Positions 1-64,000 of a DNA stretch of 64,000 nucleotides are shown here, piece by piece. Where the stretch lies: contig JAUWGS010000002.1 in the NCBI GenBank assembly GCA_030606285.1, forward strand, positions 125,612 to 189,611. The letters run 5' to 3'. The stretch comes from Planctomycetales bacterium. GTDB taxonomy: Bacteria; 4484-113. Under the pieces are notes generated by a model that ran no database searches, had not been told where the DNA came from, and worked only from the letters and a program-made list of their open reading frames with translations. The position numbers and the translations under genes were made by a program. Positions within the stretch are counted from its first letter, which is position 1, and every line of letters starts with the position of its first letter.

Positions 1-573
1 GATGTCGATCGCACCTGCGAAGACGACTTCCTCAAGCGGATGAAGCATCGCCTGGATGTCAACGGCCGTCCAATAGTGCTCGTCTGCCCGCTCGGGGGCT
101 GGCCCACGAAGAGCTGGCGACCGCAACTGATTAACCGCCTGCTTGACCGGTTCGCCGTGCACGATGCAACGTTTGCGATTGTCGGCGCTCCGGGCGAAGA
201 GCGATACGCAGCTGACATCTACTCGGTCAACAATGAGGTGGTCAATCTTGTAGGACGAACAACGCTGCGCGAGCTCGTGTACCTCGTGCAGCGGGCGGAT
301 GTGGTTGTCTCGCCGGATACGAGCGTGGTTCACCTGGCGAATGCGGTGGGAACGCCGGTGGTGGCGTTGTTCGGGCCGACGGCGGCGGAGCGTTGCGGGC
401 CCTCTCCCGGCTCGCAGGCTTCGGTGATATACGGTAAGGTGAACTGCCTGAAGTGCTATCTTAAGAAGTGCAACAAAGAGCCTTTCTGTATGGACACGAT
501 TACGCCGGAGGAGGTCAAGGCGGAGGTGGACCGTTACCTCGCGCGAAAACCGATTTCCGGCAATGCGGAGTGA
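1..573 (+). CDS. glycosyltransferase family 9 (LPS heptosyltransferase-like), 5' end outside window
   Basis: Frame open from nt 1 (no upstream stop). C-terminal GT9-like segment VVSPDTSVVHLANAVGTPVVALFGP. Lies immediately upstream of heptose activation genes. Confidence 0.6.
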   Translation, partial: DVDRTCEDDFLKRMKHRLDVNGRPIVLVCPLGGWPTKSWRPQLINRLLDRFAVHDATFAIVGAPGEERYAADIYSVNNEVVNLVGRTTLRELVYLVQRADVVVSPDTSVVHLANAVGTPVVALFGPTAAERCGPSPGSQASVIYGKVNCLKCYLKKCNKEPFCMDTITPEEVKAEVDRYLARKPISGNAE

Positions 574-576
574 ACT

Positions 577-1545
577 GTGAAGTTGGAAGAGCTTATTGAC
601 GCAATGGGTGGCGGCCGGGTGGCGGTGCTGGGAGACCTCATCTGCGACCGCTTCATCTATGGCGAAGTGGGTCGCATTTCGCCTGAAGCGCCGGTGCCCG
701 TAATGCGCGCCGGGCGCGAGGAATTCCGTGCGGGCGGTGCAGCGAATGTGGTGCACAACATCATCGCGCTTGGCGGCGACGCCGAGGCCTTCGGGATAAT
801 CGGCGACGACAGCAACGCCCGGATGTTGTTGGAACACATGCACTCCTTCGGCTCAGGCACGCAGGGGATAATCACGGTAAGCGGAAGGCCCACGACGATA
901 AAGACCCGGCTCGTGGCCCAGAGCCAGCAGCTTCTGCGGGTGGATGAGGAAGTGACAGAGGCAATCGACACACGCGCAGAAGACAGCATTCTTGGCGCTA
1001 TGAAGACAACACTTGGAGAATGCCAGGTTCTCGTCATCAGCGACTACGACAAAGGCGTGCTCACGGAGCGCCTCGCGCGTGAAGCCATCGCGCTCTACCG
1101 GGGCGCGGGCAAGCGGGTGATCTGCGACCCCAAACCGGCGAACATCCCGCACTTCAAGGGAGTTACGCTGCTCACACCCAACCGCAACGAAGCATTCCTT
1201 GCCGCCGGGATTGCGCGTGTGCAGCCGGATTCGCTGGAGGTGGCCGCCCGCAGGATTCGCGACGTGGTTGAAAGCGACGCTGTGGCGATAACTGCGGGCG
1301 CAGACGGAATCTACCTTCTGGCTGGCGACGACTTCATGCACATACCGGCCGAGGGCATCGAGGTCTACGATGTGGTCGGCGCGGGCGACACCGTTTGCGC
1401 GACAATTGCGCTGGCTCTGGCGACGGGGGCGGATTATGTAGAAGCCACAACACTCGCGAACTACGCCGCAGGCATCGTCGTCAGCAAGCTGGGATTGGCC
1501 ACGGTGAGCGCGGAGGAGTTGAAAGCGCGGGTAGCAGGCGGATAG
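577..1545 (+). CDS. hldA: D-glycero-beta-D-manno-heptose-7-phosphate kinase (RfaE domain I, PfkB carbohydrate kinase family)
   Basis: 322 aa. PfkB motifs: N-terminal GDLICDRFIYGE and C-terminal GAGDTVCATIALALATGADY. Stops (GG*) 2 nt before a relic hldC start. Confidence 0.75.
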   Translation: MKLEELIDAMGGGRVAVLGDLICDRFIYGEVGRISPEAPVPVMRAGREEFRAGGAANVVHNIIALGGDAEAFGIIGDDSNARMLLEHMHSFGSGTQGIITVSGRPTTIKTRLVAQSQQLLRVDEEVTEAIDTRAEDSILGAMKTTLGECQVLVISDYDKGVLTERLAREAIALYRGAGKRVICDPKPANIPHFKGVTLLTPNRNEAFLAAGIARVQPDSLEVAARRIRDVVESDAVAITAGADGIYLLAGDDFMHIPAEGIEVYDVVGAGDTVCATIALALATGADYVEATTLANYAAGIVVSKLGLATVSAEELKARVAGG

Positions 1546-1547
1546 AG

Positions 1548-1637
1548 ATGCTGAGTGCTGAAATAGCGGAGTTACTGGAGAAGGCTCAAGCATCCAACGA
1601 GACCATTGTCTTCACCAACGGGTGTTTTGAGCTGTAA
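1548..1637 (+). pseudogene. 29-codon relic of the hldC 5' end (MLSAEIAELLEKAQASNETIVFTNGCFEL*), displaced by an inserted cassette
   Basis: Peptide and nucleotide homology to the start of the intact hldC at 2555. 23-nt identical core gtcttcaccaacgggtgttttga at 1608-1630 and 2618-2640. Premature stop after FTNGCFEL. Confidence 0.5.
1608..1630 (+). repeat. left copy of 23-nt identical direct-repeat core flanking the 1-kb cassette (extended imperfect repeat ~1590-1635)
   Basis: Identical to 2618-2640. Flanks diverge at nucleotide level but encode similar peptides. Confidence 0.7.
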
Positions 1638-1767
1638 TCCGCAAGTTCCGCAGCGGCATGTGGCCGAAGGCCTAGGCGGAGGCGGAACCTATCTGAAGAA
1701 GCACTTGAGAATGGGACTTTCGGTGCCAGCGGGTCGAATCTGCATTTGACAAAGGAGGGATCGAAGA

Positions 1768-2535
1768 ATGGAGGGTGCGCAATTGAAAAGACTGGAAAGG
1801 CGCATAGCTTGTCTGGAACGGCAGAGGAATCTGCTGACAGTGCTATTTATGTTATGGGGCATAGGTGTTGGCCTATCGTTCCTGGTCTCCGCTACAACGC
1901 AGGGCGGCAGGCCACAAGCGGTCCAGGCACTGCGCTTTGACGTAGTGGACGAGGACCGAAATGTGTGTGGTGCACTCGGGCCACCCGCTGACGGAAGTCG
2001 AGGAGTAGCGCTGTTTGACGCCAACTATCATGAACGTGCCTTATTTTTTCTTGGTCGAAGTGGAAGCACCGCGCTAGTCTTGAAGGATGTGAATGGCTCT
2101 CCGCGTGTAGCGTTGGGGCTTTCTTGTGGCGGAAGTCCGGCCCTAAGACTCTACGATGAGGATGGAGCGATTCGCTCAAGGCTTGCTATTCGCCCAGACG
2201 GGATTGTGGACCTTGAATTGTCTGACGGAAGCGAGACGGGCTGCTTGTCCTTGGAGCTTTCTCAAGACGGGGTGCCTTGCATGACCATGCGCGGTTCCGA
2301 GGGACACGAGCGCCTAGCACTTGGGGTGCAGGCAAATGAGAGTGCGGGCCTATCGCTGTGGGAGCGCGAAGGCAGAGCTGGCATTCAACTCAACGTGAAT
2401 GCGGACGGTATGTCCCACATTGGCCTGCATGACCACGAAGGCGACCTTCGCGGGATGTTTGCGATGCTCTCAGAATGTATGCCCTGGATTCAGCTATGGG
2501 ACGATGACAAGAACTCGCTCTTCATGGCTCCTTGA
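1768..2535 (+). CDS. membrane-anchored tandem-repeat protein (N-terminal heptad/coiled-coil-like segment, TM helix, then ~20-aa repeats); paralog of 18671-19309
   Basis: GGAGG RBS 9 nt upstream. Coiled-coil-like LKRLERRIACLERQ, TM segment LLTVLFMLWGIGVGLSFLV, then repeats of the form L.LYD.DG..R..L....DG...L.L.D. Shares architecture with ORF 18671. Confidence 0.5.
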   Translation: MEGAQLKRLERRIACLERQRNLLTVLFMLWGIGVGLSFLVSATTQGGRPQAVQALRFDVVDEDRNVCGALGPPADGSRGVALFDANYHERALFFLGRSGSTALVLKDVNGSPRVALGLSCGGSPALRLYDEDGAIRSRLAIRPDGIVDLELSDGSETGCLSLELSQDGVPCMTMRGSEGHERLALGVQANESAGLSLWEREGRAGIQLNVNADGMSHIGLHDHEGDLRGMFAMLSECMPWIQLWDDDKNSLFMAP

Positions 2536-2542
2536 GCCGTGT

Positions 2543-2548
2543 ATAATC
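2543..2548 (+). promoter_or_regulatory. TATAAT -10-like hexamer 6 nt upstream of the hldC ATG (short-leader or leaderless promoter carried on the cassette side)
   Basis: Sequence gccgtgTATAATctgcctgATG. Confidence 0.3.
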
Positions 2549-2554
2549 TGCCTG

Positions 2555-3010
2555 ATGGGGATTTCACCTGAGCTGGAGCGGAAGCTCGCGGAACTGCGCG
2601 CATCCGGCAAGAGCATCGTCTTCACCAACGGGTGTTTTGACCTGTTGCATCCGGGGCACATCCATCAGCTTCGCGAGGCGAGGGCGCAGGGGGATTTCCT
2701 CATCGTGGGCCTGAACTCCGACTCCAGCACGCGGCGGCTGAAGGGCGAGGGCAGACCGATGCTGCCCCAGGACGCGCGCCAAGAACTGCTCGAAGCTATC
2801 CGCTACGTGGACGCCGTAGTCATCTTCGACGAGGACACACCGGAAGCTCTCATCCGCGAAGTGCGCCCCGACGTGCTGGTCAAAGGCGCGGGATATGAAA
2901 TCAAAGACATTGTCGGCGCGGAGTTAGTTAAGGGATACGGCGGCCGCGTGCACCGTGTGCCGATGCTGCCCGGATATTCCACAAGCGAGCTGCTATCAAA
3001 GCTCAAGTAG
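2555..3010 (+). CDS. hldC: D-glycero-beta-D-manno-heptose-1-phosphate adenylyltransferase (RfaE domain II, cytidylyltransferase fold)
   Basis: 151 aa starting MGISPELERKL. HxGH nucleotidyltransferase motif FTNGCFDLLHPGHIH. The longer 2399 ORF start is an upstream artefact. Confidence 0.8.
   Translation: MGISPELERKLAELRASGKSIVFTNGCFDLLHPGHIHQLREARAQGDFLIVGLNSDSSTRRLKGEGRPMLPQDARQELLEAIRYVDAVVIFDEDTPEALIREVRPDVLVKGAGYEIKDIVGAELVKGYGGRVHRVPMLPGYSTSELLSKLK
2618..2640 (+). repeat. right copy of the 23-nt direct-repeat core (inside the hldC 5' coding region)
   Basis: Identical to 1608-1630. Confidence 0.7.
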
Positions 3011-3016
3011 CGGAAT

Positions 3017-3787
3017 ATGGTTCGGCGGACACTCAGCGTGCTCAGCGACCTTATAGCGAGCGTCGCCGGGCTTATGTTTCCCCAGTACTGCATTTTCTGC
3101 GGCGAGCTGGCGGAGACGCTGGTGTGTGATGACTGCGCTGCAAAGCTCACTTCTGTCCAGCATCCCATCTGCCCGCGCTGCGGCAAGCCGCTGAAGACCG
3201 GCGTAGCGCGCAGCGAATGCTTGCACTGCTCCAGCCATCGCTGGTATGTTGATACTGCGCGGGCGCTCTTTGTCTACGAAGGCGAGGGGCGCGATGCTTT
3301 GCACCGCTTCAAGTACGGACGGCGACGCGGGTTGGCACGGTTTTTTGGCAGAGAGCTCTCACGTCAGGCGGGAGACCTGAACCGCCTGGGTGCGCTCTTC
3401 AACTGGGAATTCGGTGAAGAGCCCGAAATGGTGGTTCCAATGCCGCTGCATTGGGGCAAGCGCTTTCTCCGGTGGTTCAACCAGAGCGAGTTGATACTCA
3501 AGTTCTACGCGCCGTCACTTGGCCTGCCGGCGGAGCCTTCAGTTCTGAAAAGAACCAAGTTCACGCATTCGCAGGTAGGGCTGACCGAACCCCAGCGGTT
3601 CGTCAACGTTCGCAAGGCTTTTACCGTTCCTAAACGAGCAGCCGATCGCGTGCGCGGGAAGCGCATCCTGCTGATTGACGATCTGGTGACCACCGGCGCG
3701 ACTCTAAACGCTGCAGCGCGTGCGCTGAAGGACGCTGGCGCGAAGAAGGTCTACGCGCTGTCCTTCTTCACTGCCACGTTGAAGTGA
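3017..3787 (+). CDS. ComF-family protein (double Cys-pair zinc-ribbon-like N-terminus plus phosphoribosyltransferase domain)
   Basis: N-terminal CIFCGE...CDDCAA...CPRCGKP...CLHCS. C-terminal PRTase motif RILLIDDLVTTGATL. Confidence 0.7.
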   Translation: MVRRTLSVLSDLIASVAGLMFPQYCIFCGELAETLVCDDCAAKLTSVQHPICPRCGKPLKTGVARSECLHCSSHRWYVDTARALFVYEGEGRDALHRFKYGRRRGLARFFGRELSRQAGDLNRLGALFNWEFGEEPEMVVPMPLHWGKRFLRWFNQSELILKFYAPSLGLPAEPSVLKRTKFTHSQVGLTEPQRFVNVRKAFTVPKRAADRVRGKRILLIDDLVTTGATLNAAARALKDAGAKKVYALSFFTATLK

Positions 3788-3882
3788 GCAGGGCTGCTTG
3801 CGTCGCTGTCGGTAAAGCCGTTCCGGAGAGTCATGTCCGGCTTGAAAACTCGCAGGACGGCGGGTAGAATAGCTCGCACTGC

Positions 3883-3956
3883 GGGGACGTAGTGTAGAGG
3901 CCTAACATACTTGCCTGTCACGCAAGAGATCGCGAGTTCGAATCTCGTCGTCCCCG
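3883..3956 (+). tRNA. tRNA-Asp (anticodon GTC); CCA not encoded
   Basis: Cloverleaf read by eye: acceptor ggggacg/cgtcccc, anticodon loop ctGTCac, T-arm gcgagttcgaatctcgt, discriminator G. Confidence 0.85.
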
Positions 3957-4190
3957 TTTCGTGGCCTTACCTGTCACATATCAACCGGCTCTCCGCGCTG
4001 GTGCGTTCCCCGTCTGGCTTGAAAGGTGTAGGTTTTCAGCCCAATCCCGGTTCATGACGGGCGATGGTAGAATAACCTCGGATTGGTGAATTTCTGGAAC
4101 ACAAGCTGTGCGGCTTCCCGCGCGAACGCAATGCGAAACCGATATGATTCCCGCGCTTCCCTGCGCGACTTCACGAGGAGCTAGTCGCTT

Positions 4191-5045
4191 ATGACCGAAA
4201 TGAGCGTGACGATCCTGCGCGTGGCGCTGTTCGTGTATCTCGCCTCCACAGCCGCGTATCTGGCCCACGCGACCTTTGCCCGGCGCAATGCAGTGGGAGT
4301 TGTGGCGTACGCAGCCCTGGCCGTTGCATTTGCCCTGCACACAGTCTTTCAGGTTATCCGCGTCGTTGAGTACTGGTCGCAGCACCAGGCGTTCATTCTC
4401 CCAACAGCCTCATTCATTGAGGCGGTAAGCTACTGCGCGTGGATGGTTGCGCTGGTTTACCTCGTGGCGGAACGGTTCATCAAGACACGGCTCTTTGGTG
4501 CGGCAATTGGAGCTGCGATAGTCCTGCTTCTCGGTTATGCGATGCTTCATGGTTCAGAGATGGTTCCCCGTCCGCTGATTCCAGCGCTCAAGAGTCCCTG
4601 GCTCAACATACATGTCACGGCGGTAATCCTCTCCTACGCGGGATTCCTGTTCAGCGCCATCGCAGCCGTCTTCTACCTGCTGCGATTGCGCGGAATACGC
4701 TGGGTGGAGAACCTGTTTGCAAACCTGACGCTGGAGGATCACGACATGCTCACCTACAGGTTCGTCGTTTTCGCCTTTCCCATTCTTACTGTGGGGATCA
4801 TCACGGGAGCCATCTGGGCCGACCAGGCCTGGGGGCGTTTCTGGGGCTGGGATCCCAAGGAAACCTGGAGTCTCATTACGTGGCTCATCTGGGCGGGTTA
4901 CCTTCACACCCGATTGGCGTTTGGCTGGCGGGGCGCCCGAAGCGCCTGGTTCGCGATACTCGGAATCATCTCCGTCTTCATCACGTTTTTCGGTGTAAGT
5001 TTCCTCGCCGCCTATTTCAGTGTGGAATCGCTGCACACCTATTAA
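4191..5045 (+). CDS. ccsA: cytochrome c-type biogenesis protein CcsA/ResC (system II heme handling)
   Basis: Polytopic membrane protein with Trp-rich WGRFWGWDPKETWSLITWLIWAGYLH (WWD-type) motif. Confidence 0.75.
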   Translation: MTEMSVTILRVALFVYLASTAAYLAHATFARRNAVGVVAYAALAVAFALHTVFQVIRVVEYWSQHQAFILPTASFIEAVSYCAWMVALVYLVAERFIKTRLFGAAIGAAIVLLLGYAMLHGSEMVPRPLIPALKSPWLNIHVTAVILSYAGFLFSAIAAVFYLLRLRGIRWVENLFANLTLEDHDMLTYRFVVFAFPILTVGIITGAIWADQAWGRFWGWDPKETWSLITWLIWAGYLHTRLAFGWRGARSAWFAILGIISVFITFFGVSFLAAYFSVESLHTY

Positions 5046-5059
5046 ATTGGATTGAGTGA

Positions 5060-6628
5060 ATGGATAGCCAATCCAAGCATAGCGCTTCAGAGCCTTCCCG
5101 GAATGGCGTGAATGCAGCCGGTATAGGCTCTCGCGAAGGCTCGAATGGCAAAGAAGCCTACGAGCCCGGCCTGTTCGACCTGATGTGGAAATGGCTCAAC
5201 TCCCTCACGGTGGTCATATGGGTGCTGGTTGTGATCGCGCTTCTTTCGATCCTGGGCACTGTGGTTCCGCAGTGGAATCAGGTGCCCGACGCCAGCGAAG
5301 CGGCTTATCTGGCCCGCTTCGGCGAGTTCAAGTGGTCACTGATCAAATACTTCGGCCTGCACCGTCTCTACTCCGCGTGGTACTACGTCGCGCTCAACAC
5401 GTGGCTGGCGGTAAGTGCAACCGTATGCACTATCAAAAAGCTCCGCTACGCGGTTCGGGCGCAACGAGATCCGATTGTAATCCGTTCACCGGACTTCTAT
5501 CGCACGGGCAAGGTTCACCGCTCGGGCGAAGCGCTGGACGCGCCCCAGGTTGAAGAGCGGCTGCGCAGTGCCCGTTTTCGCGTGTTGGAGGCCGAAGCTC
5601 CGGACGGTTCTGTTCACATGCTCGGACAGCGCGGCCTCATCAGGCTCTGGTCGATTGTGGCGTTGCATCTAAGCATCATCATTCTCCTTCTTGGCGCAGT
5701 GGCGAGCGGGATTTACGGCGTGCAGGGGAATGTCGCCGTTGAGCCAGGCACAACCGTTGCCGTCACGATTGACCCGTCGGAAGGAAAGCCCGAATGGCTG
5801 GACAGATTCCTGGATACCCACGTGAAGCCGCGCGACTTCCTGTTCACGCTTCACAGCTTCAACATTCCGATGGATGTGCTCAAGACCGGGTTCCCCGGTG
5901 ACCTTGCCGGTTCCGGGCAGAGTCGCCTCCACGAGTTTGAGCGTCTCATCGTCCGGCAGTACACATCGGATCTCTCGGTGAGTGTTGGCGGCACAGAGCG
6001 GCGGAAGCAGGACCTTTCCGTGAACTGGCCGATGCGGATTGCCGGTGTCAGCATCTACCAGAACGCCTACCGTTACATAATCCCCCTTCACATCTATTAC
6101 GATGGGACAGAAGTTCCCTCCGACCTGATCACAACCGGCTCTGTGCTTGCGGTTTCCGCGAGAGGGGCTTTCGACCAGCGGTCAAATCCTTACGGACGTT
6201 ACATTGTTGAGGTTCTCGATTTCAAGCAGGGCGAGGTTTACGACGGCAATGATCTGACAGAAGTACTTCCACCCACGGCGCTTCTTCACATTTATGAGCC
6301 CCAGACGGGGCTTTCAGCCGTCCAGCTTGTCGACCCAGCCAATCCCGCTGAAACCTCCGGCATGGTCGTGAAGATGGGGTCGGCGGAAGAAGTCGTCAGC
6401 GTTTCCATCTTCACCTACAAGGACGACACAGGTATTGACATCGTGTATTTCGGCTCGATTCTCCTCTCACTTGCGTGTCTGCTGGCGTTATGGGTTGGCT
6501 ATGACCGGGTTCGAGTGCGCGTAAAGGATGGGAAGTCCGACTGGCGCTTCATCCGCCAGGGGTTGCAGATAGGGCTTGCGCGGGTTCTTGACGACCTCGT
6601 CCGCGGCCACGCTAGGAACTCGGACTAG
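5060..6628 (+). CDS. ccsB: cytochrome c biogenesis protein ResB/Ccs1 family
   Basis: 522 aa. N-terminal TM, large soluble domain and C-terminal TM typical of ResB. Adjacent to ccsA. Confidence 0.65.
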   Translation: MDSQSKHSASEPSRNGVNAAGIGSREGSNGKEAYEPGLFDLMWKWLNSLTVVIWVLVVIALLSILGTVVPQWNQVPDASEAAYLARFGEFKWSLIKYFGLHRLYSAWYYVALNTWLAVSATVCTIKKLRYAVRAQRDPIVIRSPDFYRTGKVHRSGEALDAPQVEERLRSARFRVLEAEAPDGSVHMLGQRGLIRLWSIVALHLSIIILLLGAVASGIYGVQGNVAVEPGTTVAVTIDPSEGKPEWLDRFLDTHVKPRDFLFTLHSFNIPMDVLKTGFPGDLAGSGQSRLHEFERLIVRQYTSDLSVSVGGTERRKQDLSVNWPMRIAGVSIYQNAYRYIIPLHIYYDGTEVPSDLITTGSVLAVSARGAFDQRSNPYGRYIVEVLDFKQGEVYDGNDLTEVLPPTALLHIYEPQTGLSAVQLVDPANPAETSGMVVKMGSAEEVVSVSIFTYKDDTGIDIVYFGSILLSLACLLALWVGYDRVRVRVKDGKSDWRFIRQGLQIGLARVLDDLVRGHARNSD

Positions 6629-6658
6629 GACCGATTCGGCACACTTGCCATCGTCCGT

Positions 6659-8023
6659 TTGAGCTGTGCGCATCGACCAAAGCCAGCTAGAACCAGCAAC
6701 GATTCTGCGCAGCATTCAGCTCTCGAGTCTGCCACTAAACTCGCTGCTGTTTCGAGCCGCCGTTGCGCTCATCTCCTGCAAAGCCTACAATACGTGTCTA
6801 TGCTCACAGGAATGAGCTGGCAGGAGGCCCAGAGTCGGTTGCTGGCGTGGGCCCGTCCGCTGGGCACAGACACAGTGCGTCTGCGCCACGCTTTGTCTCA
6901 TTATTCGGCGGTGGATGTGCTCGCACAGTCTCCGTATCCCGCGCACAACCTGGCCGAAGAACGGGGTTACGCACTGAGTTATGATGCGCTGAAGGCACGC
7001 TGGGACAAGGATGAGCTTCCGCTCTTCAGGTTCGGTGGCAATCTTGGTGGGCGGCACACGTTCAAGCGGCAGGTCTCAAGCGACCAGGCAATGCTGGTCG
7101 ATATTGGCGCTTTTCTTCCAGATGCATACGACCTGGTCGTTCCCGAAGACGAAGTCGAGCGGAGAGACAACGAGGTTGTGGTGAAGGCGCGCTCGGAGAG
7201 ATACAGCGGTGTTATCCGCCGGGGACAGTTCATCCCCGAGCAGAAAGCGCTGTTGTCCAAAGGTCGCCGCATCTCATACGCTGGCTACACGGCGCTCTAC
7301 AGCCAGCCGGTGGAAGAGGTCGACGTGTTGCGCAAGCCGATCATCGGCTCGCTCGTTCTCGGTTCCGGCCTGCACGACCCTCACGCGGTAAAGGTGCCCA
7401 AGGACTCGATTCCCGAGCTTCTCTCCCCCATGATGATGGGCATATGCGCACGCTGGCAGTTCCCATTCATCTCCTTGGGGGTTCAGGAGTCACACAGAAG
7501 TGTCGGCGAGGCAGTGAGCCGGGCATCGGAGCAGGCGGAAATCCTGGTTGTCTCGGGCATCCTTTCCTCGTCTCAATGGCAGGCCTTCACGCGCATGCTC
7601 GGCGAGACGTGGGAGCTGCGGGTTGAAGGTCTCAACCACCCGCTGTGCGGCAGGCTCTGTATGGCTGCGCGGGAAGGGAGGTGGCTCTTCTTCCTACCCT
7701 ATCATCCGCCCATGATACAGGCTCTTCTCACGCTGCTCATATTCCCGTTCGTTACGCGTGTGATGGGAGACGAACACGGATATGTTCCCTTCGTGTCCGC
7801 AAGGTCGCTGGAGACCGTTGAAGTGAAAGATCGGCGGGACGATATCTGGGTTGGACGCGAGGAGTCCACAGGCGAGTTTATGAATGTCGCGCAGGTTAAG
7901 CTAATCTGCCAGATATCCAGTGCGACGCTTACCTCCCTGGCTGAAGGCACCTGCTTCGCTATTCCCCGAGTATCGAGCGATCGCATTGAGGCGCACAGTG
8001 ACCTGGCGATAGTCCGGTACTAG
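6659..8023 (+). CDS. hypothetical protein with MoeA/gephyrin-like layout (divergent; catalytic residues not recognisable)
   Basis: Colinear resemblance to the MoeA N-terminal region (AEERGYALSYDAL vs SAMDGYAV-type segment; PVEEVDVLRKPIIGSLVLGSGL vs MoeA PVIRKVRVALFSTGDEL). True start probably at M48 (nt 6800). Confidence 0.3.
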   Translation: MSCAHRPKPARTSNDSAQHSALESATKLAAVSSRRCAHLLQSLQYVSMLTGMSWQEAQSRLLAWARPLGTDTVRLRHALSHYSAVDVLAQSPYPAHNLAEERGYALSYDALKARWDKDELPLFRFGGNLGGRHTFKRQVSSDQAMLVDIGAFLPDAYDLVVPEDEVERRDNEVVVKARSERYSGVIRRGQFIPEQKALLSKGRRISYAGYTALYSQPVEEVDVLRKPIIGSLVLGSGLHDPHAVKVPKDSIPELLSPMMMGICARWQFPFISLGVQESHRSVGEAVSRASEQAEILVVSGILSSSQWQAFTRMLGETWELRVEGLNHPLCGRLCMAAREGRWLFFLPYHPPMIQALLTLLIFPFVTRVMGDEHGYVPFVSARSLETVEVKDRRDDIWVGREESTGEFMNVAQVKLICQISSATLTSLAEGTCFAIPRVSSDRIEAHSDLAIVRY

Positions 8024-8084
8024 CGCAATCGAACGCTCCTGGCTGGCTTTTCGTCTCCCTTTCGGGTTCGCAACGGCGAATCCG

Positions 8085-10793
8085 GTGCTACAATTGAAGC
8101 TTCCGGCGATGATAGGAGGTTTGGGTAAAGCACGCCGCCCCGGCGGTGCGTGCGGGTCATCACACGCGCTTCGATGCCGAGCAGGGGCGAACTACTGGCG
8201 CGCGCCGGCGGTTGCGCTCACCTGCTTGCTGCTGGTGATTCTTTTTCCTGCATGGGCAATAGCGGGAGACTCCATTGACGTCGTGCATCCCGATAGCGAT
8301 TCAGCGCCACGGAAAGCCGACACTGTGGTGGGTAAGGAGGCGGAACTTGCACCTGATGAATCCACCCCGGCACCTTCTGAGCCGACACAGGTGGCTGAGA
8401 ATGGTGTGGACGAAATCGAAGACGAGTCTGCCGGAGACAGCGTGTCTGTTTCCACGAAGACAGTCGTTCCAATGTCCAAGAGCCTAACCATCCCACTTAC
8501 AGAGGGTGCGATGTACCTTGAAGCGTACGACCGGCTGGAGTTTGACCGCAGCGCGGGAACGGCGATCCTGGAGGGAGACGCTCTCATTGTGATTGACGAT
8601 TTAGAGATAGAGGCTGACTACATCGAGCTGAACGACCGGGCCAAGAATGTCTACCTCCGGGGCAGTATCGCCCTACAGCAGAAAGACGATGTCATGTTTG
8701 CCGACGAAGGCTACTACAGCTACGACACGAACGAATTCTCTTTCATCAATGTCTCCGGCAACACAGGCGGCACCGAGATAGGCGGAACCGTCTACTTCAA
8801 GGCTGATGAGGCGAAGGGTAGAATGGACGATTTTGACATGTGGAACGTGTGGGCTACTTCCTGTCCGCCCCACTGTAAGATATACGAATACGAGCTCCGC
8901 GCACGGAAGGCCAGAGTGCATCGGGACAGCAGTCTGATGCTGCACCACGTCTACATCTACGTAAGGGAGCGCAAGATAATGTTCGTGCCCGAACTCGCGT
9001 TTCCCCTTAAGAGATACAAGCCCTTGCGGCAAACGGAATCGCCCATCCAGCAGGATTTCGGGATGTCGCCGTATGAAGGATACTACTCGAAGTTCGCCTA
9101 TACGTACATGAATGAGTACTCGGAGGTTATAGGCGCGATTCTGCTGGGTGTCGCTTTGCTCGAGCTCACACAGAAACAGGGGCCCGGTACCGGCCTACGC
9201 CACGATTTCGCAACCCCGCTCGGCTTAACGACAGTGCGCGGTTTCTATCAGCGGCAGGTTGAGGGCGAGAAGGACGAGAAAACAGGCGTTGTCTATGAGC
9301 CGCAAATCAACTACGAGTACGAGCTGTTGCAGGAGCTCAAGCTCACCGATAACATTACCGGGGATCTCTCCACTAACCGGGTGAATCTCCCCACATCCTT
9401 CCGTGGCCGTAAGAACACAATGAGCAGCAAGCTGAATCTGACTTACAAGCGGCCGAAGGGAAACATCAGTCTTTCAGGAAGCCAGAATCTGAACATCAGG
9501 ACCACTTTGCCGACAGTCGAAGGTGGAGAAGTTACGCGGACGCAGACAAACTCCACAAAAGCCAACTTCTCGTTCACCCATAAGATAAACCGTAGGACAA
9601 ACCTCAATATCACGCAGACACTTGACGGTAACAAGACAACCGCAGGGGTGCCGATGGATCTGTGGGGCAACTTCAATGGCAGGTTGACCTACACGCGTCC
9701 CGACCACAGCATAGCGCTTGAGTACCAGGAGACGGGGATGGACTTCGATGGAGACCGCAATACGGAGGATGTAAACCGGTCGTACAGGAAACTGCAACCC
9801 GGGTTGACGTGGAACATCAGGCGGTCGGCTTTCGGGAAAAACACCCCATTCACCGGTGTGACGATGAATCTTGAGAGGAGATACGAACGCCGCGGCAGCG
9901 AAGATGATCCGCGCTCTACGACTCGATTCAAGGTAAACACAGGGCTGGGCAGGACTTTCAAGGGCAAGAGTACGACGCTCACGACATCCCTCGACTTCGC
10001 GCAATACATGTATGGTGACGGCAACGCCCAGTACTCGTTGAAGCCTTCGTTCAGGTTCGATTATGACAACCGGGATTGGTTCTCCTTTGGAACCCGGTGG
10101 TCGCGTACGGTGCAAAACGGGGTGAAGAACCCGCCGGTGCTGGGTGACAGAACCCGCTCGTCGCACACCACGAGCTTCAATATGGGTTTCTACAATGAGC
10201 GATGGTGGAAGCTCACCTTCCGTAGCGGCTACAATTTCCACCGGAAGGAATGGACCAAACTATCCTCCACGTGGAAGCTGTATCCCTCGCCGGATCTGGA
10301 CCTGACCTTTACTTCGGGCTACAACATAGAGAGAAAAACCTTTTCCAATCTCACCACAGAGGCCAGCTATAGTGCGCCTTCAGGAAACTGGTGGCTCAAC
10401 TGGCGAATGACCACGAAACTCCAGGGGTACGGTATTACGAGCCGGCCAGTGCCGTTCGAGAGTTATCGTTTCACATACTCGCGCAGGTATAAGCGCGGCT
10501 GGAGTTTCCATGCCACCGGCACCAAGAGCAGTCGGATTTTCGACCGCGTGCAGATCCAGAAGCGCAGCACCTGCACGACGATGAATATGGGTTACTCGTC
10601 ATATCGCGATGAATACTACGTGAGCTTTTTCATCAATGCCTTCCCGAGGTATCCAGTGGAAGTGCAGGCGAAGGAGGGAACCACAGGCGGCTGGGAATTC
10701 GACATGTCCACTCCCGCCAGTGGTTGGTTCGACATCCCGGGCCTGGCGAGCGGCTTGGGAGGCGCGTCAGGGGGCTATGCCGGGTATTACTAG
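8085..10793 (+). CDS. LPS-assembly outer-membrane protein LptD/OstA-like (N-terminal OstA beta-jellyroll plus large C-terminal beta-barrel)
   Basis: Signal/TM AVALTCLLLVILFPAWAIAG. OstA-like region KNVYLRGSIALQQKDDVMF. About 600 aa of amphipathic aromatic-rich beta-strand-like sequence, ending in aromatic residues (GYAGYY). Confidence 0.55.
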   Translation: MLQLKLPAMIGGLGKARRPGGACGSSHALRCRAGANYWRAPAVALTCLLLVILFPAWAIAGDSIDVVHPDSDSAPRKADTVVGKEAELAPDESTPAPSEPTQVAENGVDEIEDESAGDSVSVSTKTVVPMSKSLTIPLTEGAMYLEAYDRLEFDRSAGTAILEGDALIVIDDLEIEADYIELNDRAKNVYLRGSIALQQKDDVMFADEGYYSYDTNEFSFINVSGNTGGTEIGGTVYFKADEAKGRMDDFDMWNVWATSCPPHCKIYEYELRARKARVHRDSSLMLHHVYIYVRERKIMFVPELAFPLKRYKPLRQTESPIQQDFGMSPYEGYYSKFAYTYMNEYSEVIGAILLGVALLELTQKQGPGTGLRHDFATPLGLTTVRGFYQRQVEGEKDEKTGVVYEPQINYEYELLQELKLTDNITGDLSTNRVNLPTSFRGRKNTMSSKLNLTYKRPKGNISLSGSQNLNIRTTLPTVEGGEVTRTQTNSTKANFSFTHKINRRTNLNITQTLDGNKTTAGVPMDLWGNFNGRLTYTRPDHSIALEYQETGMDFDGDRNTEDVNRSYRKLQPGLTWNIRRSAFGKNTPFTGVTMNLERRYERRGSEDDPRSTTRFKVNTGLGRTFKGKSTTLTTSLDFAQYMYGDGNAQYSLKPSFRFDYDNRDWFSFGTRWSRTVQNGVKNPPVLGDRTRSSHTTSFNMGFYNERWWKLTFRSGYNFHRKEWTKLSSTWKLYPSPDLDLTFTSGYNIERKTFSNLTTEASYSAPSGNWWLNWRMTTKLQGYGITSRPVPFESYRFTYSRRYKRGWSFHATGTKSSRIFDRVQIQKRSTCTTMNMGYSSYRDEYYVSFFINAFPRYPVEVQAKEGTTGGWEFDMSTPASGWFDIPGLASGLGGASGGYAGYY

Positions 10794-10829
10794 GTAGTAC
10801 GGCTCCGGGGGGTGGCGGGCGCTGCAATC

Positions 10830-11801
10830 CTACTCCCCGCTAACCTGCTTCTCCAGGTCGAGATCGAGGACGGTGGCCATTCCCCGCACGCTGTCATAAT
10901 CGCTGTCGCTCGCCAAAACGAGGTCTTCAACGTTGTAGATATCGTACATCGCCTGCTTGCCTTCTTCAGTATGCACCAGGTCCAGAAGCGCCTGGGTTAT
11001 CGCTTCAGCGACTTCAGGCGGAACATCGGCGGCAATCGCCACCGTATCCGATGGGATTGGATCGGTCTTCCCGATGATCTTCGTCTGCTCGAAGATCTCG
11101 GGCATCGTCTCGCTGAACTTCTCGCGCGCGTCGTCATAGATAGCACCGGCGGCAACACTACCCATGTACACCGCCAGCACCGCGCTGTCGTGACCGCCTG
11201 CGAAGACATACCGCTCAAGGTCGGTATCGGGGTCAACACCGTGTTTCAGCAGAAGCGCCCGGGGGTACAGATGCCCCGATGCGCTGGCGGCATCCACGAA
11301 GGCGAATGTCTCGCCCTTCAGGTCTTCCAGTGTCTCGACGCCGGAATCCACTCGCGTGATGATTAGGCCGTAGTAAGTATCCTGCCCGTGGCGCACGACT
11401 TTGAGTACCACTTCAGCCCCGTTTCTCTGGTGGGCCAGCACGTAGGCAAGCGTTGGCAGCCAGGCGACCTGCACGTGTCCTTTGCCGAGCGCTTCGACGA
11501 CGGCGATGTAGCTTGTCGCGACGTAGTCCTTGAACTTGTAGCCGGTCTCGTCCTGCAGCATCTGCATCAGCGTCCCTGCACCCTCGACAATCTTCTCCGC
11601 CTCCGTGGATGGGACGAACGCCATCACTATGGGCTTCTTGTCGGTGCCCATAACAGGCCCCGAATCGGCGTCGCCATGCCCGACCGGTTGGTTGCACGTG
11701 CTGACGGCAAGCATGATGACAACGAGCAGTGCGATGCATGCAGGCTGAATGAGTTTCTTCACGCTGCTGATTCTAGCAGAGGTACATTCTGAAACTGCCA
11801 T
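10830..11801 (-). CDS. PhnD/SsuA-family ABC transporter substrate-binding lipoprotein (phosphonate/phosphite-type), orphan (no permease or ATPase adjacent)
   Basis: Lipoprotein signal (LLVVIMLAVSTC). Periplasmic binding protein fold with PhnD-like motifs (YIAVVEALGKGHVQVAWL, FAGGHDSAVLAV). Confidence 0.55.
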   Translation of the reverse strand: MAVSECTSARISSVKKLIQPACIALLVVIMLAVSTCNQPVGHGDADSGPVMGTDKKPIVMAFVPSTEAEKIVEGAGTLMQMLQDETGYKFKDYVATSYIAVVEALGKGHVQVAWLPTLAYVLAHQRNGAEVVLKVVRHGQDTYYGLIITRVDSGVETLEDLKGETFAFVDAASASGHLYPRALLLKHGVDPDTDLERYVFAGGHDSAVLAVYMGSVAAGAIYDDAREKFSETMPEIFEQTKIIGKTDPIPSDTVAIAADVPPEVAEAITQALLDLVHTEEGKQAMYDIYNVEDLVLASDSDYDSVRGMATVLDLDLEKQVSGE

Positions 11802-11964
11802 TATGCTGGAGAAACGAGCGACTCCGCGGAGTGCCTTGGCACGCTCGGTTGAAACAGGCTTGGAGGTTGAGGCTGTCTCGCGTTCCGCATATTCCTTTAC
11901 GGTATAATGAACTCAAGTATGGCAGTTGCACGCAGATACTGCGCAATCCGGGAGGAAAAAAAGG

Positions 11965-14900
11965 ATGTTTATTCCTTATAAAGGAACGATCAAATGGTTA
12001 TGTCTGGCTACGCTCCTGTTAGCGATAGCGCTGCTCGTGGCGTTCGCGGGCTGCGGCGGGCGCAAAGGCAAGACCTCGGTTCAGCCGGGCATCAATGTAG
12101 CGACCCCTGTGACGGGGACGCAGACTGAGACAACGCTGACGCAGGAGCTTGCGGACCTGGACGCGCTTCCGGTGCCGGAGGGTGTTGACCCATCGCTTTT
12201 CCAGGAACTCAAGGACGAGCTTGCGCGGCAGCTAAGCGAAATGGCGTCCGGCAGGATCGTGTCCACGCCGCCCACGGGCGACGCTAACGTAGTGGACGAT
12301 CTTGTGCTCATCGACTACGGCTCCGATGTCTATTCCCTCAGCTGGCACTACCGCAACAGCGGTGACTACGACCAGGACGGAGCCGTCGGCATCTCCGATA
12401 TCACGCCGATTGCCATGCATTACGGCGAAGCTGTAGAGGAAGATTACTCGTTGCTGGACGTCATTGACGGAAGCGGCAACGACGTAATCGACATCGCCGA
12501 TATTACTCCGATAGCTATGAACTATTCCAGCGAGGTTGCAGGCTATTCAATCCAGGGCGCCGACGACCTGGAAGCCCCGTTCACCGAGATAGGCACCGTG
12601 CCGTTTTCTGCGGGAACCGGTGACGGTTGTCTGAGCTTCACTCACGGTCTATCAACGCTGGCGAATCTTCTCTACCAGGTGGTGCCCTTCGACGCCGTCC
12701 CCGAAGAAGGAGTGCCATCGGGCGTGGTTTCAACGGCAGAAATGGCGTTCAACCCCACATCCGATATCGTGCTGAGCGGAGGTACGTACAACTTCTCCTT
12801 CATCAACATCCCTGCCGGTGTCACCGTTACGGTCGAAGGAGACGCGGTCTTTAATGTGAGCGGCGACATCAACATAGAAGGCACGGTCGTAGGCGACGGC
12901 TACGGGATGGACTTCCAGGGCCACGGTGACATTACGATTACGGGAACCTTGGACAACAGCACTCCCGGCGACCCCGAGGATGCGGGCGACCTGATAATCC
13001 ATACCGATGACGGCGCAATAGTCATCGGCACCGAGGACACTCCGTCGACTCTGGACTCTTCGGGCAATCTGGACATCAGCAATGATCCCACCATCGAGGA
13101 GTGGGAGTTCGACGTATTGCCGGATGAACTTTCAGAGACCCAGCTCCCACCGGTTGGGTTGGCAACGGCGGATATCATCCACGACACCGTCCTGCCTGAA
13201 TTGCCAGTCGAGATATCGTTCTTCGGCGACGGCGCGGACCCCGACGGCGGGCCGGTAACCTACGAGTGGTCTTTCGGCGACGGCGGCTCCTCGACCGAAA
13301 AAGACCCGGTGCATGAGTACGTTTCCGTGGGTTTCTACGATGTGGTCCTCACGATAACGGACGATGACGCGGAAAGCTGCCAGTCGTGGATTCGCGTTGT
13401 AATAGACGACGGCGACCTGGACATCCCCGACGAGCCTGCGGTCTGGATAGAGCCGTCAGATATCGTGGTCGAGGCTGACCAGGAAGTCTTCTTCAGCTCG
13501 GAAGCCCTGGACCCCCAGGGGCTTGATCTAACCTATTCCTGGGATTTCGGCGATGGCGGGGACTCAACGGAATCCGATCCTTCGCACACTTATACGACCT
13601 CCGGTCGCTACCAGGTGGCACTCGTCGTCACTGACACAGGCCTAAACGAATCAACTGCAACTGCGTCCATCTACGTCTTCTCGCCCACTGCTACGTCGTC
13701 GCTCTCGGCTTCGCAGATTGTGCAGAATCCCGACGGGTCCTACAACATAAACTACAACGGTGGCTCGGCTCAGCCGGGTCGCAAGGGCAAGCGTGCGCGG
13801 CTTCGCTGCCGGGGCGACACGGTCATCAACGGCGGCAACATTAAGGCGCAGGACGGTGGTGACGGCGTGGACCGCGCAGGCGTGAGCGTTCGCGGTGGGA
13901 GCGGCGGCAAGGGCGGCAGCCTGCAGATACTCGTTGCGGGAGAGCTGGAGGTTAGAGGCGGTACGACCTTCGCCAGCGGCAATGGCGGCGACGGTGGAGC
14001 TGCCGACGCTGACGCGCCCGCTGGAGGAAACGCGTACGCTAGAGGCGGCAAAGGCGGCGACGCAGGCTATAGTCTCAGGATCGCTGCGACGCAAGGCCTG
14101 AAATTCACCGGCGCGGTCACAATGAATCCTGGTAGCGGCGGCGATGGTGGTCAAGCTACCGCCGACGGCGGTGATGGAGCTGCCCAGTGTCCCCAGGGAC
14201 GGGACGGCGGCAGGGCTTCCGCTTACGGCGGCACTGGTGGTAAAGGCTCAAAGTCTGTTGCCATCCGGGGAAACGTCGTTGGGCTCGCAAACGTGTCGGT
14301 CGAAGGCGGGCAGGGCGGCATCGGCGGCTGGGCTGAGGCAACTGCTGGAGACGGCGGCGACGCTAACTGCGTGACTACCGCGACCGGTGGCGACGGAGAC
14401 AAAGCCTATGCCAAGGGCGGCAGGGGCGGTAACGCCTATCTATCAGGCCAGTTCGGCGCCTTTGGAGCAATTGCGGCGGATGCTTTCAAAGCCGGAGACG
14501 GCGGTAACGGCGAAGCCTGGGGCGGCTACGGTGGCGCTGCCATCGCTAACCCGCCAGGGCCAACGGACGCGACCGGCGGTGATGGCGCTAAAGCGATGGC
14601 CATCGGCGGCAAGGGAGGCTCGGGAAGGACCGCCGGTGATGGTGGTGACGCTGATGCTTTCGGCGGGTACGGCGGACCAGCCACTGCTCTGCCGGAACAC
14701 GGCGCAGCCTGCCAGGCCGGCAAGAGCGCGACCGCAAACGGCGGGAACGGTGGCGATGCCTATTCGCGTTACGGCAAATCCGGACGAGGTGGCGGTGTGG
14801 ATGGCCAGGCCACTTCCGACGCCGGAGAGGGCGGCAGCGCTACAGCTACCGGTGGAAACGGTGGTGACTGTAACGTGTGTCCGGGTGGTGCAGGCGGTGA

Positions 14901-15747
14901 CGGAGGCGCTGCTACGGCGACTGGCGGTGAGGGCGCAGATGCCACCGGCAACGGTAGCAAAACCGGAGGTAACGGCGGTAATGGTATGGCTACCGGTGGT
15001 GATGGCGGAGACGGCGCGAGCTGCTGCGTGAAGTTCTTCGAGCAGCAAGGTGGAGATGGCGGCGACGGCGGCGATGCTACCTCCACGGCTGGCAATGGCG
15101 GCAGCCCGGACGGTACCGGCGGTGGTAATGACGGGAAAGCTGGTGACGGCGGTGACGGCGGTGACGGCTGGGGCCCAGGCTCCGGCGGAGCCAAAGGTAT
15201 CGGAACCAATGTCCCTAACGGAGCGGATGGTGTGGATGGCAACCCGTGCCCGCCCTGGACCATCTGGTACATCTACCTGTCGACGATTGACCCGGGTCCG
15301 ATCGAGCCCGGAATCCCCCACGACCTGGACGTCTACCTGGATGACAAGACAACAAAGACCGGCTACACCGTGGAGGCTTACTTCCTGACCGAAGCAGAAT
15401 TTGGAGATCCTGTGGGCTACGACAAGGAGGCTGATTCTCTCTTCGTCAACCCGGCGGGCGCCGTCATATTCGACCTAATAAACGTGGTTCCGGATTTCCC
15501 TGTGGGCAGAGTGGAGGTGGAGATTAACCACTACAGCACGGAGGCTAACTCAATTCTGCTCAGTGGATATTACGATGGCGAGGAAGTGGCATATGTCGGC
15601 AACACCGCGGGTTCGGGTGACCTGGTCCACGAAACCCTGAAGCTGCCGCCTCCGCCTGGTGGAGTGCCCTACTATGATTCATTCGGGTTGTGGGGCTACG
15701 ACTACTTCGAAGTTGAGTGCTGGTGGATCGAGATCGTTGATCCGTAA
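11965..15747 (+). CDS. large secreted lipoprotein: dockerin-like Ca-binding repeats, two PKD domains, ~480-aa Gly/Asp/Ala low-complexity repeat region, C-terminal globular domain
   Basis: GGAGGA RBS and ATG at 11965. Lipobox LLVAFAGC. Dockerin-like DYDQDGAVGISDITPIAMHYGE and DVIDGSGNDVIDIADITPIAMNY. PKD signatures YEWSFGDGGSSTEKDPVHEY and YSWDFGDGGDSTESDPSHTY. GGxGGDG repeats 13.8-15.2 kb. Confidence 0.6.
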   Translation: MFIPYKGTIKWLCLATLLLAIALLVAFAGCGGRKGKTSVQPGINVATPVTGTQTETTLTQELADLDALPVPEGVDPSLFQELKDELARQLSEMASGRIVSTPPTGDANVVDDLVLIDYGSDVYSLSWHYRNSGDYDQDGAVGISDITPIAMHYGEAVEEDYSLLDVIDGSGNDVIDIADITPIAMNYSSEVAGYSIQGADDLEAPFTEIGTVPFSAGTGDGCLSFTHGLSTLANLLYQVVPFDAVPEEGVPSGVVSTAEMAFNPTSDIVLSGGTYNFSFINIPAGVTVTVEGDAVFNVSGDINIEGTVVGDGYGMDFQGHGDITITGTLDNSTPGDPEDAGDLIIHTDDGAIVIGTEDTPSTLDSSGNLDISNDPTIEEWEFDVLPDELSETQLPPVGLATADIIHDTVLPELPVEISFFGDGADPDGGPVTYEWSFGDGGSSTEKDPVHEYVSVGFYDVVLTITDDDAESCQSWIRVVIDDGDLDIPDEPAVWIEPSDIVVEADQEVFFSSEALDPQGLDLTYSWDFGDGGDSTESDPSHTYTTSGRYQVALVVTDTGLNESTATASIYVFSPTATSSLSASQIVQNPDGSYNINYNGGSAQPGRKGKRARLRCRGDTVINGGNIKAQDGGDGVDRAGVSVRGGSGGKGGSLQILVAGELEVRGGTTFASGNGGDGGAADADAPAGGNAYARGGKGGDAGYSLRIAATQGLKFTGAVTMNPGSGGDGGQATADGGDGAAQCPQGRDGGRASAYGGTGGKGSKSVAIRGNVVGLANVSVEGGQGGIGGWAEATAGDGGDANCVTTATGGDGDKAYAKGGRGGNAYLSGQFGAFGAIAADAFKAGDGGNGEAWGGYGGAAIANPPGPTDATGGDGAKAMAIGGKGGSGRTAGDGGDADAFGGYGGPATALPEHGAACQAGKSATANGGNGGDAYSRYGKSGRGGGVDGQATSDAGEGGSATATGGNGGDCNVCPGGAGGDGGAATATGGEGADATGNGSKTGGNGGNGMATGGDGGDGASCCVKFFEQQGGDGGDGGDATSTAGNGGSPDGTGGGNDGKAGDGGDGGDGWGPGSGGAKGIGTNVPNGADGVDGNPCPPWTIWYIYLSTIDPGPIEPGIPHDLDVYLDDKTTKTGYTVEAYFLTEAEFGDPVGYDKEADSLFVNPAGAVIFDLINVVPDFPVGRVEVEINHYSTEANSILLSGYYDGEEVAYVGNTAGSGDLVHETLKLPPPPGGVPYYDSFGLWGYDYFEVECWWIEIVDP
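13790..15230 (+). repeat. low-complexity Gly/Asp/Ala-rich coding repeat (GG-D/N-GG-x-A/G units) inside the large lipoprotein gene
   Basis: Repetitive ggcggcga / ggtgg motifs. Causes long spurious ORFs on both strands (e.g. 14443-15321 minus strand). Confidence 0.6.
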
Positions 15748-15885
15748 GGCGCGTTTTCGCGCTGGATATTACTAAGCAGCCAACGGCCAGAGAGTTGGCT
15801 GCTTCGCATTCGCGCTCGATTGCCGGTGACGTCGGCTCCCCGTGTGTTATCATCAGGCTTTGCGCGTTACATCAGGGAGAGCGCT

Positions 15886-17646
15886 ATGCACAAACGCACA
15901 CATCTGGTCGGCGAAGCCTTTTCGGTCGCACCCGAAACGCAGGTCACGCTTATGGGCTGGGTGGAGCGCCAGCGCGACCTGGGCAGCCTCGTTTTCTTCC
16001 GCTTGCGTGACCGATGGGGCAGCCTGCAGGTGCGGGTCAACGAGAGCGAGAATCCTGACGCGCACGCGGTCGCCCGTAAGCTGCGTGCCGAGTTCGTTGT
16101 CTCAGTAAACGGCGTCATCAAACTGCGCCCTGAAGACGAGCGCAAAGACGAGCCCGGCGGCGACCGGGAACTGGTGCCGGAGAGCATTGAAATCCTCGGC
16201 GAATCCAAAACGCCGCCGTTTTACATCACGGACGAAACGCCTTCCGACGACGTGCTGCGAATGCAGTACCGCTACCTCGATCTGCGCCGCCCGCCGATGG
16301 TGCGCATCATGGAGATTCGCCACCGGGCATTCTTCGAGCTGCGCCGCTACCTGGACAGTCTGGGCTTCTGGGAGATAGAAACGCCGATACTCACAAAGAG
16401 CACTCCCGAAGGTGCGCGCGACTATCTCGTGCCGAGCCGCGTGCAGCCCGGACGATTTTACGCGCTGCCGCAATCGCCGCAGCTGCTCAAGCAGACGCTG
16501 ATGATTGCCGGCACCGACCGCTACTTCCAGCTTTCGCGCTGCTTCCGTGACGAAGACCTGCGCGCCGACCGCCAGCCGGAGTTCACCCAGCTCGACCTGG
16601 AAATGAGCTTCGTCACGCGCAACGAACTCTTCGAAATCGGCGAAGGCTCGATGGCGCACATATTCAAAGAGACGCTCGGCGTGGAAGTCAAGCGGCCATT
16701 CCCCGTTTACACATACGCTGAAGTGATGGCACGCTTTGGGACGGACAAGCCCGATGTCCGCTACGGCTGCGAGATACGCGAGTTCAGCGGCGCGTTCGCC
16801 GGTACGGAGTTTCGCGTATTCGCGAGCGTGCTTGAAGCCGGCGGTGCGGTGAAAGGCATCTTCGTGCCAGATGTGAAGCCCTCGCGGAAGGAAGAAGATG
16901 AGCTCAACGCGTTAGTCCGCAAGCGCGGCGGGGGCGGCTTGGCGCTGCTGCGGGTGCAGGACGGCAAGCCCACAGGCTCTCTGGCAAAGTTCCTGGACGA
17001 ACAGCGCTTCAAGGCTATACAGGAAGCAGCGGGCGAAACCGGCGACGGCACGTTTATGCTTATGGCGGGCGAACCGGACGCGCTGCTGCCGGTGCTGGGC
17101 GAGCTTCGCGTGCACGTCGCGGACACATTCAGCATTCCGAAGGCAGACGGCTTCCAATTCTGCTGGGTCGTTGACTTCCCGCTGTACGAGCCGGACGAAG
17201 AAACCGGCAAGCCAATTCCGATGCACCATCCCTTCACGTCGCCGCTGGAAGAGGATATCGAGTTTCTCGAAAGCGATCCGCTCAAGGTTCGCGCGGATTC
17301 CTACGATATGGTGATGAACGGCGTCGAGCTTGGCAGCGGCAGTCTGCGCGTGTTCAACCCCGAGCTTCAGCGGCGCATCCTGCGCAACCTCGGAATGACC
17401 GACGATGTAATTACTCAGCGCTTCGGCTTTCTGCTGCAAGCGTACGGGTACGGCGGCCCCCCGCATCGCGGTTTCGCGCTGGGGCTTGACCGCATCATCG
17501 CGCTGATGGCGGGGACGTCCAGCATCCGTGATGTCATCGCGTTTCCCAAGACCACGAGCGCGCAATGTCCGCTGACCGGAGCGCCGTCTGAAGTGAGCGA
17601 CGACCAGCTTGCGGAACTTAAACTCAAGAAACGCGACGGCGATTAG
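15886..17646 (+). CDS. aspS: aspartate--tRNA ligase
   Basis: Class II aaRS motifs QSPQLLKQTLMIAG and FQLSRCFRDEDLRADRQPEFTQLDLE; C-terminal GGPPHRGFALGLDR. Start at M23 of the listed ORF (AGGGAGAG RBS). Confidence 0.9.
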   Translation: MHKRTHLVGEAFSVAPETQVTLMGWVERQRDLGSLVFFRLRDRWGSLQVRVNESENPDAHAVARKLRAEFVVSVNGVIKLRPEDERKDEPGGDRELVPESIEILGESKTPPFYITDETPSDDVLRMQYRYLDLRRPPMVRIMEIRHRAFFELRRYLDSLGFWEIETPILTKSTPEGARDYLVPSRVQPGRFYALPQSPQLLKQTLMIAGTDRYFQLSRCFRDEDLRADRQPEFTQLDLEMSFVTRNELFEIGEGSMAHIFKETLGVEVKRPFPVYTYAEVMARFGTDKPDVRYGCEIREFSGAFAGTEFRVFASVLEAGGAVKGIFVPDVKPSRKEEDELNALVRKRGGGGLALLRVQDGKPTGSLAKFLDEQRFKAIQEAAGETGDGTFMLMAGEPDALLPVLGELRVHVADTFSIPKADGFQFCWVVDFPLYEPDEETGKPIPMHHPFTSPLEEDIEFLESDPLKVRADSYDMVMNGVELGSGSLRVFNPELQRRILRNLGMTDDVITQRFGFLLQAYGYGGPPHRGFALGLDRIIALMAGTSSIRDVIAFPKTTSAQCPLTGAPSEVSDDQLAELKLKKRDGD

Positions 17647-17693
17647 CGTCGGCGGAACAATGCGCTGTTTGCCGCGTCAAAGCTGGTGAGGAT

Positions 17694-18311
17694 ATGCAGC
17701 GGTATCAGAAGTACAGCTACGGCCTGCTCTGGGCGCTGGTCGCCGTGGTTGTGCTGGCGCTGATTTCGTTCGTATTCCTATTCCGGCCCCCACAGGCGGA
17801 GCGTATCGCCATAGATCCCGCAAGCTACACGCCGTCGGAAGCGCGCCTGGAGGCGGAGCGCGAGGAAGCGGGGGAAGACCCGCTGCTCACCAATCCTCCG
17901 GACGTCAGCATCAAGGAGACCGAAATCGTCCTTTCCAGCACCGACGGGCAGATACAGATGCGCCTGTCGTCCAGTGAAGCGTTCAGCAAAGAGGGCGTGG
18001 TGAGCTTGCCCGAAGCCGAGCTTGAGTTCTACTTCAAAGACAGGCGCAAGCTATATTTGTTAGCGCGCGACCTGACTTACACGCTGCGCGAGGAAGTTGC
18101 CGAAGTCAGCGGCGAGCTTTCGGGCGAGATACAGTCGCTGAAGATGCGCTTCACCGCCGAGGGCGTCGTATGGAACCAGCGCGAGTCGGCGCTGACATTG
18201 AAGCGCGCAACGCTGGTGGACCCCGCGTTCGAGGTGGAGGCGCAGGACATCCGCGTGGACGTGAAAGAAGACACGCTGCAGGTCCTCGGCGGCGTCCGGG
18301 TGAATTTGTAG
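17694..18311 (+). CDS. membrane-anchored hypothetical protein (single N-terminal TM; possibly LptC/OstA-like beta-jellyroll)
   Basis: TM LLWALVAVVVLALISFVFLF followed by ~170-aa soluble domain. Fold assignment is speculative. Confidence 0.3.
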   Translation: MQRYQKYSYGLLWALVAVVVLALISFVFLFRPPQAERIAIDPASYTPSEARLEAEREEAGEDPLLTNPPDVSIKETEIVLSSTDGQIQMRLSSSEAFSKEGVVSLPEAELEFYFKDRRKLYLLARDLTYTLREEVAEVSGELSGEIQSLKMRFTAEGVVWNQRESALTLKRATLVDPAFEVEAQDIRVDVKEDTLQVLGGVRVNL

Positions 18312-18670
18312 TTGTGGCGGGCCTGAGATTGCCGGACGCGCGGCACGCCCAGGCGTGTAAATCTCCAGGCCGCGCGATTAAAGGTGTGGTGACCCTCCCG
18401 CGCCTACGGCTTGGCGGGTAAACCTGGAGGCTTGCCAGCCCTTCTGGCTGGTCACCACTCCGGACAGGGAAGACTCCCAACCGGGTAGGCGGTGCTAACC
18501 AGCGCCGCTCTTATTCTCTGGATTCTTTATTCTTGCTGGCGACTGGAAGCTGGAAGCTGACGTTTACCCGCCATCATGCGCCGCGCGTGACCGGCGGGAC
18601 TGCCAAGCCCCGCCTTTACCATGTGAGCTATTAGGGCTAAACTTAGATAAGACCACCTGGGAGGTAAAAG

Positions 18671-19309
18671 ATGGAGTCACAAGATATTCGTGCTTTGCAA
18701 TTAAGGCTTGACCGGCTGGAGGCGAGACTCGCCTCGATTTCCCCACCATCCGTCCAGGAAGTATTAAGGGCAAAAACCTTTGAGGTCGTGGATGCCAGCG
18801 GGAAGCTAAGAGCGGGGCTTGGGACACACCCTGACGGCTCGCCGGCGCTGGTGCTCACTGACGCCAGCGGGAAGCCTAGGGCGATGCTTGACACAGACGC
18901 TGACGGCTCGCCGACGCTAGCGCTCTTTGACGCGAGCGGGAAGATAAGAGCGGGGCTTAGCACAGACGCTGACGGCACGCCAGGGCTGGGGTTCCATGAC
19001 GCCAGCGGGGAGGTAAGAGCGGGGCTTGGCATACTCGCTGACGGCTCGACGTGGCTGGAGCTCTATGACGCCAGCGGGGAGCCGAGAGCGGTGCTTGGGA
19101 TACTCCCTGACGGCTCGCCGGGGCTGGATCTCTATGACGCCAGCGGGAAGGCGAGAGCCGTGCTTCGCACACGCGCTGACGGCTCGCCGGGGCTGGGGCT
19201 CTTTGACGCCAGCGAGGAGCCGAGAGCGGGGCTTCGCACACTCGCTGACGGCACGCCGGGGCTGCGGCTCTATGACGCCAGCGGGAACGTGTTGTTCTCC
19301 GCGCCGTAG
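18671..19309 (+). CDS. tandem-repeat protein: N-terminal coiled-coil-like segment plus 8 x 20-aa repeats (DASGK.RA.L.T.ADGSPGL.LY); paralog of 1768-2535
   Basis: GGGAGG RBS. 60-nt in-frame tandem repeats (about 85% nucleotide identity between units). Same family as the cassette ORF at 1768. Confidence 0.55.
   Translation: MESQDIRALQLRLDRLEARLASISPPSVQEVLRAKTFEVVDASGKLRAGLGTHPDGSPALVLTDASGKPRAMLDTDADGSPTLALFDASGKIRAGLSTDADGTPGLGFHDASGEVRAGLGILADGSTWLELYDASGEPRAVLGILPDGSPGLDLYDASGKARAVLRTRADGSPGLGLFDASEEPRAGLRTLADGTPGLRLYDASGNVLFSAP
18791..19290 (+). repeat. about 8 tandem 60-bp coding repeats (unit gacgccagcgggaag..agagcggggctt..gctgacggctcgccggggctgg..ctctat)
   Basis: Period-60 repetition read directly. 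Explains the antisense pseudo-ORFs 18917-19369 and 18957-19475. Confidence 0.8.
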
Positions 19310-19343
19310 ACAGACGCAGCATTCTAGCTCGCGTGAGGAGTGA

Positions 19344-20345
19344 ATGATGGAAGTGCATCCTGAAAACAAACTGGTGAGGGACCGTCACTTGGCGACTGCT
19401 CGCGATATACTTGTAGACGAGCAGAATCCTTGGACGCTGGAAAGCAGAGGTGAGGACTGGATTCGCCAGATTCAAGCCGAGACTCTTGCATCTCTGCTAG
19501 CTTTCGTTGAGCAGTGTTTCCAAGAAGCCATGGATGCTGTTAAGCGGCGGCTAGCGATTCCTGGTGAGTTCAAGGGAGCCCTGGCAGAACTAGTGCAGCT
19601 ATTCGCCTTACATCCCCGCAATTCGCCGCCTAGGGCTGAGCTAGTTCCCTACGATCTGGAGTATGACCCTGGAAGCGGCAGCCCAGATATCAAGATTATG
19701 CTCAATGGCGGGAAGAGCATCGGGGTTGAAGTCGCGCATCTGGAGGTGAAAAAGCCTGTCAACCATTCCGGGGGTGACCATGGATCTGTTGAGATGAGGA
19801 TCGAGGAACCTATGCACAAACTCAACGCAGTACTTGAGGGCAAAGTCGGCAGTTGTAGAAACTGCGATGTTGAAGTGCTCGCGCTTGACCTCACGGAGTA
19901 CATTAAGAAGAGGGTGTTCGTGATAGGGGATGTGTCTTCGGTTACCCACCATTTAGAGAACTACCTGTACGGTCAGCTCAAGGTCAGCTTTGAAGTCGAC
20001 CGCCGCAACGGGAGAATCAGCAATGTCCACTATATTAGAGATACGAGTGAGCTGCCTACAGTGAAAGGAGAGGATGTGGAGGGCTTTTTCCTGCGTTGGC
20101 CACATGTAGGCGCCGTAATCTACTTCTGGTGTCGCTTCGACAGTGCTGGCTCCAGTGAAAGATTCATGTGTAATCTGTATTCGAGGCTCGCGCTAAACAC
20201 TAATCCCGCAACGCCTGAGGACAAGCGGTTGCCTTCGGACCTTGCGTCTGTGCTCACGAACGTGATGAATGAGTGCGGCCCTCTTCTGGTGAGCACTGGA
20301 GAACACGGGATTAGCACCGAGCCTGATGGGGAGTGCCATGCGTGA
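19344..20345 (+). CDS. hypothetical protein, paralog A of a ~320-aa unknown family (second copy at 22587-23540)
   Basis: Shared blocks with paralog B: ETLASLLAF, PYDLEYDPGSGSPDIKI, IGVEV, ELPTVKGE, AVIYFW, NVMNE. No known domain recognised. Confidence 0.5.
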   Translation: MMEVHPENKLVRDRHLATARDILVDEQNPWTLESRGEDWIRQIQAETLASLLAFVEQCFQEAMDAVKRRLAIPGEFKGALAELVQLFALHPRNSPPRAELVPYDLEYDPGSGSPDIKIMLNGGKSIGVEVAHLEVKKPVNHSGGDHGSVEMRIEEPMHKLNAVLEGKVGSCRNCDVEVLALDLTEYIKKRVFVIGDVSSVTHHLENYLYGQLKVSFEVDRRNGRISNVHYIRDTSELPTVKGEDVEGFFLRWPHVGAVIYFWCRFDSAGSSERFMCNLYSRLALNTNPATPEDKRLPSDLASVLTNVMNECGPLLVSTGEHGISTEPDGECHA

Positions 20346-20547
20346 ATATGAAGATATCAGAATGTATGTGCGCCGGAAGCACGGGAGAGCGGTAAAGACC
20401 TGCTGGATTGCCCATGTGAAGGAATTCAACGGCCTGAAACCGAGACGCGCGCAGAATCGGTTTCCTGGAGAAGGGCGGTCAAATCCTTGCCCCGAATGGG
20501 CCCGCCCTCTCATCGAAGAGGCGATGCGGCATTATCGGATGCTCTAG
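20338..20547 (+). CDS. small hypothetical protein (69 aa), start overlaps stop of paralog A (ATGCGTGA)
   Basis: ATG at 20338 overlaps the TGA of the upstream gene by 3 nt (coupling-type arrangement). Basic, Cys/His-containing. Coding status uncertain. Confidence 0.3.
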   Translation: MREYEDIRMYVRRKHGRAVKTCWIAHVKEFNGLKPRRAQNRFPGEGRSNPCPEWARPLIEEAMRHYRML

Positions 20548-20680
20548 CTGTTCTCAAGAGCCGGGCTAGTGAGCCCGCGTACTCTTAGAGTCTTGCTGAC
20601 GGCTGATGGCTGACGGCTGATAGCTGTCACCCCCCATGCTATAATCCTCGCAGCCCACACTGCATCCGCAAAAAACGCCT

Positions 20681-22036
20681 ATGTCTGCTGAAGAGAAGTT
20701 CGATGTAATCATCGTTGGTGCGGGGCTGGCCGGCATCACCGCGGCGCTCGTCTGCGCCCGCGCGGGCCTGGAAACGGTGGTCTTCGAGCGCGGCGAATAC
20801 CCCGGCGCAAAAAACGTCTCCGGCGGCGTGCTGTTCTCGCCCATCATCCACGAGCTCATCCCCAACTTCTGGGAAACCGCGCCCGTCGAGCGACCGGTCA
20901 CGCGCAAGGAGTTCTCGTTCCTGTCCCGCGACCGCTCGCTGGCGTTCGAGTTCTCGTCGGGCAAGTTCGCCGAGCCGCCCTACAACAACACGTTTTCCGT
21001 CCTGCGCGCCAAATTCGACCGCTGGTACGCCGAGCAGGCGGAAGAGGCCGGCGCGTTCTTCGTCACCGACACCGTGGTGGACGACATCATCATGGACGGC
21101 GGCAAAGCCGTTGGCGTGAGAGCGCGGCGCGATGAAGGCGAGATGTACGCCGACTGCGTCATCATCGCCGAGGGCGCGAACGCCTTCCTGCCGGAGCGGA
21201 TGGGCCTGCGCCAGCCGTTCGGCCCCCGCGACATGGTCACGTGCGCCAAGGAAGTGCTCTCACTGCCCGCGGAAGCCATCGAGGATCGGTTCAACCTGGA
21301 GCCCGGCGAGGGATGCAGCATTGACTTCTTCGGCGAGGGCGCGTGCAGAGGGATGCTCGGCGCGGGCTTCATCTACACAAATAAGGATACGCTGTCCGTC
21401 GGCATCGGCGTGGCGGTGAGCGACGTAATGAAGCGCAAACTCACGCCGTTCAACGTGCTGGAGTACTTCAAGAGTCACCGAAGCGTCCGGCGTCTGCTCA
21501 AGGACGCGAAGCTGGAGGAATACTCGGCGCACCTCATCCCCGAATACGGCTACAGGAAGTTCTATCCGCGCTATGGCGACGGCTGGATGATCGTCGGCGA
21601 CACGGCGGGCTTCGTGAATACGAGCCTGTACCACGAGGGCACGAACTACGCGACGATGAGCGGCAAGCTCGCGGGCGAAACGGCGGTCGCAGCGAAGGAG
21701 AAGAGCGATTTCAGCGTGGCAACGCTTGCGGCATACGATAAAGCGCTCGAAGAATCGTTCGTGATGCAGGATCTGAAGCGCTTCCGCGACGTGGCGAGCT
21801 TCATGCACAAGCATCCTGAATTCCTCGGCGATTATCCGGAGAAGCTCATCGAGATGGCGGAGCGCTACTTCACCGTAACCGGCGAGCCGAAGGAAAAGGT
21901 GCTCAAGCACGCTGTGCGCGGCTTCCGCAGCAAGCTGTCGCTGTTGCGCACGGCGCTTTCGTCGCTGGCAATGATGCAAAAGGTGCTGGGCATCGACCCG
22001 AAATGGTTCCTCTTTCCGGGCAAGGAGGAGAAATAG
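20681..22036 (+). CDS. fixC: electron-transfer-flavoprotein:quinone oxidoreductase FixC-like (FAD-dependent)
   Basis: N-terminal FAD fold FDVIIVGAGLAGITAALVCARAGLETVVFERGEYPGAKNVSGG. Length ~450 aa. Followed by a fixX-like ferredoxin. Confidence 0.75.
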   Translation: MSAEEKFDVIIVGAGLAGITAALVCARAGLETVVFERGEYPGAKNVSGGVLFSPIIHELIPNFWETAPVERPVTRKEFSFLSRDRSLAFEFSSGKFAEPPYNNTFSVLRAKFDRWYAEQAEEAGAFFVTDTVVDDIIMDGGKAVGVRARRDEGEMYADCVIIAEGANAFLPERMGLRQPFGPRDMVTCAKEVLSLPAEAIEDRFNLEPGEGCSIDFFGEGACRGMLGAGFIYTNKDTLSVGIGVAVSDVMKRKLTPFNVLEYFKSHRSVRRLLKDAKLEEYSAHLIPEYGYRKFYPRYGDGWMIVGDTAGFVNTSLYHEGTNYATMSGKLAGETAVAAKEKSDFSVATLAAYDKALEESFVMQDLKRFRDVASFMHKHPEFLGDYPEKLIEMAERYFTVTGEPKEKVLKHAVRGFRSKLSLLRTALSSLAMMQKVLGIDPKWFLFPGKEEK

Positions 22037-22522
22037 ATGGCTGAAGAAAAACACGAGCAGATGCTGGAGCTGATTGGCAAGAACGTCGAGGAAATCGGCG
22101 CGGGCGGACAGGGAAAGACGCGCGGCGTGCCGGGCGCGGACGCGAAGGCGTTTGACTGCACCCAGCCCGCAGGCGAAGTAAATATCCGCAGCCAGGAAGA
22201 TGCGTGCGAGCTGCACGCGCCACGCGAGAAGCTGCCCTACGAGATGGTGGCGCTGGACGATAAACTCGGCGTCACCAAGTTCGTGGCCGCCGACGAAGAT
22301 CCGCACCTGCTGGTGGACAACAGCATCTGCCGCGAGTGCCCCGGGCAGTGGTGCCTCTACGTGTGCCCCTCGCAGCGCTACAGCAAGGACGCGGACGGCG
22401 TCATCCACGTGGACAGCGAAGGCTGCTTAGAGTGCGGCACCTGCCGCGTCGCCTGCCTGCCGGGCGGTCTCTACTGGAAGTACCCCCTCGGCGGCTTCGG
22501 CGTGTGCTTCAGATGGGGGTAA
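22037..22522 (+). CDS. fixX: FixX-like ferredoxin-like protein with ~65-aa N-terminal extension
   Basis: C-terminal region CRECPGQWCLYVCP...CLECGTCRVACLP typical of FixX. Start codon immediately follows the fixC stop. Confidence 0.6.
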   Translation: MAEEKHEQMLELIGKNVEEIGAGGQGKTRGVPGADAKAFDCTQPAGEVNIRSQEDACELHAPREKLPYEMVALDDKLGVTKFVAADEDPHLLVDNSICRECPGQWCLYVCPSQRYSKDADGVIHVDSEGCLECGTCRVACLPGGLYWKYPLGGFGVCFRWG

Positions 22523-22586
22523 GCGCAGTTTGAGTGCCAGGATTAGAGAAGCACTCGGGCGTTGTGAACGTTACTAAGGACTACAT

Positions 22587-23540
22587 ATGAAGAAAGCGGA
22601 ATTGATTAGAGATGGGATGATGCCCAACGCCAAAGCTATTTTGGAGAAGACGGAGAATCCTTGGCGCATGCGGTGGGAAAAGGCTGAGTCGCTGCAGAAG
22701 TCTCAGACTGAAACCTTGGCTTCTTTGCTAGCTTTTATTAAAGCGCTGTTTCCAGAAGCTTTGAACGCAGTAAACCGTAGGCTTGGCAATCCACGAGAGT
22801 TTCTCAGCACACTCTCTGAGCTTACGCTGCTCTTCGTCCTTCATCCCGCCAGCTCTGCTCCTAAACTAGGGTTAGCACCATACGAACTTCAATACGACCC
22901 CGGCACAGGGAGCCCTGACATCAAGATCGACCGTCCTAATGAGCCTGCCATCGGGATAGAAGTAACCCGTCCGGGAGTTAAAGATGGTGTAAACCGTCTA
23001 CTTGTTTCCGACGATCCTGACCCGCGATCGGTAGATGAGAAAATTGCATATGAGATGCATAAGCTATTCGCTGAACTTGAGGAAAAGGTGGGGAAATTCG
23101 GTTCTAGTGGCATCAAGGTCATTGCTTTAGATATAACCGACTATATGGGGAGCATATTCCTGTCCGAGTACTCAGCCAGTTATCATATAGAGAGCTATCT
23201 ATATGGCCAGGCTAAGATGACGATAAGCGTACACACGAACGAGGTGTATGCTTGGCGCGATGCTAGCGAGTTGCCAACAGTGAAGGGAGAGGGCGTACAC
23301 TCCTTCTTTGACCTCCATAGGGATGTCGCTGCGGTAATTTACTTCTGGCACGACTATTACAGGGGATCGCCTATCGAGGGATACCGTTTCACAATATGCT
23401 CTAAGCTTGCAGTAAACCTGGCATCCCCTGAAGAACAGAAATTGCCTTGGAATCTGGCGTTTGCCTTATCTAATGTGATGAATGAAGGCGGTCCATTCAC
23501 CGTAGTAGACCTTAGAGGCTGGGGTGTGCGGGTAGTATGA
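22587..23540 (+). CDS. hypothetical protein, paralog B of the ~320-aa unknown family
   Basis: See paralog A. Same conserved blocks in the same order. Confidence 0.5.
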   Translation: MKKAELIRDGMMPNAKAILEKTENPWRMRWEKAESLQKSQTETLASLLAFIKALFPEALNAVNRRLGNPREFLSTLSELTLLFVLHPASSAPKLGLAPYELQYDPGTGSPDIKIDRPNEPAIGIEVTRPGVKDGVNRLLVSDDPDPRSVDEKIAYEMHKLFAELEEKVGKFGSSGIKVIALDITDYMGSIFLSEYSASYHIESYLYGQAKMTISVHTNEVYAWRDASELPTVKGEGVHSFFDLHRDVAAVIYFWHDYYRGSPIEGYRFTICSKLAVNLASPEEQKLPWNLAFALSNVMNEGGPFTVVDLRGWGVRVV

Positions 23541-23651
23541 ACTAGGAAGTGGCTTCGCAAGAACCATCCTGAGCTACTTGGCGATTGACGAGATAGTGTG
23601 GCTGCTGCTTTCGCTTTACCCCTCATCGAAAACCGCTTACAATAGCCAGCG

Positions 23652-23705
23652 ATGCCAGAGCGAACGCGGAGAATCGGCTATGGGATGCTGGTCTATCTTG
23701 AGTAA
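23652..23705 (+). pseudogene. relic of the nadD 5' end ([17 protein letters not shown]), left-hand copy of the repeat flanking the MNT-HEPN cassette
   Basis: First 8 codons identical to the real nadD start at 25038. 21-nt identical core gagcgaacgcggagaatcggc at 23658-23678 and 25044-25064. About 70-nt imperfect direct repeat 23612-23684 vs 24999-25073. Confidence 0.5.
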
Positions 23706-23748
23706 GGTCAGAGGACACATAGGTTGATGCGCTAGCCGGCCTAGCCAA

Positions 23749-23789
23749 TTGTGGTAGTATTAACCATGCTTGTGGTTATATTAACCATG
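23749..23789 (+). promoter_or_regulatory. two tandem 20-bp direct repeats (ttgtggtagtattaaccatg and ttgtggttatattaaccatg), each with a near-palindrome TGGT(A/T)(G/A)-N3-TAACCA; candidate operator for the wHTH-MNT protein
   Basis: AT-rich island in a GC-rich intergenic region, 120 nt upstream of the MNT gene. Confidence 0.4.
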
Positions 23790-23911
23790 ATTATGGAGAA
23801 TTCACGGATGAGATTCGACTATCAGACTATGAGGTGCCAAGTTGGCACCTCAATGATAGCGAAAACCTATAACCCGCACAGCTGTGCGCCGCAGCTGCTG
23901 GCCGCTGTTCT

Positions 23912-24517
23912 ATGAGAAAGAAGAACATAGTCGAATCGCTCTTTCCCCTCATCCGGCGACTCGTGCTCGGTGAACTCGTGCGTTCAAAGGGAGAGAGTAT
24001 TCATATTCACGAGCTGGCGCGACGTGTGGGGAAAGAAGCCAAGAGCGTCTACAACGAACTGAAAAACCTCGAAAACTCAAGTATCGTGACGTCTCAGCGT
24101 GTGGGCAATCAAGTCCACTACTCCCTCAATCCCGCCTGTCCGGTCTATCCCGAACTCCGGATGCTCATTATTAAGACCGTAGGACTGGTGGATGTAATGC
24201 GCGATGCGCTCAAGCCGTTGGCTAAGAAAATCAAGGTGGCCTTTATATATGGAAGCTTCGCGCGCGGCGAGGAGCGCGCAGACAGCGATGTTGACGTGAT
24301 GGTTATCGGCGATGTGTCCTTCGGCGAGGTGGTCAGTGCGCTGGTCCCAGCGCAGGAGCAGCTTCGGCGCGAGGTCAACCCTACGGTTTACCCGCCTGCG
24401 GAGTTCCGGGAGAAGCTGGCGTCGGGGAAGCATTTCCTGACCGCAGTGATGGGTGCGGAGAAGATCTTCCTGGTGGGCGATGAACGAGAGCTTGAGCAAC
24501 TTGGCGGACGGCGTTAG
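23912..24517 (+). CDS. winged-HTH (ArsR-like) plus minimal nucleotidyltransferase (MNT) fusion protein, antitoxin-like
   Basis: NTase motif GSFARGEERADSDVDVMVIGD (GS-x9-13-DxD). N-terminal wHTH. Paralog at 47852. Confidence 0.7.
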   Translation: MRKKNIVESLFPLIRRLVLGELVRSKGESIHIHELARRVGKEAKSVYNELKNLENSSIVTSQRVGNQVHYSLNPACPVYPELRMLIIKTVGLVDVMRDALKPLAKKIKVAFIYGSFARGEERADSDVDVMVIGDVSFGEVVSALVPAQEQLRREVNPTVYPPAEFREKLASGKHFLTAVMGAEKIFLVGDERELEQLGGRR

Positions 24518-24926
24518 GCTCGCCACCCACGAAACCAGCCCGGCGGAAATCGCCGAGCTGCTAGCGGTCGCCGACCGTGACCTTCAAGACTGCATCGACG
24601 GCAGGCTCAGTGCGGACAACCTGCTGAGCATTGCCTACAGCGCAGGCCTTGTCTGCGCGAAGATTGCGCTGGCCGCCGCGGGTTACCGGGCCGGCCACCA
24701 ATCCGCTCATTATTGGACCATTCAGTCCCTCAAGCACACTCTTGGCCTTGACCGGATGCTGGTTGACCGGCTTGATGCCTTTCGCAAGAAGCGCAACGTC
24801 AGCGACTACGAAATGGTGGGAGCCGTGACCGACCGGGAAGCGGACGAGATGCTGGAGCTTGCGAAGTTCCTTCGCAGCAAGGTGGAGGACTGGCTTCGGT
24901 CGCGTTATCCAGGTCTGCTTGCGTAG
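24480..24926 (+). CDS. HEPN / NTase-substrate-binding-like protein (putative toxin partner of MNT)
   Basis: Overlaps the MNT gene 3' end. All-helical. R-x4-basic segment RKKRNVSDYE where the paralog has RKRRHDVIYD. Start codon choice (24480) is uncertain. Confidence 0.55.
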   Translation: MNESLSNLADGVRLATHETSPAEIAELLAVADRDLQDCIDGRLSADNLLSIAYSAGLVCAKIALAAAGYRAGHQSAHYWTIQSLKHTLGLDRMLVDRLDAFRKKRNVSDYEMVGAVTDREADEMLELAKFLRSKVEDWLRSRYPGLLA

Positions 24927-25037
24927 GATTGTGCTTCACTCTTGTGCGCTATACACCAAGCTCTCAACAAGTAACAGCCAGCAGTCGACCCCTGTCTATC
25001 TTTACCCCATTCCTAAAAGCGCATACAATACGCACCG

Positions 25038-25670
25038 ATGCCCGAGCGAACGCGGAGAATCGGCATTATGGGCGGGTCGTTCAATCCCATCCACAACGGG
25101 CACCTCGTCGCCGCCCAGGAAGCGCACTGCAAGTTCAACCTGGAGCGCATCATTTTCGTACCCGCCTACCACAACCCGTACAAGACCGGCGAGAAGTACG
25201 AGCGCGAGCTGGCGTCCACCTTCCACCGTTTCACCATGATCGAGCTGGCAACCTCGTCCAATCCCGATTTCTACGTCTCCAGCTTCGAAATCGACCGCCA
25301 GACTCCAAGCTACGCGCTGGACACTCTCAAGCATTTCCACGAGGAGTTCGGGGAGGGCACCAGCCTCTACTTCATCACCGGGACCGACGCCGTGATGACA
25401 ATGCCCCACTGGCAGGGCGTCGAGGAGTTCCACAAATACTGCGAGGTCATCGCGGTGACGCGACCGAGCTACATTCCGCAGTACGAGGAGTTCCTCGGTA
25501 AAGTCGCGCACCTGGGCCTCAAAGTCTACTTCGTCACGATCCCGGCGCTGGAGATATCGTCAAGCGACGTCCGCGACCGCGTCCGGCGCGGCATGCCTAT
25601 ACGTTATCTGACGCCAACGAGCGTTGCTATCTACATCGAAAAGCACGGGCTGTATCAGGAACAGGAATAG
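25038..25670 (+). CDS. nadD: nicotinate-nucleotide adenylyltransferase
   Basis: Motif [11 protein letters not shown] (HxGH), ~210 aa. TACAAT -10-like hexamer 9 nt upstream of the ATG. Confidence 0.8.
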
Positions 25671-25728
25671 CGCAAGGTCTTGCCAGAGCGCTTCGCAAGT
25701 GGTAATATTATCGTTCGCGATTTGTCCT

Positions 25729-26100
25729 ATGCCGACGATTAATCAGCTAATTCGGAAACCGAGGAAGAAGTCGCGGCGCACTAGCGATGCGCCCGCGCTC
25801 AAATCCTGCCCGCAACGGCGCGGGGTCTGTACGCGCGTGTGGACGGTGACACCCAGAAAGCCAAACTCCGCGCTGCGCAAGGTCGCGCGGGTGAAGCTCA
25901 CAAGCGGCTACGAAGTCACAGCGTACATTCCAGGGGTCGGACACAATCTGGCCGAGCACAGCGTTGTTCTGGTGCGCGGCGGCCGCGTGAAAGACCTCGC
26001 GGGAGTTCGTTACCACGTCATTCGCGGCACGCTTGACACGGCAGGCACCAGCGACCGCAAGCAGGGCCGCAGTAAGTACGGTACAAGGCGGCCTAAGTAG
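25729..26100 (+). CDS. rpsL: 30S ribosomal protein S12
   Basis: [13 protein letters not shown]... [13 protein letters not shown] signature. Confidence 0.9.
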
Positions 26101-26109
26101 AGAGGGAGT

Positions 26110-26589
26110 ATGCCCAGAGATCCACGCAAAGTGCAGAGACACCCGCCAGAACCTGACCCGGTGTACAACTCCGTTCTGGTGTCCAAGTTCATCAGCAACA
26201 TAATGGGGCGCGGCAAGAAGAGCACCGCGCGGCGCATCTTCTACAACTCGCTTGCCATTATCGAGAAGCGGAACAAGGGTGAGGAGCCTCCTGTCAAAAT
26301 CTTTGAGCGCGCGATCCAGAACACGCTGCCCACGCTCGAGGTCAAGAGCCGCCGCGTAGGGGGCTCGACGTATCAGGTGCCGATAGAGGTGCGGCCGGAG
26401 CGAAGGTATGCGCTGGCAATGCGCTGGCTTATCGGTTACGCAAAACAGCGCAGCGGGAAGACTTTCTCGGAGAAGCTCGCTAACGAACTCATGGATGCGG
26501 CAAAGGGCGCTGGCACAGCCATCAAGAAGCGCGACGACACGCATAAGATGGCCGAGGCGAACCGCGCGTTTGCGCAGTATCGCTGGTAG
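26110..26589 (+). CDS. rpsG: 30S ribosomal protein S7
   Basis: MPRDPRKVQR...LANELMDAAKGAG. Confidence 0.9.
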   Translation: MPRDPRKVQRHPPEPDPVYNSVLVSKFISNIMGRGKKSTARRIFYNSLAIIEKRNKGEEPPVKIFERAIQNTLPTLEVKSRRVGGSTYQVPIEVRPERRYALAMRWLIGYAKQRSGKTFSEKLANELMDAAKGAGTAIKKRDDTHKMAEANRAFAQYRW

Positions 26590-26714
26590 TTTCGGTTTCA
26601 GAAGGGACCCGGGTTCTCCCGGATTTTTTCGGAGCGAATATTGGGAGCATTTGCACCCAAAATTGTCGGAACGGCCCTCGGGGCCTTCCGAATTGAATAT
26701 GGTGAGCGTAAACG

Positions 26715-28781
26715 ATGTCTGCGCTGTCGCACATTCGGAACGTGGGGATTGCTGCCCACATTGACGCGGGTAAAACCACGCTCACTGAACGCATACTCTT
26801 CTACACCGGCCGCCAGCATAAGATAGGCGAGGTCCATGACGGCGCAGCCACCATGGACTGGATGATCCAGGAGAAGGAGCGCGGAATCACCATCACCAGC
26901 GCATGCACCTATTGCTCCTGGCTCGGCCACACAATCAACATCATAGACACTCCCGGCCATGTGGACTTCACGATGGAAGTCGAGCGCAGCATGCGCGTGC
27001 TGGACGGTCTCATTATCCTGCTGGATGCGGTAGCGGCGGTGCAGCCTCAGACCGAGACTGTCTGGCGGCAGGCGAATCGCTACCGGGTGCCGCGCATCGC
27101 CTTTGTCAACAAAATGGACCGCGCGGGTGCTGACTTCGTCAACGTTGTTGCCCGGATGCGGGAGAAGCTGATGGCGCCGGCCGTCGCGGTGCAGCTACCG
27201 GTGGGTGAAGAAGAGGATTTCCGAGGTGTGGTGGATCTGATCGACGGGAAGGCGTACTACTGGGAGGATGAAGACCTGGGCCAGACCTATAAGGCCGGTG
27301 AAATACCGGAGGAAATGCTGTCCGGTGTTGTGCAGCGCCGTCGTGAGCTTGTCGAAAAGATTTGCGAACGCGATGAAGGTCTTATGGAGAAGTACTTTTC
27401 AGAGCAGGAAATAGCTCCGGAAGACCTGCGGAAGGTTCTGCGACGGGCGACCTGCGAGGGCTCACTGGTTCCAGTATTCTGCGGCTCGGCGTTCCGCAAC
27501 AAGGGAGTCCAGCTTCTCACTGACGGGATCGTACACTACCTTCCCGCGCCGGACGAGGTTCCACCTGTCAAAGGGGAAAACCTGAAGACCGGCAAGGACG
27601 AGGAGCGCCCGGCGGATGAAAACGCTCCTTTTGCCGCGCTGGCATTCAAGATCGCCACCGATCCCCATGTGGGGAAGCTGACATTCGTGCGGGTGTATTC
27701 CGGCCGGATGAAGAAGAGCGGCACGGCGCTCAATGTGCGGGTTGGCAAGCGCGAGCGCTTCTCGCGGATTCTCCGCATGCACGCGAACCACCGCGAAGAG
27801 ATAGACGAAATCACCGCCGGCGACACCGTCGCTGTGGTCGGCCTGAAGAGCGCGACCACCGGCGACACGCTCGCAGATCCCAAGCATCCGATACTGCTTG
27901 AGATGATCCACATACCTCAGCCGGTGCTGGAAGTTGCGCTTGAGCCAAAAACCCAGGGCGACCAGGAGAAGATGGCGGTATCACTGGCGAAGCTGTCGGA
28001 GGAAGACCCGACGTTCAAATACAAGACCGACGAGGAGAGCGGCCAGGTTGTCATCTCCGGGATGGGGGAACTCCATTTGGAGATTATCGTAGACCGGCTG
28101 CTTCGTGAATTCAGGCTCGCCGCCAAAGTTGGCCGCCCCGAGGTCGCGTACCGCGAGACTGTGACCAAGCGTGTGGAAGGTGTTGAAGGTAGATTCGTCC
28201 GTCAGACCGGCGGTCACGGCCAGTATGGGCGCGTGACCATAAACCTGTTCCCGCAGACCGATAAAGGGGAGTTCTCCTTTAAAAGCCTCATCGGCGGCGA
28301 TGTCATACCACGGGAGTTCATCCCTGCGGTTAAACAAGGGGTGCGCGAAGCGCTGACTTCGGGCGTGCTGGCGGGATATCCGGTTGTGGGTGTAGGTGTA
28401 GAGCTGATCGACGGCTCGCACCATCCGGTCGACAGCAGCGATCTGGCGTTCCGCATCGCCGGTTCCATGGCGACCCGCGAAGCCCTGAAGAGGGCATCGC
28501 CCGTATTTTTGGAGCCGATGATGAGTGTCGAAGTGATCGTCCCCGATCAGTACCTGGGGGACATCGCCACTGACCTTAACACGCGGCGTGGTCGCGTGGG
28601 AGCGTTTGAGAAGGCTGAGGAGAACCTGCGTGCCATCCACGCAAAGGTGCCGCTGGCCGAGATGTTTGGATATGCAACCGATCTGCGCTCGCGCACCCAG
28701 GGGCGCGGGACTTTCACCATGGAGTTTGCCCGTTACGAGCCGGTGCCCCCGGAGAAGGCACGGGTCTCAGCCATGGCGTGA
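26715..28781 (+). CDS. fusA: elongation factor G
   Basis: G-domain [23 protein letters not shown]; 688 aa. Confidence 0.9.
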
Positions 28782-28805
28782 GCGCAAACAAGACAGAGGA
28801 AACAT

Positions 28806-29111
28806 ATGGCTCAAAAGATTCGCATCAAACTTAAAAGTTACGATTACAAGATACTCGACGAGAGCGTGAGCCGCATCGTGTCAACGGTGGAGCGCAGCGG
28901 CGCGCGCGTGGTTGGGCCTATCCCGCTGCCGACGGAGAGACGCGTGTTCTGCGTCCTGCGGAGTCCGCATGTGGACAAGAAGAGCCGCGAGCATTTCGAG
29001 ATACGGACTCACAAGCGGCTCATCGACATTCTTCATCCGACCACTCAGACCGTGGAGCATCTCTCGTCGCTTGATCTGCCTGCGGGCGTTGACATTGAAC
29101 TCAAGGTTTAG
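28806..29111 (+). CDS. rpsJ: 30S ribosomal protein S10
   Basis: [18 protein letters not shown]... Directly follows fusA with no tuf between. Confidence 0.9.
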
Positions 29112-29138
29112 TAAATTTGAATTTCGCGGAGCAATCCG

Positions 29139-29981
29139 ATGATCCCCACTATAAAGGGTGAAAAGCTGGGAATGACGTCGGTGTTTGACGGGGCTGGCAC
29201 GACGCTGGCGGTAACGCTCGTACGCCCGTACCCCGCCGTTGTCACCCAGATCAAGACGCCCGAGCGGGACGGCTACTCGGCGCTCCAGCTCGCCTATGGC
29301 GAGACCTCTCCCAAGCACGTGAACCGTCCGACCCGTGGGGTCTTTGACCGGGCAGGGGTCGGCAAGTCGTACGCCCGGTTCTACGAGGTCCGGGTGCCCG
29401 AAGGAGAACTGAACGATTTCAAGCTCGGCCAGGAGATTGCGCCGGCTGAGTTTCTTCTTGGCTGGGCGGAGGTTGACGTAGGTGGAACTTCCAAGGGGAA
29501 GGGTTTCGCCGGTGGCGTGAAGCGATGGGGCTTCCGCGGGCAGTGCCGCAGCCACGGCGACCCGGACAATCGCCGTCCGCAGAGCAGCGGGGCAACCGAT
29601 CCAGCGCGCGTGTTTAAAGGTGCCCGCAGGCCCGGGCAGATGGGAAATGCAAAAGCGACCGTCAAGTCCTGCGCGGTATTCGAGTATTACCGTGCGCTTA
29701 ACGTCTTGGTGATTCAGGGCTCAGTCCCCGGACCGACGGGTGTGGAACTGACCATTACTGTGACCAAAGAGTTCACGCCAGAAGAGCTTGCCGAGCACGA
29801 GGCTCAGATTACGCTGGACGAGAAGCAGGCGGCGATGCTGAAGACTGATGAGCCCGAGGCGGAAGCCCCGGTGCCGGAGTCCGACGAGGCTGCGGAAGCC
29901 GCTGCGGAGGCTGAGGTGGCGGAGAAGCCGTCGGGTGAGAGCGAAAGCAGCACCGCAGCAGGCACCGAGGAGGGTCAATAG
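29139..29981 (+). CDS. rplC: 50S ribosomal protein L3 with ~70-aa acidic C-terminal extension
   Basis: L3 core recognisable (N-terminal TLAVTLVRPYPAVVTQIKTPERDGYSALQLAYGE; GKGFAGGVKRWGF); tail EAEAPVPESDEAAEAAAEAE. Confidence 0.85.
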   Translation: MIPTIKGEKLGMTSVFDGAGTTLAVTLVRPYPAVVTQIKTPERDGYSALQLAYGETSPKHVNRPTRGVFDRAGVGKSYARFYEVRVPEGELNDFKLGQEIAPAEFLLGWAEVDVGGTSKGKGFAGGVKRWGFRGQCRSHGDPDNRRPQSSGATDPARVFKGARRPGQMGNAKATVKSCAVFEYYRALNVLVIQGSVPGPTGVELTITVTKEFTPEELAEHEAQITLDEKQAAMLKTDEPEAEAPVPESDEAAEAAAEAEVAEKPSGESESSTAAGTEEGQ

Positions 29982-29983
29982 CG

Positions 29984-30679
29984 ATGGCTGTGACTTACGA
30001 GACCCTCACTGAGATACCCGAAGTCGTAGTGGACAAGGTGAACTACGGCCACATTTCAGCGGCCTACCGCCGGCAACGTGTGCATGCGCATCCGCGCATG
30101 GCAAAGACAAAGAAGAAGGCTGAAGTCCGTACTTCCAAGGCGAAGTGGTTCCGTCAGAAGGGCACGGGCCGCGCTCGGCAGGGCGCGCGCAACAATCCCC
30201 ACCTGCGCGGTGGCGGAGTCGTGTTTGGCCCCATTCCGGGACAGCGCACAGTCGGGTTGAATAAGAGAGTGCGGCGCAGTGCTCTGCTGTCCGCGCTGAG
30301 ATACCATCTGGAAAACGAGTCGGTCAAGATTATCAAGGGCGGTGAGTTCGAGGGCTACGTAAAGACGCGGGACGCCTATGCTGCATTGCTGGACAGCGGA
30401 TTCAGCGGGAGCGGGCTCGTTGTCATACCGCGCGGAGCGCCGGTGACGCGGGCGCTGCGCAACATCGCTGGGATAAACGTCCTGTCGCCGGATCGGCTCA
30501 ACGTGGGCGATCTTGTGGATGCGCACTTCATCATCTTTACCGAAAGAGCGCTGGCGGATGCCCGGCAGCACCTTGCAGGCGCTGCGATTCCTGCGGAGTC
30601 CGAGCTTACTCCCGTAACGGAGCCTGATAGCGACGAAGACGCTGCGACCGAGGTGGGAGGTGTCGACGATGAGCTGTGA
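29984..30679 (+). CDS. rplD: 50S ribosomal protein L4 (with C-terminal acidic tail)
   Basis: WFRQKGTGRARQGARNNPHLRGGGVVFGP motif. Confidence 0.85.
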   Translation: MAVTYETLTEIPEVVVDKVNYGHISAAYRRQRVHAHPRMAKTKKKAEVRTSKAKWFRQKGTGRARQGARNNPHLRGGGVVFGPIPGQRTVGLNKRVRRSALLSALRYHLENESVKIIKGGEFEGYVKTRDAYAALLDSGFSGSGLVVIPRGAPVTRALRNIAGINVLSPDRLNVGDLVDAHFIIFTERALADARQHLAGAAIPAESELTPVTEPDSDEDAATEVGGVDDEL

Positions 30680-30968
30680 AAGGCACCCGAGCGACATCAT
30701 CCGCTATCCCATCATCTCCGAGAAGTCGATGGACTATACGGAGCAGGGCAAGTACATCTTTGTTGTCTCACCGGGCGCAACAAAGGCGGAAATACGCCGC
30801 GCGGTTTCAGAGCTATACAACGTGGATGTTGTCAAGGTCAATGTGGTAAACCTCCCGCGCAAGCCTAAAACGTGGGGCAGGTACAGATACAAGACCGGTA
30901 AAGTGCGGAAGGCCATCGTGACTTTGGCGGAAGGCCAGACAATCCCGCAGATTATGGAGGCTGTGTAA
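30660..30968 (+). CDS. rplW: 50S ribosomal protein L23
   Basis: IRYPIISEKS...KAEIRRAVSELYNVDVVKVNVVNLPRKPK. True start may lie a few codons downstream. Confidence 0.8.
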   Translation: MSTMSCERHPSDIIRYPIISEKSMDYTEQGKYIFVVSPGATKAEIRRAVSELYNVDVVKVNVVNLPRKPKTWGRYRYKTGKVRKAIVTLAEGQTIPQIMEAV

Positions 30969-30971
30969 CCA

Positions 30972-31799
30972 ATGCCGCTCAAGACCTTCAAGCCGTACAC
31001 CGCCTCACGCCGGGGTATGCAGACAACGGACTACTCCTCGCTCACTGGCGGCCGGGTACCCAAGACTCTGACGGAGCCGAAGCGTAAGAGCGGCGGGCGG
31101 AACAATCTGGGCCGCACCACGGTTCGGTTCCGTGGCGGCGGCAACCGGCAGCGCTATCGCAAGATAGACTTCCTCCGTCGGGAGCAGGGCGAGGCCGAAG
31201 TCGTTGCGCTGCAGTACGACCCCAACCGCAGCGCCTTCATTGCCCTTGTGCGCTACCGTGGCACGGGCAAGCTTTCGTATATCCTTGCACCGGAGGGGAT
31301 CAAGGTCGGCAATGTGGTTCAGTCCGGAGAGGCGGCTCCGATAAAGCCCGGCAATGCATTGCCGCTCAAGAGCATCCCTGACGGGACCTTCGTTCACAGC
31401 GTCGAGCTTCGCGCGGGATCTCGCGGAAAGCTCGTACGGGCTGCCGGTACCTACGCGCAAGTTATGGCGAAAGAAGGCCGGCGGTGCATTTTGCGCCTTC
31501 CGAGCGGTGAAATGCGATACGTGCCGGTTGACTCCTACGCGACTATCGGCCGTGTGAGCAACGTGGAGCACGAGAACGTGAAACTGGGCAAGGCGGGACG
31601 CAGGCGCAATATCGGGCGGCGCCCCCATCCGCGCGGTGTGCATATGAATCCGGTGGATCACCCGCTCGGTGGCGGCGAGGGAAAGAGCAAGTCTGGACGA
31701 CCGCCCTGCAGCCCCACCGGCGTCATCGCCAAGGGGTTCAGAACCCGGCGCAAGGGTAAGTCAAAGGTTCACCAGGTAAAGGACCGCCGACAGAAGTGA
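30972..31799 (+). CDS. rplB: 50S ribosomal protein L2
   Basis: GGGNRQRYRKIDF...HPLGGGEGKS. Confidence 0.9.
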   Translation: MPLKTFKPYTASRRGMQTTDYSSLTGGRVPKTLTEPKRKSGGRNNLGRTTVRFRGGGNRQRYRKIDFLRREQGEAEVVALQYDPNRSAFIALVRYRGTGKLSYILAPEGIKVGNVVQSGEAAPIKPGNALPLKSIPDGTFVHSVELRAGSRGKLVRAAGTYAQVMAKEGRRCILRLPSGEMRYVPVDSYATIGRVSNVEHENVKLGKAGRRRNIGRRPHPRGVHMNPVDHPLGGGEGKSKSGRPPCSPTGVIAKGFRTRRKGKSKVHQVKDRRQK

Positions 31800-31818
31800 T
31801 GCGAGGTGACTACATAGT

Positions 31819-32103
31819 ATGAGTCGTTCAACAAAGAAGGGACCGTTTGTGGATGATCACCTGTTAAAGAAGGTGCTGAAAATGAATGAAACTGGCGAGA
31901 AGCGCGTGATACGCACCTGGTCGCGGCGCTCCACCATCGTGCCGGAGTTCATCGGTCACAATTTCGAGGTGCACAACGGTAAAAAGTTCGTGCCGCTTTA
32001 CGTTTCCGAAGAGCTTGTGGGCCACAAACTGGGAGAGTTTGCGCCCACGCGGACTTTCCGCAGCCACATCAGGGACGAAAAGAAGGCGCGGCTGAGAGGG
32101 TAA
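31819..32103 (+). CDS. rpsS: 30S ribosomal protein S19
   Basis: [19 protein letters not shown]...[17 protein letters not shown]. Confidence 0.9.
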
Positions 32104-32107
32104 TACT

Positions 32108-32683
32108 GTGAGTGTCACGGCCAGACTGAGGTTTTTGCGGGTCTCGCCCTTCAAGGTGCGCAAATACGCGCAGCTGTTCAAGGGCAAGGGCATTGAAGAA
32201 GCGCGCGCCATACTGTCGTATCATCCAAGCCCGACCTGTGACGACCTTCTGAGGCTGCTCAATTCCGCGGTCGCCAACGCCGAGAACAACCACGAGTTCG
32301 ATCCCGAGCTTATGGAGGTCAAGAACGTCCTGGTCGACGGTGGAATGACCCACAAGCGGTGGCGGCCGCGCGCCCGCGGACGGGTGAACCGGATTCGCAA
32401 GCGCACCTCCCACGTGCTGATTGAGATTGACCTCAAGGAAGAGTTCAAAGTCAAACCTACGGCTGAAGTGGAAGAGCCGGTGGAGGAGAAGCGCCCCCGC
32501 CGCCGCGCCGCGAAGAAGGTACCGAAGGAAGCCGTCAAGAAGCCGAAAGCTGTGGCACCGGAAACCGGCGTCGCCGAAGAGGCTGAGACCGAAGAAATGA
32601 CGGAGGCTGCCGAGCAGCCTGCCAAAGCTGAGCCACGCGAGCGCGTGGTCGCGGAGGAAACAGGGGAGGAGACTGAGGAATAA
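32108..32683 (+). CDS. rplV: 50S ribosomal protein L22 with ~75-aa Lys/Glu-rich C-terminal extension
   Basis: L22 core then KVKPTAEVEEPVEEKRPRRRAAKKVPKEAVKKPK... tail. Confidence 0.85.
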   Translation: MSVTARLRFLRVSPFKVRKYAQLFKGKGIEEARAILSYHPSPTCDDLLRLLNSAVANAENNHEFDPELMEVKNVLVDGGMTHKRWRPRARGRVNRIRKRTSHVLIEIDLKEEFKVKPTAEVEEPVEEKRPRRRAAKKVPKEAVKKPKAVAPETGVAEEAETEEMTEAAEQPAKAEPRERVVAEETGEETEE

Positions 32684-33348
32684 TGGGCCAAAAGACTCAT
32701 CCAATTGGGTTCAGGCTTAAGCAAACGACCACCTGGAGCGCGGTGTGGTTCGCCAACCGGCGCAACTACGGTGACCAGCTCGTCAAGGACATGAAGGTGC
32801 GGCTGTACCTTGACCGGGAGCTGCGCAGCGCCCAGGTATCTCGTGTTGAGATAAAGCGCTACGTCGGTCGCTTCATCGTCAACGTATACTGCGTGCGTGT
32901 CGGCATCGCGGTCGGGCGGGGCGGCAGCCGGCGCGAGGAGCTTCGCCGCGGGATTACAAGGATTGTGGGTGAAGGCGAGGTTCACCTGGACTTCTACGAG
33001 GAGTCCAACCCGGACCTCTCTGCCGCCGTGGTCGTGAACAACATCTGTGCCCAGCTGGAGAAACGCATCAACTTCCGCCGCGCACTGAAGCAGCAGCTCA
33101 GGCGCTGCGAGCAGGCCGGCGCCAAGGGCGTGAAACTGATGGTGGCTGGACGCCTGAACGGTGCTGAGATGTCGCGCACTGAATGGTACAAGCGCGGGCG
33201 CATCCCGCTGCATACACTCCGCGCCAAGATTGACTACGCCGCCGACGTGGCGCGGACAACCTATGGTTCGATCGGCGTGAAGGCGTGGATTTACACGGGC
33301 GACGTGGTGCCGGAACGGTCGGAGCAGGAAGCTGGAGGCGAGAAGTAA
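32683..33348 (+). CDS. rpsC: 30S ribosomal protein S3
   Basis: [25 protein letters not shown] (KH domain). Confidence 0.9.
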
Positions 33349-33761
33349 TGCTCGTTCCCAGCCGCGTCAAACACCGTAAGACTCAGCGCCGCCGTATGAA
33401 GGGTAAGGCCTATCGCGGCAGCACAGTGCACTTCGGCCAGTTTGGGCTGAAGGCGTTGGAGCCCGCCTGGATCACTGCCAACCAGATAGAGTCCGCTCGC
33501 ATCGCCATCAACCGCAAGATCAAAAAGTCGGGCAAGGTCTGGATACGGATATTCCCCGACAAGCCGTTCACGAAGAAGCCTGCCGAGACCCGGATGGGTT
33601 CAGGCAAAGGCTCTCCGGAGGGCTTCGTCGCAGTTGTGCGCCCCGGGCGCGTCATGTTTGAGGTGGAGGCACCGAGCGAAGAGCTTGCCCGTGAAGCGCT
33701 CGTCCGTGCATCTCACAAGCTGCCCATAAAGACCCGAATCGTGGAGCGGGACAACCTGTAG
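33348..33761 (+). CDS. rplP: 50S ribosomal protein L16
   Basis: [19 protein letters not shown]; TAATG overlap with rpsC. Confidence 0.9.
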
Positions 33762-33770
33762 GAGAAACCG

Positions 33771-33977
33771 ATGGCTCGCAAGACACAGCTGGCGGAAATG
33801 CGGAAGCTTAGTTTGCCTGAACTGAGGAAACGCTTGCGCGACCTCAAGAACGAGCATTTCGAGATGCGTTTCGAGAGGATTTCGGGCAAGCTGGAGAACT
33901 ACCGCCGATTGCGCGAGCTGCGTCGTGAAATCGCCCGCGTGCAGACGCTGATTACCGAAATGGAGATGGGAATCTGA
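33771..33977 (+). CDS. rpmC: 50S ribosomal protein L29
   Basis: 68 aa, [17 protein letters not shown]. Confidence 0.85.
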
Positions 33978-34468
33978 TGCCGCGCAAGACCAAAGTCGGC
34001 AAGGTCGTTTCCGACAAGAACGCCAAGACCATTGTGGTTGAGGTGCACCGTCGAAAGAAACACCCGCGCTACCACAAGTACATCAAGGTGCGCAAGCGCT
34101 TCATGGCGCATGACGAAGAAGAGCGCGCAACAGTGGGTGACATCGTCCGTATAATCGAGAGTCGACCCCTTTCAGCACGGAAGCGCTGGGAGCTCGCGCA
34201 GATAGTCACTCGCGGTGTGGGGCCCGAAGTCCAGCTGCAGGACGAAGAAGGACTCGTCGAAGCGCTCGGTGGCAAGGTCGCTGAGCAGGAGGCGGATGAG
34301 AAGGTCGAGCAGGCCGAGGGCGAGACCGTGGAAGAGATCGTAGAGGTGGAGGCGAAAGCTGCATTAGTGGAAGCCCCTGCACCTGCACCTGAGGCCGATG
34401 CCGGTCCCGGTGGCGACGAGATAACGGATGAGAACAAGGCCGCTTCGGAGGAGCCCGCAGGGGTGTAG
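33977..34468 (+). CDS. rpsQ: 30S ribosomal protein S17 with ~80-aa acidic C-terminal extension
   Basis: S17 core [44 protein letters not shown] then EEQ/EAD-rich tail. Confidence 0.85.
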
Positions 34469-34471
34469 GAA

Positions 34472-34843
34472 ATGATACAGCAGGAAACAAGGCTGCTGAT
34501 TGCTGATAACACGGGCGGAAAGGAGCTCCTCTGCATCCGTGTCCTCGGACGCTCCACGAGCAAGTACGCGTCGGTGGGAGACCTCATCGTGGGAACCGTG
34601 AAGGTGGCTAGCCCGCGCGGCCAGGTGAAGAAGGGCCAGGTCGTCAAAGCAGTGGTGGTGCGCACCAAGTTCCCGCTGAAGAGGCAGGACGGCTCGGTGG
34701 TGCGGTTCGACGACAACGCATGCGTCATCATAGATGCCGAGACGCGCAACCCGCAGGGCACCCGGGTGTTCGGGCCTGTTGCGCGGGAACTCCGTGAGCG
34801 CGGCTTCATGAAAATCGTATCGCTCGCCCCGGAGGTGCTTTGA
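34472..34843 (+). CDS. rplN: 50S ribosomal protein L14
   Basis: [26 protein letters not shown]. Confidence 0.9.
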
Positions 34844-35163
34844 TGAAGCTGCACGTAAAGAAGGGTGATGAAGTGATGGTCATTGCGGGGAAGGACCGGG
34901 GGCGCAAGGGTAAGATCCTGCGCGTCTTCGCCAAGAAGCGCAAGGTCGTCGTGGAAAACATAAACGTGTACAAGCGGCATCAGAAGCCAACGAAACAAAA
35001 CCAGGCCAGCGGGATAATCGAGAAGCCGATGCCGATGGACATCAGCAACTTGATGCTTATCGATAAGACGTCGGGAAAGGCGACTCGCGTCGGCCGCAGG
35101 CGGATTGAGGGCAAGTGGCTTCGATATAGCCGCCGCAGCGGGGAGCTGATCGACGCCAAGTAG
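34840..35163 (+). CDS. rplX: 50S ribosomal protein L24
   Basis: [27 protein letters not shown] (KOW). Confidence 0.9.
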
Positions 35164-35171
35164 GTGCTGTT

Positions 35172-35747
35172 ATGGGTTTACCGAAATCAAGATTGCACGA
35201 AGCGTACGATAAGGAGGTTAAGCCGGCGCTGATGCGCGAGCGGGGGCTGAAAAACGTGATGGAAGTCCCCCGGCTCGTGAAGGTCAAGGTGAATATCGGC
35301 GCGGGTGAAGCCAAGGACAACCAGAAGGTTCTGGACGGCGTCGTGCGCACGCTGACGGTCATCACCGGCCAGAAACCCGTCATAACGCGCGCAAAGAAGT
35401 CTATCAGCAACTTCAAGCTGCGCGAGGGGCAGCCCGTTGGAGCCACGGTGACTCTGCGGGGCGAGCTGATGTGGCATTTCCTGGACCGGCTCGTGAACAT
35501 TACGCTGCCGCGAGTGCGCGACTTCCAGGGCGTGAGTGTGCGGGGTTTCGACGGGCGCGGCAGCTACAGCCTCGGGCTGCGCGACCAGCTCATATTCCCC
35601 GAGGTTATTTTTGACGAGGTTGAAGTGATAAAGGGCATGCAGGTCACAGTCGTCACGACCGCGAAGGACGACGCGCTGGCTGCCGACCTGCTCTATCGCT
35701 TGGGCATGCCCTTCCGCGACTATAAGGTAACCAAGGAGGTTGCATAA
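35172..35747 (+). CDS. rplE: 50S ribosomal protein L5
   Basis: [37 protein letters not shown]. Confidence 0.9.
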
Positions 35748-35751
35748 CCGG

Positions 35752-35937
35752 ATGGCGAAGGTCTCTAAAGTCATGCGCAACCAGCGGAAGTACAAGTTCG
35801 CAATCAGGCACCGGAATCGGTGCGCGATATGCGGACGGCCGCGTGGATACTATCGGATGTTCAACATCTGCCGCGTGTGCTTCCGGGAGTTTGCGCTTAA
35901 AGGATACCTGCCTGGCGTGACCAAAAGCAGCTGGTAG
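35752..35937 (+). CDS. rpsZ: 30S ribosomal protein S14 type Z (zinc-binding, 61 aa)
   Basis: [16 protein letters not shown]...[23 protein letters not shown] (C4 zinc ribbon). Confidence 0.85.
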
Positions 35938-35947
35938 GAGAAGCAGT

Positions 35948-36361
35948 ATGCAGACTGACCCGATAGCAGATTTCATAACTATCATCCGCAATGCGGTGAG
36001 GGCACGCGCAAGGGATGCGGTCACGCCGCACTCGAAGATGCGCGAGGCCATCGCAAGCATCCTCGCCAGAGAGGGCTTTATCGACCGGATTGAGGTGTTT
36101 GACGAGCGCCGACAGAACCGGAAGTTCAAGCGCCTGCGCGTGCACATGCGGTATTACGATGAACTGCGCCACAAGGGGCCGCTCACGCACATTGCCCGCG
36201 TGAGCAAGCCGAGCCGGCGCGTGTATGCGGGCGCATCGGAGAATAAACCTTTGCGTGGCGGTGTGGGTGTTCGTATCCTATCCACTTCCAGTGGAGTGAT
36301 GACGGATAACGAGGCTCGCCGCAGGAACGTCGGCGGCGAGGTTCTGGTGGAGGTCTGGTAA
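35948..36361 (+). CDS. rpsH: 30S ribosomal protein S8
   Basis: MQTDPIADFITIIRNAVRAR. Confidence 0.9.
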   Translation: MQTDPIADFITIIRNAVRARARDAVTPHSKMREAIASILAREGFIDRIEVFDERRQNRKFKRLRVHMRYYDELRHKGPLTHIARVSKPSRRVYAGASENKPLRGGVGVRILSTSSGVMTDNEARRRNVGGEVLVEVW

Positions 36362-36363
36362 CG

Positions 36364-36921
36364 ATGTCTCGCGTTGGCAAGAAGCCTATAAATATACCGG
36401 CTGGCGTCGAAGTGAGCATTGATGGCCGCACCATCAAGGCGAAGGGTAAGCTCGGTGAGCTTTCCTACGAAGTGCCCGAACGGATTACCTGGGAGCTTAA
36501 GGAGAATATGCTCACCTTTGCGCGTGAGAGCAACCTGCCTTCAGTGCGTGCCCTTCACGGCCTGGCGCGCGCCCTCGTACAGAACATGATCACCGGTGTC
36601 TCCGAGGGCTTCGCCAAACGGCTGGAAGTTCGCGGAACCGGATACAGGGCCAACGTCTCCGGTAACACGCTGACGCTGAGCGTGGGGCTGTCGCATCCCA
36701 TAGTTGTCGAGTTCCCCGAGAATGTGACTGTCAAGGTGGAGGGGACAACGTCGCGGGAGCAACTTCCCACAACGATCGTTTCCGTGAGCGGCATCGACAG
36801 GTCTGTGGTGGGCCACTGGGCCGACCAGGTCCGGCGCTCCCGCCCACCTGAGCCATATAAGGGCAAGGGCATCCGTTACGAGGGTGAATACGTCAGGCGC
36901 AAGGCTGGTAAGACCGGCTAA
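36364..36921 (+). CDS. rplF: 50S ribosomal protein L6
   Basis: MSRVGKKPINIPAGVEVSIDGRTIKAKGKLGEL. Confidence 0.9.
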   Translation: MSRVGKKPINIPAGVEVSIDGRTIKAKGKLGELSYEVPERITWELKENMLTFARESNLPSVRALHGLARALVQNMITGVSEGFAKRLEVRGTGYRANVSGNTLTLSVGLSHPIVVEFPENVTVKVEGTTSREQLPTTIVSVSGIDRSVVGHWADQVRRSRPPEPYKGKGIRYEGEYVRRKAGKTG

Positions 36922-36933
36922 TGAGGTTGCCGA

Positions 36934-37299
36934 ATGGCGAAGATTACTGACAGACGCAAAATGAGGTTGGTGCGGCACCGGCGGCTGCGCAAGCAGATGT
37001 CGGGCGCTGCCGACCGCCCACGCCTGTGCGTTTTCCGCAGCAATCGTCAGCTTTACGTTCAGGTGATTGACGATACGAAGGGGCGGACGCTTGTCTCTCT
37101 TTCAACGCTGTCTCCCGACATGAAGGAAAAGCTCACCGGCAAGCCGGTGGAGCAGGCCGGTCAACTGGGTGCCGAGCTGGCGAAGCAGGCGCTCAACGCG
37201 GGCGTCAAGGAAGTCGTCTTTGATCGTGGCGGGCACAAGTTCCACGGTCAGGTAAAGGCGCTTGCTGATGCCGCACGCGAGGGCGGCCTGCAGTTCTAA
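36934..37299 (+). CDS. rplR: 50S ribosomal protein L18
   Basis: [29 protein letters not shown]. Confidence 0.9.
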
Positions 37300-38123
37300 T
37301 GAGGAAACCTATGCGTTACTACCGACGCGACAGACGTGATCGACGAACGGAGCAGGAGGACACCAGGTTCAAGTCCGAAGTGCTCTACATCAACCGTGTA
37401 GCCAAGGTGCTCAAGGGAGGTCGGCGTTTCCGCTTCACCGCTCTAGTTGCTGTCGGTGACAGTGAGGGCAAGATTGGGCTGGGGCTGGGTAAAGCTCCCG
37501 AGGTCGTGGAAGCGATTCACAAGGGCGAAGAACTCGCCAAGAAGAATATGGTGGATATCTGCCGGGTGGGCACCACAATCCCGTTCGGGATAAAAAAGAC
37601 CTACTGCTCGACCACAGTCCTTCTCCGGCCCGCGCGCGAGGGCGCCGGCATTACCGCTGGGGGCACGGCACGTCCGATACTGGCCCTGGCGGGGCTTTCG
37701 GACTGCACTGCAAAGTTCTTCGGCAGCAACAACCGCGTGAACTGTGCAAGGGCGACTTTCGAAGCTCTCAAGAGCATCGAAAGCCCGGCGGAAACTCTGA
37801 AGCACCGGCGAGACCGCAAGTATCGCATCGAGTCCCATCGTGCCGTCCGCGTGCCTGTAGAGGGGGAGGAGGCTGGAGCTAAAGCTGCTCCCAAAGCCCC
37901 CCCCACCGAAGCCGCTCCGCAGAAGGCTGCGCCTGCTGACGCTCCCGCGGCAATTCCCGTGCAGGCTGACGCGCGACCGTCCGAGGAAGCCGCTAAGCCC
38001 ATTGAGAAGCAGGCGCCTCCTCCTCCGGCAGCAGCAAAGAGCGTTGAGCCTGCCGATTCAGCTGAACCTGAAGGTGGGGCGGCTGAGGAGCCCGATTCGT
38101 CTGCCGTGGGGGTGGGTGAATAG
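37299..38123 (+). CDS. rpsE: 30S ribosomal protein S5 with ~100-aa Ala/Pro/Glu-rich C-terminal extension (no L30 gene follows)
   Basis: S5 core VLYINRVAKVLKGGRRFRFTALVAVGD then a long tail. rplO follows immediately. Confidence 0.85.
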   Translation: MRKPMRYYRRDRRDRRTEQEDTRFKSEVLYINRVAKVLKGGRRFRFTALVAVGDSEGKIGLGLGKAPEVVEAIHKGEELAKKNMVDICRVGTTIPFGIKKTYCSTTVLLRPAREGAGITAGGTARPILALAGLSDCTAKFFGSNNRVNCARATFEALKSIESPAETLKHRRDRKYRIESHRAVRVPVEGEEAGAKAAPKAPPTEAAPQKAAPADAPAAIPVQADARPSEEAAKPIEKQAPPPPAAAKSVEPADSAEPEGGAAEEPDSSAVGVGE

Positions 38124-38576
38124 ATGCCTATCCCGCTGGTACAGAATCCCGGCAGCGACAAGTCCCGGAGGCGCGTTGGGCGCGGGCACAGTGCGGGTCG
38201 CGGAAAGACCTGCGGCAGGGGGATGAAAGGGCAGAAATCACGCTCCGGCGGCACAAAGGCTCCGCACTTTGAAGGCGGCCGGACTCCTGCCTACCGCCAC
38301 CTGCCAAAGCTGCCCGGCTTCAAGCGCACTAACCAGGTGCGTTACTATCCGGTTAACCTCGGCTCGATTGAGAATATCCCTGAAGGTGGTGTGGTGGACT
38401 TTGCTTTCCTTGCCACGCAGGGGTTGCTGCCAAAGAAATCTCTGCCGATAAAGATACTGGGGCAGGGAGAGGTTGCGGTGAAAGCGACCTTCCGGGCGCA
38501 CGCATTCAGCAAAACCGCCCGGGAGAAGATAGAAGCTGCGGGTGGAACCTGTGAGGAGGTGGGCGGTGGGCACTGA
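38124..38576 (+). CDS. rplO: 50S ribosomal protein L15
   Basis: Gly/Arg-rich N-terminus GRGHSAGRGKTCGRGMKGQKSRSGG. Confidence 0.9.
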   Translation: MPIPLVQNPGSDKSRRRVGRGHSAGRGKTCGRGMKGQKSRSGGTKAPHFEGGRTPAYRHLPKLPGFKRTNQVRYYPVNLGSIENIPEGGVVDFAFLATQGLLPKKSLPIKILGQGEVAVKATFRAHAFSKTAREKIEAAGGTCEEVGGGH

Positions 38577-39888
38577 TATAAGCCCGCTGAACATCGCCCA
38601 GGTCTGGAACGTTCCTGACATCAAGCGCAGGCTGAAGTTTCTCATCTTCGCTCTGCTCATCTTCGTTATCGGCACTCATATTCCCACGCCGGGCATAAGC
38701 TCCAGCCTTATCTCCAGCTTCTTCGGCCAGACTGGCGCGGGCGGCGGCGGGCTTTTCGGGCTGCTCGACCTGTTTACCGGTGGAGCGCTCCGCAAGTTCA
38801 GCGTGCTGGCGCTGGGCGTAATGCCCTACATTAACGCCAGCATTCTTATGCAGATTCTCGTTGCCATCGAGCCCCGCCTGAAGGAGATCCAGCAAGAGGG
38901 CGAGGAAGGCCGTAAGCTCATCAGCAAGTACACCCGCTACCTGGCGATATTCTTCGGGTTTCTGCAGGGCTTTGGCCTCATATTCTCTATACAGGGCGGC
39001 GCGCTTTCACCGGACTACACGGGTATGATGAGCTTCATCGCCCCGCTTACCGCCCTGCTGGTGGTCGTCGCAGGGACCTGCTTCTTGATGTGGCTGGGTG
39101 ACGAGATAACGCAGAAGGGCATCGGCAACGGCATCTCGCTCATCATTTTCATCGGGATCGTCGCCAGCGTGCCGTGGATGCTGGCAACCGAGATCATGCA
39201 GGCGCAGTTCGACCAGACCCGGTGGTCGGCTATCCTGCTGTTCGCGGTCTTTTTAGTAATAATCGTAGCCGGGATTGTCTGGATCCAGCTCTCCGTCCGT
39301 AAGATACCTATCCAGTACGCGCGGCGTCAGGTAGGGCGCAAGATATATGGAGGACAGAGCACATTCCTGCCGGTGAAGGTGGCAATGGCTGGAGTCATCC
39401 CCATCATCTTCGCGGTCTCGCTTCTGATGATTCCACCCACGATACTCGGCTTCATGCCTCAATGGGGTGTGGGCAACCAGATCTGGGCACGCTTCGTGAA
39501 CTCTATTTGGTATCTGATATTCGAATGGTCGCTGGTCTTCATGTTCACGTTCATCTACACGGCCATCACCTTCAACACCAAGGAGATATCGGACAATCTG
39601 AAAAAGCATGGAGGGTTCATACCGGGCATCCGTCCCGGCAAGCCCACGTTTGACTTCCTGGATAAGGTCCTGCACCGGGTGACTTTCTTCGGCGGCGTAT
39701 TCCTGGCGACCGTGGCGGTGCTACCGATTGTCGTCAACTGGCTGGTATTCGAGGTTACGCAGGTGCAGATCCAGACGTTCTACATAGGCGGTACCAGCCT
39801 GCTGATTGTCGTGGGTGTGGCTCTCGATACCGTGCAGCAGCTCCACGCTCATATGGTAATGCGGCACTATTCGGGGTTCACCAAGTGA
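38542..39888 (+). CDS. secY: preprotein translocase subunit SecY (start codon uncertain; may be non-ATG downstream of 38542)
   Basis: IKRRLKFLIFALLIFVIGTHIPTPGI and 10 TM segments. The listed start overlaps rplO by 35 nt. Confidence 0.85.
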   Translation: MEPVRRWAVGTDISPLNIAQVWNVPDIKRRLKFLIFALLIFVIGTHIPTPGISSSLISSFFGQTGAGGGGLFGLLDLFTGGALRKFSVLALGVMPYINASILMQILVAIEPRLKEIQQEGEEGRKLISKYTRYLAIFFGFLQGFGLIFSIQGGALSPDYTGMMSFIAPLTALLVVVAGTCFLMWLGDEITQKGIGNGISLIIFIGIVASVPWMLATEIMQAQFDQTRWSAILLFAVFLVIIVAGIVWIQLSVRKIPIQYARRQVGRKIYGGQSTFLPVKVAMAGVIPIIFAVSLLMIPPTILGFMPQWGVGNQIWARFVNSIWYLIFEWSLVFMFTFIYTAITFNTKEISDNLKKHGGFIPGIRPGKPTFDFLDKVLHRVTFFGGVFLATVAVLPIVVNWLVFEVTQVQIQTFYIGGTSLLIVVGVALDTVQQLHAHMVMRHYSGFTK

Positions 39889-40535
39889 TGAATATAGTGA
39901 TTTTCCTGGGACCTCCAGCGAGCGGCAAAGGTACTCAAGCTGCGAGGTTCTCAGAAGCGCATGGCTTCCTGCACTTTGACATGGGTAAGGCGTTGCGTGA
40001 GGAGGCTGCCGGCAGTTCTCCTTTGGCTGAAGAAATACGGAGCTACACTAATGCAGGTCGGCTCGTTCCGAACGAGGTTGTCCAGCGGCTTATACAGCTC
40101 ATGTTCGCCGCCAATCAGGAGCGTGACATCATCCTGGACGGCTTCCCGCGAAGCATGGAGCAAGTTGAGCTTCTTGAGCGCGTGATGGAGGAAGCGGGGC
40201 GGAATCTGACGGCGGCGGTGTTGGTGAACCTGCCGGAAGACGACATAGCCGAGCGCATTCTGAACCGCCGCGTGTGCCCGCAATGCGGCAGGGTCTACAA
40301 TCTGGTGACGATGCCGCCGCGTTCGGATGAGATGTGCGACGATGACGGCAGTGTGCTGGAGCATCGTGCAGATGATACGGAAGAGGTTCTGAACGAGCGG
40401 CTTGCGGTTTACAGCGAGCAGACGCAGCCTATCATCGACCATTACGAATCAGCGGGTTTGCTAACGAGAGTGGACGGAGCGGCTGACGTTGACGATGTCA
40501 GCAGGCAAATTGAAAAGGTTGTTTTTGGCGCATGA
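39885..40535 (+). CDS. adk: adenylate kinase (zinc-binding lid)
   Basis: P-loop GPPASGKGTQA; lid CPQCGRVYN...CDDDGSVLEHRADD. Confidence 0.9.
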   Translation: MMNIVIFLGPPASGKGTQAARFSEAHGFLHFDMGKALREEAAGSSPLAEEIRSYTNAGRLVPNEVVQRLIQLMFAANQERDIILDGFPRSMEQVELLERVMEEAGRNLTAAVLVNLPEDDIAERILNRRVCPQCGRVYNLVTMPPRSDEMCDDDGSVLEHRADDTEEVLNERLAVYSEQTQPIIDHYESAGLLTRVDGAADVDDVSRQIEKVVFGA

Positions 40536-41359
40536 TGCAGGGCAACATCAGGATTAAGTCGCATCGGGACCTGCGCTTGATCTATCGGGCCTGCCAGGTT
40601 GCCGGGAGGCTGCTGGGAGAACTCGGATTGCGGATTCGTCCGGGCGCGTCAACCGGCGAGTTGAACGAGTTCGCCGAGGACTTCATTGCCCGGGCAGGCT
40701 GCAAGCCCGCTTTCAAGGGCTACCAGGGGTTTCCGGCGGCGTTGTGCACGAGCATCAATGAGGAAATCGTGCATGGCATACCGAGTCGCCAGCGGATTCT
40801 GGAAGAAGGCGACATCCTGAGTGTGGACACCGGCGCGGTACTTGACGGCTTCTACTCGGATACCGCGTACACGTATTACGTGGGTGAAGGTGAGCCGAAA
40901 GGGGAAACGGCGCAGCTGTTGTCGGTTACGCGCAAGGCGCTGGCCGACGGCATCTCAGCTGTCAGGGCCGGTGCGAAGCTCAATCGTGTCAGCGAAGCCA
41001 TCGCCAGAGCCGTGGGCAGGGAAGGCTTCAAGGTGATACGTGACCTCACCGGGCACGGGGTCGGATACGACTTGCACGAGCCGCCCACCATTTACAACTA
41101 TCCTGTGCCGGCAGGTGAGAATATCCGCCTGCGGAACGGAATGGTCCTCGCCCTGGAGCCGATGGTCAGCCGGGGATCGGAAGACATCCTCCTGGGAGAG
41201 GACGGCTGGACGTACAGAACCACCGACGGGTCACTGGCGGCGCATTTCGAGCACACCGTCGTCGTATGGGATGGCAAGGCGGTGGTACTCACCGAGGAGG
41301 GAAACGAAAAGGCCCGGTGCCTGTTTGGGCCGGTCGAGGAGGCAAGTGCGAAAACTTGA
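40532..41359 (+). CDS. map: methionine aminopeptidase type I
   Basis: Pita-bread fold, metal-ligand context ([25 protein letters not shown]). Confidence 0.9.
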
Positions 41360-41601
41360 CGAAAGAAGATGTAATTGAGGTGGAAGGAACCGTCGTGCAG
41401 GCTCTGCCGAACGGTATGTTTAAGGTGGAATTGAAGCCCGACCATTGCATTCTAGCACACGTAAGTGGTAAAATTAGGGTTCATTACATTCGCATCCTTC
41501 CGGGTGATCGGGTGAAGGTCGAGATATCGCTGTACGACCTGACGCGCGGAAGGATTACTTATCGGTATCGTCCGGACAATCGTCCGGCTACGGGAAAATG
41601 A
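41356..41601 (+). CDS. infA: translation initiation factor IF-1 (TTG start overlapping the map stop)
   Basis: [25 protein letters not shown]...[33 protein letters not shown] (S1-like OB fold). Confidence 0.8.
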
Positions 41602-41711
41602 AAGTAAGGTCGTCCGTAAAGAAGATCTGCCCGAAGTGCCGCATCATACGGCGGCGCGGTAGGGTCTATGTCATCTGCGTCAACCCGCGGCATAAGCAGC
41701 GGCAGGGCTGA
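41598..41711 (+). CDS. rpmJ: 50S ribosomal protein L36 (37 aa; below the ORF-track size cutoff)
   Basis: Read from DNA: [41 protein letters not shown] overlap with the infA stop. Confidence 0.8.
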
Positions 41712-41721
41712 AGGAGTAGCA

Positions 41722-42105
41722 GTGCGCATTATCGGCGTTGACATACCGGACAATAAGCGGGGCGAAATAGCCCTGACCTATATATTCGGCGTCGGCCGGA
41801 CAAGCGCTCGCAAGATCCTTGAGCACGCGGGTATCGATGCAGAGAAGAAGGCCGGTGAGTTTACGGGTGACGAGGTTATAGCGATCCGCGACGCGATTAG
41901 CAAGCTGGGTGTTATCACTGAGGGAGACCTGCGCAGGGACACCACGCTCAATATCAAGCGGCTGATTGAGATCAAGTCGTACCGCGGTATCCGCCATCGC
42001 CGCAATCTTCCGGTGCGCGGGCAACGGACGCATACGAACGCTCGCACTCGGAAAGGCCCGCGCCGTCAGGCTATCGCCGGGAGGCGGCGGCCGGTAAAGA
42101 AGTAA
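41722..42105 (+). CDS. rpsM: 30S ribosomal protein S13 (GTG start after AAGGAG)
   Basis: [25 protein letters not shown]. Listed ORF start 41668 is upstream read-through. Confidence 0.85.
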
Positions 42106-42120
42106 CGGGGTGACTGTAGT

Positions 42121-42513
42121 TTGGCCAAGGGCAAACCCAAAACACGAAAAAAGAGGGTCAAGAGGAATATCGTCGAGGGACGCATCTACGTTCGCAGCTC
42201 CTTCAATAATACGATTGTGACCGTTACAGACCTTGAGGGAAACACTCTGGCGTGGGCCACGTCAGGAATCCGTGGCTTCAAGGGAACGAAAAAAGGGACC
42301 GCGTATGCCGCGCAGCTTGCAGCGGAAGACGCCTGCCGCCAGGCCAAAGACATGGGCATGCGCGAGGTCTCCATATACACCAAGGGTCCGGGCAGCGGGA
42401 AGGAAGCTGCAGTTCGCGTGATTAACGGGCAGGGGCTGAAGATTAGGCTCATTCGCGACGTTACGTCGGTGCCCCATAACGGTTGTCGTCCGCGCAAGCG
42501 TCGGCGCGTGTGA
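42121..42513 (+). CDS. rpsK: 30S ribosomal protein S11
   Basis: GRIYVRSSFNNTIVTVTDLEGNTLAWATSG. Confidence 0.9.
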   Translation: MAKGKPKTRKKRVKRNIVEGRIYVRSSFNNTIVTVTDLEGNTLAWATSGIRGFKGTKKGTAYAAQLAAEDACRQAKDMGMREVSIYTKGPGSGKEAAVRVINGQGLKIRLIRDVTSVPHNGCRPRKRRRV

Positions 42514-42537
42514 TCGGCGCAGGAGTCTGTAAAGAAT

Positions 42538-43170
42538 ATGGGACGAGATCTCGGTTCAAAGTGCAAAAAATGCAGGGCTGCAGGGGTGAAGCTCTTTCTG
42601 AAGGGCGAGCGATGCCTGGGTAACCGTTGCGCCTTGGAGCTGCGCAACTTCCCTCCCGGGCCGCGCCGCCGCCGGGGCAAGGTCACGGACTACGGGACGC
42701 ACCTTCGGGAGAAGCAGTTGATGCGCCGTATGTTCGGTACCGGCGAGCGGCAGTTCCGCAACTATTTCAAGCAGGCCAAGCGCACTCCGGGCGTCACCGG
42801 TGAGGAGCTTGTGCGCTTGCTGGAACGGAGACTCGATAACGTCGTCTTCCGGGCCGGGCTGGCGGACTCACGCGCACAGGCCAGGCAACACGTGGCGCAC
42901 CGGCATTTCTGGGTGAACGGCCGCGTTGTGGACCGTCCGTCCTACCTTGTCCGCGTGTCCGACGTGGTGGAGGTCAAGCCGGAACGGCGCACCCGTCCGT
43001 ACTACCGCACGCTCAAGGAGCGCGGTCTTGACGAGCTGCCGGCGGATTTCTGGCTCAGCTTCGATCCTGAGAAGCTGCGGGCGGAGGTCAGGCGATTGCC
43101 GAAGGCGGATGAAATGGAGGAGAATTTCCAGCACCTCCTGGTTGTCGAGTACTACTCCAACAGGGTGTAA
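42538..43170 (+). CDS. rpsD: 30S ribosomal protein S4
   Basis: Zinc-ribbon-like CKKCRAAGVKLFLKGERCLGNRC; S4 domain. Confidence 0.9.
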   Translation: MGRDLGSKCKKCRAAGVKLFLKGERCLGNRCALELRNFPPGPRRRRGKVTDYGTHLREKQLMRRMFGTGERQFRNYFKQAKRTPGVTGEELVRLLERRLDNVVFRAGLADSRAQARQHVAHRHFWVNGRVVDRPSYLVRVSDVVEVKPERRTRPYYRTLKERGLDELPADFWLSFDPEKLRAEVRRLPKADEMEENFQHLLVVEYYSNRV

Positions 43171-43191
43171 TCTTGGGGGAGAGGCGCCACG

Positions 43192-44172
43192 ATGGTTGAA
43201 AGTAAAGTTACCAGAGAGGCTAATCCGTATTTCGGCCTGCTCACGATGGACCGAGTCGAGGACATCCCGGGTGTCAAGGCACGGTTCGTCTTTGAGCCGT
43301 TGCCACGCGGCTTCGGTTCCACGCTGGGTAACAGCCTGCGGCGTGTACTGCTCTCCGCGGTTCCCGGTTCTGCGATCACGCATGTGGAAATAGCCGGAGT
43401 ACCGCACGAGTTCGCCTCGCTTGCAGGGATTATGGAAGACACGACCGAGCTTCTGTTCAATCTCCGTAAGGTAAGGGTCAAGCTGCTGGACAACGTGGCA
43501 TCCGCGGTGCTTGAGCTGAAGGTCACTGGCAAGAAAAACGTGTCCGCGGCTAACTTCGAGAAGAACCCGGACGTGGAGATAATCGAAGCGAAAAAAGCCT
43601 GCCTGTGTTCGGTGACTAACAAGAAAACGACGCTGGAAATGAAGGTGCATGTTTCACGCGGCGTCGGCTTTGTCCTGGCGGCGGACCTGAAACACAAGGA
43701 CGCCCCCATTGGAGAGATAGCGCTGGATTCCAGTTTCACACCGGTGGAGCGTGTCTCTTTCAGTGTCGAGAACACGCGCGTCGGAAAAGAAACCAACTTC
43801 GAGCGGCTCGTGCTGACTGTCGAGTGCAACGGCTCCAAGACGCCCGACGAGGTGCTCGGCGAAGCTGCATCCCAGCTCAACTCATACTATCAGTGGGTGC
43901 GCGAGGAGCAGAACCGGTTCCTCGGCATCGAGGAAGAGCCCGCGGTGGACGAGGAGCTGATGCGCAAGATTGAGATGCCCATCGAGGATCTCGCTCTGTC
44001 CAGCCGCGCGTACAACTGCCTCTCGGCCACTAGGATCCGCACTGTGGGCGAACTCACAAAGTACACCGCCGAGAAGCTGATGTCCATCAAGAATTTCGGC
44101 GAGAAGTCGCTGGTGGAGATAGTCGACAAGCTGGCCGAGCTCGGGCTGTTCCTCGCGGAGAAGGAGGACTGA
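43192..44172 (+). CDS. rpoA: DNA-directed RNA polymerase subunit alpha
   Basis: RGFGSTLGNSLRRVLLS; C-terminal domain LSSRAYNCLSATRIRTVGEL. Confidence 0.9.
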   Translation: MVESKVTREANPYFGLLTMDRVEDIPGVKARFVFEPLPRGFGSTLGNSLRRVLLSAVPGSAITHVEIAGVPHEFASLAGIMEDTTELLFNLRKVRVKLLDNVASAVLELKVTGKKNVSAANFEKNPDVEIIEAKKACLCSVTNKKTTLEMKVHVSRGVGFVLAADLKHKDAPIGEIALDSSFTPVERVSFSVENTRVGKETNFERLVLTVECNGSKTPDEVLGEAASQLNSYYQWVREEQNRFLGIEEEPAVDEELMRKIEMPIEDLALSSRAYNCLSATRIRTVGELTKYTAEKLMSIKNFGEKSLVEIVDKLAELGLFLAEKED

Positions 44173-44178
44173 CGGAGC

Positions 44179-44553
44179 ATGCGGCATCGCAAAGGCGTCA
44201 CGAAACTGGGACGGCCTACCGACCAGCGCATGGCATTGTTGCGCGGTCTGGTTTCGCTTCTGTTCACAGAAGGCCACATCGAAACAACGCTTGCGCGGTG
44301 CAAGGCCACGCAGGCCCTTGCCGAACGCCTGATAACGCGGGCGAAGCGGGGCAGCCTTGCCGACCTGAGACAGGTAGGGCGTAGGGTCAACGGGAAGCGT
44401 CCGTTCAAGGCGCTTATGTCGCGGGTCGTGCCGTCGGCTAAAGACCGCCAGAGCGGTTATACGAGCGTTGTGCGCATCAAGCGCCGGCGCGGCGACGGGT
44501 CGGTGATAGCCCGGCTCTCAATAATCGGCTATCCGGAGGAATCCTCCGACTGA
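44179..44553 (+). CDS. rplQ: 50S ribosomal protein L17
   Basis: MRHRKGVTKLGRPTDQRMALLRGL. Confidence 0.9.
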   Translation: MRHRKGVTKLGRPTDQRMALLRGLVSLLFTEGHIETTLARCKATQALAERLITRAKRGSLADLRQVGRRVNGKRPFKALMSRVVPSAKDRQSGYTSVVRIKRRRGDGSVIARLSIIGYPEESSD

Positions 44554-44574
44554 GTCTATTGTGCTGGTTGCACA

Positions 44575-45393
44575 TTGACAGCACCGAGACACAGCGTAAT
44601 CCTGGTTATCCAGTATGACGGGACCGACTTTTACGGTTCCCAGATTCAACCGGGAGTACGCACGGTGCAGGGAACATTGACAGACGCCCTTTGCGAAACT
44701 CTCGGTCTTACGGTAAGGCTTCTGTTCGCTTCGCGGACCGACCGGGGAGTGCACGCGACCCACAATATCGCGATGCTGACCGTTGATCAGCTCCCGTTCG
44801 CCGCCGAGAAGCTGGCGGACGTGCTCAACGACAGGCTCCCGCTAGACCTGGTTGTGGTGGAGTCGCGGGAAGTCCCGCGCGGATTCCATCCACGCTACTT
44901 CGCCGACCGGCGGGAGTACGTCTACCGCATATTTCGCGGGTTGCGGCCCGATATCCGCTACTCGCGGATCGCGGCACACCATCCGCAGCCGCTTGACGTT
45001 CCAGCGATGAGGCTGGCGGCGGAGTTGTTCCTCGGTGAGCACGATTTCACGGAGTTCTCCTGCCGTGACAAGGCGCTGAAGAATCCCATCTGTAACGTGC
45101 ATGCATGCGAGGTCGAGGAGCGCCGCAAGCTGCTGACGGTTAATGTGAGCGCGGCGCGTTTTCTGCGGCGGATGGTATGCCTGATAGTGGGAGCGCTGGT
45201 TGACATTGGGTCGGGAAGGCTCTCGCCTGGCCATATCGCAGATGCGCTCTCGGGCATGGAGCACCCGGCCTTCACCAACATGCCGGGGCACGGTCTTACG
45301 CTAACGGGCGTGCACTACCCCGAGCACGTCTGGTTTGAGGGTTTCGCTGAAGGTGCGCTGGACGTAGAAGATGCCGGTGACGACGATGAATAA
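44575..45393 (+). CDS. truA: tRNA pseudouridine(38-40) synthase TruA
   Basis: IQYDGTDFYGSQIQ...ASRTDRGVHA (catalytic Asp motif). Confidence 0.85.
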   Translation: MTAPRHSVILVIQYDGTDFYGSQIQPGVRTVQGTLTDALCETLGLTVRLLFASRTDRGVHATHNIAMLTVDQLPFAAEKLADVLNDRLPLDLVVVESREVPRGFHPRYFADRREYVYRIFRGLRPDIRYSRIAAHHPQPLDVPAMRLAAELFLGEHDFTEFSCRDKALKNPICNVHACEVEERRKLLTVNVSAARFLRRMVCLIVGALVDIGSGRLSPGHIADALSGMEHPAFTNMPGHGLTLTGVHYPEHVWFEGFAEGALDVEDAGDDDE

Positions 45394-45838
45394 TCCGACG
45401 CCGTATTACACAAAGCTGGATGTGGACCGGGAATGGTACCTGGTCGATGCCGAGAATGAGGTGCTCGGCCGGATGTGCACGCAAGTTGCCAAGCTGCTTC
45501 TGGGCAAGCACAGGCCGACCTTCACGCCCGGCCAGGACGCTGGCGCGTTTGTGGTCATCGTCAACGCTGACAAGGTGCGCCTCACCGCGGGCAAAGAGCA
45601 CAAGAAGGTGTACTTCTGGCACACCGGTTACATCGGCCATCTGAAACAGCGGACATTCGCCGAGAAGATGAAGCGGTCCCCGCGCAAGGTGCTGACGGAT
45701 TCGGTGCGCGGCATGCTGCCGCACAACAAGCTCGGCGACCGTCTCATCACGAAGCTGAAGGTCTACGCCGGGCCCGACCATCCCCACAAGGCCCAGCAGC
45801 CGACCGAGCTTACATCTGAACAACTACACAAACTCTGA
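45371..45838 (+). CDS. rplM: 50S ribosomal protein L13 (start probably a few codons inside the listed ORF)
   Basis: YYTKLDVDREWYLVDAENEVLGRMCTQVAKLLLGKHRPTFTP. Confidence 0.85.
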   Translation: MPVTTMNNPTPYYTKLDVDREWYLVDAENEVLGRMCTQVAKLLLGKHRPTFTPGQDAGAFVVIVNADKVRLTAGKEHKKVYFWHTGYIGHLKQRTFAEKMKRSPRKVLTDSVRGMLPHNKLGDRLITKLKVYAGPDHPHKAQQPTELTSEQLHKL

Positions 45839-45854
45839 GGTCTAACATACGCTT

Positions 45855-46250
45855 ATGGCGGAAGAACGGCAGTTTATATCGGTAGGTCGAAGGAAGACCG
45901 CCACGGCGCGCGTCATCCTGGCGCAGGGCAGTGGCAACTTCCTCATCAACAAACGGCCCTTGACTGATTACTTCAAGACGCCCTACGGGCAGCTTCGCGT
46001 CCAGGAGCCGCTGCGCGTCCTCGGTCTGGAGGACAAGTTCGATGTGAGGGCAAACGTTCGCGGCGGCGGTGTTACCGGTCAGGCGGACGCCGTGTGCCTG
46101 GGCATCGCGCGTTACCTTGAGCACATCAACCCGGACCACCGTCCGGCGCTGAAGAAAGAAGGCCTGCTCTCCCGTGATCCCCGGGCGAAGGAGCGCAAGA
46201 AATACGGTCGGAAGCGCGCGCGCAAACGCTTCCAGTTCAGTAAGCGCTAA
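45855..46250 (+). CDS. rpsI: 30S ribosomal protein S9
   Basis: VGRRKTATARVIL...C-terminal GRKRARKRFQFSKR. Confidence 0.9.
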   Translation: MAEERQFISVGRRKTATARVILAQGSGNFLINKRPLTDYFKTPYGQLRVQEPLRVLGLEDKFDVRANVRGGGVTGQADAVCLGIARYLEHINPDHRPALKKEGLLSRDPRAKERKKYGRKRARKRFQFSKR

Positions 46251-46253
46251 TCT

Positions 46254-47156
46254 ATGCGTATTTCATTTGCACTTGGGCGAAATCTGCTTCTCGGCCTGAT
46301 GGTCGCGGCAGTGGCATTGCTGCCCGTTCCGCTATCGGCAAGTGCAGCACCGTCGCCCGCGTTCCACGAAGAAGCCGACGATGCGGGTTTCGACTGGGCG
46401 CGCATCATCTCAGATTCCGCGCAGCTTCTGGCGGCGCCCAGCTACCGCAGCCGCTCGGTGCGTGAAACCGACCTGTTTGAGCTGTTGCTCGTCGTCGACC
46501 GCGTGAAGTCCTTCTACCTCGTGCGCGACGAGCAGACCCAGTCCTTCCTATTCGTGGACCAATTCGCCGTCGAGTTCGTGGATTACGAGCCGCCGAAGCG
46601 CCAGGGCGCGTACGTGCGCGACGAGAAGATGCGCCTGGGCACGACCCATCCCGACCTGCAGCTTTTCGGCAGCCAGTGGAGCAGTTCAACGCGGGGTTCC
46701 GGCAAGGAAGCGGCCTACGATGGCTATTGTGGCGGCAAGTGGTATCCCACAAACTACAGCGAAAACGCAAGTTACGAGTCAAAACTCGACGGCCACGAGC
46801 TTATCAGCGACGCCCAGGCGTACACCGGGGCTCGCTACGTCTATGGCGGCAATTCCACTAAGGGCATCGACTGCTCCGGCCTGACATCCGCTGCTGCGCG
46901 CAAGCAGGGAGTTAGCCTGCCGCGCCGTGCGTCGTTGCAGGCGCAGAAAGGCAAGATGGTCTCTCGCAGCGAGCTTAAGCCCGGCGACCTGGTATTCTTC
47001 CGCGACTACCGCGATCCCGGCTATCTCTCCCACGTGGGAATCTACCTAACCGGCGGGCGCTTCATCCACGCCAGCAGCAAGCTGCACAAAGTCGGTGTCT
47101 CCTCGCTTTCCGAGAAATACTACTCCGAGCACTTCGCCTTCGGCCGCCGGCTGTAG
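46254..47156 (+). CDS. secreted NlpC/P60 (C40) family cell-wall peptidase
   Basis: Signal peptide. C-terminal domain YVYGGNSTKGIDCSGLTSAA (catalytic Cys) ... HVGIYL (His). Confidence 0.7.
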   Translation: MRISFALGRNLLLGLMVAAVALLPVPLSASAAPSPAFHEEADDAGFDWARIISDSAQLLAAPSYRSRSVRETDLFELLLVVDRVKSFYLVRDEQTQSFLFVDQFAVEFVDYEPPKRQGAYVRDEKMRLGTTHPDLQLFGSQWSSSTRGSGKEAAYDGYCGGKWYPTNYSENASYESKLDGHELISDAQAYTGARYVYGGNSTKGIDCSGLTSAAARKQGVSLPRRASLQAQKGKMVSRSELKPGDLVFFRDYRDPGYLSHVGIYLTGGRFIHASSKLHKVGVSSLSEKYYSEHFAFGRRL

Positions 47157-47175
47157 GGTGGCAGGACAGGAGAAA

Positions 47176-47397
47176 TTGAGGAACTACCTGGCGATTTACG
47201 AACACACGGCGAACAACTGGGCGGCGTTCTCACCGGATGTGCCGGGATGCGTCGCCACCGGTGACACTCGTCAGGAAGCTGAAAAGGCGTTCTCTGAAGC
47301 GCTGGCATTCCATCTTGAAGGGCTGGCGGAAGAAGGCCTTCCTATCCCTGAGCCCCGCTCCGAAGCCGGTATGGTCGCAGTCAGCGTTCCTGAGTGA
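47176..47397 (+). CDS. HicB-family antitoxin-like protein (UPF0150 RNase-H-like fold only, no DNA-binding tail); TTG start after AGGAGA
   Basis: RNYLAIYEHTANNWAAFSPDVPGCVATGDTRQEAEKAFSEALAFHLEGL is the classic HicB N-domain signature. Confidence 0.6.
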   Translation: MRNYLAIYEHTANNWAAFSPDVPGCVATGDTRQEAEKAFSEALAFHLEGLAEEGLPIPEPRSEAGMVAVSVPE

Positions 47398-47426
47398 GGC
47401 GAGACTGTGATGTGACCCTTGGAGGA

Positions 47427-47792
47427 ATGGTGATTGTCGAACTAATCAGGAGACAAGTTAGTCCCGGAACGGTCGTGCCGAAACCTAAGGTTAAGAAGCC
47501 CTGCATAGTGAAGGGATGGGGAAGACGGCGCAACGAACCAGCACTTGTCTACTTCATCCCGAGCCGCAGTCATCCTGACAAACCGTACGAAAAGGGGATA
47601 ACCGTCTCGGAGTTCCGAAAGGCACATCGGCGGCTGATACGTGCCGGGGAGTTTACGAGAGCTTGGTTCAAGCGGCATATGCCCGAATGCGACGCCGAAG
47701 GCAGCTGCAATTTCACGACGATCGGCGGTATCTTCGTGGGACTTGGCATAGCGCGGTATGAGAGCAGAGGGAAGTACGTTAGGGTGGGCTAA
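47427..47792 (+). CDS. hypothetical 121-aa protein downstream of hicB-like gene; possible divergent HicA-like toxin
   Basis: GGAGGA RBS. Segment VYFIPSRSHPDKPYEKGITVSEFRKAHRRLIRAG loosely resembles the HicA core (vP.H...d...G.l..ilkq.G). Assignment is speculative. Confidence 0.3.
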   Translation: MVIVELIRRQVSPGTVVPKPKVKKPCIVKGWGRRRNEPALVYFIPSRSHPDKPYEKGITVSEFRKAHRRLIRAGEFTRAWFKRHMPECDAEGSCNFTTIGGIFVGLGIARYESRGKYVRVG

Positions 47793-47851
47793 TAAGGAGC
47801 CAAGTTCCGCTCTTGCATCCTGCGGGCAAATAGTCTACAATTGGCGGCGAT

Positions 47852-48439
47852 ATGTCGCCAACAGATCTACTGGCTGTCCTCCTACCCCGGGCGCGGCGAG
47901 CGATACTCGCCGAGCTTTTCGCGCGTCCGGACGAGCGGCTGCACCTGCGCGAGCTTGAACGGCGCACCGGTCTTAATGCCAAAGGACTGATGCGCGAGCT
48001 GCATTCGCTCACCGAGGCCGGCATACTCGCAGCGCAGCGCTCCGGTAATCGAGTATACTACCGGGCCAATCCCGATTGCCCGATTTACTCGGAGCTGCGC
48101 GCACTGGTTCTCAAGACCGCAGACCTCGCGGGAGTCTTGAAGCAGGCGCTTGAGCCGCTTGCCGACCGCATCGTACTCGCATACATCTACGGTAGTCACG
48201 CCACAGGCGAAGCCGGTCCAGAAAGCGACATTGATCTTATGCTGGTGGGTGAGCTTGCGCTTTCGGACATCGCATCGCCCATCGCGGAGGCCGAGCGGGC
48301 GCTTTCCCGCGAGGTTAGCCCGACGCTCTACGCGCCCGAAGAATACCGGCGCAAGGCCAGCGACGAAGACGGCTTTGTGGCGAAGGTGCATCGCGGCGCG
48401 AAGATTGTATTGCTGGGAGACGCAGATGAAGCTGTATAA
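47852..48439 (+). CDS. winged-HTH plus minimal nucleotidyltransferase (MNT) protein, paralog of 23912-24517
   Basis: GSHATGEAGPESDIDLMLVGE NTase motif. N-terminal wHTH. Start overlaps a palindrome GGCGAtatgTCGCC. Confidence 0.7.
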   Translation: MSPTDLLAVLLPRARRAILAELFARPDERLHLRELERRTGLNAKGLMRELHSLTEAGILAAQRSGNRVYYRANPDCPIYSELRALVLKTADLAGVLKQALEPLADRIVLAYIYGSHATGEAGPESDIDLMLVGELALSDIASPIAEAERALSREVSPTLYAPEEYRRKASDEDGFVAKVHRGAKIVLLGDADEAV

Positions 48440-48440
48440 G

Positions 48441-48902
48441 ATGGAGGAGCGCGGGTACCTCGCGCGGATCACGCCCAGCAGGGACGATCTGGCGCACCTG
48501 ATAACCGCGATCCAACGCCGGCTGATGGATGCGAAAAACGTAACCGTTACGCGGGAGAACCGGCTCCAGCAGGCGTACCAGGCCGTCTTGCAGGTCGCCA
48601 TCGCCGCGCTTCACGCGAAGGGCTACCGGCTGAAGAGCAAGCCCGCGCATCACGTTATGGCGATAGAGAGCCTGGAGCACACCATCGGCGTTGAGCGTGG
48701 GCTGCGCGACTACTACCAGTCGCTGCGCAAGCGTCGCCACGACGTAATCTACGACGCCATCATCTCGGTGTCGGAACAGGATCTGGAGGAGGCTATAGAG
48801 CGTGCTGAAGGCCTGTTCGCAGCATTCCGCGAATGGCTGGAGAAATATCAGCCGGATCTGGTGGACGCCTCCATCTGGCACCGCCCGGCGGATCCAGGCT
48901 AG
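48441..48902 (+). CDS. HEPN / NTase-substrate-binding-like protein, paralog of 24480-24926
   Basis: ATG directly after the MNT stop (alternative ATG at 48426). R-x4-H segment LRKRRHDVIYD. Confidence 0.55.
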   Translation: MEERGYLARITPSRDDLAHLITAIQRRLMDAKNVTVTRENRLQQAYQAVLQVAIAALHAKGYRLKSKPAHHVMAIESLEHTIGVERGLRDYYQSLRKRRHDVIYDAIISVSEQDLEEAIERAEGLFAAFREWLEKYQPDLVDASIWHRPADPG

Positions 48903-49107
48903 CACGACCGCGCGTTGTCTTATCCTCCTTCCCCGGCTACCGGCTATTTACCCGCCATAGTCACGCGCCTTGCGCGACGACGGCGGGCTGGTCACTGGCT
49001 ACTGGCTACACGATATTTTCTCCCCTCGCGTCAAACCCGCATCTAGCGCGGTATAATACATATGCGGGGCGCTAATAGACGCGCATTCCGCAGTGGAACA
49101 TTTACAT

Positions 49108-49473
49108 GGGGGTGACCTGGTTTCGACCGGAAGAGTTGAAGGCGAGGTCGCGGCAGGTGGCAGCCCACGACGTCCACCTAAATCACGCGTGGGAATGGTT
49201 CAAGCGCCAACTATCAGCTTGCTGCAGCTTAAGCTTTAGGCTGCACCTCGATCGGCGCGTCGCCCGGGGCGCGTCGGCGGGGCAAAGTTCCCGGGCTTTC
49301 CGCCGGAGCTGGCCGGCCCGGTGGGAGACATAGGCCTGCACCTCAGGGGCACGGGTGTTCGCGCGCCGTCCCTTTGGTTAAGAGCGCCTGACGCGAAAGA
49401 GCGTGGACTATTGCCGTAGACGCCGCACCGGAAGCTTCCTGGGACGGGGGTTCGACTCCCCCCACCTCCACCA
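49108..49473 (+). ncRNA. ssrA: tmRNA (ssrA), 366 nt, CCA encoded; predicted tag ending ...ANYQLAAA*
   Basis: 5' GGGGGUGACCUGGUUUCGAC start. Acceptor pairs GGGGGUG / CACCUCC with a G3:U70 wobble (AlaRS identity element). 3' GGACGGGGGUUCGACUCCCCCCACCUCCACCA T-arm and acceptor. In-frame tag gcc aac tat cag ctt gct gca gct taa. Confidence 0.8.
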
Positions 49474-49475
49474 GC

Positions 49476-49498
49476 CTTCGCCAAGGCTTCGGCTGGCA
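49476..49498 (+). repeat. left copy of 23-nt identical direct repeat ccttcgccaaggcttcggctggc, immediately 3' of the tmRNA CCA
   Basis: Identical to 50216-50238. Contains an imperfect hairpin with GCTTCGGC (UUCG-type loop). Confidence 0.7.
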
Positions 49499-49616
49499 AG
49501 CCCGTTCTCGTATAGATGTGCTGAGAGCGTCGAGGATTCATTCTCTTGCGAAGGCTGGTGCCCGACGTAGCTTTAGCGAAGTCGGGCCGGCGTCTCCTGC
49601 AAGATTGGGGGAACGT

Positions 49617-49859
49617 ATGCACTACGTATACTTGCTGAGAAGCACATCTGAACCCAAGCAAACTTACATCGGGATCACAACAGACCTGAAGAAGCGCTTG
49701 GCGAAACACAACAACGGCAGCGGTTACCACACGTCTAAGTACCGCCCGTGGGAGTTCGTTATGTACTGCGGCTTCCGATCCTCTGAGCGGGCTACCGCAT
49801 TTGAGGCTTATCTGAAGACTGGTTCGGGCAGGGCGTTCGCCCGCCGGCATTTCTGGTAG
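49617..49859 (+). CDS. small GIY-YIG nuclease-superfamily protein (YhbQ-like), copy 1
   Basis: HYVYLLRSTSEPKQTYIGITTDLKKRLAKHNNG (GIY...YIG). 80 aa. GGGGGAACG RBS. Confidence 0.7.
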   Translation: MHYVYLLRSTSEPKQTYIGITTDLKKRLAKHNNGSGYHTSKYRPWEFVMYCGFRSSERATAFEAYLKTGSGRAFARRHFW

Positions 49860-49892
49860 CCTTCTCGCTCGCAGCCCTGCGAAGAGAGAAGG
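49860..49892 (+). terminator. imperfect hairpin after GIY-YIG copy 1 (ccttctcgctcgcag-ccc-tgcgaagagagaagg), no T-tract
   Basis: 14-15-bp inverted repeat read by eye. Terminator function not established. Confidence 0.25.
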
Positions 49893-49955
49893 ATGGTGCC
49901 CTCCATAGCCTTGGCGACGGAGGGCTAAATGGCCCATTGAAACTGCGAGCTACAG

Positions 49956-50213
49956 ATGGCAGGCCATATGATGTACTACACTTACGTCCTTGAGAGTGAA
50001 GCAAAGCCCGGGGTGCGTTATATCGGACATACATCCGATCTCAAGCAACGCATTTCTAATCACAACAGCGGAAAAAGTGCTCACACCGCGAAACTGCGTC
50101 CCTGGAAACTCAAGCTCTATATTGCATTTGAAGATCTCGAACATGCCCGGCGTTTCGAGCGCTACTTGAAGAGTGGCTCCGGCCACGCGTTCGCCACTCG
50201 CCACTTCTGGTAG
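49956..50213 (+). CDS. small GIY-YIG nuclease-superfamily protein (YhbQ-like), copy 2 (true start possibly MMYYTYVL, a few codons in)
   Basis: YYTYVLESEAKPGVRYIGHTSDLKQRISNHNSG. About 50% identical to copy 1. Stop abuts the right direct repeat. Confidence 0.7.
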   Translation: MAGHMMYYTYVLESEAKPGVRYIGHTSDLKQRISNHNSGKSAHTAKLRPWKLKLYIAFEDLEHARRFERYLKSGSGHAFATRHFW

Positions 50214-50215
50214 CC

Positions 50216-50238
50216 CCTTCGCCAAGGCTTCGGCTGGC
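50216..50238 (+). repeat. right copy of the 23-nt direct repeat
   Basis: Identical to 49476-49498. Confidence 0.7.
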
Positions 50239-50292
50239 GAGTTCAGCTTCGCTCCTATCGGCGCTTCGCTCACAGTCGCTGCTCAGAACAGC

Positions 50293-51291
50293 CTACACCC
50301 GGCTTTCGTCTCCCTGAGCCTCTTCCTGTTCGACTGTCTTGGCGCGTTCCCGTGCGGCTTTCTTCACCGCGCCCACGCTGGCCGAAGGCTCGAAGATGAC
50401 GCTGTAGGGCGGCAGGTTTGAGGTGAGGAACACTCTTGCGCCGATGATCGAGTGGTGTCCCACGGTAATCCGCCCCAGCACGGTGGCTCCGGCGTAGATC
50501 ACCGTGTCGTGCTCAATGATGGGGTGGCGCGGGACGCATTTCTTCGGGCGCCCGGTTTCCTCGTCCATCTCGAACTTCTTGACCCCGAGTGTCACAGCCT
50601 GGTACAGCCGCACGCGGTCCCCGAGCACACAGGTCTGACCGATCACCACACCAGTGCCATGGTCGATGAAAACTTCCTCGCCGATCTGAGCACCCGGATG
50701 AATGTCGATGCCGGTCAGGCTGTGGGCTTGCTCGGTGATGATCCGTGGAATGATGGGAACCCCGAGATTGTAGAGTTCGTGGGCGATGCGGTAGCTGGTC
50801 AGTGCCATCATATTGGGGTAACAGAAGATCGGCGCTTCCGGGATCGTCACCGCGGGGTCCCACTCGTAGCTGGCCCGGGCGTCCGCCATCAGCTTGCGCT
50901 TGATCTCCGGCAAGGCTTCAAGGAACGAATCGATGACTTGTTCCGTTTGGTCAGGCGCTGCAAGCACGCGGATGCCCGGAAACTGGCGGCCTTCAATGTA
51001 ACGCAGAGCGTGGCGGGTCTCCTCTTGTAGCGTGTAAAGCGCCTGATCGAGGTTGGCCCCGATGTGGTAACCCTGGGTATCGGTACGGAATTCGCGGTAG
51101 CCGAAATAGCCGGGGAACATGACCCGGCGAAGTTCTTCCACGCATTCCAGAACTTTGTGCCTCGAAGGCAAAAACACGTTAGCGAAGCGCCGGTTATGCT
51201 CGTGCTCGTGCCAGGCCGGCGGCTTGCACAGCTCCTCGACTACCCAGTTCACTTTCTCGTTGCGGTTCTCGCCGCTGTTGGTGATGCCCAT
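50293..51291 (-). CDS. cysE: serine O-acetyltransferase (long form with N-terminal SATase domain)
   Basis: Hexapeptide-repeat region GIDIHPGAQIGEEVFIDHGTGVVIGQTCVLGDRVRLYQAVTLG plus N-terminal helical domain. 332 aa. Confidence 0.75.
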   Translation of the reverse strand: MGITNSGENRNEKVNWVVEELCKPPAWHEHEHNRRFANVFLPSRHKVLECVEELRRVMFPGYFGYREFRTDTQGYHIGANLDQALYTLQEETRHALRYIEGRQFPGIRVLAAPDQTEQVIDSFLEALPEIKRKLMADARASYEWDPAVTIPEAPIFCYPNMMALTSYRIAHELYNLGVPIIPRIITEQAHSLTGIDIHPGAQIGEEVFIDHGTGVVIGQTCVLGDRVRLYQAVTLGVKKFEMDEETGRPKKCVPRHPIIEHDTVIYAGATVLGRITVGHHSIIGARVFLTSNLPPYSVIFEPSASVGAVKKAARERAKTVEQEEAQGDESRV

Positions 51292-51510
51292 GATGACTCC
51301 ATGATTTTTAGCCAGTATCTTACATCATTGCGGGCGCGCTACTCACTGCTTGCACTGCGCAGCCTAAGCGCCAGCATTCTGTGCCAGTTTCTTCGGAACA
51401 TTCGCGCGGGGGTTTGGGGCATGATGGACCCGCTTATCGCTGCCATGGCTGCTATCGCAGTCACATCCCAGCCGTCGGTTATTGGAGCCTCTTTTCTGTT
51501 CCGGATTGGC

Positions 51511-52422
51511 TTAGGGTGCGGATTCCCCAGCAGCTTCCGATGCAGCGGGCGGTTCCTTGAATAGCTCCGCCACGCCGGCAATCGAGCCAAGAATCCCGCT
51601 TACCTCCGCCGGCAGGATTATCTTGGTCGCCTTGCCGTCGGCGAGCTTCTCCATCATCTCAAGATAGCGAATGGCGATGAGGTCGTTGGTAGGTCTGCCT
51701 TCGTGGATGGAGTTAAAAACAGTGATGATTGCTTCAGATTTGCCTTCCGCCTCCAGTATCTGCGCCTGCTTAAATCCCTCGGCTTTCAAGATGCGAGCCT
51801 GCTTGTCACCCTCCGCCTCGCGGATCGCCGCCATCTTCACACCTTCAGCATCCAGGATGACCGCGCGCTTTTCACGCTCCGCCTTCATCTGCTTCTGCAT
51901 CGCTTCGGTGATTTCGGGCGGCGGGATGATGTTCTTCAGCTCCACGCGGTTCACCTTCACGCCCCACTTGTCGGTCGCCGTGTCCAGAATCTCGCGAAGC
52001 ATCGTGTTGATCCGGTCACGGCTCACGAGCGTCTGATCAAGCTCCAGATCGCCCACAACGTTACGCAGCGTGGTCACGGTCAGTTTCTCAATACCCATAA
52101 CCGTACTGGCAATCTCATAGACGGCGCGAAAGCTGTCCATAACCTGGTAGTACATCACCGCGTCAATCTTGATGCCAACGTTATCCTTGGTGATGACCTG
52201 CTGCGGCGGATGGTCGAGCACCTGTTCGCGCATGTCAACGCGAGCACGCACCCTATCCACGAAGGGGATGATGACACTCAGACCTGGATGGAGAGTGCGG
52301 CTGTACCGCCCCAAGCGTTCGATTATCCACTCGTGTGCCTGGGGAACCACCTTCACCGAATTGGAGAAGACGATCAGAACAAATACAATGAGGACAAATA
52401 TGCCAAGGCCTGTTGCTTCCAT
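51511..52422 (-). CDS. SPFH/band-7 (stomatin-like) membrane protein
   Basis: N-terminal TM then SPFH domain (VITKDNVGIKIDAVMYYQV) and C-terminal coiled-coil-like EA-rich region (EAEGDKQARILKAEG). Partner of NfeD. Confidence 0.8.
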   Translation of the reverse strand: MEATGLGIFVLIVFVLIVFSNSVKVVPQAHEWIIERLGRYSRTLHPGLSVIIPFVDRVRARVDMREQVLDHPPQQVITKDNVGIKIDAVMYYQVMDSFRAVYEIASTVMGIEKLTVTTLRNVVGDLELDQTLVSRDRINTMLREILDTATDKWGVKVNRVELKNIIPPPEITEAMQKQMKAEREKRAVILDAEGVKMAAIREAEGDKQARILKAEGFKQAQILEAEGKSEAIITVFNSIHEGRPTNDLIAIRYLEMMEKLADGKATKIILPAEVSGILGSIAGVAELFKEPPAASEAAGESAP

Positions 52423-52444
52423 TTCCTTCCTCCTGGAAAGGTAA

Positions 52445-53047
52445 TTATGATTGTGATTCGTCGGTGGGTTGCTCGCCGCGAGCTTGCTCTGGCGGTAGCG
52501 CCTCTACGACCACCTTATTTCCGGATATCCTGAGAACCTTCGCCCGTGTGCCTTTCGGCAGGTGCTCGGGCCCCGCTCCAATACAGCTCCAAGGCTCGCC
52601 CTGAATCACGATTGTTCCCTTACTGACGTCACCGCCTACTTCACGCGTAATCGTCCCCACCGCACCCACGAGTGCTGCCACATTGCTGGCACGGCTTTCC
52701 TTGGCCAAGAGAAACATGCGGCGGCTGATGGGACGAATGAAGATGAGCAGAAATGCAGAGGTGACAACGAAAACGGCAAGCAGGATGAGAACCTGATTGG
52801 TGAAGAAGGCAAACGCCATCGTGATGAGGGCAGCAATACCGAAGAAAAAGAGGTAGAAGGTCGGTGCGGTCATCTCCAGCAGCAACAGCACCACTCCGAC
52901 TACGAGCCAGAACACCCATCCGCCGAAGAATGGACTTAAGGCGTTACCCTCCCCAGCGAGTGACGCATCCGCCCGCGCCGCAAGCGCAAAGGGCAGCAAA
53001 AGACTGAGTGCAAATATGAAGTGCCTTCTCATGTGTATTCCCCGCAT
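52445..53047 (-). CDS. NfeD-family membrane protein (stomatin operon partner, short form)
   Basis: Signal peptide plus TM region then C-terminal OB-fold-like GTIVIQGEPWSCIGAGPEHLPKGTRAKVLRISGNKVVV. Immediately upstream of the stomatin gene on the same strand. Confidence 0.7.
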   Translation of the reverse strand: MRGIHMRRHFIFALSLLLPFALAARADASLAGEGNALSPFFGGWVFWLVVGVVLLLLEMTAPTFYLFFFGIAALITMAFAFFTNQVLILLAVFVVTSAFLLIFIRPISRRMFLLAKESRASNVAALVGAVGTITREVGGDVSKGTIVIQGEPWSCIGAGPEHLPKGTRAKVLRISGNKVVVEALPPEQARGEQPTDESQS

Positions 53048-53278
53048 ACCGCCTAGCAGCTATTGTAGCAGAAGCCGCGTTTCGGTGAGGGGGTATGGGG
53101 CTGGCCAGCCCCACGTCCCCTTGGCTTAGCTGTGGATTCCTTCGTTTTAGGAATCATTTTTCCTACCGTGTTTCCGCGCAGGCAATCTGCTGCATAGGCA
53201 CATCTACCAGAAAAGGTTGCCTGAACCAACGTTTGACGGTATAGTGAAAGTTCAGATGTCGAGGAGGTAGGCGATCAT

Positions 53279-54421
53279 ATGAATTTACACCTGAAACTGC
53301 CACGGATGCCGAAGCTCAGGATCGGCAAACTGGTGGCCAAGATTCCGATCATACAAGGAGGTATGGGCGTCGGAATCTCGCTTTCAGGCCTTGCATCGGC
53401 CGTGGCAAGGGAGGGTGGCATAGGAGTGATCGCAACCGCCGGGATCGGTATGCTGGAACGGGACTTCCAGAGTAATCTCAAGGCGGCCAACGAGCGGGCT
53501 CTGCGCCGCGAGATCAGACAGGCGCGAAAAAAAACCGATGGCATCATCGGTGTGAATATTATGCTGGCCCTGTCGGATTACGGTGAACTCTGTCGGGCGG
53601 CAATCGAGGAGGGTATCGACCTGGTCATCCTCAGTGCGGGACTTCCGCTGAAGGTCCCTGATAACATGCCACCGGACTGGCCTCGGGGCTGCAGCAGCAT
53701 GATCGTGCCCAAGGTGTCCTCCGGCCGGGCTGCCCGTCTGATATTCCAATACTGGGCAAGACACTACGACCGCGTGCCTGACGCTGTTGTTCTCGAAGGG
53801 CCGATGGCTGGCGGTCATCAAGGATTCCGCAAGGAAGACCTGGACAATCCAGACTTCGGGGTGGAAAAGCTGGTACCCGATGTCATCGCTGCAGTGCGCC
53901 CCTTCGAGCAGCGTTACGGGCAGCAAATCCCGGTGATTGTTGGCGGTGGCATCTTCACGGGCGCGGATATTCACCGCTTCTTGCAGATGGGCGTCCAGGG
54001 CGTGATGATGGGCACGAGATTCGTGGCCACATACGAGTGTGACGCCCACGAGCACTTCAAGGAAGCGTACTTGAACTGCCGGAAGGAGGATATGGTCGTA
54101 ATCGACAGCCCGGTTGGGCTGCCGGGCCGGGCTATTCTCAATAAATACTTGAAGGACGTGGCCGAGGGGATCCGCAAGCCATACAAGTGTTTCTGGAAGT
54201 GTCTTCGCACCTGCGATGTCCGGAACGCGCCCTACTGCATCGCCCAGGCTCTGACTAACGCCAAGAAGGGCCTGCTCGAGGAGGGCTTCGCATTCGCGGG
54301 CTACAACGCATACCGCGTGAACAAGATCGTTTCGGTGAAGAATCTCATCGAATCGCTGGTCTGGGAATACCAGCGCGCAGTGGCGGCGGCGACTGCGACA
54401 CTGCGACCCGTACACGCCTGA
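53279..54421 (+). CDS. nitronate monooxygenase / FabK-like FMN-dependent oxidoreductase (NMO family)
   Basis: PIIQGGMGVGIS motif, TIM-barrel NMO signature; 380 aa. Confidence 0.65.
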   Translation: MNLHLKLPRMPKLRIGKLVAKIPIIQGGMGVGISLSGLASAVAREGGIGVIATAGIGMLERDFQSNLKAANERALRREIRQARKKTDGIIGVNIMLALSDYGELCRAAIEEGIDLVILSAGLPLKVPDNMPPDWPRGCSSMIVPKVSSGRAARLIFQYWARHYDRVPDAVVLEGPMAGGHQGFRKEDLDNPDFGVEKLVPDVIAAVRPFEQRYGQQIPVIVGGGIFTGADIHRFLQMGVQGVMMGTRFVATYECDAHEHFKEAYLNCRKEDMVVIDSPVGLPGRAILNKYLKDVAEGIRKPYKCFWKCLRTCDVRNAPYCIAQALTNAKKGLLEEGFAFAGYNAYRVNKIVSVKNLIESLVWEYQRAVAAATATLRPVHA

Positions 54422-54765
54422 GCCCTGCGACCACAGTGTGTGCCCGGACGCTCCTTCAGCGAATAAGGGAACTCAGACGCCGGCGGACATTCACCGCCCT
54501 CAGATGCTTCTCTTCTTTCGTTCGCTGTCCAGTACTCCCGCCCTGTCCGGCCCCACCTGCTCAATAGTTGCATTCCCCCCCGCCCTGTGGTATTATTATG
54601 TTGCGCTGTTAGCAGCGCGAGTGCACTTAAAGGATGATTTCTTCCCGACCCTTCGATGGCTGCCTGGTGAGTGTTCCAGCGTTAGTGGTTATTCCCAGTC
54701 TAGCATCCGTGGGCAAGGTCCGAAGCGCCTTTGTGTGCCCCAACTAACCACAAGGAGTTTGTATT

Positions 54766-55053
54766 GTGAACATTTACGTAGGTAACCTGTCTTTTGACTG
54801 TTTGGATGATGACCTCAAGACTGCCTTTAGCGCTCACGGCCAGGTGGAATCTGCAAGAGTCATCTCCGACAAGTACACCGGCAAGTCACGGGGCTTTGGC
54901 TTCGTGGAGATGGCCAACGACACCGAGGCGCAGGCTGCGATTGCAGCTTTGAACGGCACCGAGCTGAAGGGACGCGAGATCAAAGTCAACGAGGCGCGGC
55001 CAAAGACCCAGAGCCGTCCCAGAGGCGGCGGCGACCGCGATCGCGGCTGGTAG
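54766..55053 (+). CDS. RNA-binding protein with single RRM domain and Gly/Arg-rich tail (GTG start)
   Basis: RNP-2 IYVGNL and RNP-1 RGFGFVEM. About 330-nt untranslated leader upstream. Confidence 0.8.
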   Translation: MNIYVGNLSFDCLDDDLKTAFSAHGQVESARVISDKYTGKSRGFGFVEMANDTEAQAAIAALNGTELKGREIKVNEARPKTQSRPRGGGDRDRGW

Positions 55054-55187
55054 TCGAACTCTGCACCTTTACACCAGGGGCCTGCGTCGCACGTGCGTCG
55101 CGGGCCCCTTCTCGCATTCTGCATCCATGCCACCGCGCAATGAGGGCGTGCGGTTCGCGTGGCCGGTAACTGCTGGAGTTTTCGGGG

Positions 55188-55658
55188 CTAAGGCTCCTCG
55201 CCGCTCACCTTGTTGATATCAAGTATGCCCTCGGAGGCTTCCCGCTCTTCCTTCGCTTTCTTGCACGCCGGGCACAGGCCAAGGAGCTCCAGCCGATGCC
55301 CGATAACCTCATAGTCGCAGAGATCGCGGAACGCCTGCTCCAGGTATGTAAACGGCTGCACGGGCAGATTCTCCACCCGGCCGCAGCGTGCGCATCTGAC
55401 GTGGTAATGGTCCTTCGTGTCGGCGTCGAAGTGCTTCTTCGAGCAGCCGACTTCGAGCACCTGGATCTTTCCCCATTCGCATAGGGCTTCGAGGTCCCGG
55501 TAGATGGTGCTCATGCTGATGCGCGGCAGGCGCTTCCTGACCGCCTCGTAGACCTCGTCGGCCGTGGGATGGCAGTCAAGTTTCCTTATTTCCTCGAGGA
55601 TAACCCGCCGCTGCCGGGTCATCCTGAGTTCCTGATTTGACGAATTGCGATTACCCAA
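55188..55658 (-). CDS. Fur-family transcriptional regulator (Fur/PerR/Zur-type), copy 2
   Basis: MTRQRRVILEEI DNA-binding helix. Two CxxC pairs (RCARCG, CPACK). Start 30 nt after the nuoF-like stop; alternative start MTRQRR. Confidence 0.7.
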   Translation of the reverse strand: MGNRNSSNQELRMTRQRRVILEEIRKLDCHPTADEVYEAVRKRLPRISMSTIYRDLEALCEWGKIQVLEVGCSKKHFDADTKDHYHVRCARCGRVENLPVQPFTYLEQAFRDLCDYEVIGHRLELLGLCPACKKAKEEREASEGILDINKVSGEEP

Positions 55659-55688
55659 GTACAGACATTTTACCTCATCTTTCTGTAC

Positions 55689-57581
55689 TTAGGCAGCCCC
55701 CGCGGGCGCCACTGCGGGTGACCTTTTTTCGACGGCATTCTCTTTACATATCTGCACGCAGGCGCCACACTTGTCGCAGAGAGTCTGGTCGATCTCACGC
55801 AGCAGCCCTTCCTTGCGCTTCTGTCTTCGAACAGAATGGATAGCTAAGGACGCACAGGCTTCTTCGCATTCGCCGCAGCCGTTGCAGAGGTCAGGAACGA
55901 TGTGATAGGAAATGAGCGATTGGCATACTCCCCCGGGGCACTTGTGCTCAACGATGTGAGCAGTGTATTCATCCCGGAAATACTTGATGCTGGACAGCAC
56001 GGGGTTGGGAGCTGATTTCCCGAGTCCACAGAGCGCAGTTGCGGCAACCGTCTCGGCAAGTTCCTCAAGGTCGTTGATATCCTTGAGCTTACCTTGCCCG
56101 TCGCAGATCCGGTGCAGAATCTTGGACATCTGCCTGAGCCCCTCGCGGCAAGGGAGGCACTTCCCGCAGCTTTCGTCGATGAGGAAATCGATGAAGTACT
56201 TGGCCACGTCTACCACACAGGTGTGTTCATCCATCACGATCATCCCGCCCGAGCCCATCATTGAGCCGGCATCAGTCAGCGCATCAAAGTCAACGGGAAG
56301 ATTAAGCTTGCTCTCCGGCAGCATCCCTCCGGACGGTCCTCCGGTCTGAACCGCTTTGAACTTCCCATCCTTCTTTATGCCGCCGCCGATATCATAAACG
56401 ATTTCCCGCAGCGAAGTGCCCATTGGCACCTCTATCAGCCCGGTGTTGTTGACTTTGCCCACGAGCGAGAAGACCTTGGTGCCCGGGCTTCCTTCCGTTC
56501 CGATGCCGCGGAACCACTTGGCGCCCTTGTTGATGATGTGCGGGACGTTCGCCCAGGTCTCGACATTGTTGAGGGTCGTCGGTTCGTCGTGGAAGCCCTT
56601 TTCAGTGGCGTGGGTGAACTTGTCGCGCGGCTCGCCAACCTGTCCGTCAAGCGAGCGCATGAGGGCCGATGACTCCCCGCAGACAAAGGAACCTGCACCG
56701 AACGTCATGTCGATATCGAAGCTGAAGTCGGTGCCGAGGATATTGTCACCCAGCAGGCCAAGTTCCCTGGCCTTGTCCAGCGCTGCGCTGAAGGTCTTGA
56801 CAGCCTGAGGATATTCGTGGCGTATGTAGATGTAGCCGTTGGTTCCTCCAATTGCGTACGCGCCGATGAGCATTCCCTCAATCACCGAATGCGGGTTGCC
56901 CTCCAGGACCGCTTGGTCCATGAATGCGCCGGGATCACCCTCGTCGGCGTTGCAGATGATGTGCCGGCGGTCGCCGGGAGCTTCCTTGCAGCTCTTCCAC
57001 TTCCAGCCTGCCGGGTATCCGGCGCCTCCGCGCCCCCGCAGGTTCGCCTCAATCATCTCCTCGATAATGTGTCCAGGCTCCATCACCTGCAGGGCTTTCG
57101 CGAGCGCGGAATATCCACCGTGCGCCAGATAGTCATCGATGCGGAGAGGGTCGACATAGCCATTCAGCGCCAGTACGATACGGTGCTGTTTCGAGTAAAA
57201 CTCGATCTCGTGCTCCCGTCCCAGTTTTTCGCCGGTACCGGGATGCGTGTATAGCAGGCGGTCAACCACCTCATCTTCCTCCTTGGTAGACCGCATGATA
57301 TCTGTTACATCGCCGGGCTTTACCATATGGTAGAAGATGTTTGCCGGACGGACAACGCTGAGCGGACCGTATTCACAGAAGCCCTGGCACCCGCTTTTGA
57401 TGAACCTGATATCGCTGCTCCCTGTGGTCAGCTTCTCGAAAACGTTCGCGACTTCCTCTGAGCCTGCGGCCCGGCACGACGCTCCCTGGCAGACGGAAAT
57501 GACGAGCGGGTACTCCTCGAACTCACGGCGGCACTTGTCCTGAAACAGCTTGAACTGCTCGATGCTCCTAAGCTTCTCCAT
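55689..57581 (-). CDS. NuoF-like flavoprotein (NADH dehydrogenase 51-kDa-type; HydB/HndC-like with N-terminal [2Fe-2S] thioredoxin-like domain and C-terminal 2x[4Fe-4S] domain), copy 2
   Basis: RGRGGAGYPAGWKW FMN/NADH motifs, NADEGDPGAFMD, ESCGKCLPCREG 4Fe-4S motif, C-terminal CxxCxxCxxxC pairs. Confidence 0.8.
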   Translation of the reverse strand: MEKLRSIEQFKLFQDKCRREFEEYPLVISVCQGASCRAAGSEEVANVFEKLTTGSSDIRFIKSGCQGFCEYGPLSVVRPANIFYHMVKPGDVTDIMRSTKEEDEVVDRLLYTHPGTGEKLGREHEIEFYSKQHRIVLALNGYVDPLRIDDYLAHGGYSALAKALQVMEPGHIIEEMIEANLRGRGGAGYPAGWKWKSCKEAPGDRRHIICNADEGDPGAFMDQAVLEGNPHSVIEGMLIGAYAIGGTNGYIYIRHEYPQAVKTFSAALDKARELGLLGDNILGTDFSFDIDMTFGAGSFVCGESSALMRSLDGQVGEPRDKFTHATEKGFHDEPTTLNNVETWANVPHIINKGAKWFRGIGTEGSPGTKVFSLVGKVNNTGLIEVPMGTSLREIVYDIGGGIKKDGKFKAVQTGGPSGGMLPESKLNLPVDFDALTDAGSMMGSGGMIVMDEHTCVVDVAKYFIDFLIDESCGKCLPCREGLRQMSKILHRICDGQGKLKDINDLEELAETVAATALCGLGKSAPNPVLSSIKYFRDEYTAHIVEHKCPGGVCQSLISYHIVPDLCNGCGECEEACASLAIHSVRRQKRKEGLLREIDQTLCDKCGACVQICKENAVEKRSPAVAPAGAA

Positions 57582-58098
57582 TGTTTTCCTCCTTGTTGGC
57601 CCGTTTCCTGAGCCTTTTCACAAGCGCATCGACCCGATCGTGCGTTACATTCGCGTGGTATTCGCCGTCGACCACAAGGACCGGGCCCATAGAGCACGCG
57701 CCTATGCAGTTGACAGACTCCAGCGTGAACAATCCATCATCAGACGTCCCGTTCCAGGGGATCCCGTGCCGCTTATCCAGCGTTTTTGCTAGCAGTGCCG
57801 AACCTAGTATGTAGCAGCCAGTGCCCGTGCAAAGCTGCAGGATGTGCTTGCCCCGCTGCACGAGGCTGAACACTTTGTAGAAGGTTGCAATGTGGTAGAT
57901 CTGACCTTTGGGAACGCCAAGGCGTATCGAGATGTACTCCAGAGCCTCCTGAGGAAGCCAGTTGTACTTCTCCTGGACGGCGAGCATGGCCATGATAGTT
58001 TTCGACGGATTGCCCGCCCACTTCCCTATGAGATCTTCGACTTCTCGTTCGATTTCGCTTGCCGGTTCCGTCATCTCTGGATGTCCGGTTGCTTCCAT
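57568..58098 (-). CDS. NuoE-like [2Fe-2S] thioredoxin-like subunit (24-kDa-type), copy 2
   Basis: LAVQEKYNWLPQEALEYIS...CTGTGCYILG...CIGACSMGPV. Confidence 0.8.
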   Translation of the reverse strand: MEATGHPEMTEPASEIEREVEDLIGKWAGNPSKTIMAMLAVQEKYNWLPQEALEYISIRLGVPKGQIYHIATFYKVFSLVQRGKHILQLCTGTGCYILGSALLAKTLDKRHGIPWNGTSDDGLFTLESVNCIGACSMGPVLVVDGEYHANVTHDRVDALVKRLRKRANKEENNGEA

Positions 58099-58323
58099 AG
58101 TTCATTCCTCCTCGTTTCGTTCTCATGCCAATCGGATGCTCAGTCGACCCTCATAGCACCTCCCCCTTATTGCGCAATCAGCGCAGTCTTGCGAATACGC
58201 AGCTCGTAATAACTCCTATTTCCCTTCAGCTTCTTAACCGGACATCTGTAGCGTGAGCGCATCTCCGCAAAACCCTTACACAATAATAACACCTATTCTA
58301 GCAATGTCAAGCTCATTCTATCA

Positions 58324-58342
58324 GGAATAGGGTATTCCCTTA
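58324..58342 (+). promoter_or_regulatory. operator-like inverted repeat GGAATA-ggg-TATTCC(CTTA) upstream of cassette-2 nuoE-like gene
   Basis: Matches the motif AATAGG-N(1-3)-TATTCCC found twice upstream of cassette 1. Confidence 0.4.
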
Positions 58343-58458
58343 CATAGTAACCTGATATGGTAAGCGGGATGTCCAGGCGAAAGCCTGCGTAGCTGGGGAA
58401 TGGCCTTTTGCGCGTACGGGCGAAGGTCAGTTTCTTGTAGAGATGGGGATTACACGCC

Positions 58459-58920
58459 TTAGCCTTTCTTATCTGCCGCAACCGGTTCAGTGGCGGCTTG
58501 TCTTTGCTCTTCTTTCTTCTGCTTCAAGCATTCCGGGCACAGCCCAATGAGCTCCAATCGGTGCCCGATTACTTCGTAGTCGCATAGATCGCGGAATGCC
58601 TGTTCCAGGTACGTGAACGGCTGCACGGGCAGATTCGTCACTCGGCCGCAGCGTACGCATCTGGCGTGGTAGTGATTATTGGTATCGGCGTCGAAGTGCT
58701 TCTTAGAGCAGCCGACCTCAAGCACCTGGATCTTGCCCCATTCGCACAGCGTTTCGAGGTCTCGGTAGATGGTGCTCATGCTGATGCGTGGTAGCCGCTT
58801 CCTGACGGCCTCGTAGACCTCGTCGGCTGTCGGATGGCCGTCGAATTTTCTTGTCTCCTCAAGGATGACCCGGCGTTGCCGGGTCATCCTGAGTTCCTGA
58901 TTTGACGAATTGCGATTCAC
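58459..58920 (-). CDS. Fur-family transcriptional regulator, copy 1
   Basis: About 90% identical to copy 2 in the first 110 aa. Same 30-nt spacing after the nuoF-like stop. Confidence 0.7.
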   Translation of the reverse strand: MNRNSSNQELRMTRQRRVILEETRKFDGHPTADEVYEAVRKRLPRISMSTIYRDLETLCEWGKIQVLEVGCSKKHFDADTNNHYHARCVRCGRVTNLPVQPFTYLEQAFRDLCDYEVIGHRLELIGLCPECLKQKKEEQRQAATEPVAADKKG

Positions 58921-58948
58921 CTGTTAGAGACCATCTGCCCTGTCTCCG

Positions 58949-60847
58949 TCAGCTCCTGGCCGCGCCTACCGGAACTTCTGCCGGAGAGCGCTTCTCGATG
59001 GCATCCTCCGGACAGATCTCGATGCAGGCGCCACACTTAACGCAAGCTTCAAGGTCGATTTCGTGAAGCAAGCCATCCTTGCGCTTCTTCCCGCGTACCG
59101 TGTGGATAGCGTCGACCGGACAGATTTTAGCGCAGGCTCCGCAACCGGTGCAGGATTCCGGCAGGATGTGGTAGGAGATCAGCGCCTTGCAGACGCCGCC
59201 GGGGCACCTGTGCTCAACGATGTGCGCAAGGTACTCCTCGCGGAAATGCCTGATACTCGAAAGTACCGGGTTCGGTGCTGACTTCCCGAGTCCGCAAAGC
59301 GCGGTTGCTGCAACCGTCTCGCCGAGCGCCTCCAGGTCGTTTACGTCCTTGAGCTTGCCGTCCCCGTCGCAGATCCGGTGGAGCATCTCGGACATCTGCC
59401 GGAGTCCTTCACGGCAGGGCAAACACTTGCCGCAGCTCTCATCGATCAGGAAGTCGATGAAGTACTTGGCTACGTCAACAACGCATGTGTCCTCGTCCAT
59501 TACTATCATGCCTCCCGAGCCCATCATTGAGCCCGCTTCAGTCAGCTCGTCGAAGTCCACAGGGAGGTCCAGCTGGGCTTCCGAGAGCATCCCGCCGGAC
59601 GGCCCGCCGGTCTGCACTGCTTTGAATTCCTTGTCTTCTTTGATGCCGCCGCCAATGTCGAAGACGATTTCCCGAAGCGATATTCCCATCGGGACCTCGA
59701 TGAGGCCGGTGTTTTCCACCTTGCCGACGAGCGAGAAGACCTTCGTGCCGGGGCTGTCCTTGGTGCCGATACCCCGGAACCACTGCGCGCCCTTGTTGAC
59801 GATGTGCGGTACGTTCGCCCAGGTCTCGACGTTGTTGAGGTTTGTGGGCTCGTCATGGTACCCCTGCTCGGTGGCGTGGATGAACTTGTCGCGCGGCTCG
59901 CCGACCTGTCCCTGGAGAGAACGCACAAGCGCGGATGATTCGCCGCATACAAACGCGCCGGCGCCGAAGCACACCTGGATGTCGAAGTCGAAGCCGGTGC
60001 CGAGGATGTTCTCGCCCAGCAGGCCGTAGTCTCTCGCCTGGTCCAGGGCGTTCTGGAACGTATGCACGGCGTACGGATACTCGTGGCGAATGTAGATGTG
60101 GCCGTCGGTTCCGCCGATGGCGTACGCGCCGATGATCATGCCTTCGATGACCGAGTGCGGGTTGCCTTCCAGGACCGCCTGGTCCATGAACGCGCCCGGG
60201 TCGCCCTCGTCGGCGTTGCAGATGATGTGGCGGCGCTCGCCGGGCGCTTCGCTACAGGTCTTCCACTTCCATCCTGCGGAGAAGCCGGCGCCGCCACGCC
60301 CGCGCAGGTTCGCCTGGATCATCTCCTCGATGACCTCCCCGCGCTCCATCCCGGTCATTGCCTTGGCGAGCGCGGAGTACCCATCGTAGGCGAAGTAGTC
60401 CTCGATCCTGAACGGATCGATGTACCCGTTGAGCTCCAGCACTACCCGGTGCTGCTTCGCGTAGAAGTCGATTTCGTGCTCTTTACCGAGCTTCTCCCCA
60501 GTTGTCGGATGCGCGTAGAGCAACCGGTCAACGACCTCGCCGCGTTCGACCGTCTTCTGCATAACCTCGCTGGCGTCACCGGGCTTGAGCATCTGGTAGA
60601 AGATATTCGACGGTCGGACAACGCTTAGTGGGCCCTTCTCGCAGAAGCCCTGGCATCCGCTTCTGATGAATCGGATGTCACTGCTTCCCCCGACGATTTT
60701 CTCAAATGCGTTGGCGACTTCCACGGCGCCGGTCGCCCGGCACGACATCCCATGGCAGATGGAAATGACCATGGGGTAGGCCTCAAGCTCCTTGCGGAAC
60801 TTTTCCTGAATGACTTTGAGCATTTCAGCTGATTCGATTCTAGGCAT
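58949..60847 (-). CDS. NuoF-like flavoprotein (HydB/HndC-like), copy 1
   Basis: About 80% identical to copy 2. Same domain order. Confidence 0.8.
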   Translation of the reverse strand: MPRIESAEMLKVIQEKFRKELEAYPMVISICHGMSCRATGAVEVANAFEKIVGGSSDIRFIRSGCQGFCEKGPLSVVRPSNIFYQMLKPGDASEVMQKTVERGEVVDRLLYAHPTTGEKLGKEHEIDFYAKQHRVVLELNGYIDPFRIEDYFAYDGYSALAKAMTGMERGEVIEEMIQANLRGRGGAGFSAGWKWKTCSEAPGERRHIICNADEGDPGAFMDQAVLEGNPHSVIEGMIIGAYAIGGTDGHIYIRHEYPYAVHTFQNALDQARDYGLLGENILGTGFDFDIQVCFGAGAFVCGESSALVRSLQGQVGEPRDKFIHATEQGYHDEPTNLNNVETWANVPHIVNKGAQWFRGIGTKDSPGTKVFSLVGKVENTGLIEVPMGISLREIVFDIGGGIKEDKEFKAVQTGGPSGGMLSEAQLDLPVDFDELTEAGSMMGSGGMIVMDEDTCVVDVAKYFIDFLIDESCGKCLPCREGLRQMSEMLHRICDGDGKLKDVNDLEALGETVAATALCGLGKSAPNPVLSSIRHFREEYLAHIVEHRCPGGVCKALISYHILPESCTGCGACAKICPVDAIHTVRGKKRKDGLLHEIDLEACVKCGACIEICPEDAIEKRSPAEVPVGAARS

Positions 60848-61370
60848 CTTTTGCCTCCTTCTCAGCCAGCCGCTTCAGTCTCTTGACGACTGCGCCTGCG
60901 CGATTCTGCGTCATGTTTCCCCGGTGCTTGCCGTCCACAACCAGAACCGGGCCGATTGTGCAGGCTCCCACGCAGTTCACGCGTTCCAGTGTGAACAGCC
61001 CATCCTCGGACGTACCTCCCAGCGGAATCCCGTAGTCCCTTTCCAGGGCGTCCGCCACCATGGGTGCGCCTCGAACGTGGCACGCTGTTCCCATGCAGAG
61101 CTTGAGGATGTGCTTGCCCCGCGGGACCAGGCTGAACACCTTGTAGAACGTCGCGATGTGATAGATCTGGCCCTTGGGGACCTCGAAGCGCCGGGAGATA
61201 TAGTCCAGGGCGTCCGGCGGCAGCCAGTTGTACTTGTCCTGAACCGCCAGCATAGCCATGATCAGCTTTTCCTGGTCTCCCCCCCAGTCTTTGACCAGCT
61301 CCTCGACCTCCTTGTCGGTCTGCGAAGTTGGCTCGATTACACTAAGTTCCCTTATTGCCTCCATGGTCAC
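60840..61370 (-). CDS. NuoE-like [2Fe-2S] subunit, copy 1
   Basis: LAVQDKYNWLPPDALDYIS...CMGTACHVRG...CVGACTIGPV. Confidence 0.8.
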   Translation of the reverse strand: MTMEAIRELSVIEPTSQTDKEVEELVKDWGGDQEKLIMAMLAVQDKYNWLPPDALDYISRRFEVPKGQIYHIATFYKVFSLVPRGKHILKLCMGTACHVRGAPMVADALERDYGIPLGGTSEDGLFTLERVNCVGACTIGPVLVVDGKHRGNMTQNRAGAVVKRLKRLAEKEAKDA

Positions 61371-61407
61371 CTCCGATGCCCTTTCGCTATTGTCTTCATA
61401 ATTAGCG

Positions 61408-61499
61408 AATAGGAACTATTCCCATTATATCGTCCGAAATGGGGTCTGTCAACCCCCTGTAAGGAAATTTAACCTATGCAAATAGGAATTATTCCCATT
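61408..61499 (+). promoter_or_regulatory. two copies of AATAGGAAnTATTCCCATT (61408-61426, 61481-61499), 73 bp apart, in the promoter region of cassette 1; palindrome GGGGTctgtcaACCCC between them
   Basis: AT-rich motif island in a GC-rich intergenic region. Related motif upstream of cassette 2. Candidate binding site for the co-transcribed Fur-family regulator. Confidence 0.45.
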
Positions 61500-61779
61500 T
61501 TGCAGTTATCAGAAGGGACATCTGTGCTCTCAGGTCTAAACCCGCAAATGCAGGCTCAGCACGCTGGATTGAGTCTAGCGTTGCTGAAGTGTCTGAATCT
61601 AGAGACCAGTTGCCACTCACTCTCAGTTGTGATGCCCAAAAGAGCCTTCGCGGGCTGATGATCACTGCGCTGACCTTCTGAGTTGAGTCGATGGCGCTGC
61701 CGCTTGAGTATCAAGCTCGCACACTGCACAGCTAGGTTCTGTGCTAGTATCTTCGGAACGCTTTCAGCGGGGGTTGTAT

Positions 61780-62376
61780 ATGGCCTATTTGCTTACCGCA
61801 GCGATTGTCGTCGTTGTAGCTCTAATTGCATTATGGCTCATCGTAGCCTACAACCGCTTCATTCGCGGCACGAACCTTGTGCGCGAAGCGTGGAGCGGCA
61901 TAGACGTGCAGCTCAAGCGCCGTCACGACCTAATCCCCAACATTGTCGAAGCCGTCAAGGGATACAGCAGCCACGAACGCGAGGTGTTCGAAGAAGTGGC
62001 GGCGCTGCGGGCGAAAGGTGCGGACGACGACGTGCTCAAGCGCAGTGAAACGGAAAACGCACTCACTCGTTCGATTAAGACTCTCTTCGCGGTCGCCGAG
62101 GATTATCCCGAGCTCAGAGCCAACGAGAACTTCCTCTCGCTGCACGAGGCGCTGGTCGAGGTCGAGGACGATATCCAGTACGCTCGCCGGTACTACAACG
62201 GTACGGTGCGCGACTTCAACATCCGGGTGGAGGCTTTCCCCAGCAACTTAGTTGCCGCTGCGTTCAGCTTCAGGCGCAAAGTGTACTTCGAGATTGAGCT
62301 GGCGAGCGAGCGTGAAGCGCCGGAAATGGACCTGTCGGATACGCGCGAAGAATCTTCGGAGGGGCACGATGCATAA
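61780..62376 (+). CDS. LemA-family membrane protein
   Basis: N-terminal TM (LLTAAIVVVVALIALWLIVAY) then NRFIRGTNLVREAWSGIDVQLKRRHDLIPN...YYNGTVRDFN. Confidence 0.75.
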   Translation: MAYLLTAAIVVVVALIALWLIVAYNRFIRGTNLVREAWSGIDVQLKRRHDLIPNIVEAVKGYSSHEREVFEEVAALRAKGADDDVLKRSETENALTRSIKTLFAVAEDYPELRANENFLSLHEALVEVEDDIQYARRYYNGTVRDFNIRVEAFPSNLVAAAFSFRRKVYFEIELASEREAPEMDLSDTREESSEGHDA

Positions 62377-64000
62377 ATACTTAGCCGCCGCATCCTTACT
62401 GCTTGTCACACTGCTGGCCGTCACAATCCTCGTTCCTTCCACTGCGCGAGTGGCCGAAGTCATACTGGACTTTCGCAGCGACATCACCGTAAACGAAGAC
62501 TCGACAATGACGGTGCGCGAAACCATCACCGTGCGCGCCGAAAACAACCGGATAAAGCACGGCATCTACCGCGAATTCCCCACCCGCTACACCGATCGGT
62601 TCGGCAACAGGTACGTCGTGGATTTCCGCGTGCTGGAGGTGCTGCGGGACGGCGAGCCCGAGCCGTACCACACTAAGCGGCGCAGTAACGGCGTCGCGGT
62701 GTACATCGGGCATGAGGACGTGATAATCCCCCCAGGGATCTATACGTACACCATCGCCTACAAGACCAACCGGCAGCTTGGCTACTTCGACGGCCACGAC
62801 GAGCTCTACTGGAACGTCACCGGCAACGGCTGGATTTTCCCCATTGAAAACGTCCACGCTACGGTAACCCTCCCGGCGGGCGTCCCGCCTGATGATTTGA
62901 AGGCGTACGGATTCACCGGCGTGCAGGGCGCAACGGGCGATGACTACACAAGCTCGGTGGGAACTTCCGGGCTCTGCTACTTCGCTACTACCCGCACGCT
63001 ACGTTCGTACGAAGGGCTGACTGTCGTCGTCGAGTTCCCCAAGGGCTTCGTCACCGCGCCTTCGGGATCAACGCGGCTGAAGTGGCTTCTGCGCGACAAC
63101 GCCGCGCTGATCGTCGCTCTGCTCGGCCTAATCCTGCTGATTGCTTTTTACTGGCAGGCGTGGTCTATTGTTGGCAGAGACCTGCCGCGCGGGACGATAA
63201 TCCCGCTCTTTGAGCCGCCCACGGACTTCTCTCCCGCTGCCGTGCGCTTCCTCAGGCGCATGGGATTCGACCACAAGGTGCTCGCCGCAGCGATTATCAA
63301 TATGGCGGTAAAGGGCTACGTGAAGATCGACGAGGCTGAAAAGCGCAAGTACACCATCACCCGTCTGCGCGACGACGTGAAGGAGCTTTCGGGCGTGGAA
63401 ATCCAGTTGCTCGACAAGCTCCTTCCCGCCGCCGGCGCGAGCATCGTTTTAGAAAAAGACAACGCGTCCACGCTCCAGAGCGGCGTTTTCGCCGTCACAA
63501 AATACCTCGACAAGATGCTGAGGAAGCGCTACTACGTCCTGAACGCCGGAGTGTTCTCCATAGGCCTGGTGTTCGCCATCGCCGTGAGCGCAGTCGCCTT
63601 CCTCATTATGATAAATGCGGGAAGCGTGTCCCTCTTCGTAATCCCGTTCGCGTTCGCCTACGTAGTAGTGATCGCGCTGTTCGGTCACCTGCTCAAAGCC
63701 TGGACGCCCATAGGCCGCGACGTGCTGGACCGGATAGAGGGCTTCCGCATGTACCTCTCGGTCGCCGAGAAGGAGCGCCTGGAGATGCTCAACCCACCGG
63801 AGCGCACGCCGGAGCTTTTCGAGATGTTCCTGCCCTACGCGCTGGCGCTGGACGTGGAGCAGAAGTGGTCCGAGCAGTTCGCCGACGTCTTCGCACGGAT
63901 GAGCGCGGAAGGCAAGGAATACCGCCCGGTGTGGTATTCGGGCAGCTCGTGGCGCGGGCTGGCGGCGTCGCGGTTCGCGCACACGATGGGCAGCTCGTTC
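62369..64000 (+). CDS. DUF2207-type membrane protein (usual LemA partner), 3' end outside window
   Basis: Read from DNA (not in the ORF track because no stop occurs before the window end): MHKYLAAASLLLVTLLAV... Large extracytoplasmic domain then TM helices. ATG overlaps the lemA stop. Confidence 0.55.
   Translation, partial: MHKYLAAASLLLVTLLAVTILVPSTARVAEVILDFRSDITVNEDSTMTVRETITVRAENNRIKHGIYREFPTRYTDRFGNRYVVDFRVLEVLRDGEPEPYHTKRRSNGVAVYIGHEDVIIPPGIYTYTIAYKTNRQLGYFDGHDELYWNVTGNGWIFPIENVHATVTLPAGVPPDDLKAYGFTGVQGATGDDYTSSVGTSGLCYFATTRTLRSYEGLTVVVEFPKGFVTAPSGSTRLKWLLRDNAALIVALLGLILLIAFYWQAWSIVGRDLPRGTIIPLFEPPTDFSPAAVRFLRRMGFDHKVLAAAIINMAVKGYVKIDEAEKRKYTITRLRDDVKELSGVEIQLLDKLLPAAGASIVLEKDNASTLQSGVFAVTKYLDKMLRKRYYVLNAGVFSIGLVFAIAVSAVAFLIMINAGSVSLFVIPFAFAYVVVIALFGHLLKAWTPIGRDVLDRIEGFRMYLSVAEKERLEMLNPPERTPELFEMFLPYALALDVEQKWSEQFADVFARMSAEGKEYRPVWYSGSSWRGLAASRFAHTMGSSF

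Follow-up and report, generated by a model that had tools for sequence, protein, structure and literature searches.

The window, that is the whole 64-kb stretch of DNA analysed here, harbours two cassettes on the minus strand (61370-58459 and 58098-55188). According to the list of open reading frames, each has the gene order E-F-R, where E stands for a NuoE-like protein, F for a NuoF-like protein of the HydB type and R for a regulator of the Fur family. In cassette 1, E1 (60840..61370) encodes a NuoE/HydC/BfuC-like [2Fe-2S] protein of 176 aa (PF01257, 6.6e-42), F1 (58949..60847) a BfuB/HydB-type flavoprotein of 632 aa, recognized by Pfam and PDB matches, and R1 (58459..58920) a putative PerR-type regulator of the Fur family with 153 aa from a GTG start (PF01475, 2e-24). 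Cassette 2 consists of E2 (57568..58098), a second BfuC-like [2Fe-2S] protein of 176 aa (PF01257, 1.9e-41), F2 (55689..57581), a second BfuB-type flavoprotein of 630 aa by its Pfam domains, and R2 (55188..55658), a second putative PerR-type regulator of 156 aa from a TTG start (PF01475, 1.2e-25). The E and F genes overlap by 8 and 14 nt. The gaps from F to R amount to 28 and 30 nt; the distance of 30 nt given in the earlier note applies to one cassette only. MAG annotations place the regulator starts 11-12 codons later, at MTRQRR (R1 58887; R2 55622). The 33-36 nt before this motif are in frame, free of stops and vary mostly synonymously across loci, and the residues they encode have counterparts inside B. 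subtilis PerR. The longer reading frames, as called in the earlier note, are therefore preferred and their start codons are probably right.

The cassettes are bordered by a divergent LemA gene (61741-62376, plus strand) and a convergent gene for an RRM protein (54766-55053, plus strand). Since both lie on the opposite strand, no hydrogenase or formate dehydrogenase (FDH) belongs to the cassette operons; a co-transcribed catalytic subunit is ruled out, in agreement with the earlier note. Catalytic subunits of these enzymes were absent from the operons and their flanks in the window, and neither a catalytic [FeFe]/[NiFe] hydrogenase nor a molybdopterin FDH gene was present in the syntenic contigs L002-L004, L008 and L177. 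No nuo genes adjoin the cassettes. The 64-kb window contained no genes for rubrerythrin (by tblastn), rubredoxin, SOR, flavodiiron protein, Tpx or ferritin. The double cassette with identical flanks was found again in the independent metagenome contigs L002-L004 and L092, thus it is not an assembly artefact, and the tandem duplication of three genes first described from the open reading frames is real, with the frames at the positions given then. The order E-F-R was held in all cassettes found (window, L002-L008, L092-L095, L172-L177), and the linkage of the three genes is limited to a narrow uncultured lineage.

The E proteins are the most diverged paralogs with 59 % identity in global alignments, followed by the flavoproteins with 77 %, slightly below the 80 % estimated before, and the regulators with 79 % overall and, as had been estimated, about 90 % over the first 110 aa. 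Synonymous divergence between the cassette paralogs is saturated, and dN/dS against orthologs ranges from 0.04 to 0.14 over the cassette genes (E1 0.08 and E2 0.09, both versus L004; F1 0.05; F2 0.04; R2 0.14). Both cassettes are thus old and maintained by selection; judged by these rates, both copies are functional and under purifying selection. The fixed differences between F1 and F2 (n = 49) are concentrated in the Fe-S cluster domains at the two ends of F: residues 1-100 account for 19 of them and the part after residue 550 for 9. Selection on both copies and the position of these differences speak for the two specialised versions proposed earlier. As a side observation, the cassettes have a history of repeated duplication, decay and recombinational deletion, a small case of paralog turnover.

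The flavoprotein core

Flavoprotein cores of the Bfu (HydABC) type drive hydrogenases, formate dehydrogenases and related enzymes that bifurcate electrons. E1 and E2 match the Pfam family 2Fe-2S_thioredx (PF01257) with E-values of about 1e-41, and both have the Cys motifs, in E1 CxxxxC and CxxxC. In F1 and F2, Complex1_51K, NADH_4Fe-4S and two Fer4 domains were detected besides a weak N-terminal match to 2Fe-2S_thioredx. The order in F1 is N-terminal [2Fe-2S], FMN/NADH, [4Fe-4S], His/Cys site and C-terminal 2x[4Fe-4S]. Both flavoproteins possess the domain set of BfuB (N-terminal thioredoxin-like [2Fe-2S], FMN/NADH 51-kDa, SLBB, NADH_4Fe-4S, C-terminal 2x[4Fe-4S]), and BfuC (HydC/NuoE-like, [2Fe-2S]) is encoded beside BfuB as E1 and E2. 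The best solved matches of F1 are BfuB/HydB subunits of bifurcating enzymes (PDB 9mqx_B with 1.8e-227, 8a6t_B, 7t2r_B), to which F aligns end to end. F1 contains the ligands of cluster B2 (C455, C493, H542, C548, C553; reference ligands C438, C476, H525, C531, C536 of A. mobile), those of B1 (C472, C475, C478, C518) and, for the other clusters, four N-terminal Cys and two CxxCxxCxxxC motifs. Every B1-B5 Cys/His ligand found in F1 is kept in F2, while both ferredoxin motifs of F2 are without the usual Pro (CNGCGECEEACA, CDKCGACVQICK). The HydB/HndC beta-subunit architecture, already seen in the earlier note, is confirmed by these matches and ligands.

A respiratory complex I identity was rejected: F scored 454-458 bits with the NuoF model TIGR01959 (cut-off 558.65), the NuoE models remained below their cut-off, a nuo operon is not around, and Nqo1 lacks the additional cluster domains that F has at both termini. 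Likewise rejected was a HydABC/HndABCD hydrogenase or NAD-FDH, which requires a catalytic subunit that is missing from operon and flanks. Domains and ligands place E and F in the Bfu (HydABC) family, as a BfuBC core that lacks BfuA and has all its cluster ligands intact. Compared with HydABC, NiFe-HydABCSL and WOR-Bfu (PDB 8a6t, 7t2r, 7p5h, 9mqx), F is alike over its full length (E-values down to 1e-227), in the domain order and in the B1-B5 ligands including the His/Cys B2 site, and E is the counterpart of HydC; in contrast, the cassettes lack HydA/BfuA or a catalytic subunit and co-encode a regulator, and bifurcation is only putative. The operons contain no Fer2_4/NuoG-like gene for the BfuA (HydA/NuoG-like) subunit that defines Types 1-3. 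With BfuA absent and opposite-strand genes at the borders, the cassettes fit only Type 4 Bfu, a predicted, uncharacterised BfuA-less class (Schut et al. 2022, Front Microbiol, PMC9304861). BfuBC loci without BfuA, in some of which rubrerythrin follows directly, have been described as the predicted Type 4 / Rub-Bfu (PMC9304861). The E-F pair fits this class by gene content: BfuC and BfuB occur together, their cofactor set is complete and no BfuA-like gene adjoins them. It differs in the tandem duplication, in the PerR-type regulator that takes the place of rubrerythrin after BfuB in a window without rubrerythrin, and in its nearest relatives found here, which are Hdr/[NiFe]-linked BfuB.

These nearest non-cassette homologs (F 66-67 %, E up to 71 % identity) are located in Hdr/[NiFe]-hydrogenase operons of the arrangement HdrC-HdrB-(HdrA)-BfuC-BfuB-BfuA-like-MvhD-[NiFe] small-large. 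One such operon (L091) belongs to the MAG AUK046, which also contains the cassette L008. E1F1 and E2F2 might therefore be spare BfuBC modules for stress conditions that dock onto BfuA-like, Hdr and [NiFe]-hydrogenase subunits from other parts of the genome and replace or supplement the resident BfuBC once the regulator is inactivated, e.g., in exchange for an oxidatively damaged Fe-S flavoprotein or for a re-routing of the H2/heterodisulfide electron flow. The cassettes have neither a BfuA nor an acceptor gene of their own, and for some BfuBC-only loci BfuA may lie elsewhere (Schut et al., PMC9304861). However, a divergence of 33-39 % from the Hdr-linked paralogs, located in part in the N- and C-terminal domains, speaks against a simple interchangeability, and cassettes of sister lineages are joined to genes for ROS detoxification and not to hydrogenase genes. 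We consider spare modules unlikely.

Regulators and candidate operators

R1 and R2 belong to the Pfam family FUR (PF01475, 1e-24 to 1e-25). The best PDB match of R1 is PerR of B. subtilis (2fe3, 6e-25), Fur and Zur follow with 1e-13 or weaker, and the top NCBIfam matches of R are PerR models, with 101-106 bits against a cut-off of 180. This ranking narrows the Fur/PerR/Zur-type regulator of the earlier note to a specifically PerR-like protein, rather than Fur or Zur. As in B. subtilis PerR, the Fur-family fold, the structural Cys4 zinc site with two invariant CxxC pairs and four of the five ligands of the regulatory site (equivalents of H37, D85, H91 and H93, B. subtilis numbering) are conserved. 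The fifth ligand, D104, is Asn in 12 of 12 subfamily members, but mostly Asp in relatives outside the subfamily that are more remote. D104 tunes the peroxide sensitivity of PerR. With this exchange and two additional invariant Cys in the subfamily, the signal of R may not be peroxide. In the DNA-binding region, a single residue differs between R1 and R2 (SMSTIYRDLE(T/A)LCEWG), while the C-terminal tails have diverged.

All promoters and boxes described here are predicted on the minus strand. The promoter of cassette 1 (61424..61452, TTGACA-17-TATAAT) matches the consensus in 12 of 12 positions and is conserved in L004, L008 and L094, as are two PerR-type boxes. The distal box AATGGGAATAATTCCTATT (61481..61499), with one mismatch to AATRGGAATNGTTCCYATT, is kept at the same position about 30 nt upstream of the -35 element; the proximal box AATGGGAATAGTTCCTATT (61408..61426), with zero mismatches to the 19-mer, includes the perfect palindrome GAATAG-N3-CTATTC, begins within the -10 element and spans the expected transcription start. 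Only these two sites of the 19-bp box occur in the window, both at promoter 1, versus 0.04 expected. They match the predicted PerR box of Desulfovibrio, AATAGGAATCGTTCCTGTT (Rodionov 2004, Table 7, PMC545781).

The promoter of cassette 2 (58283..58310, TTGACA-16-TATTAT with TG) has 11 of 12 matches and an extended -10 element, and is conserved in L004 and L092. Its candidate boxes are degenerate in the copy of the window. Box 2a, GAATAGGTGTTATTA (58284..58298, two mismatches), overlaps the -10 element, and box 2b, AAATAGGAGTTATTA (58207..58221), is situated in the leader, some 55-70 nt past the expected start; at both orthologous sites in L002, L003 and L004 the core AATAGNNNCTATT is perfect. 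A box-like palindrome just upstream of the -35 element, GGGAATACCCTATTCC (58324..58339), has a half-site spacing unlike the other boxes. Its assignment is uncertain, since L004 and L092 have kept it only in part. With up to one mismatch, the core AATAGNNNCTATT was present at -48 to -82 relative to the start codon of the regulator gene in 21 loci: 21 of the 51 hits in 1.76 Mb fell into this interval, where about 0.15 were expected.

Palindromic boxes over both near-consensus promoters and the core motif in 21 loci support the autoregulation proposed earlier; R probably represses its own operon. The regulator genes may, however, have separate promoters, one of the refuting conditions named in the earlier note: a conserved -10-like element GGTAAAAT is located in the gap between F2 and R2 (55667..55674, minus strand), 8 nt before the start of R2. 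Its motif GGTA(A/G)AAT sits 8-11 nt ahead of the R start in seven loci and could be an internal promoter for R. This element, together with the HydB/HndC architecture, would suit an E-F pair that serves as diaphorase in a hydrogenase or FDH linked to NAD(P), with a distant catalytic gene, next to an incidental, separately transcribed Fur-like gene. That is very improbable: the E-F-R order is constant in every cassette and outlasted two duplications, which argues against an incidental adjacency, the predicted boxes of the regulator are on the E-F promoter, and a catalytic gene was absent from all flanks seen.

Sister loci and the proposed role in oxygen-stress defence

The association of PerR-type regulators with genes for peroxide and oxygen detoxification was observed outside the window, in sister loci and in the wider family. 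In L172/L173, the F-R pair runs straight into a large oxygen-stress cluster on one strand: F-R-ArsP/HMA-Rbr-Rbr-peroxiredoxin-SOR-hemerythrin/DUF438-ZIP-flavodiiron protein-flavin reductase::rubredoxin. A cassette, a decayed cassette, R, ArsP/HMA, Rbr and SOR follow each other in L005/L006, where no separate box was found before ArsP. In L172 and L005, rubrerythrin is two genes further along than directly after BfuB, behind R and ArsP/HMA; directly downstream of BfuB, its position in Rub-Bfu, the window has the regulator instead. Relatives of R with 42-60 % identity (153 loci) neighbour genes for rubrerythrin (24), flavodiiron protein (16), Tpx (8), SOR (5) and ferritin (4), and ArsP/HMA again adjoins more distant homologs.

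The metal permeases, ZIP and ArsP/HMA-type near R in the sister clusters and ArsP/HMA by the distant homologs, could indicate that a metal (Fe, Mn or Zn) or the thiol redox state, and not peroxide, is the signal for the regulators, the cassette having a function in metal homeostasis, e.g., an expression of the Fe-S-rich flavoprotein tuned to the iron supply. The Asn at position 104 throughout the subfamily, the two extra Cys and the unmet NCBIfam cut-offs are consistent with this. On the other hand, the similarity to PerR far exceeds that to Fur or Zur, the box is like predicted PerR boxes and unlike Fur or Zur boxes, and the neighbours in the wider family are dominated by peroxide and oxygen detoxification genes. 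Metal transporters are also members of the PerR regulons of B. subtilis. E and F keep all Fe-S ligands and hence are not iron-sparing variants, which counts against metal sensing as well. Overall, a metal or thiol signal appears improbable.

From the observed gene content, cofactor ligands, duplication, selection, promoter and box layout and family context, we infer repression, a peroxide signal, an electron acceptor and possibly confurcation in the following scheme. Each E-F-R cassette would be one transcription unit from a strong sigma-70-type promoter. Palindromic operators would overlap this promoter and bind the PerR-type repressor, the product of the last gene. In the reduced, unstressed cell, the metal-loaded repressor would occupy the boxes and keep the operon low; R1 and R2 probably cross-regulate both cassettes, because their DNA-binding regions are nearly identical. 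Peroxide or oxygen stress would inactivate the repressor and derepress the operon, until fresh repressor shuts the loop. The BfuBC core with FMN and six Fe-S centres would oxidise NADH, possibly together with reduced ferredoxin, and hand the electrons on to acceptors that detoxify ROS and are encoded at other loci, such as rubrerythrin, or a rubredoxin that serves SOR and flavodiiron protein. The two paralogs may differ in partner or acceptor specificity. We give about even chances to the view that the cassettes are a self-repressed, peroxide-inducible electron-input module for ROS detoxification, fed by NADH and possibly ferredoxin. More tentatively, they may be self-contained, PerR-controlled confurcating enzymes without BfuA that transfer electrons from NADH and ferredoxin to a rubrerythrin/rubredoxin-type detoxification, the paralogs serving different acceptors, e.g., a peroxide branch and an O2/superoxide branch. 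In a more remote variant, the regulator with Asn104 and the extra Cys would respond to the redox state that its BfuBC partner sets.

Predicted autoregulation via a palindromic box near the promoter, a box close to AATAGGAATCGTTCCTGTT and a wider R family tied to rubrerythrin genes are likenesses to PerR of B. subtilis and to the predicted Desulfovibrio regulons, such as perR-rbr-rdl (Rodionov et al. 2004, PMC545781). Unlike there, the regulator has Asn for D104 and two extra invariant Cys, occurs as two tandem paralogs and ends the operon of a BfuBC flavoprotein, not of rubrerythrin, rubredoxin or AhpC. In clostridia, the NADH:rubredoxin oxidoreductase (NROR) is under PerR control. The proposed NAD(P)H-driven input to detoxification by rubredoxin, rubrerythrin, SOR and flavodiiron protein is shared with NROR in the ROS defence of Clostridium and Pyrococcus; NROR is, however, a single FAD protein of an unrelated family, as opposed to a two-subunit FMN/Fe-S complex of the NuoEF lineage of complex I.

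An oxidative-stress role of BfuA-less cores has so far been a prediction only (Rub-Bfu; PMC9304861). The proposed role, electrons from NADH (and ferredoxin) for peroxide detoxification, and the association with rubrerythrin and other oxidative-stress genes, here in sister loci, are common to Type 4 Bfu and the cassettes. The locus offers independent, regulation-based evidence for that prediction: BfuBC and a PerR-type repressor in one operon, further supported by the predicted PerR-type boxes on the cassette promoter and by the linkage to rubrerythrin, SOR, flavodiiron protein and peroxiredoxin genes in sister lineages. This suggests that the flavoprotein feeds electrons to the oxygen-stress defences of an uncultured anaerobe. 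Two E-F pairs, two regulators and defined, predicted operators are available as compact constructs. If the tentative reading as confurcating enzymes were true, regulatory and genomic evidence would for the first time mark a Bfu bifurcating core as dedicated to oxidative stress. The locus opens the question whether anaerobes power ROS detoxification by an NADH module akin to complex I that might also confurcate with ferredoxin.

Gene layout and the electron-transfer core

Six open reading frames were found on the minus strand where the earlier note had placed them, E1 (60840-61370), F1 (58949-60847) and R1 (58459-58920) in cassette 1, and E2 (57568-58098), F2 (55689-57581) and R2 (55188-55658) in cassette 2. 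E1 and E2 matched PF01257 (E ~1e-41) as thioredoxin-like [2Fe-2S] proteins. F1 and F2 shared a set of 51-kDa FMN/NADH, NADH_4Fe-4S and C-terminal 2x[4Fe-4S] domains with a weak N-terminal 2Fe-2S thioredoxin-like match, and R1 and R2 were Fur-family proteins. E and F overlap by 8 and 14 nt, F and R are 28 and 30 nt apart, and the spacer between R1 and E2 measures 360 nt. Global identities between the paralogs were 59% for E, 77% for F and 79% for R, with R1 and R2 ~90% identical ahead of a diverged C-terminal tail. An exact-sequence lookup with F1 had no match. A divergent LemA gene (61741-62376) and a convergent gene for an RRM RNA-binding protein (54766-55053) flank the cassettes, both on the plus strand, thus no hydrogenase or formate dehydrogenase (FDH) gene can belong to either operon; the earlier note had seen none, and its refuting case, such a subunit in the same operon, is ruled out. 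That E and F form the diaphorase of a distant hydrogenase or FDH, with an incidental regulator, is very improbable. Beyond the RRM gene lie a small GIY-YIG domain ORF (49956-50213), an SPFH (band 7)/NfeD pair (51511-53047) and a nitronate monooxygenase-family gene (53279-54421), with no visible tie to the cassettes.

The best solved matches of F1 were BfuB/HydB proteins of the HydABC-type bifurcating (Bfu) family: WOR-Bfu 9mqx_B (1.8e-227), T. kivui HydB 8a6t_B and A. mobile NiFe-HydB 7t2r_B, with complex I Nqo1/NuoF far behind at ~1e-99. All cluster ligands were kept in the F1 alignments, including the unusual His/Cys B2 site (F1 C455, C493, H542, C548 and C553, equivalent to A. mobile C438, C476, H525, C531 and C536), and F2 likewise retained every ligand. 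E and F stayed below the NuoE and NuoF equivalog cut-offs of NCBIfam. On these grounds E and F constitute a BfuBC core in the sense of Schut et al. 2022, without BfuA. BfuBC loci of this kind make up Type 4 (Schut et al. 2022, PMC9304861), which is clade 57 among the 57 clades and 1558 BfuB sequences of that study; of the 47 BfuBC-only members, 13 carried rubrerythrin directly downstream, and this Rub-Bfu was predicted to reduce H2O2 with NADH plus ferredoxin. Neither later use of the term nor follow-up work was found in a literature search.

The closest relatives of F outside the cassettes (66-67%) were located in HdrC-HdrB-(HdrA)-BfuC-BfuB-BfuA-like-MvhD-[NiFe] small-large operons, one of them inside the metagenome-assembled genome (MAG) AUK046 itself (JAGGTK010000008.1). 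At L088-L091 (L091 being the AUK046 locus) the genes run thioredoxin, cysteine desulfurase, MerR, HdrC, HdrB, HdrA-like, BfuC and BfuB, followed by a BfuA-like or HdrA/GltD-like fusion, MvhD and the [NiFe] small and large subunits. The operon looks like a Hdr-coupled Bfu-type [NiFe] hydrogenase, and it holds the nearest paralogs of the cassette E and F. E and F may thus be stress-conditional spare modules for this complex, an explanation we regard as unlikely. A further relative (57%) is a POR-type Bfu whose cluster is closed by a rubrerythrin gene. In a further Bfu-rubrerythrin adjacency (locus L178, 3392-10339), POR subunits, BfuC, BfuB and a small BfuA directly precede rubrerythrin.

The regulator and its candidate operators

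The best solved match of R was B. subtilis PerR (2fe3, 6e-25), while Fur and Zur structures reached 1e-13 or weaker; PerR models were also its top NCBIfam matches, with scores under their cut-offs. Residues equivalent to H37, D85, H91 and H93 are retained in R, as is the Cys4 Zn site. In the cassette subfamily Asn takes the place of D104 in 12/12 members, and two additional Cys are invariant. Among the relatives gathered from 80 genome and 80 metagenome loci, the E-F-R linkage was confined to a narrow group with regulators at least ~60% identical to R1. Beside the regulators of the other 153 loci were genes for rubrerythrin (24, usually as the immediate neighbour), flavodiiron protein (16), Tpx (8), superoxide reductase (SOR; 5) and ferritin (4), and also ArsP/HMA permeases. 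Such surroundings are classical for PerR in anaerobes. In view of N104, the extra Cys and nearby ZIP and HMA permeases, R might instead sense a metal or thiols and not peroxide, a reading that is quite improbable.

The earlier note had started R at GTG and TTG codons. Ahead of MTRQRR, where annotation begins the protein, 33-36 nt form a stop-free in-frame stretch that codes for a conserved xNRxxxNQELR, varies between loci largely by synonymous changes, and aligns to internal PerR residues; therefore these starts are probably right. This conservation, together with an alignment to residues 18-20 of PerR, led to MTRQRR being dropped as the true start. By exact-sequence lookup, the MAG protein for R1 was retrieved solely with the shorter annotated start. 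The PerR-aligned DNA-binding regions of R1 and R2 are nearly identical, with a single T/A difference in SMSTIYRDLE(T/A)LCEWG, so that R1 and R2 likely cross-regulate both cassettes.

Sigma-70-type promoters were predicted on the minus strand for cassette 1 (61452-61424, 12/12 consensus) and cassette 2 (58310-58283, 11/12 with TG). The consensus scan detected no near-perfect promoter of this type in either F-R gap, and across all of the region it covered it turned up no minus-strand terminator-like site. A putative box, AATGGGAATA(A/G)TTCCTATT, occurs twice at cassette 1, ~30 nt upstream of the -35 element and from inside the -10 element across the expected start, the only 2 sites in the window against 0.04 expected; both are kept in L004, L008 and L094. 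Its sequence fits the predicted Desulfovibrio PerR box AATAGGAATCGTTCCTGTT, consensus AwnAGnAAtngTTnCTnwT (Rodionov et al. 2004). A 6-3-6 palindrome, GAATAG-N3-CTATTC, was rejected as the sole operator reading, as a 19-bp 9-1-9 box fits too by Rodionov's table. When up to one mismatch is allowed, the core of the box, AATAGNNNCTATT, lies 48-82 nt ahead of the start codon in 21 regulator genes of the wider family: 21 of its 51 matches in 1.76 Mb fall at that interval, where ~0.15 were expected. Related sites of cassette 2, overlapping the -10 element (58284-58298) and in the leader (58207-58221), are degenerate in the window, and the orthologous positions in L002-L004 carry perfect cores.

A -10-like element, GGTA(A/G)AAT, was kept in seven loci at a distance of 8-11 nt from the regulator's start codon, upstream of it in the F-R gaps of the window (GGTAAAAT before R2, 55667-55674, minus strand), L004, L093, L005 (second R), L172, L175 and L177, where no Shine-Dalgarno sequence is obvious. 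The element may act as an internal promoter, from which R would be transcribed leaderless or nearly so; this would not contradict autoregulation. The cassette 2 leader of ~185 nt (58098-58282) is kept in L003, L004 and L092 and could form a long hairpin, with a few compensatory changes. The hairpin does not count as evidence of a structured RNA (z-score 0.41, only two effective lineages): the folding energy was no better than that of shuffled sequence. Against Rfam, the 54-64 kb stretch had no match at E up to 1, hence no known riboswitch or leader.

Duplication and paralog turnover

The tandem duplication is real, old and under selection. The order LemA, E-F-R, E-F-R, RRM recurs in independent metagenome contigs (L002-L004, L092); L002-L008 belong to Auka/Pescadero or TANS/DOMB samples. 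Between the window and L004, orthologs of E and F share 86-93% identity, against 60-77% for paralogs, therefore the duplication is older than the split of the two. The paralog dS was saturated (1.4-2.8), and dN/dS between the window and L004 was 0.04-0.14 for all six genes. An N run in L002 (~4175-4290, an assembly gap or masked) breaks R1 and the cassette 2 promoter, both intact in L003 and L004. Forty-nine residues are fixed differently between F1 and F2, 19 in the first 100 residues and 9 past residue 550, and both F2 ferredoxin motifs are without the usual Pro. This position of the differences at the termini and the Pro loss suggest that F1 and F2 differ in contacts to partners or acceptors rather than in the NADH/FMN core.

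The closest genome, AUK046 (GCA_021163765.1; L008, also L094), with an F 95% identical, has one cassette inside the same flanks. Its R (L008 7703-8119, L094 9536-9952) is chimeric, with informative sites R1-like in the 5' part and R2-like past ~nt 312, which fits a loss of E2-F2 via recombination between R1 and R2. In a lineage more distant from the window (L005 10729-12251, also L006 and L007) the second cassette is decayed: E is broken into two pieces, F is reduced to its C-terminal 161 aa, and the second regulator behind them is intact. The F fragment is 89% identical to the intact F of its own genome and only 71-76% to F1 and F2 of the window, an indication of either a separate duplication event or gene conversion.

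Oxidative-stress genes and distribution

Downstream of an intact F (79% to F1) and R, L172 and L173 carry a series of ROS-defence genes in the same orientation: ArsP/HMA, two rubrerythrins, peroxiredoxin, SOR, hemerythrin/DUF438, ZIP, flavodiiron protein and a flavin-reductase::rubredoxin fusion. L005 and L006 have the beginning of this cluster after their second R. Upstream of the detoxification genes of L172 and L005 no box was found besides that at the cassette promoter, also none ahead of ArsP, which is compatible with read-through from that promoter, though no proof of it. The intergenic regions between R and ArsP (L172 1029-1201, L005 12252-12431) of these two different lineages share a ~45-nt stretch, GAGCACGATAA..GTTCGGCTGC..TAAGGATG. 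In the 64-kb window, tblastn detected no rubrerythrin, flavodiiron protein, Tpx, SOR, rubredoxin, ferritin or ArsP.

We see about an even chance that each cassette is a self-repressed operon of PerR type and, as part of the same model, a regulated variant of the predicted Rub-Bfu/Type 4 class. R1 and R2 would repress their own operon through boxes on the E-F promoters, and the BfuA-less core of E and F would supply electrons from NADH, possibly together with ferredoxin, to acceptors that detoxify ROS.

PerR boxes and the autoregulation of PerR are established knowledge, and BfuBC-only loci with a possible peroxide link have already been predicted in the literature. New are the joining of BfuBC and a PerR-type regulator in one operon, the position of predicted PerR-type boxes at the promoter of a Bfu operon, a tandem duplication upheld by selection and, in sister lineages, the physical connection with a complete ROS-defence island. 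The literature on PerR with NuoF or rubrerythrin and on Rub-Bfu yielded no report of the E-F-R arrangement. The arrangement is limited to a small uncultured lineage; its carriers are AUK046, an unclassified MAG, a second MAG with the label Ca. Riflebacteria RBG_13_59_9 (74% relative) and a few sediment and subsurface contigs. The cassette is a good experimental handle on the open Rub-Bfu prediction, not a new kind of system.

Follow-up and report, generated by a model that had tools for sequence, protein, structure and literature searches.

The paired repeats upstream of a nuoE-nuoF-fur cassette in an uncultured, deep-branching bacterium are genuine, well formed and most likely a pair of operators, of a kind that has been described before. 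Judged by sequence, they are members of the PerR-box class that was predicted for Desulfovibrio. We consider it likely that they are operators, with the predicted form AATAGGAAT-n-ATTCCTATT, at which the co-encoded PerR-like repressors act in negative autoregulation. The first-pass annotation had already proposed the repeats as autoregulatory operators of the co-encoded Fur-family regulators, and that proposal is backed by overlap with the promoter, by a footprint of conservation across lineages and by the presence of the same box beside homologous regulators.

Two cassettes and their upstream regions

The window, by which we mean the whole 64-kb stretch of DNA that was analysed, carries two nuoE-nuoF-fur cassettes, both on the minus strand and both with the regulator gene last (Table 1). 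The NuoF-like protein of cassette 1 combines an FMN/NADH domain with an N-terminal 2Fe-2S domain and a C-terminal 2x[4Fe-4S] domain, and there is an 8-nt overlap between its gene and the nuoE stop. From nuoF to the regulator gene, neither a promoter nor a terminator was predicted. Database versions of regulator 1 begin at Met12 of the open reading frame, which gives 142 aa (P0001, 100% identical), and its best NCBIfam matches are PerR models, at scores below cutoff. Classical peroxide-defence genes are absent from the 64-kb window and iron-uptake genes are absent from the neighbourhood of the cassettes. The RpoA protein of the window is closest to those of Ca. Riflebacteria RBG_13_59_9 MAGs (81%) and 'Planctomycetales bacterium 4484_113' (71%), followed by sequences below 55%, so that the host belongs to a deep lineage without cultured members.

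Table 1 Features of the two cassettes and their upstream regions (window coordinates; positions relative to the start are approximate)
Feature	Position	Strand	Details
nuoE-like gene, cassette 1	60840..61370	-	Thioredoxin-like [2Fe-2S] ferredoxin, 176 aa; Pfam PF01257, E=6.6e-42
nuoF-like flavoprotein gene, cassette 1	58949..60847	-	632 aa; Pfam PF01512, PF10589, Fer4; NCBIfam nuoF_fam below cutoff
Fur-family (PerR-like) regulator 1	58459..58920	-	ORF of 153 aa; Pfam FUR, E=2e-24
Cassette 2	55188..58098	-	nuoE-like 57568-58098; nuoF-like 55689-57581; Fur-family regulator 2 55188-55658 (Pfam FUR, E=1.2e-25)
Proximal PerR-type box (predicted), cassette 1	61408..61426	-	Exact 19-mer AATAGGAACTATTCCCATT; gene orientation AATGGGAATAGTTCCTATT; centre ~+1; 16/18 to palindromic consensus
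Distal PerR-type box (predicted), cassette 1	61481..61499	-	Exact 19-mer AATAGGAATTATTCCCATT; gene orientation AATGGGAATAATTCCTATT; centre ~-73; 17/18 to consensus
-10 hexamer TATAAT, cassette 1	61424..61429	-	Promoter scan; invariant in five lineages
-35 hexamer TTGACA, cassette 1	61447..61452	-	Core of GGGGTctgtcaACCCC; 5/6 columns invariant
A/T-rich block AAGGTTAAATTTCCTTA, cassette 1	61459..61476	-	~-43 to -58; 12/18 columns invariant in five lineages, including the divergent L176
Promoter, cassette 2	58283..58310	-	TTGACA-16-TATTAT with TG extension; scan 11/12; conserved in window, L001 and L163
Three-quarter box over -10 (candidate), cassette 2	58279..58297	-	Gene orientation AATAGGTGTTATTATTGTG; 12/18; 17/19 columns invariant in three lineages
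Three-quarter box in leader (candidate), cassette 2	58202..58220	-	~+65; gene orientation AATAGGAGTTATTACGAGC; 13-14/18; 16/19 columns invariant
Palindrome GGAATAgggTATTCC, cassette 2	58324..58338	undirected	Centre ~-55; <12/18 to 19-bp consensus; 9/15 columns invariant

A scan of the window recovered both exact 19-mers upstream of cassette 1 exactly where the first-pass annotation had placed them, 73 bp apart, and found no third match in the 64 kb at up to three mismatches (0.02 expected from shuffled sequence). The looser pattern AATAGG-N1-3-TATTCC has three occurrences in the window, all at reported places, against an expectation of 0.00. AATAGG/CCTATT hexamers are concentrated in the same regions, with 5 of the 13 in the window falling inside the 772 bp that make up both cassette upstream regions (P=3e-7). 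An independent repeat search returned the cassette-1 pair as a 22-nt direct repeat whose copies, GCrAATAGGAAyTATTCCCATT, are 73 bp apart. The GC content, put at about 63% earlier, measures about 59% for the window and about 54% locally.

Read in gene orientation (minus strand), the cassette-1 19-mer has the 9-1-9 inverted-repeat form AATgGGAAT-A-rTTCCTATT. Its core is A/T-rich and reads AAT-n-ATT (AATgGGAAT-A-ATTCCTATT), and its arms are symmetric at 8/9 positions in the distal box and 7/9 in the proximal box. Its inner 7-1-7 part, TgGGAAT-n-ATTCCTA, retains the T...AAT-n-ATT...A frame of Fur-family boxes. At a threshold of at least 14/18 to the box consensus, the window contains the two cassette-1 boxes, one cassette-2 box and no others.

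The promoter scan placed a sigma-70 promoter, TTGACA-17-TATAAT, upstream of cassette 1 with the full score of 12/12. In gene orientation the region runs from AATGGGAATAATTCCTATT through 29 nt that include AAGGTTAAATTTCCTTA to TTGACA, 17 nt and TATAATGGGAATAGTTCCTATT. The proximal box abuts TATAAT, its first three bases also forming the end of the -10 hexamer, and spans the inferred start at about 61417. The AAGGTTAAATTTCCTTA block sits where an UP element would and may act as one. A palindrome that had been noted between the two boxes, GGGGTctgtcaACCCC, is present at 61441-61456, but it is not a separate site, since it holds the -35 hexamer. Only the embedded TTGACA of this GGGGT..ACCCC palindrome is conserved, and its G/C arms are not kept in L161 and L176.

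Upstream of cassette 2 we find two three-quarter boxes, in which the left arm and centre are complete and the right arm has decayed, and which together form a 14-nt direct repeat 77 bp apart. They are the best-conserved blocks of that region in the window, L001 and L163 (89% and 84%). Taken alone their scores are at chance level, with matches of 12-13/18 as frequent as chance in the whole window, and the boxes are candidates because of their position, conservation and pairing, not because of their score. The matches CCTATTCT and TATTTCCC, described earlier as weaker, are parts of these two blocks. The palindrome GGAATAgggTATTCC had been offered as the cassette-2 counterpart of the cassette-1 sites. 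The sequence is there, but the equivalence is not supported: its half-sites are spaced GGAAT-N5-ATTCC as against GGAAT-N1-ATTCC in cassette 1, so that the hexamers are common to both and the geometry is not. Its conservation of 60% compares with a background of 46-65%, and in its place L001/L081 have GGATATTGCCTATTTCC and L163 has GGGATTTACCTATTTC. We therefore set it aside as an operator, and in function it probably does not correspond to the cassette-1 boxes.

Conservation among related cassettes

Scans of genome and metagenome collections with the regulator alignment gave 160 loci, and exact-protein look-ups gave further members. NuoE and NuoF genes adjoin the regulator only in a narrow clade, whose regulators are 58% or more identical, and for this reason only about five independent upstream regions are available. 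We aligned five cassette-1 upstream lineages (the window, L001/L002, L173, L161/L163 and L176), which are interrelated, so that their conservation is only partly independent. Invariant columns in this alignment concentrate on the two boxes, the -35 and -10 hexamers and the A/T-rich block. Leaving out the overlap with the -10 hexamer, 28/35 box columns (80%) are invariant compared with 14/115 (12%) in the spacer, leader and upstream flank (Fisher P=8e-14). By box, invariant columns number 14/16 in the proximal box outside the -10 hexamer and 14/19 in the distal box. In four lineages the two boxes lie 73 bp apart; in L176 the distance is 82 bp.

The same arrangement extends to more divergent cassettes, in which a box also lies beside the -10 hexamer (TATAATAGGAATAACTCCTATT in L084 and ATAGGAATAACTCCTATT in L165); these boxes read (A/G)ATAGGAATAACTCCTATT. 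The close-clade loci amount to approximately 130 kb, and all of their matches at or above 14/18 are upstream of a nuoE gene; a box precedes nuoE-nuoF-fur in every lineage for which sequence is available. A 12/18 site upstream of an NMO-like gene in the window (53146-53164) was discarded, as its score is at chance level and it has no counterpart in related loci.

This pattern bears on whether the repeats are protein sites at all, or instead the remnant of a local duplication, a feature of AT-rich promoter architecture or a leader RNA hairpin. The proximal copy would be partly transcribed and A/T-rich tracts are common around promoters, both of which would suit such an origin. However, the similarity of the two copies ends at 22 nt with unrelated flanks, the distal copy lies upstream of the -35 hexamer and would not be transcribed, and box columns are far better conserved than the adjacent leader. 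A hairpin could not be made by both arms, as the inferred start lies inside the proximal box. Rfam gave nothing in the cassette upstream regions (the window at gathering thresholds and 58000-61900 at E<=1), and the 181-nt leader of cassette 2 folds no better than shuffled sequence (z=0.18); on these two results the RNA-element reading was dropped. Altogether we consider a non-protein origin of the repeats extremely improbable.

Directly downstream of the cassette, sister lineages carry genes for an ArsP/HMA permease-like protein, rubrerythrins, AhpC, desulfoferrodoxin, a hemerythrin-PAS protein, a ZIP protein, a flavodiiron protein and a flavin-reductase-rubredoxin protein. This gene order suggests that NuoEF may supply NADH electrons to oxygen defence. 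No box of at least 14/18 was found in the oxidative-stress clusters that adjoin the cassette in L165 and L169.

The box beside homologous regulators in other phyla

PerR operators of Desulfovibrio were predicted by Rodionov et al. 2004 (Genome Biol 5:R90, Table 7; PMC545781), with the consensus AwnAGnAAtngTTnCTnwT. The predicted sites include AATAGGAATCGTTCCTGTT for D. vulgaris rbr2, cACAGGAATGATTCCTGTT for D. vulgaris ahpC and ttTAGGAATGGTTAtTATT for D. desulfuricans perR, and the boxes quoted there for comparison are GATAATGATnATCATTATC for Fur and TTATAATnATTATAA for B. subtilis PerR (PMC545781). The proximal box AATGGGAATAGTTCCTATT is identical to the rbr2 site at 16/19 positions. For that reason the cassette-1 sites do not define a new specificity, as the first-pass annotation had thought they might; their motif is the Desulfovibrio PerR box predicted in 2004, with the 9-1-9 / 7-1-7 architecture of the Fur family. 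The same annotation was right that the motif does not match the canonical Fur box, given that only 10/18 positions are common to GATAATGATnATCATTATC and the site consensus (counted by hand). A full-text literature search for the motif strings returned unrelated primer sequences only.

We then used a distant test set of 154 loci with regulators 45-60% identical to those of the window, none of them linked to NuoEF. These loci come from Desulfobacterota, Planctomycetota, Syntrophothermus, Elusimicrobiota, Nitrospirota, Coatesbacteria and others. The consensus AATAGGAATnATTCCTATT has 33 matches of at least 14/18 in the 154 loci compared with 8 for a reversed-pattern control, and 11 compared with 0 at a threshold of at least 15/18. 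Within -150 to +20 of the regulator gene, 29/144 loci have a best match of at least 13/18 (control pattern, 5/144; downstream stretch, 0), and the matches cluster just 5' of the regulator start. The regulators themselves are in perR-rubrerythrin operons, or at most 8 kb from genes for rubrerythrin, superoxide reductase, AhpC, flavodiiron or flavin-reductase-rubredoxin proteins, in 70 of the 154 cases. Additional boxes in the distant loci precede glutaredoxin, rubrerythrin and universal stress protein (Usp) genes, and one more precedes a CODH/prismane gene that is paired divergently with a ferredoxin-thioredoxin reductase gene. Together, the box and its gene neighbours in the distant loci indicate that the box marks an oxidative or redox-stress regulon of a PerR-like subfamily.

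The distant loci also help to separate the Fur family from other regulators of NuoEF/Hnd-type genes. NuoEF-like flavoprotein modules are often under the control of Rex, and the repeats could in principle be the operator of Rex or of another unrelated redox regulator (Crp/Fnr or Rrf2). Yet the motif has the Fur-family 9-1-9 form with an AAT-n-ATT core, the Rex operator TTGTGAA-N6-TTCACAA has 0 matches in the whole window at up to three mismatches, and the box co-occurs with Fur-family genes in 154 unrelated loci that have no adjacent NuoEF. An operator of this kind is, in our view, very unlikely.

A closer alternative is that the repeats are genuine Fur-family operators, but are bound by another Fur or PerR paralogue of the host while the cassette regulators have other targets. 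Such a paralogue could be encoded elsewhere, as the contig is at least 253 kb long and the window covers only 64 kb of it, and Fur-family paralogues often have similar boxes (PMC545781). The cassette regulators could moreover be functionally diverged, given the Asn that they carry at the Asp104 position of PerR. Against this, the box lies directly upstream of the homologous regulator gene across phyla, which is the pattern of autoregulation, and in the cassette clade it always accompanies an operon that ends in the regulator. The DNA-reading segment is also conserved with the distant homologues (TVYRxL / TIYRDL). We judge control by another paralogue to be improbable and continue with the co-encoded repressors as the proteins that would act on the boxes.

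Regulators, proposed mechanism and known systems

The best solved relative of regulator 1 is B. subtilis PerR (2fe3, E=6e-25), and the nearest named relatives of the regulators are repressors of Desulfosarcina and other Desulfobacterota, at about 54% identity. Four regulatory ligands, H29, D77, H83 and H85, are conserved and correspond to His37, Asp85, His91 and His93 of B. subtilis PerR, and the Cys4 zinc site, formed by two CxxC motifs (C88, C91, C128 and C131), is invariant. The position of PerR Asp104 is occupied by Asn96, and it is Asn in all 30 of the 30 cassette-linked proteins; among the distant homologues it is Asp in 143 and Asn in 12. An Asp at this site is described as a hallmark of PerR, one that governs access of H2O2 and is reported to set reactivity with H2O2 in PerR versus Fur, while Fur has Glu (PMC4866751). 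In helix H4, Arg53 aligns with Asn61 of B. subtilis PerR; a few proteins have His, and Arg/His is found throughout the subfamily. According to a passage in PMC8638967, which cites Caux-Thang 2015, Asn versus Arg in helix H4 separates recognition of the Per box from that of the Fur box. The Arg/His state of the subfamily fits a box that is unlike the B. subtilis Per box. The combination that characterizes canonical B. subtilis PerR, a five-ligand set including Asp104 and an H4 Asn together with the Per box TTATAATnATTATAA, was not found. The two paralogues of the window are 80% identical and have the recognition-helix segment SMSTIYRDL in common, and because these segments are identical they should read the same DNA.

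Based on this arrangement, we propose that a metal-loaded repressor dimer on the proximal box would occlude RNA polymerase. The distal box, about seven helical turns away, could take up a second dimer that adds to repression through cooperativity, through looping or by masking the UP-like element. A strict phasing of the box pair along the helix is not supported, given that the spacing of 73 bp in four lineages becomes 82 bp in L176. As the 82 bp in L176 are not a whole number of turns above 73, looping is weakened and is put forward here as a conjecture. Loss or oxidation of the regulatory metal would release the repressor and allow transcription of the operon, including the repressor gene; the regulator, as the last gene of the operon, would in this way be under negative autoregulation. 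Both paralogues probably cross-regulate both cassettes, and cassette 2 would be controlled via its two weaker three-quarter boxes, at -10 and at about +65, and not via GGAATAgggTATTCC.

Peroxide or oxygen stress is the most likely signal. This is the least certain step of the proposal, and the Asn ligand is what makes peroxide its weakest point. With Asp104 replaced by Asn and Asn61 by Arg/His, the sensed signal may not be H2O2. The 30/30 Asn and the operon linkage to NuoE/NuoF make it conceivable that the cassette-linked regulators are a distinct sensor clade, possibly sensing something other than bulk H2O2, although we think this unlikely. Candidate signals would then be O2 or reactive oxygen species made at the flavin, the Fe-S or iron status, or a redox state communicated from the NuoEF partner. 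If such a clade exists, nuoE-nuoF-perR would be a self-contained and duplicable module for redox sensing and electron supply in the oxygen defence of anaerobes.

Of the systems we compared, the Desulfovibrio-type PerR box is nearest to the present sites. Both have a 19-bp palindrome of near-identical sequence that lies tens of base pairs upstream of a perR-containing operon and overlaps the promoter, and in both a perR-like gene is predicted to be autoregulated. The operon is a different one, nuoE-nuoF-perR, in which the regulator comes last, and not perR-rbr-rdl, rbr2 or ahpC. Further differences are the two full boxes 73 bp apart and the host, an uncultured deep lineage and not a Desulfovibrio. 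The B. subtilis Per box is similar in its 7-1-7 layout and AAT-n-ATT core and in repression by promoter occlusion, which for the cassettes is our proposal, and B. subtilis PerR is similar as the closest solved structure, with the Cys4 zinc site and 4/5 regulatory ligands conserved in the cassette regulators. In contrast to B. subtilis, the present boxes have AGG instead of TAT at positions 2-4 and a core of TAGGAAT instead of TTATAAT, and the regulators have an H4 Arg (the Fur-like state) instead of Asn61 and Asn instead of Asp104. With the classical Fur box the sites have in common their length, the 9-1-9 symmetry, the 10/18 positions that include the central AT-n-AT, and the H4 Arg of the regulator. 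They differ from it in their arms (AATAGGAAT versus GATAATGAT) and in an O-donor Asn where Fur typically has Glu.

In clostridia, PerR regulons contain NADH-linked proteins that supply electrons to rubrerythrin, desulfoferrodoxin and flavodiiron proteins. The cassettes are like them in that a PerR-type repressor is combined with an NADH-oxidising flavoprotein beside anaerobe-type genes for oxygen and peroxide detoxification, in our case in the sister lineages. They are unlike them in that the flavoproteins are a NuoE/NuoF (HndA/HndC-like) pair and not of the NROR type, and electron transfer to the detoxification enzymes is putative here. A literature search for a link between PerR and NuoEF found nothing relevant.

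The motif itself is thus already known, and what is less ordinary is the link of PerR to NuoEF-like flavoproteins and the clade-wide change of Asp104 to Asn. The analysis yields a well-defined map of the predicted promoter and operators in an uncultured, deep-branching lineage, and it also indicates that the predicted Desulfovibrio-type PerR box is widespread beside homologous regulators in Planctomycetota, Elusimicrobiota, Nitrospirota, Bacillota and others, which strengthens the prediction made in 2004. The clade-wide Asp-to-Asn change in the sensing site offers a testable lead on how Fur-family sensors may be retuned. The NuoE/NuoF-like pair, an unexpected member of such a regulon, hints at how some anaerobes may route electrons from NADH to their rubrerythrin, superoxide reductase and flavodiiron defences.

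Host affiliation and RNA genes

The alpha subunit of RNA polymerase encoded in the window is nearest to that of MAGs labelled Ca. Riflebacteria RBG_13_59_9 (81%), followed by the 'Planctomycetales bacterium 4484_113' MAG (71%), with all others below 55%. The source of the window is a deep-branching, poorly classified lineage. Searching the whole window at Rfam gathering thresholds gave no match beyond a tmRNA gene and one tRNA gene.

Location of features in the window and in related loci (L-numbers)
Feature	Location	Remarks
tRNA gene	3883-3956	Rfam
RpoA	43192-44169	
tmRNA gene	49108-49473	Rfam, 117 bits
TTTAGGAATCATTTTTCCT	53146-53164	TAGGAA-N6-TTCCTA; ~115 nt 5' of NMO/FabK-like gene (start 53279)
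Cassette-2 regulator	55188-55658, minus	
Cassette-2 leader	58099-58276, minus	~180 nt
Cassette-2 second direct repeat	58273-58286, 58337-58350	14 nt; 64 bp apart
Cassette-1 regulator	58459-58920, minus	
AAGGTTAAATTTCCTTA	61459-61476	Gene orientation; between distal box and -35
GTTCTGTGCTAGTATCTTCGGAACGC	61737-61762	Just 5' of divergent lemA (ATG at 61783)
Decayed second cassette	L165 8729-10251; L166 5934-7456	
Full box at decayed cassette	L165 8659	5' of Fur gene
Oxygen-defence cluster	L169 1202-8931; L165 10432-14903	Immediately 3' of cassette regulator
Scaffold gaps (N runs)	L161 ~4184-4272; L162 ~3200-3300	Exactly at cassette-2 promoter region
Box at CODH/prismane-family gene	L053 2473; L104 4644; L160 11724	Desulfobacterota-like

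Conserved elements upstream of the cassettes

Upstream of cassette 1, the first of the tandem nuoE-nuoF-fur operons, the block AAGGTTAAATTTCCTTA is conserved in all five lineages aligned; it occupies the position of an UP element and can also be read as AAGG-N8-CCTT. The cassette-2 upstream region holds a second direct repeat, CCCTTACAyArTAA (TTAyTrTGTAAGGG in gene orientation), the upstream copy of which sits within the strongly conserved stretch GGTTACTATGTAAGG. The cassette-2 leader is unusually long and well conserved across three lineages; this leader has no match in Rfam, and its predicted folding does not improve on that of shuffles (z=0.18).

Further upstream of cassette 1, conservation of GTTCTGTGCTAGTATCTTCGGAACGC extends to L161 and L176, the loci that diverge most; this sequence, with TGcTAGTAT as an extended -10, probably serves as core promoter of lemA. 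Elsewhere in the window, TTTAGGAATCATTTTTCCT was considered as a further box, the 19-bp PerR-type inverted repeat predicted to be the operator, but related loci showed no counterpart, and with a score of 12/18 the resemblance is probably due to chance.

Cassette decay and neighbouring genes in sister lineages

The second cassette has decayed in the L165/L166 lineage, where NuoE is split into two separate ORFs and NuoF has shrunk to a 161-aa C-terminal Fe-S fragment; the Fur gene is retained and is still preceded by a full box. In L169 and L165 the cassette regulator is followed by an oxygen-defence cluster. Its genes encode an ArsP/HMA permease-like protein, two rubrerythrins, AhpC, desulfoferrodoxin and a hemerythrin-PAS protein, together with a ZIP transporter, a flavodiiron protein and a flavin-reductase-rubredoxin. 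In neither locus is there a box reaching 14/18 upstream of the cluster. Scaffold gaps fall at the cassette-2 promoter region in L161 and L162. Tandem cassettes probably confuse assembly, and cassette copy number may therefore be unreliable in MAGs like these.

Regulator residues and possible regulon members

Asn replaces B. subtilis PerR Asp104, a ligand reported to set H2O2 reactivity (PMC4866751), in 30 of 30 NuoEF-linked Fur/PerR-like proteins, comprising both window regulators and all close-clade loci; among distant homologues the position is Asp in 143 and Asn in 12. At the position of PerR Asn61 in helix H4, all Fur/PerR-like proteins compared carry Arg or His.

In three Desulfobacterota-like loci a CODH/prismane-family gene is separated by a box of the same type from a divergent ferredoxin-thioredoxin reductase gene, and L044, L067 and L073 each have such a box ahead of a small glutaredoxin gene. 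The CODH/prismane, ferredoxin-thioredoxin reductase and glutaredoxin genes are possible additional members of the PerR-type regulon.
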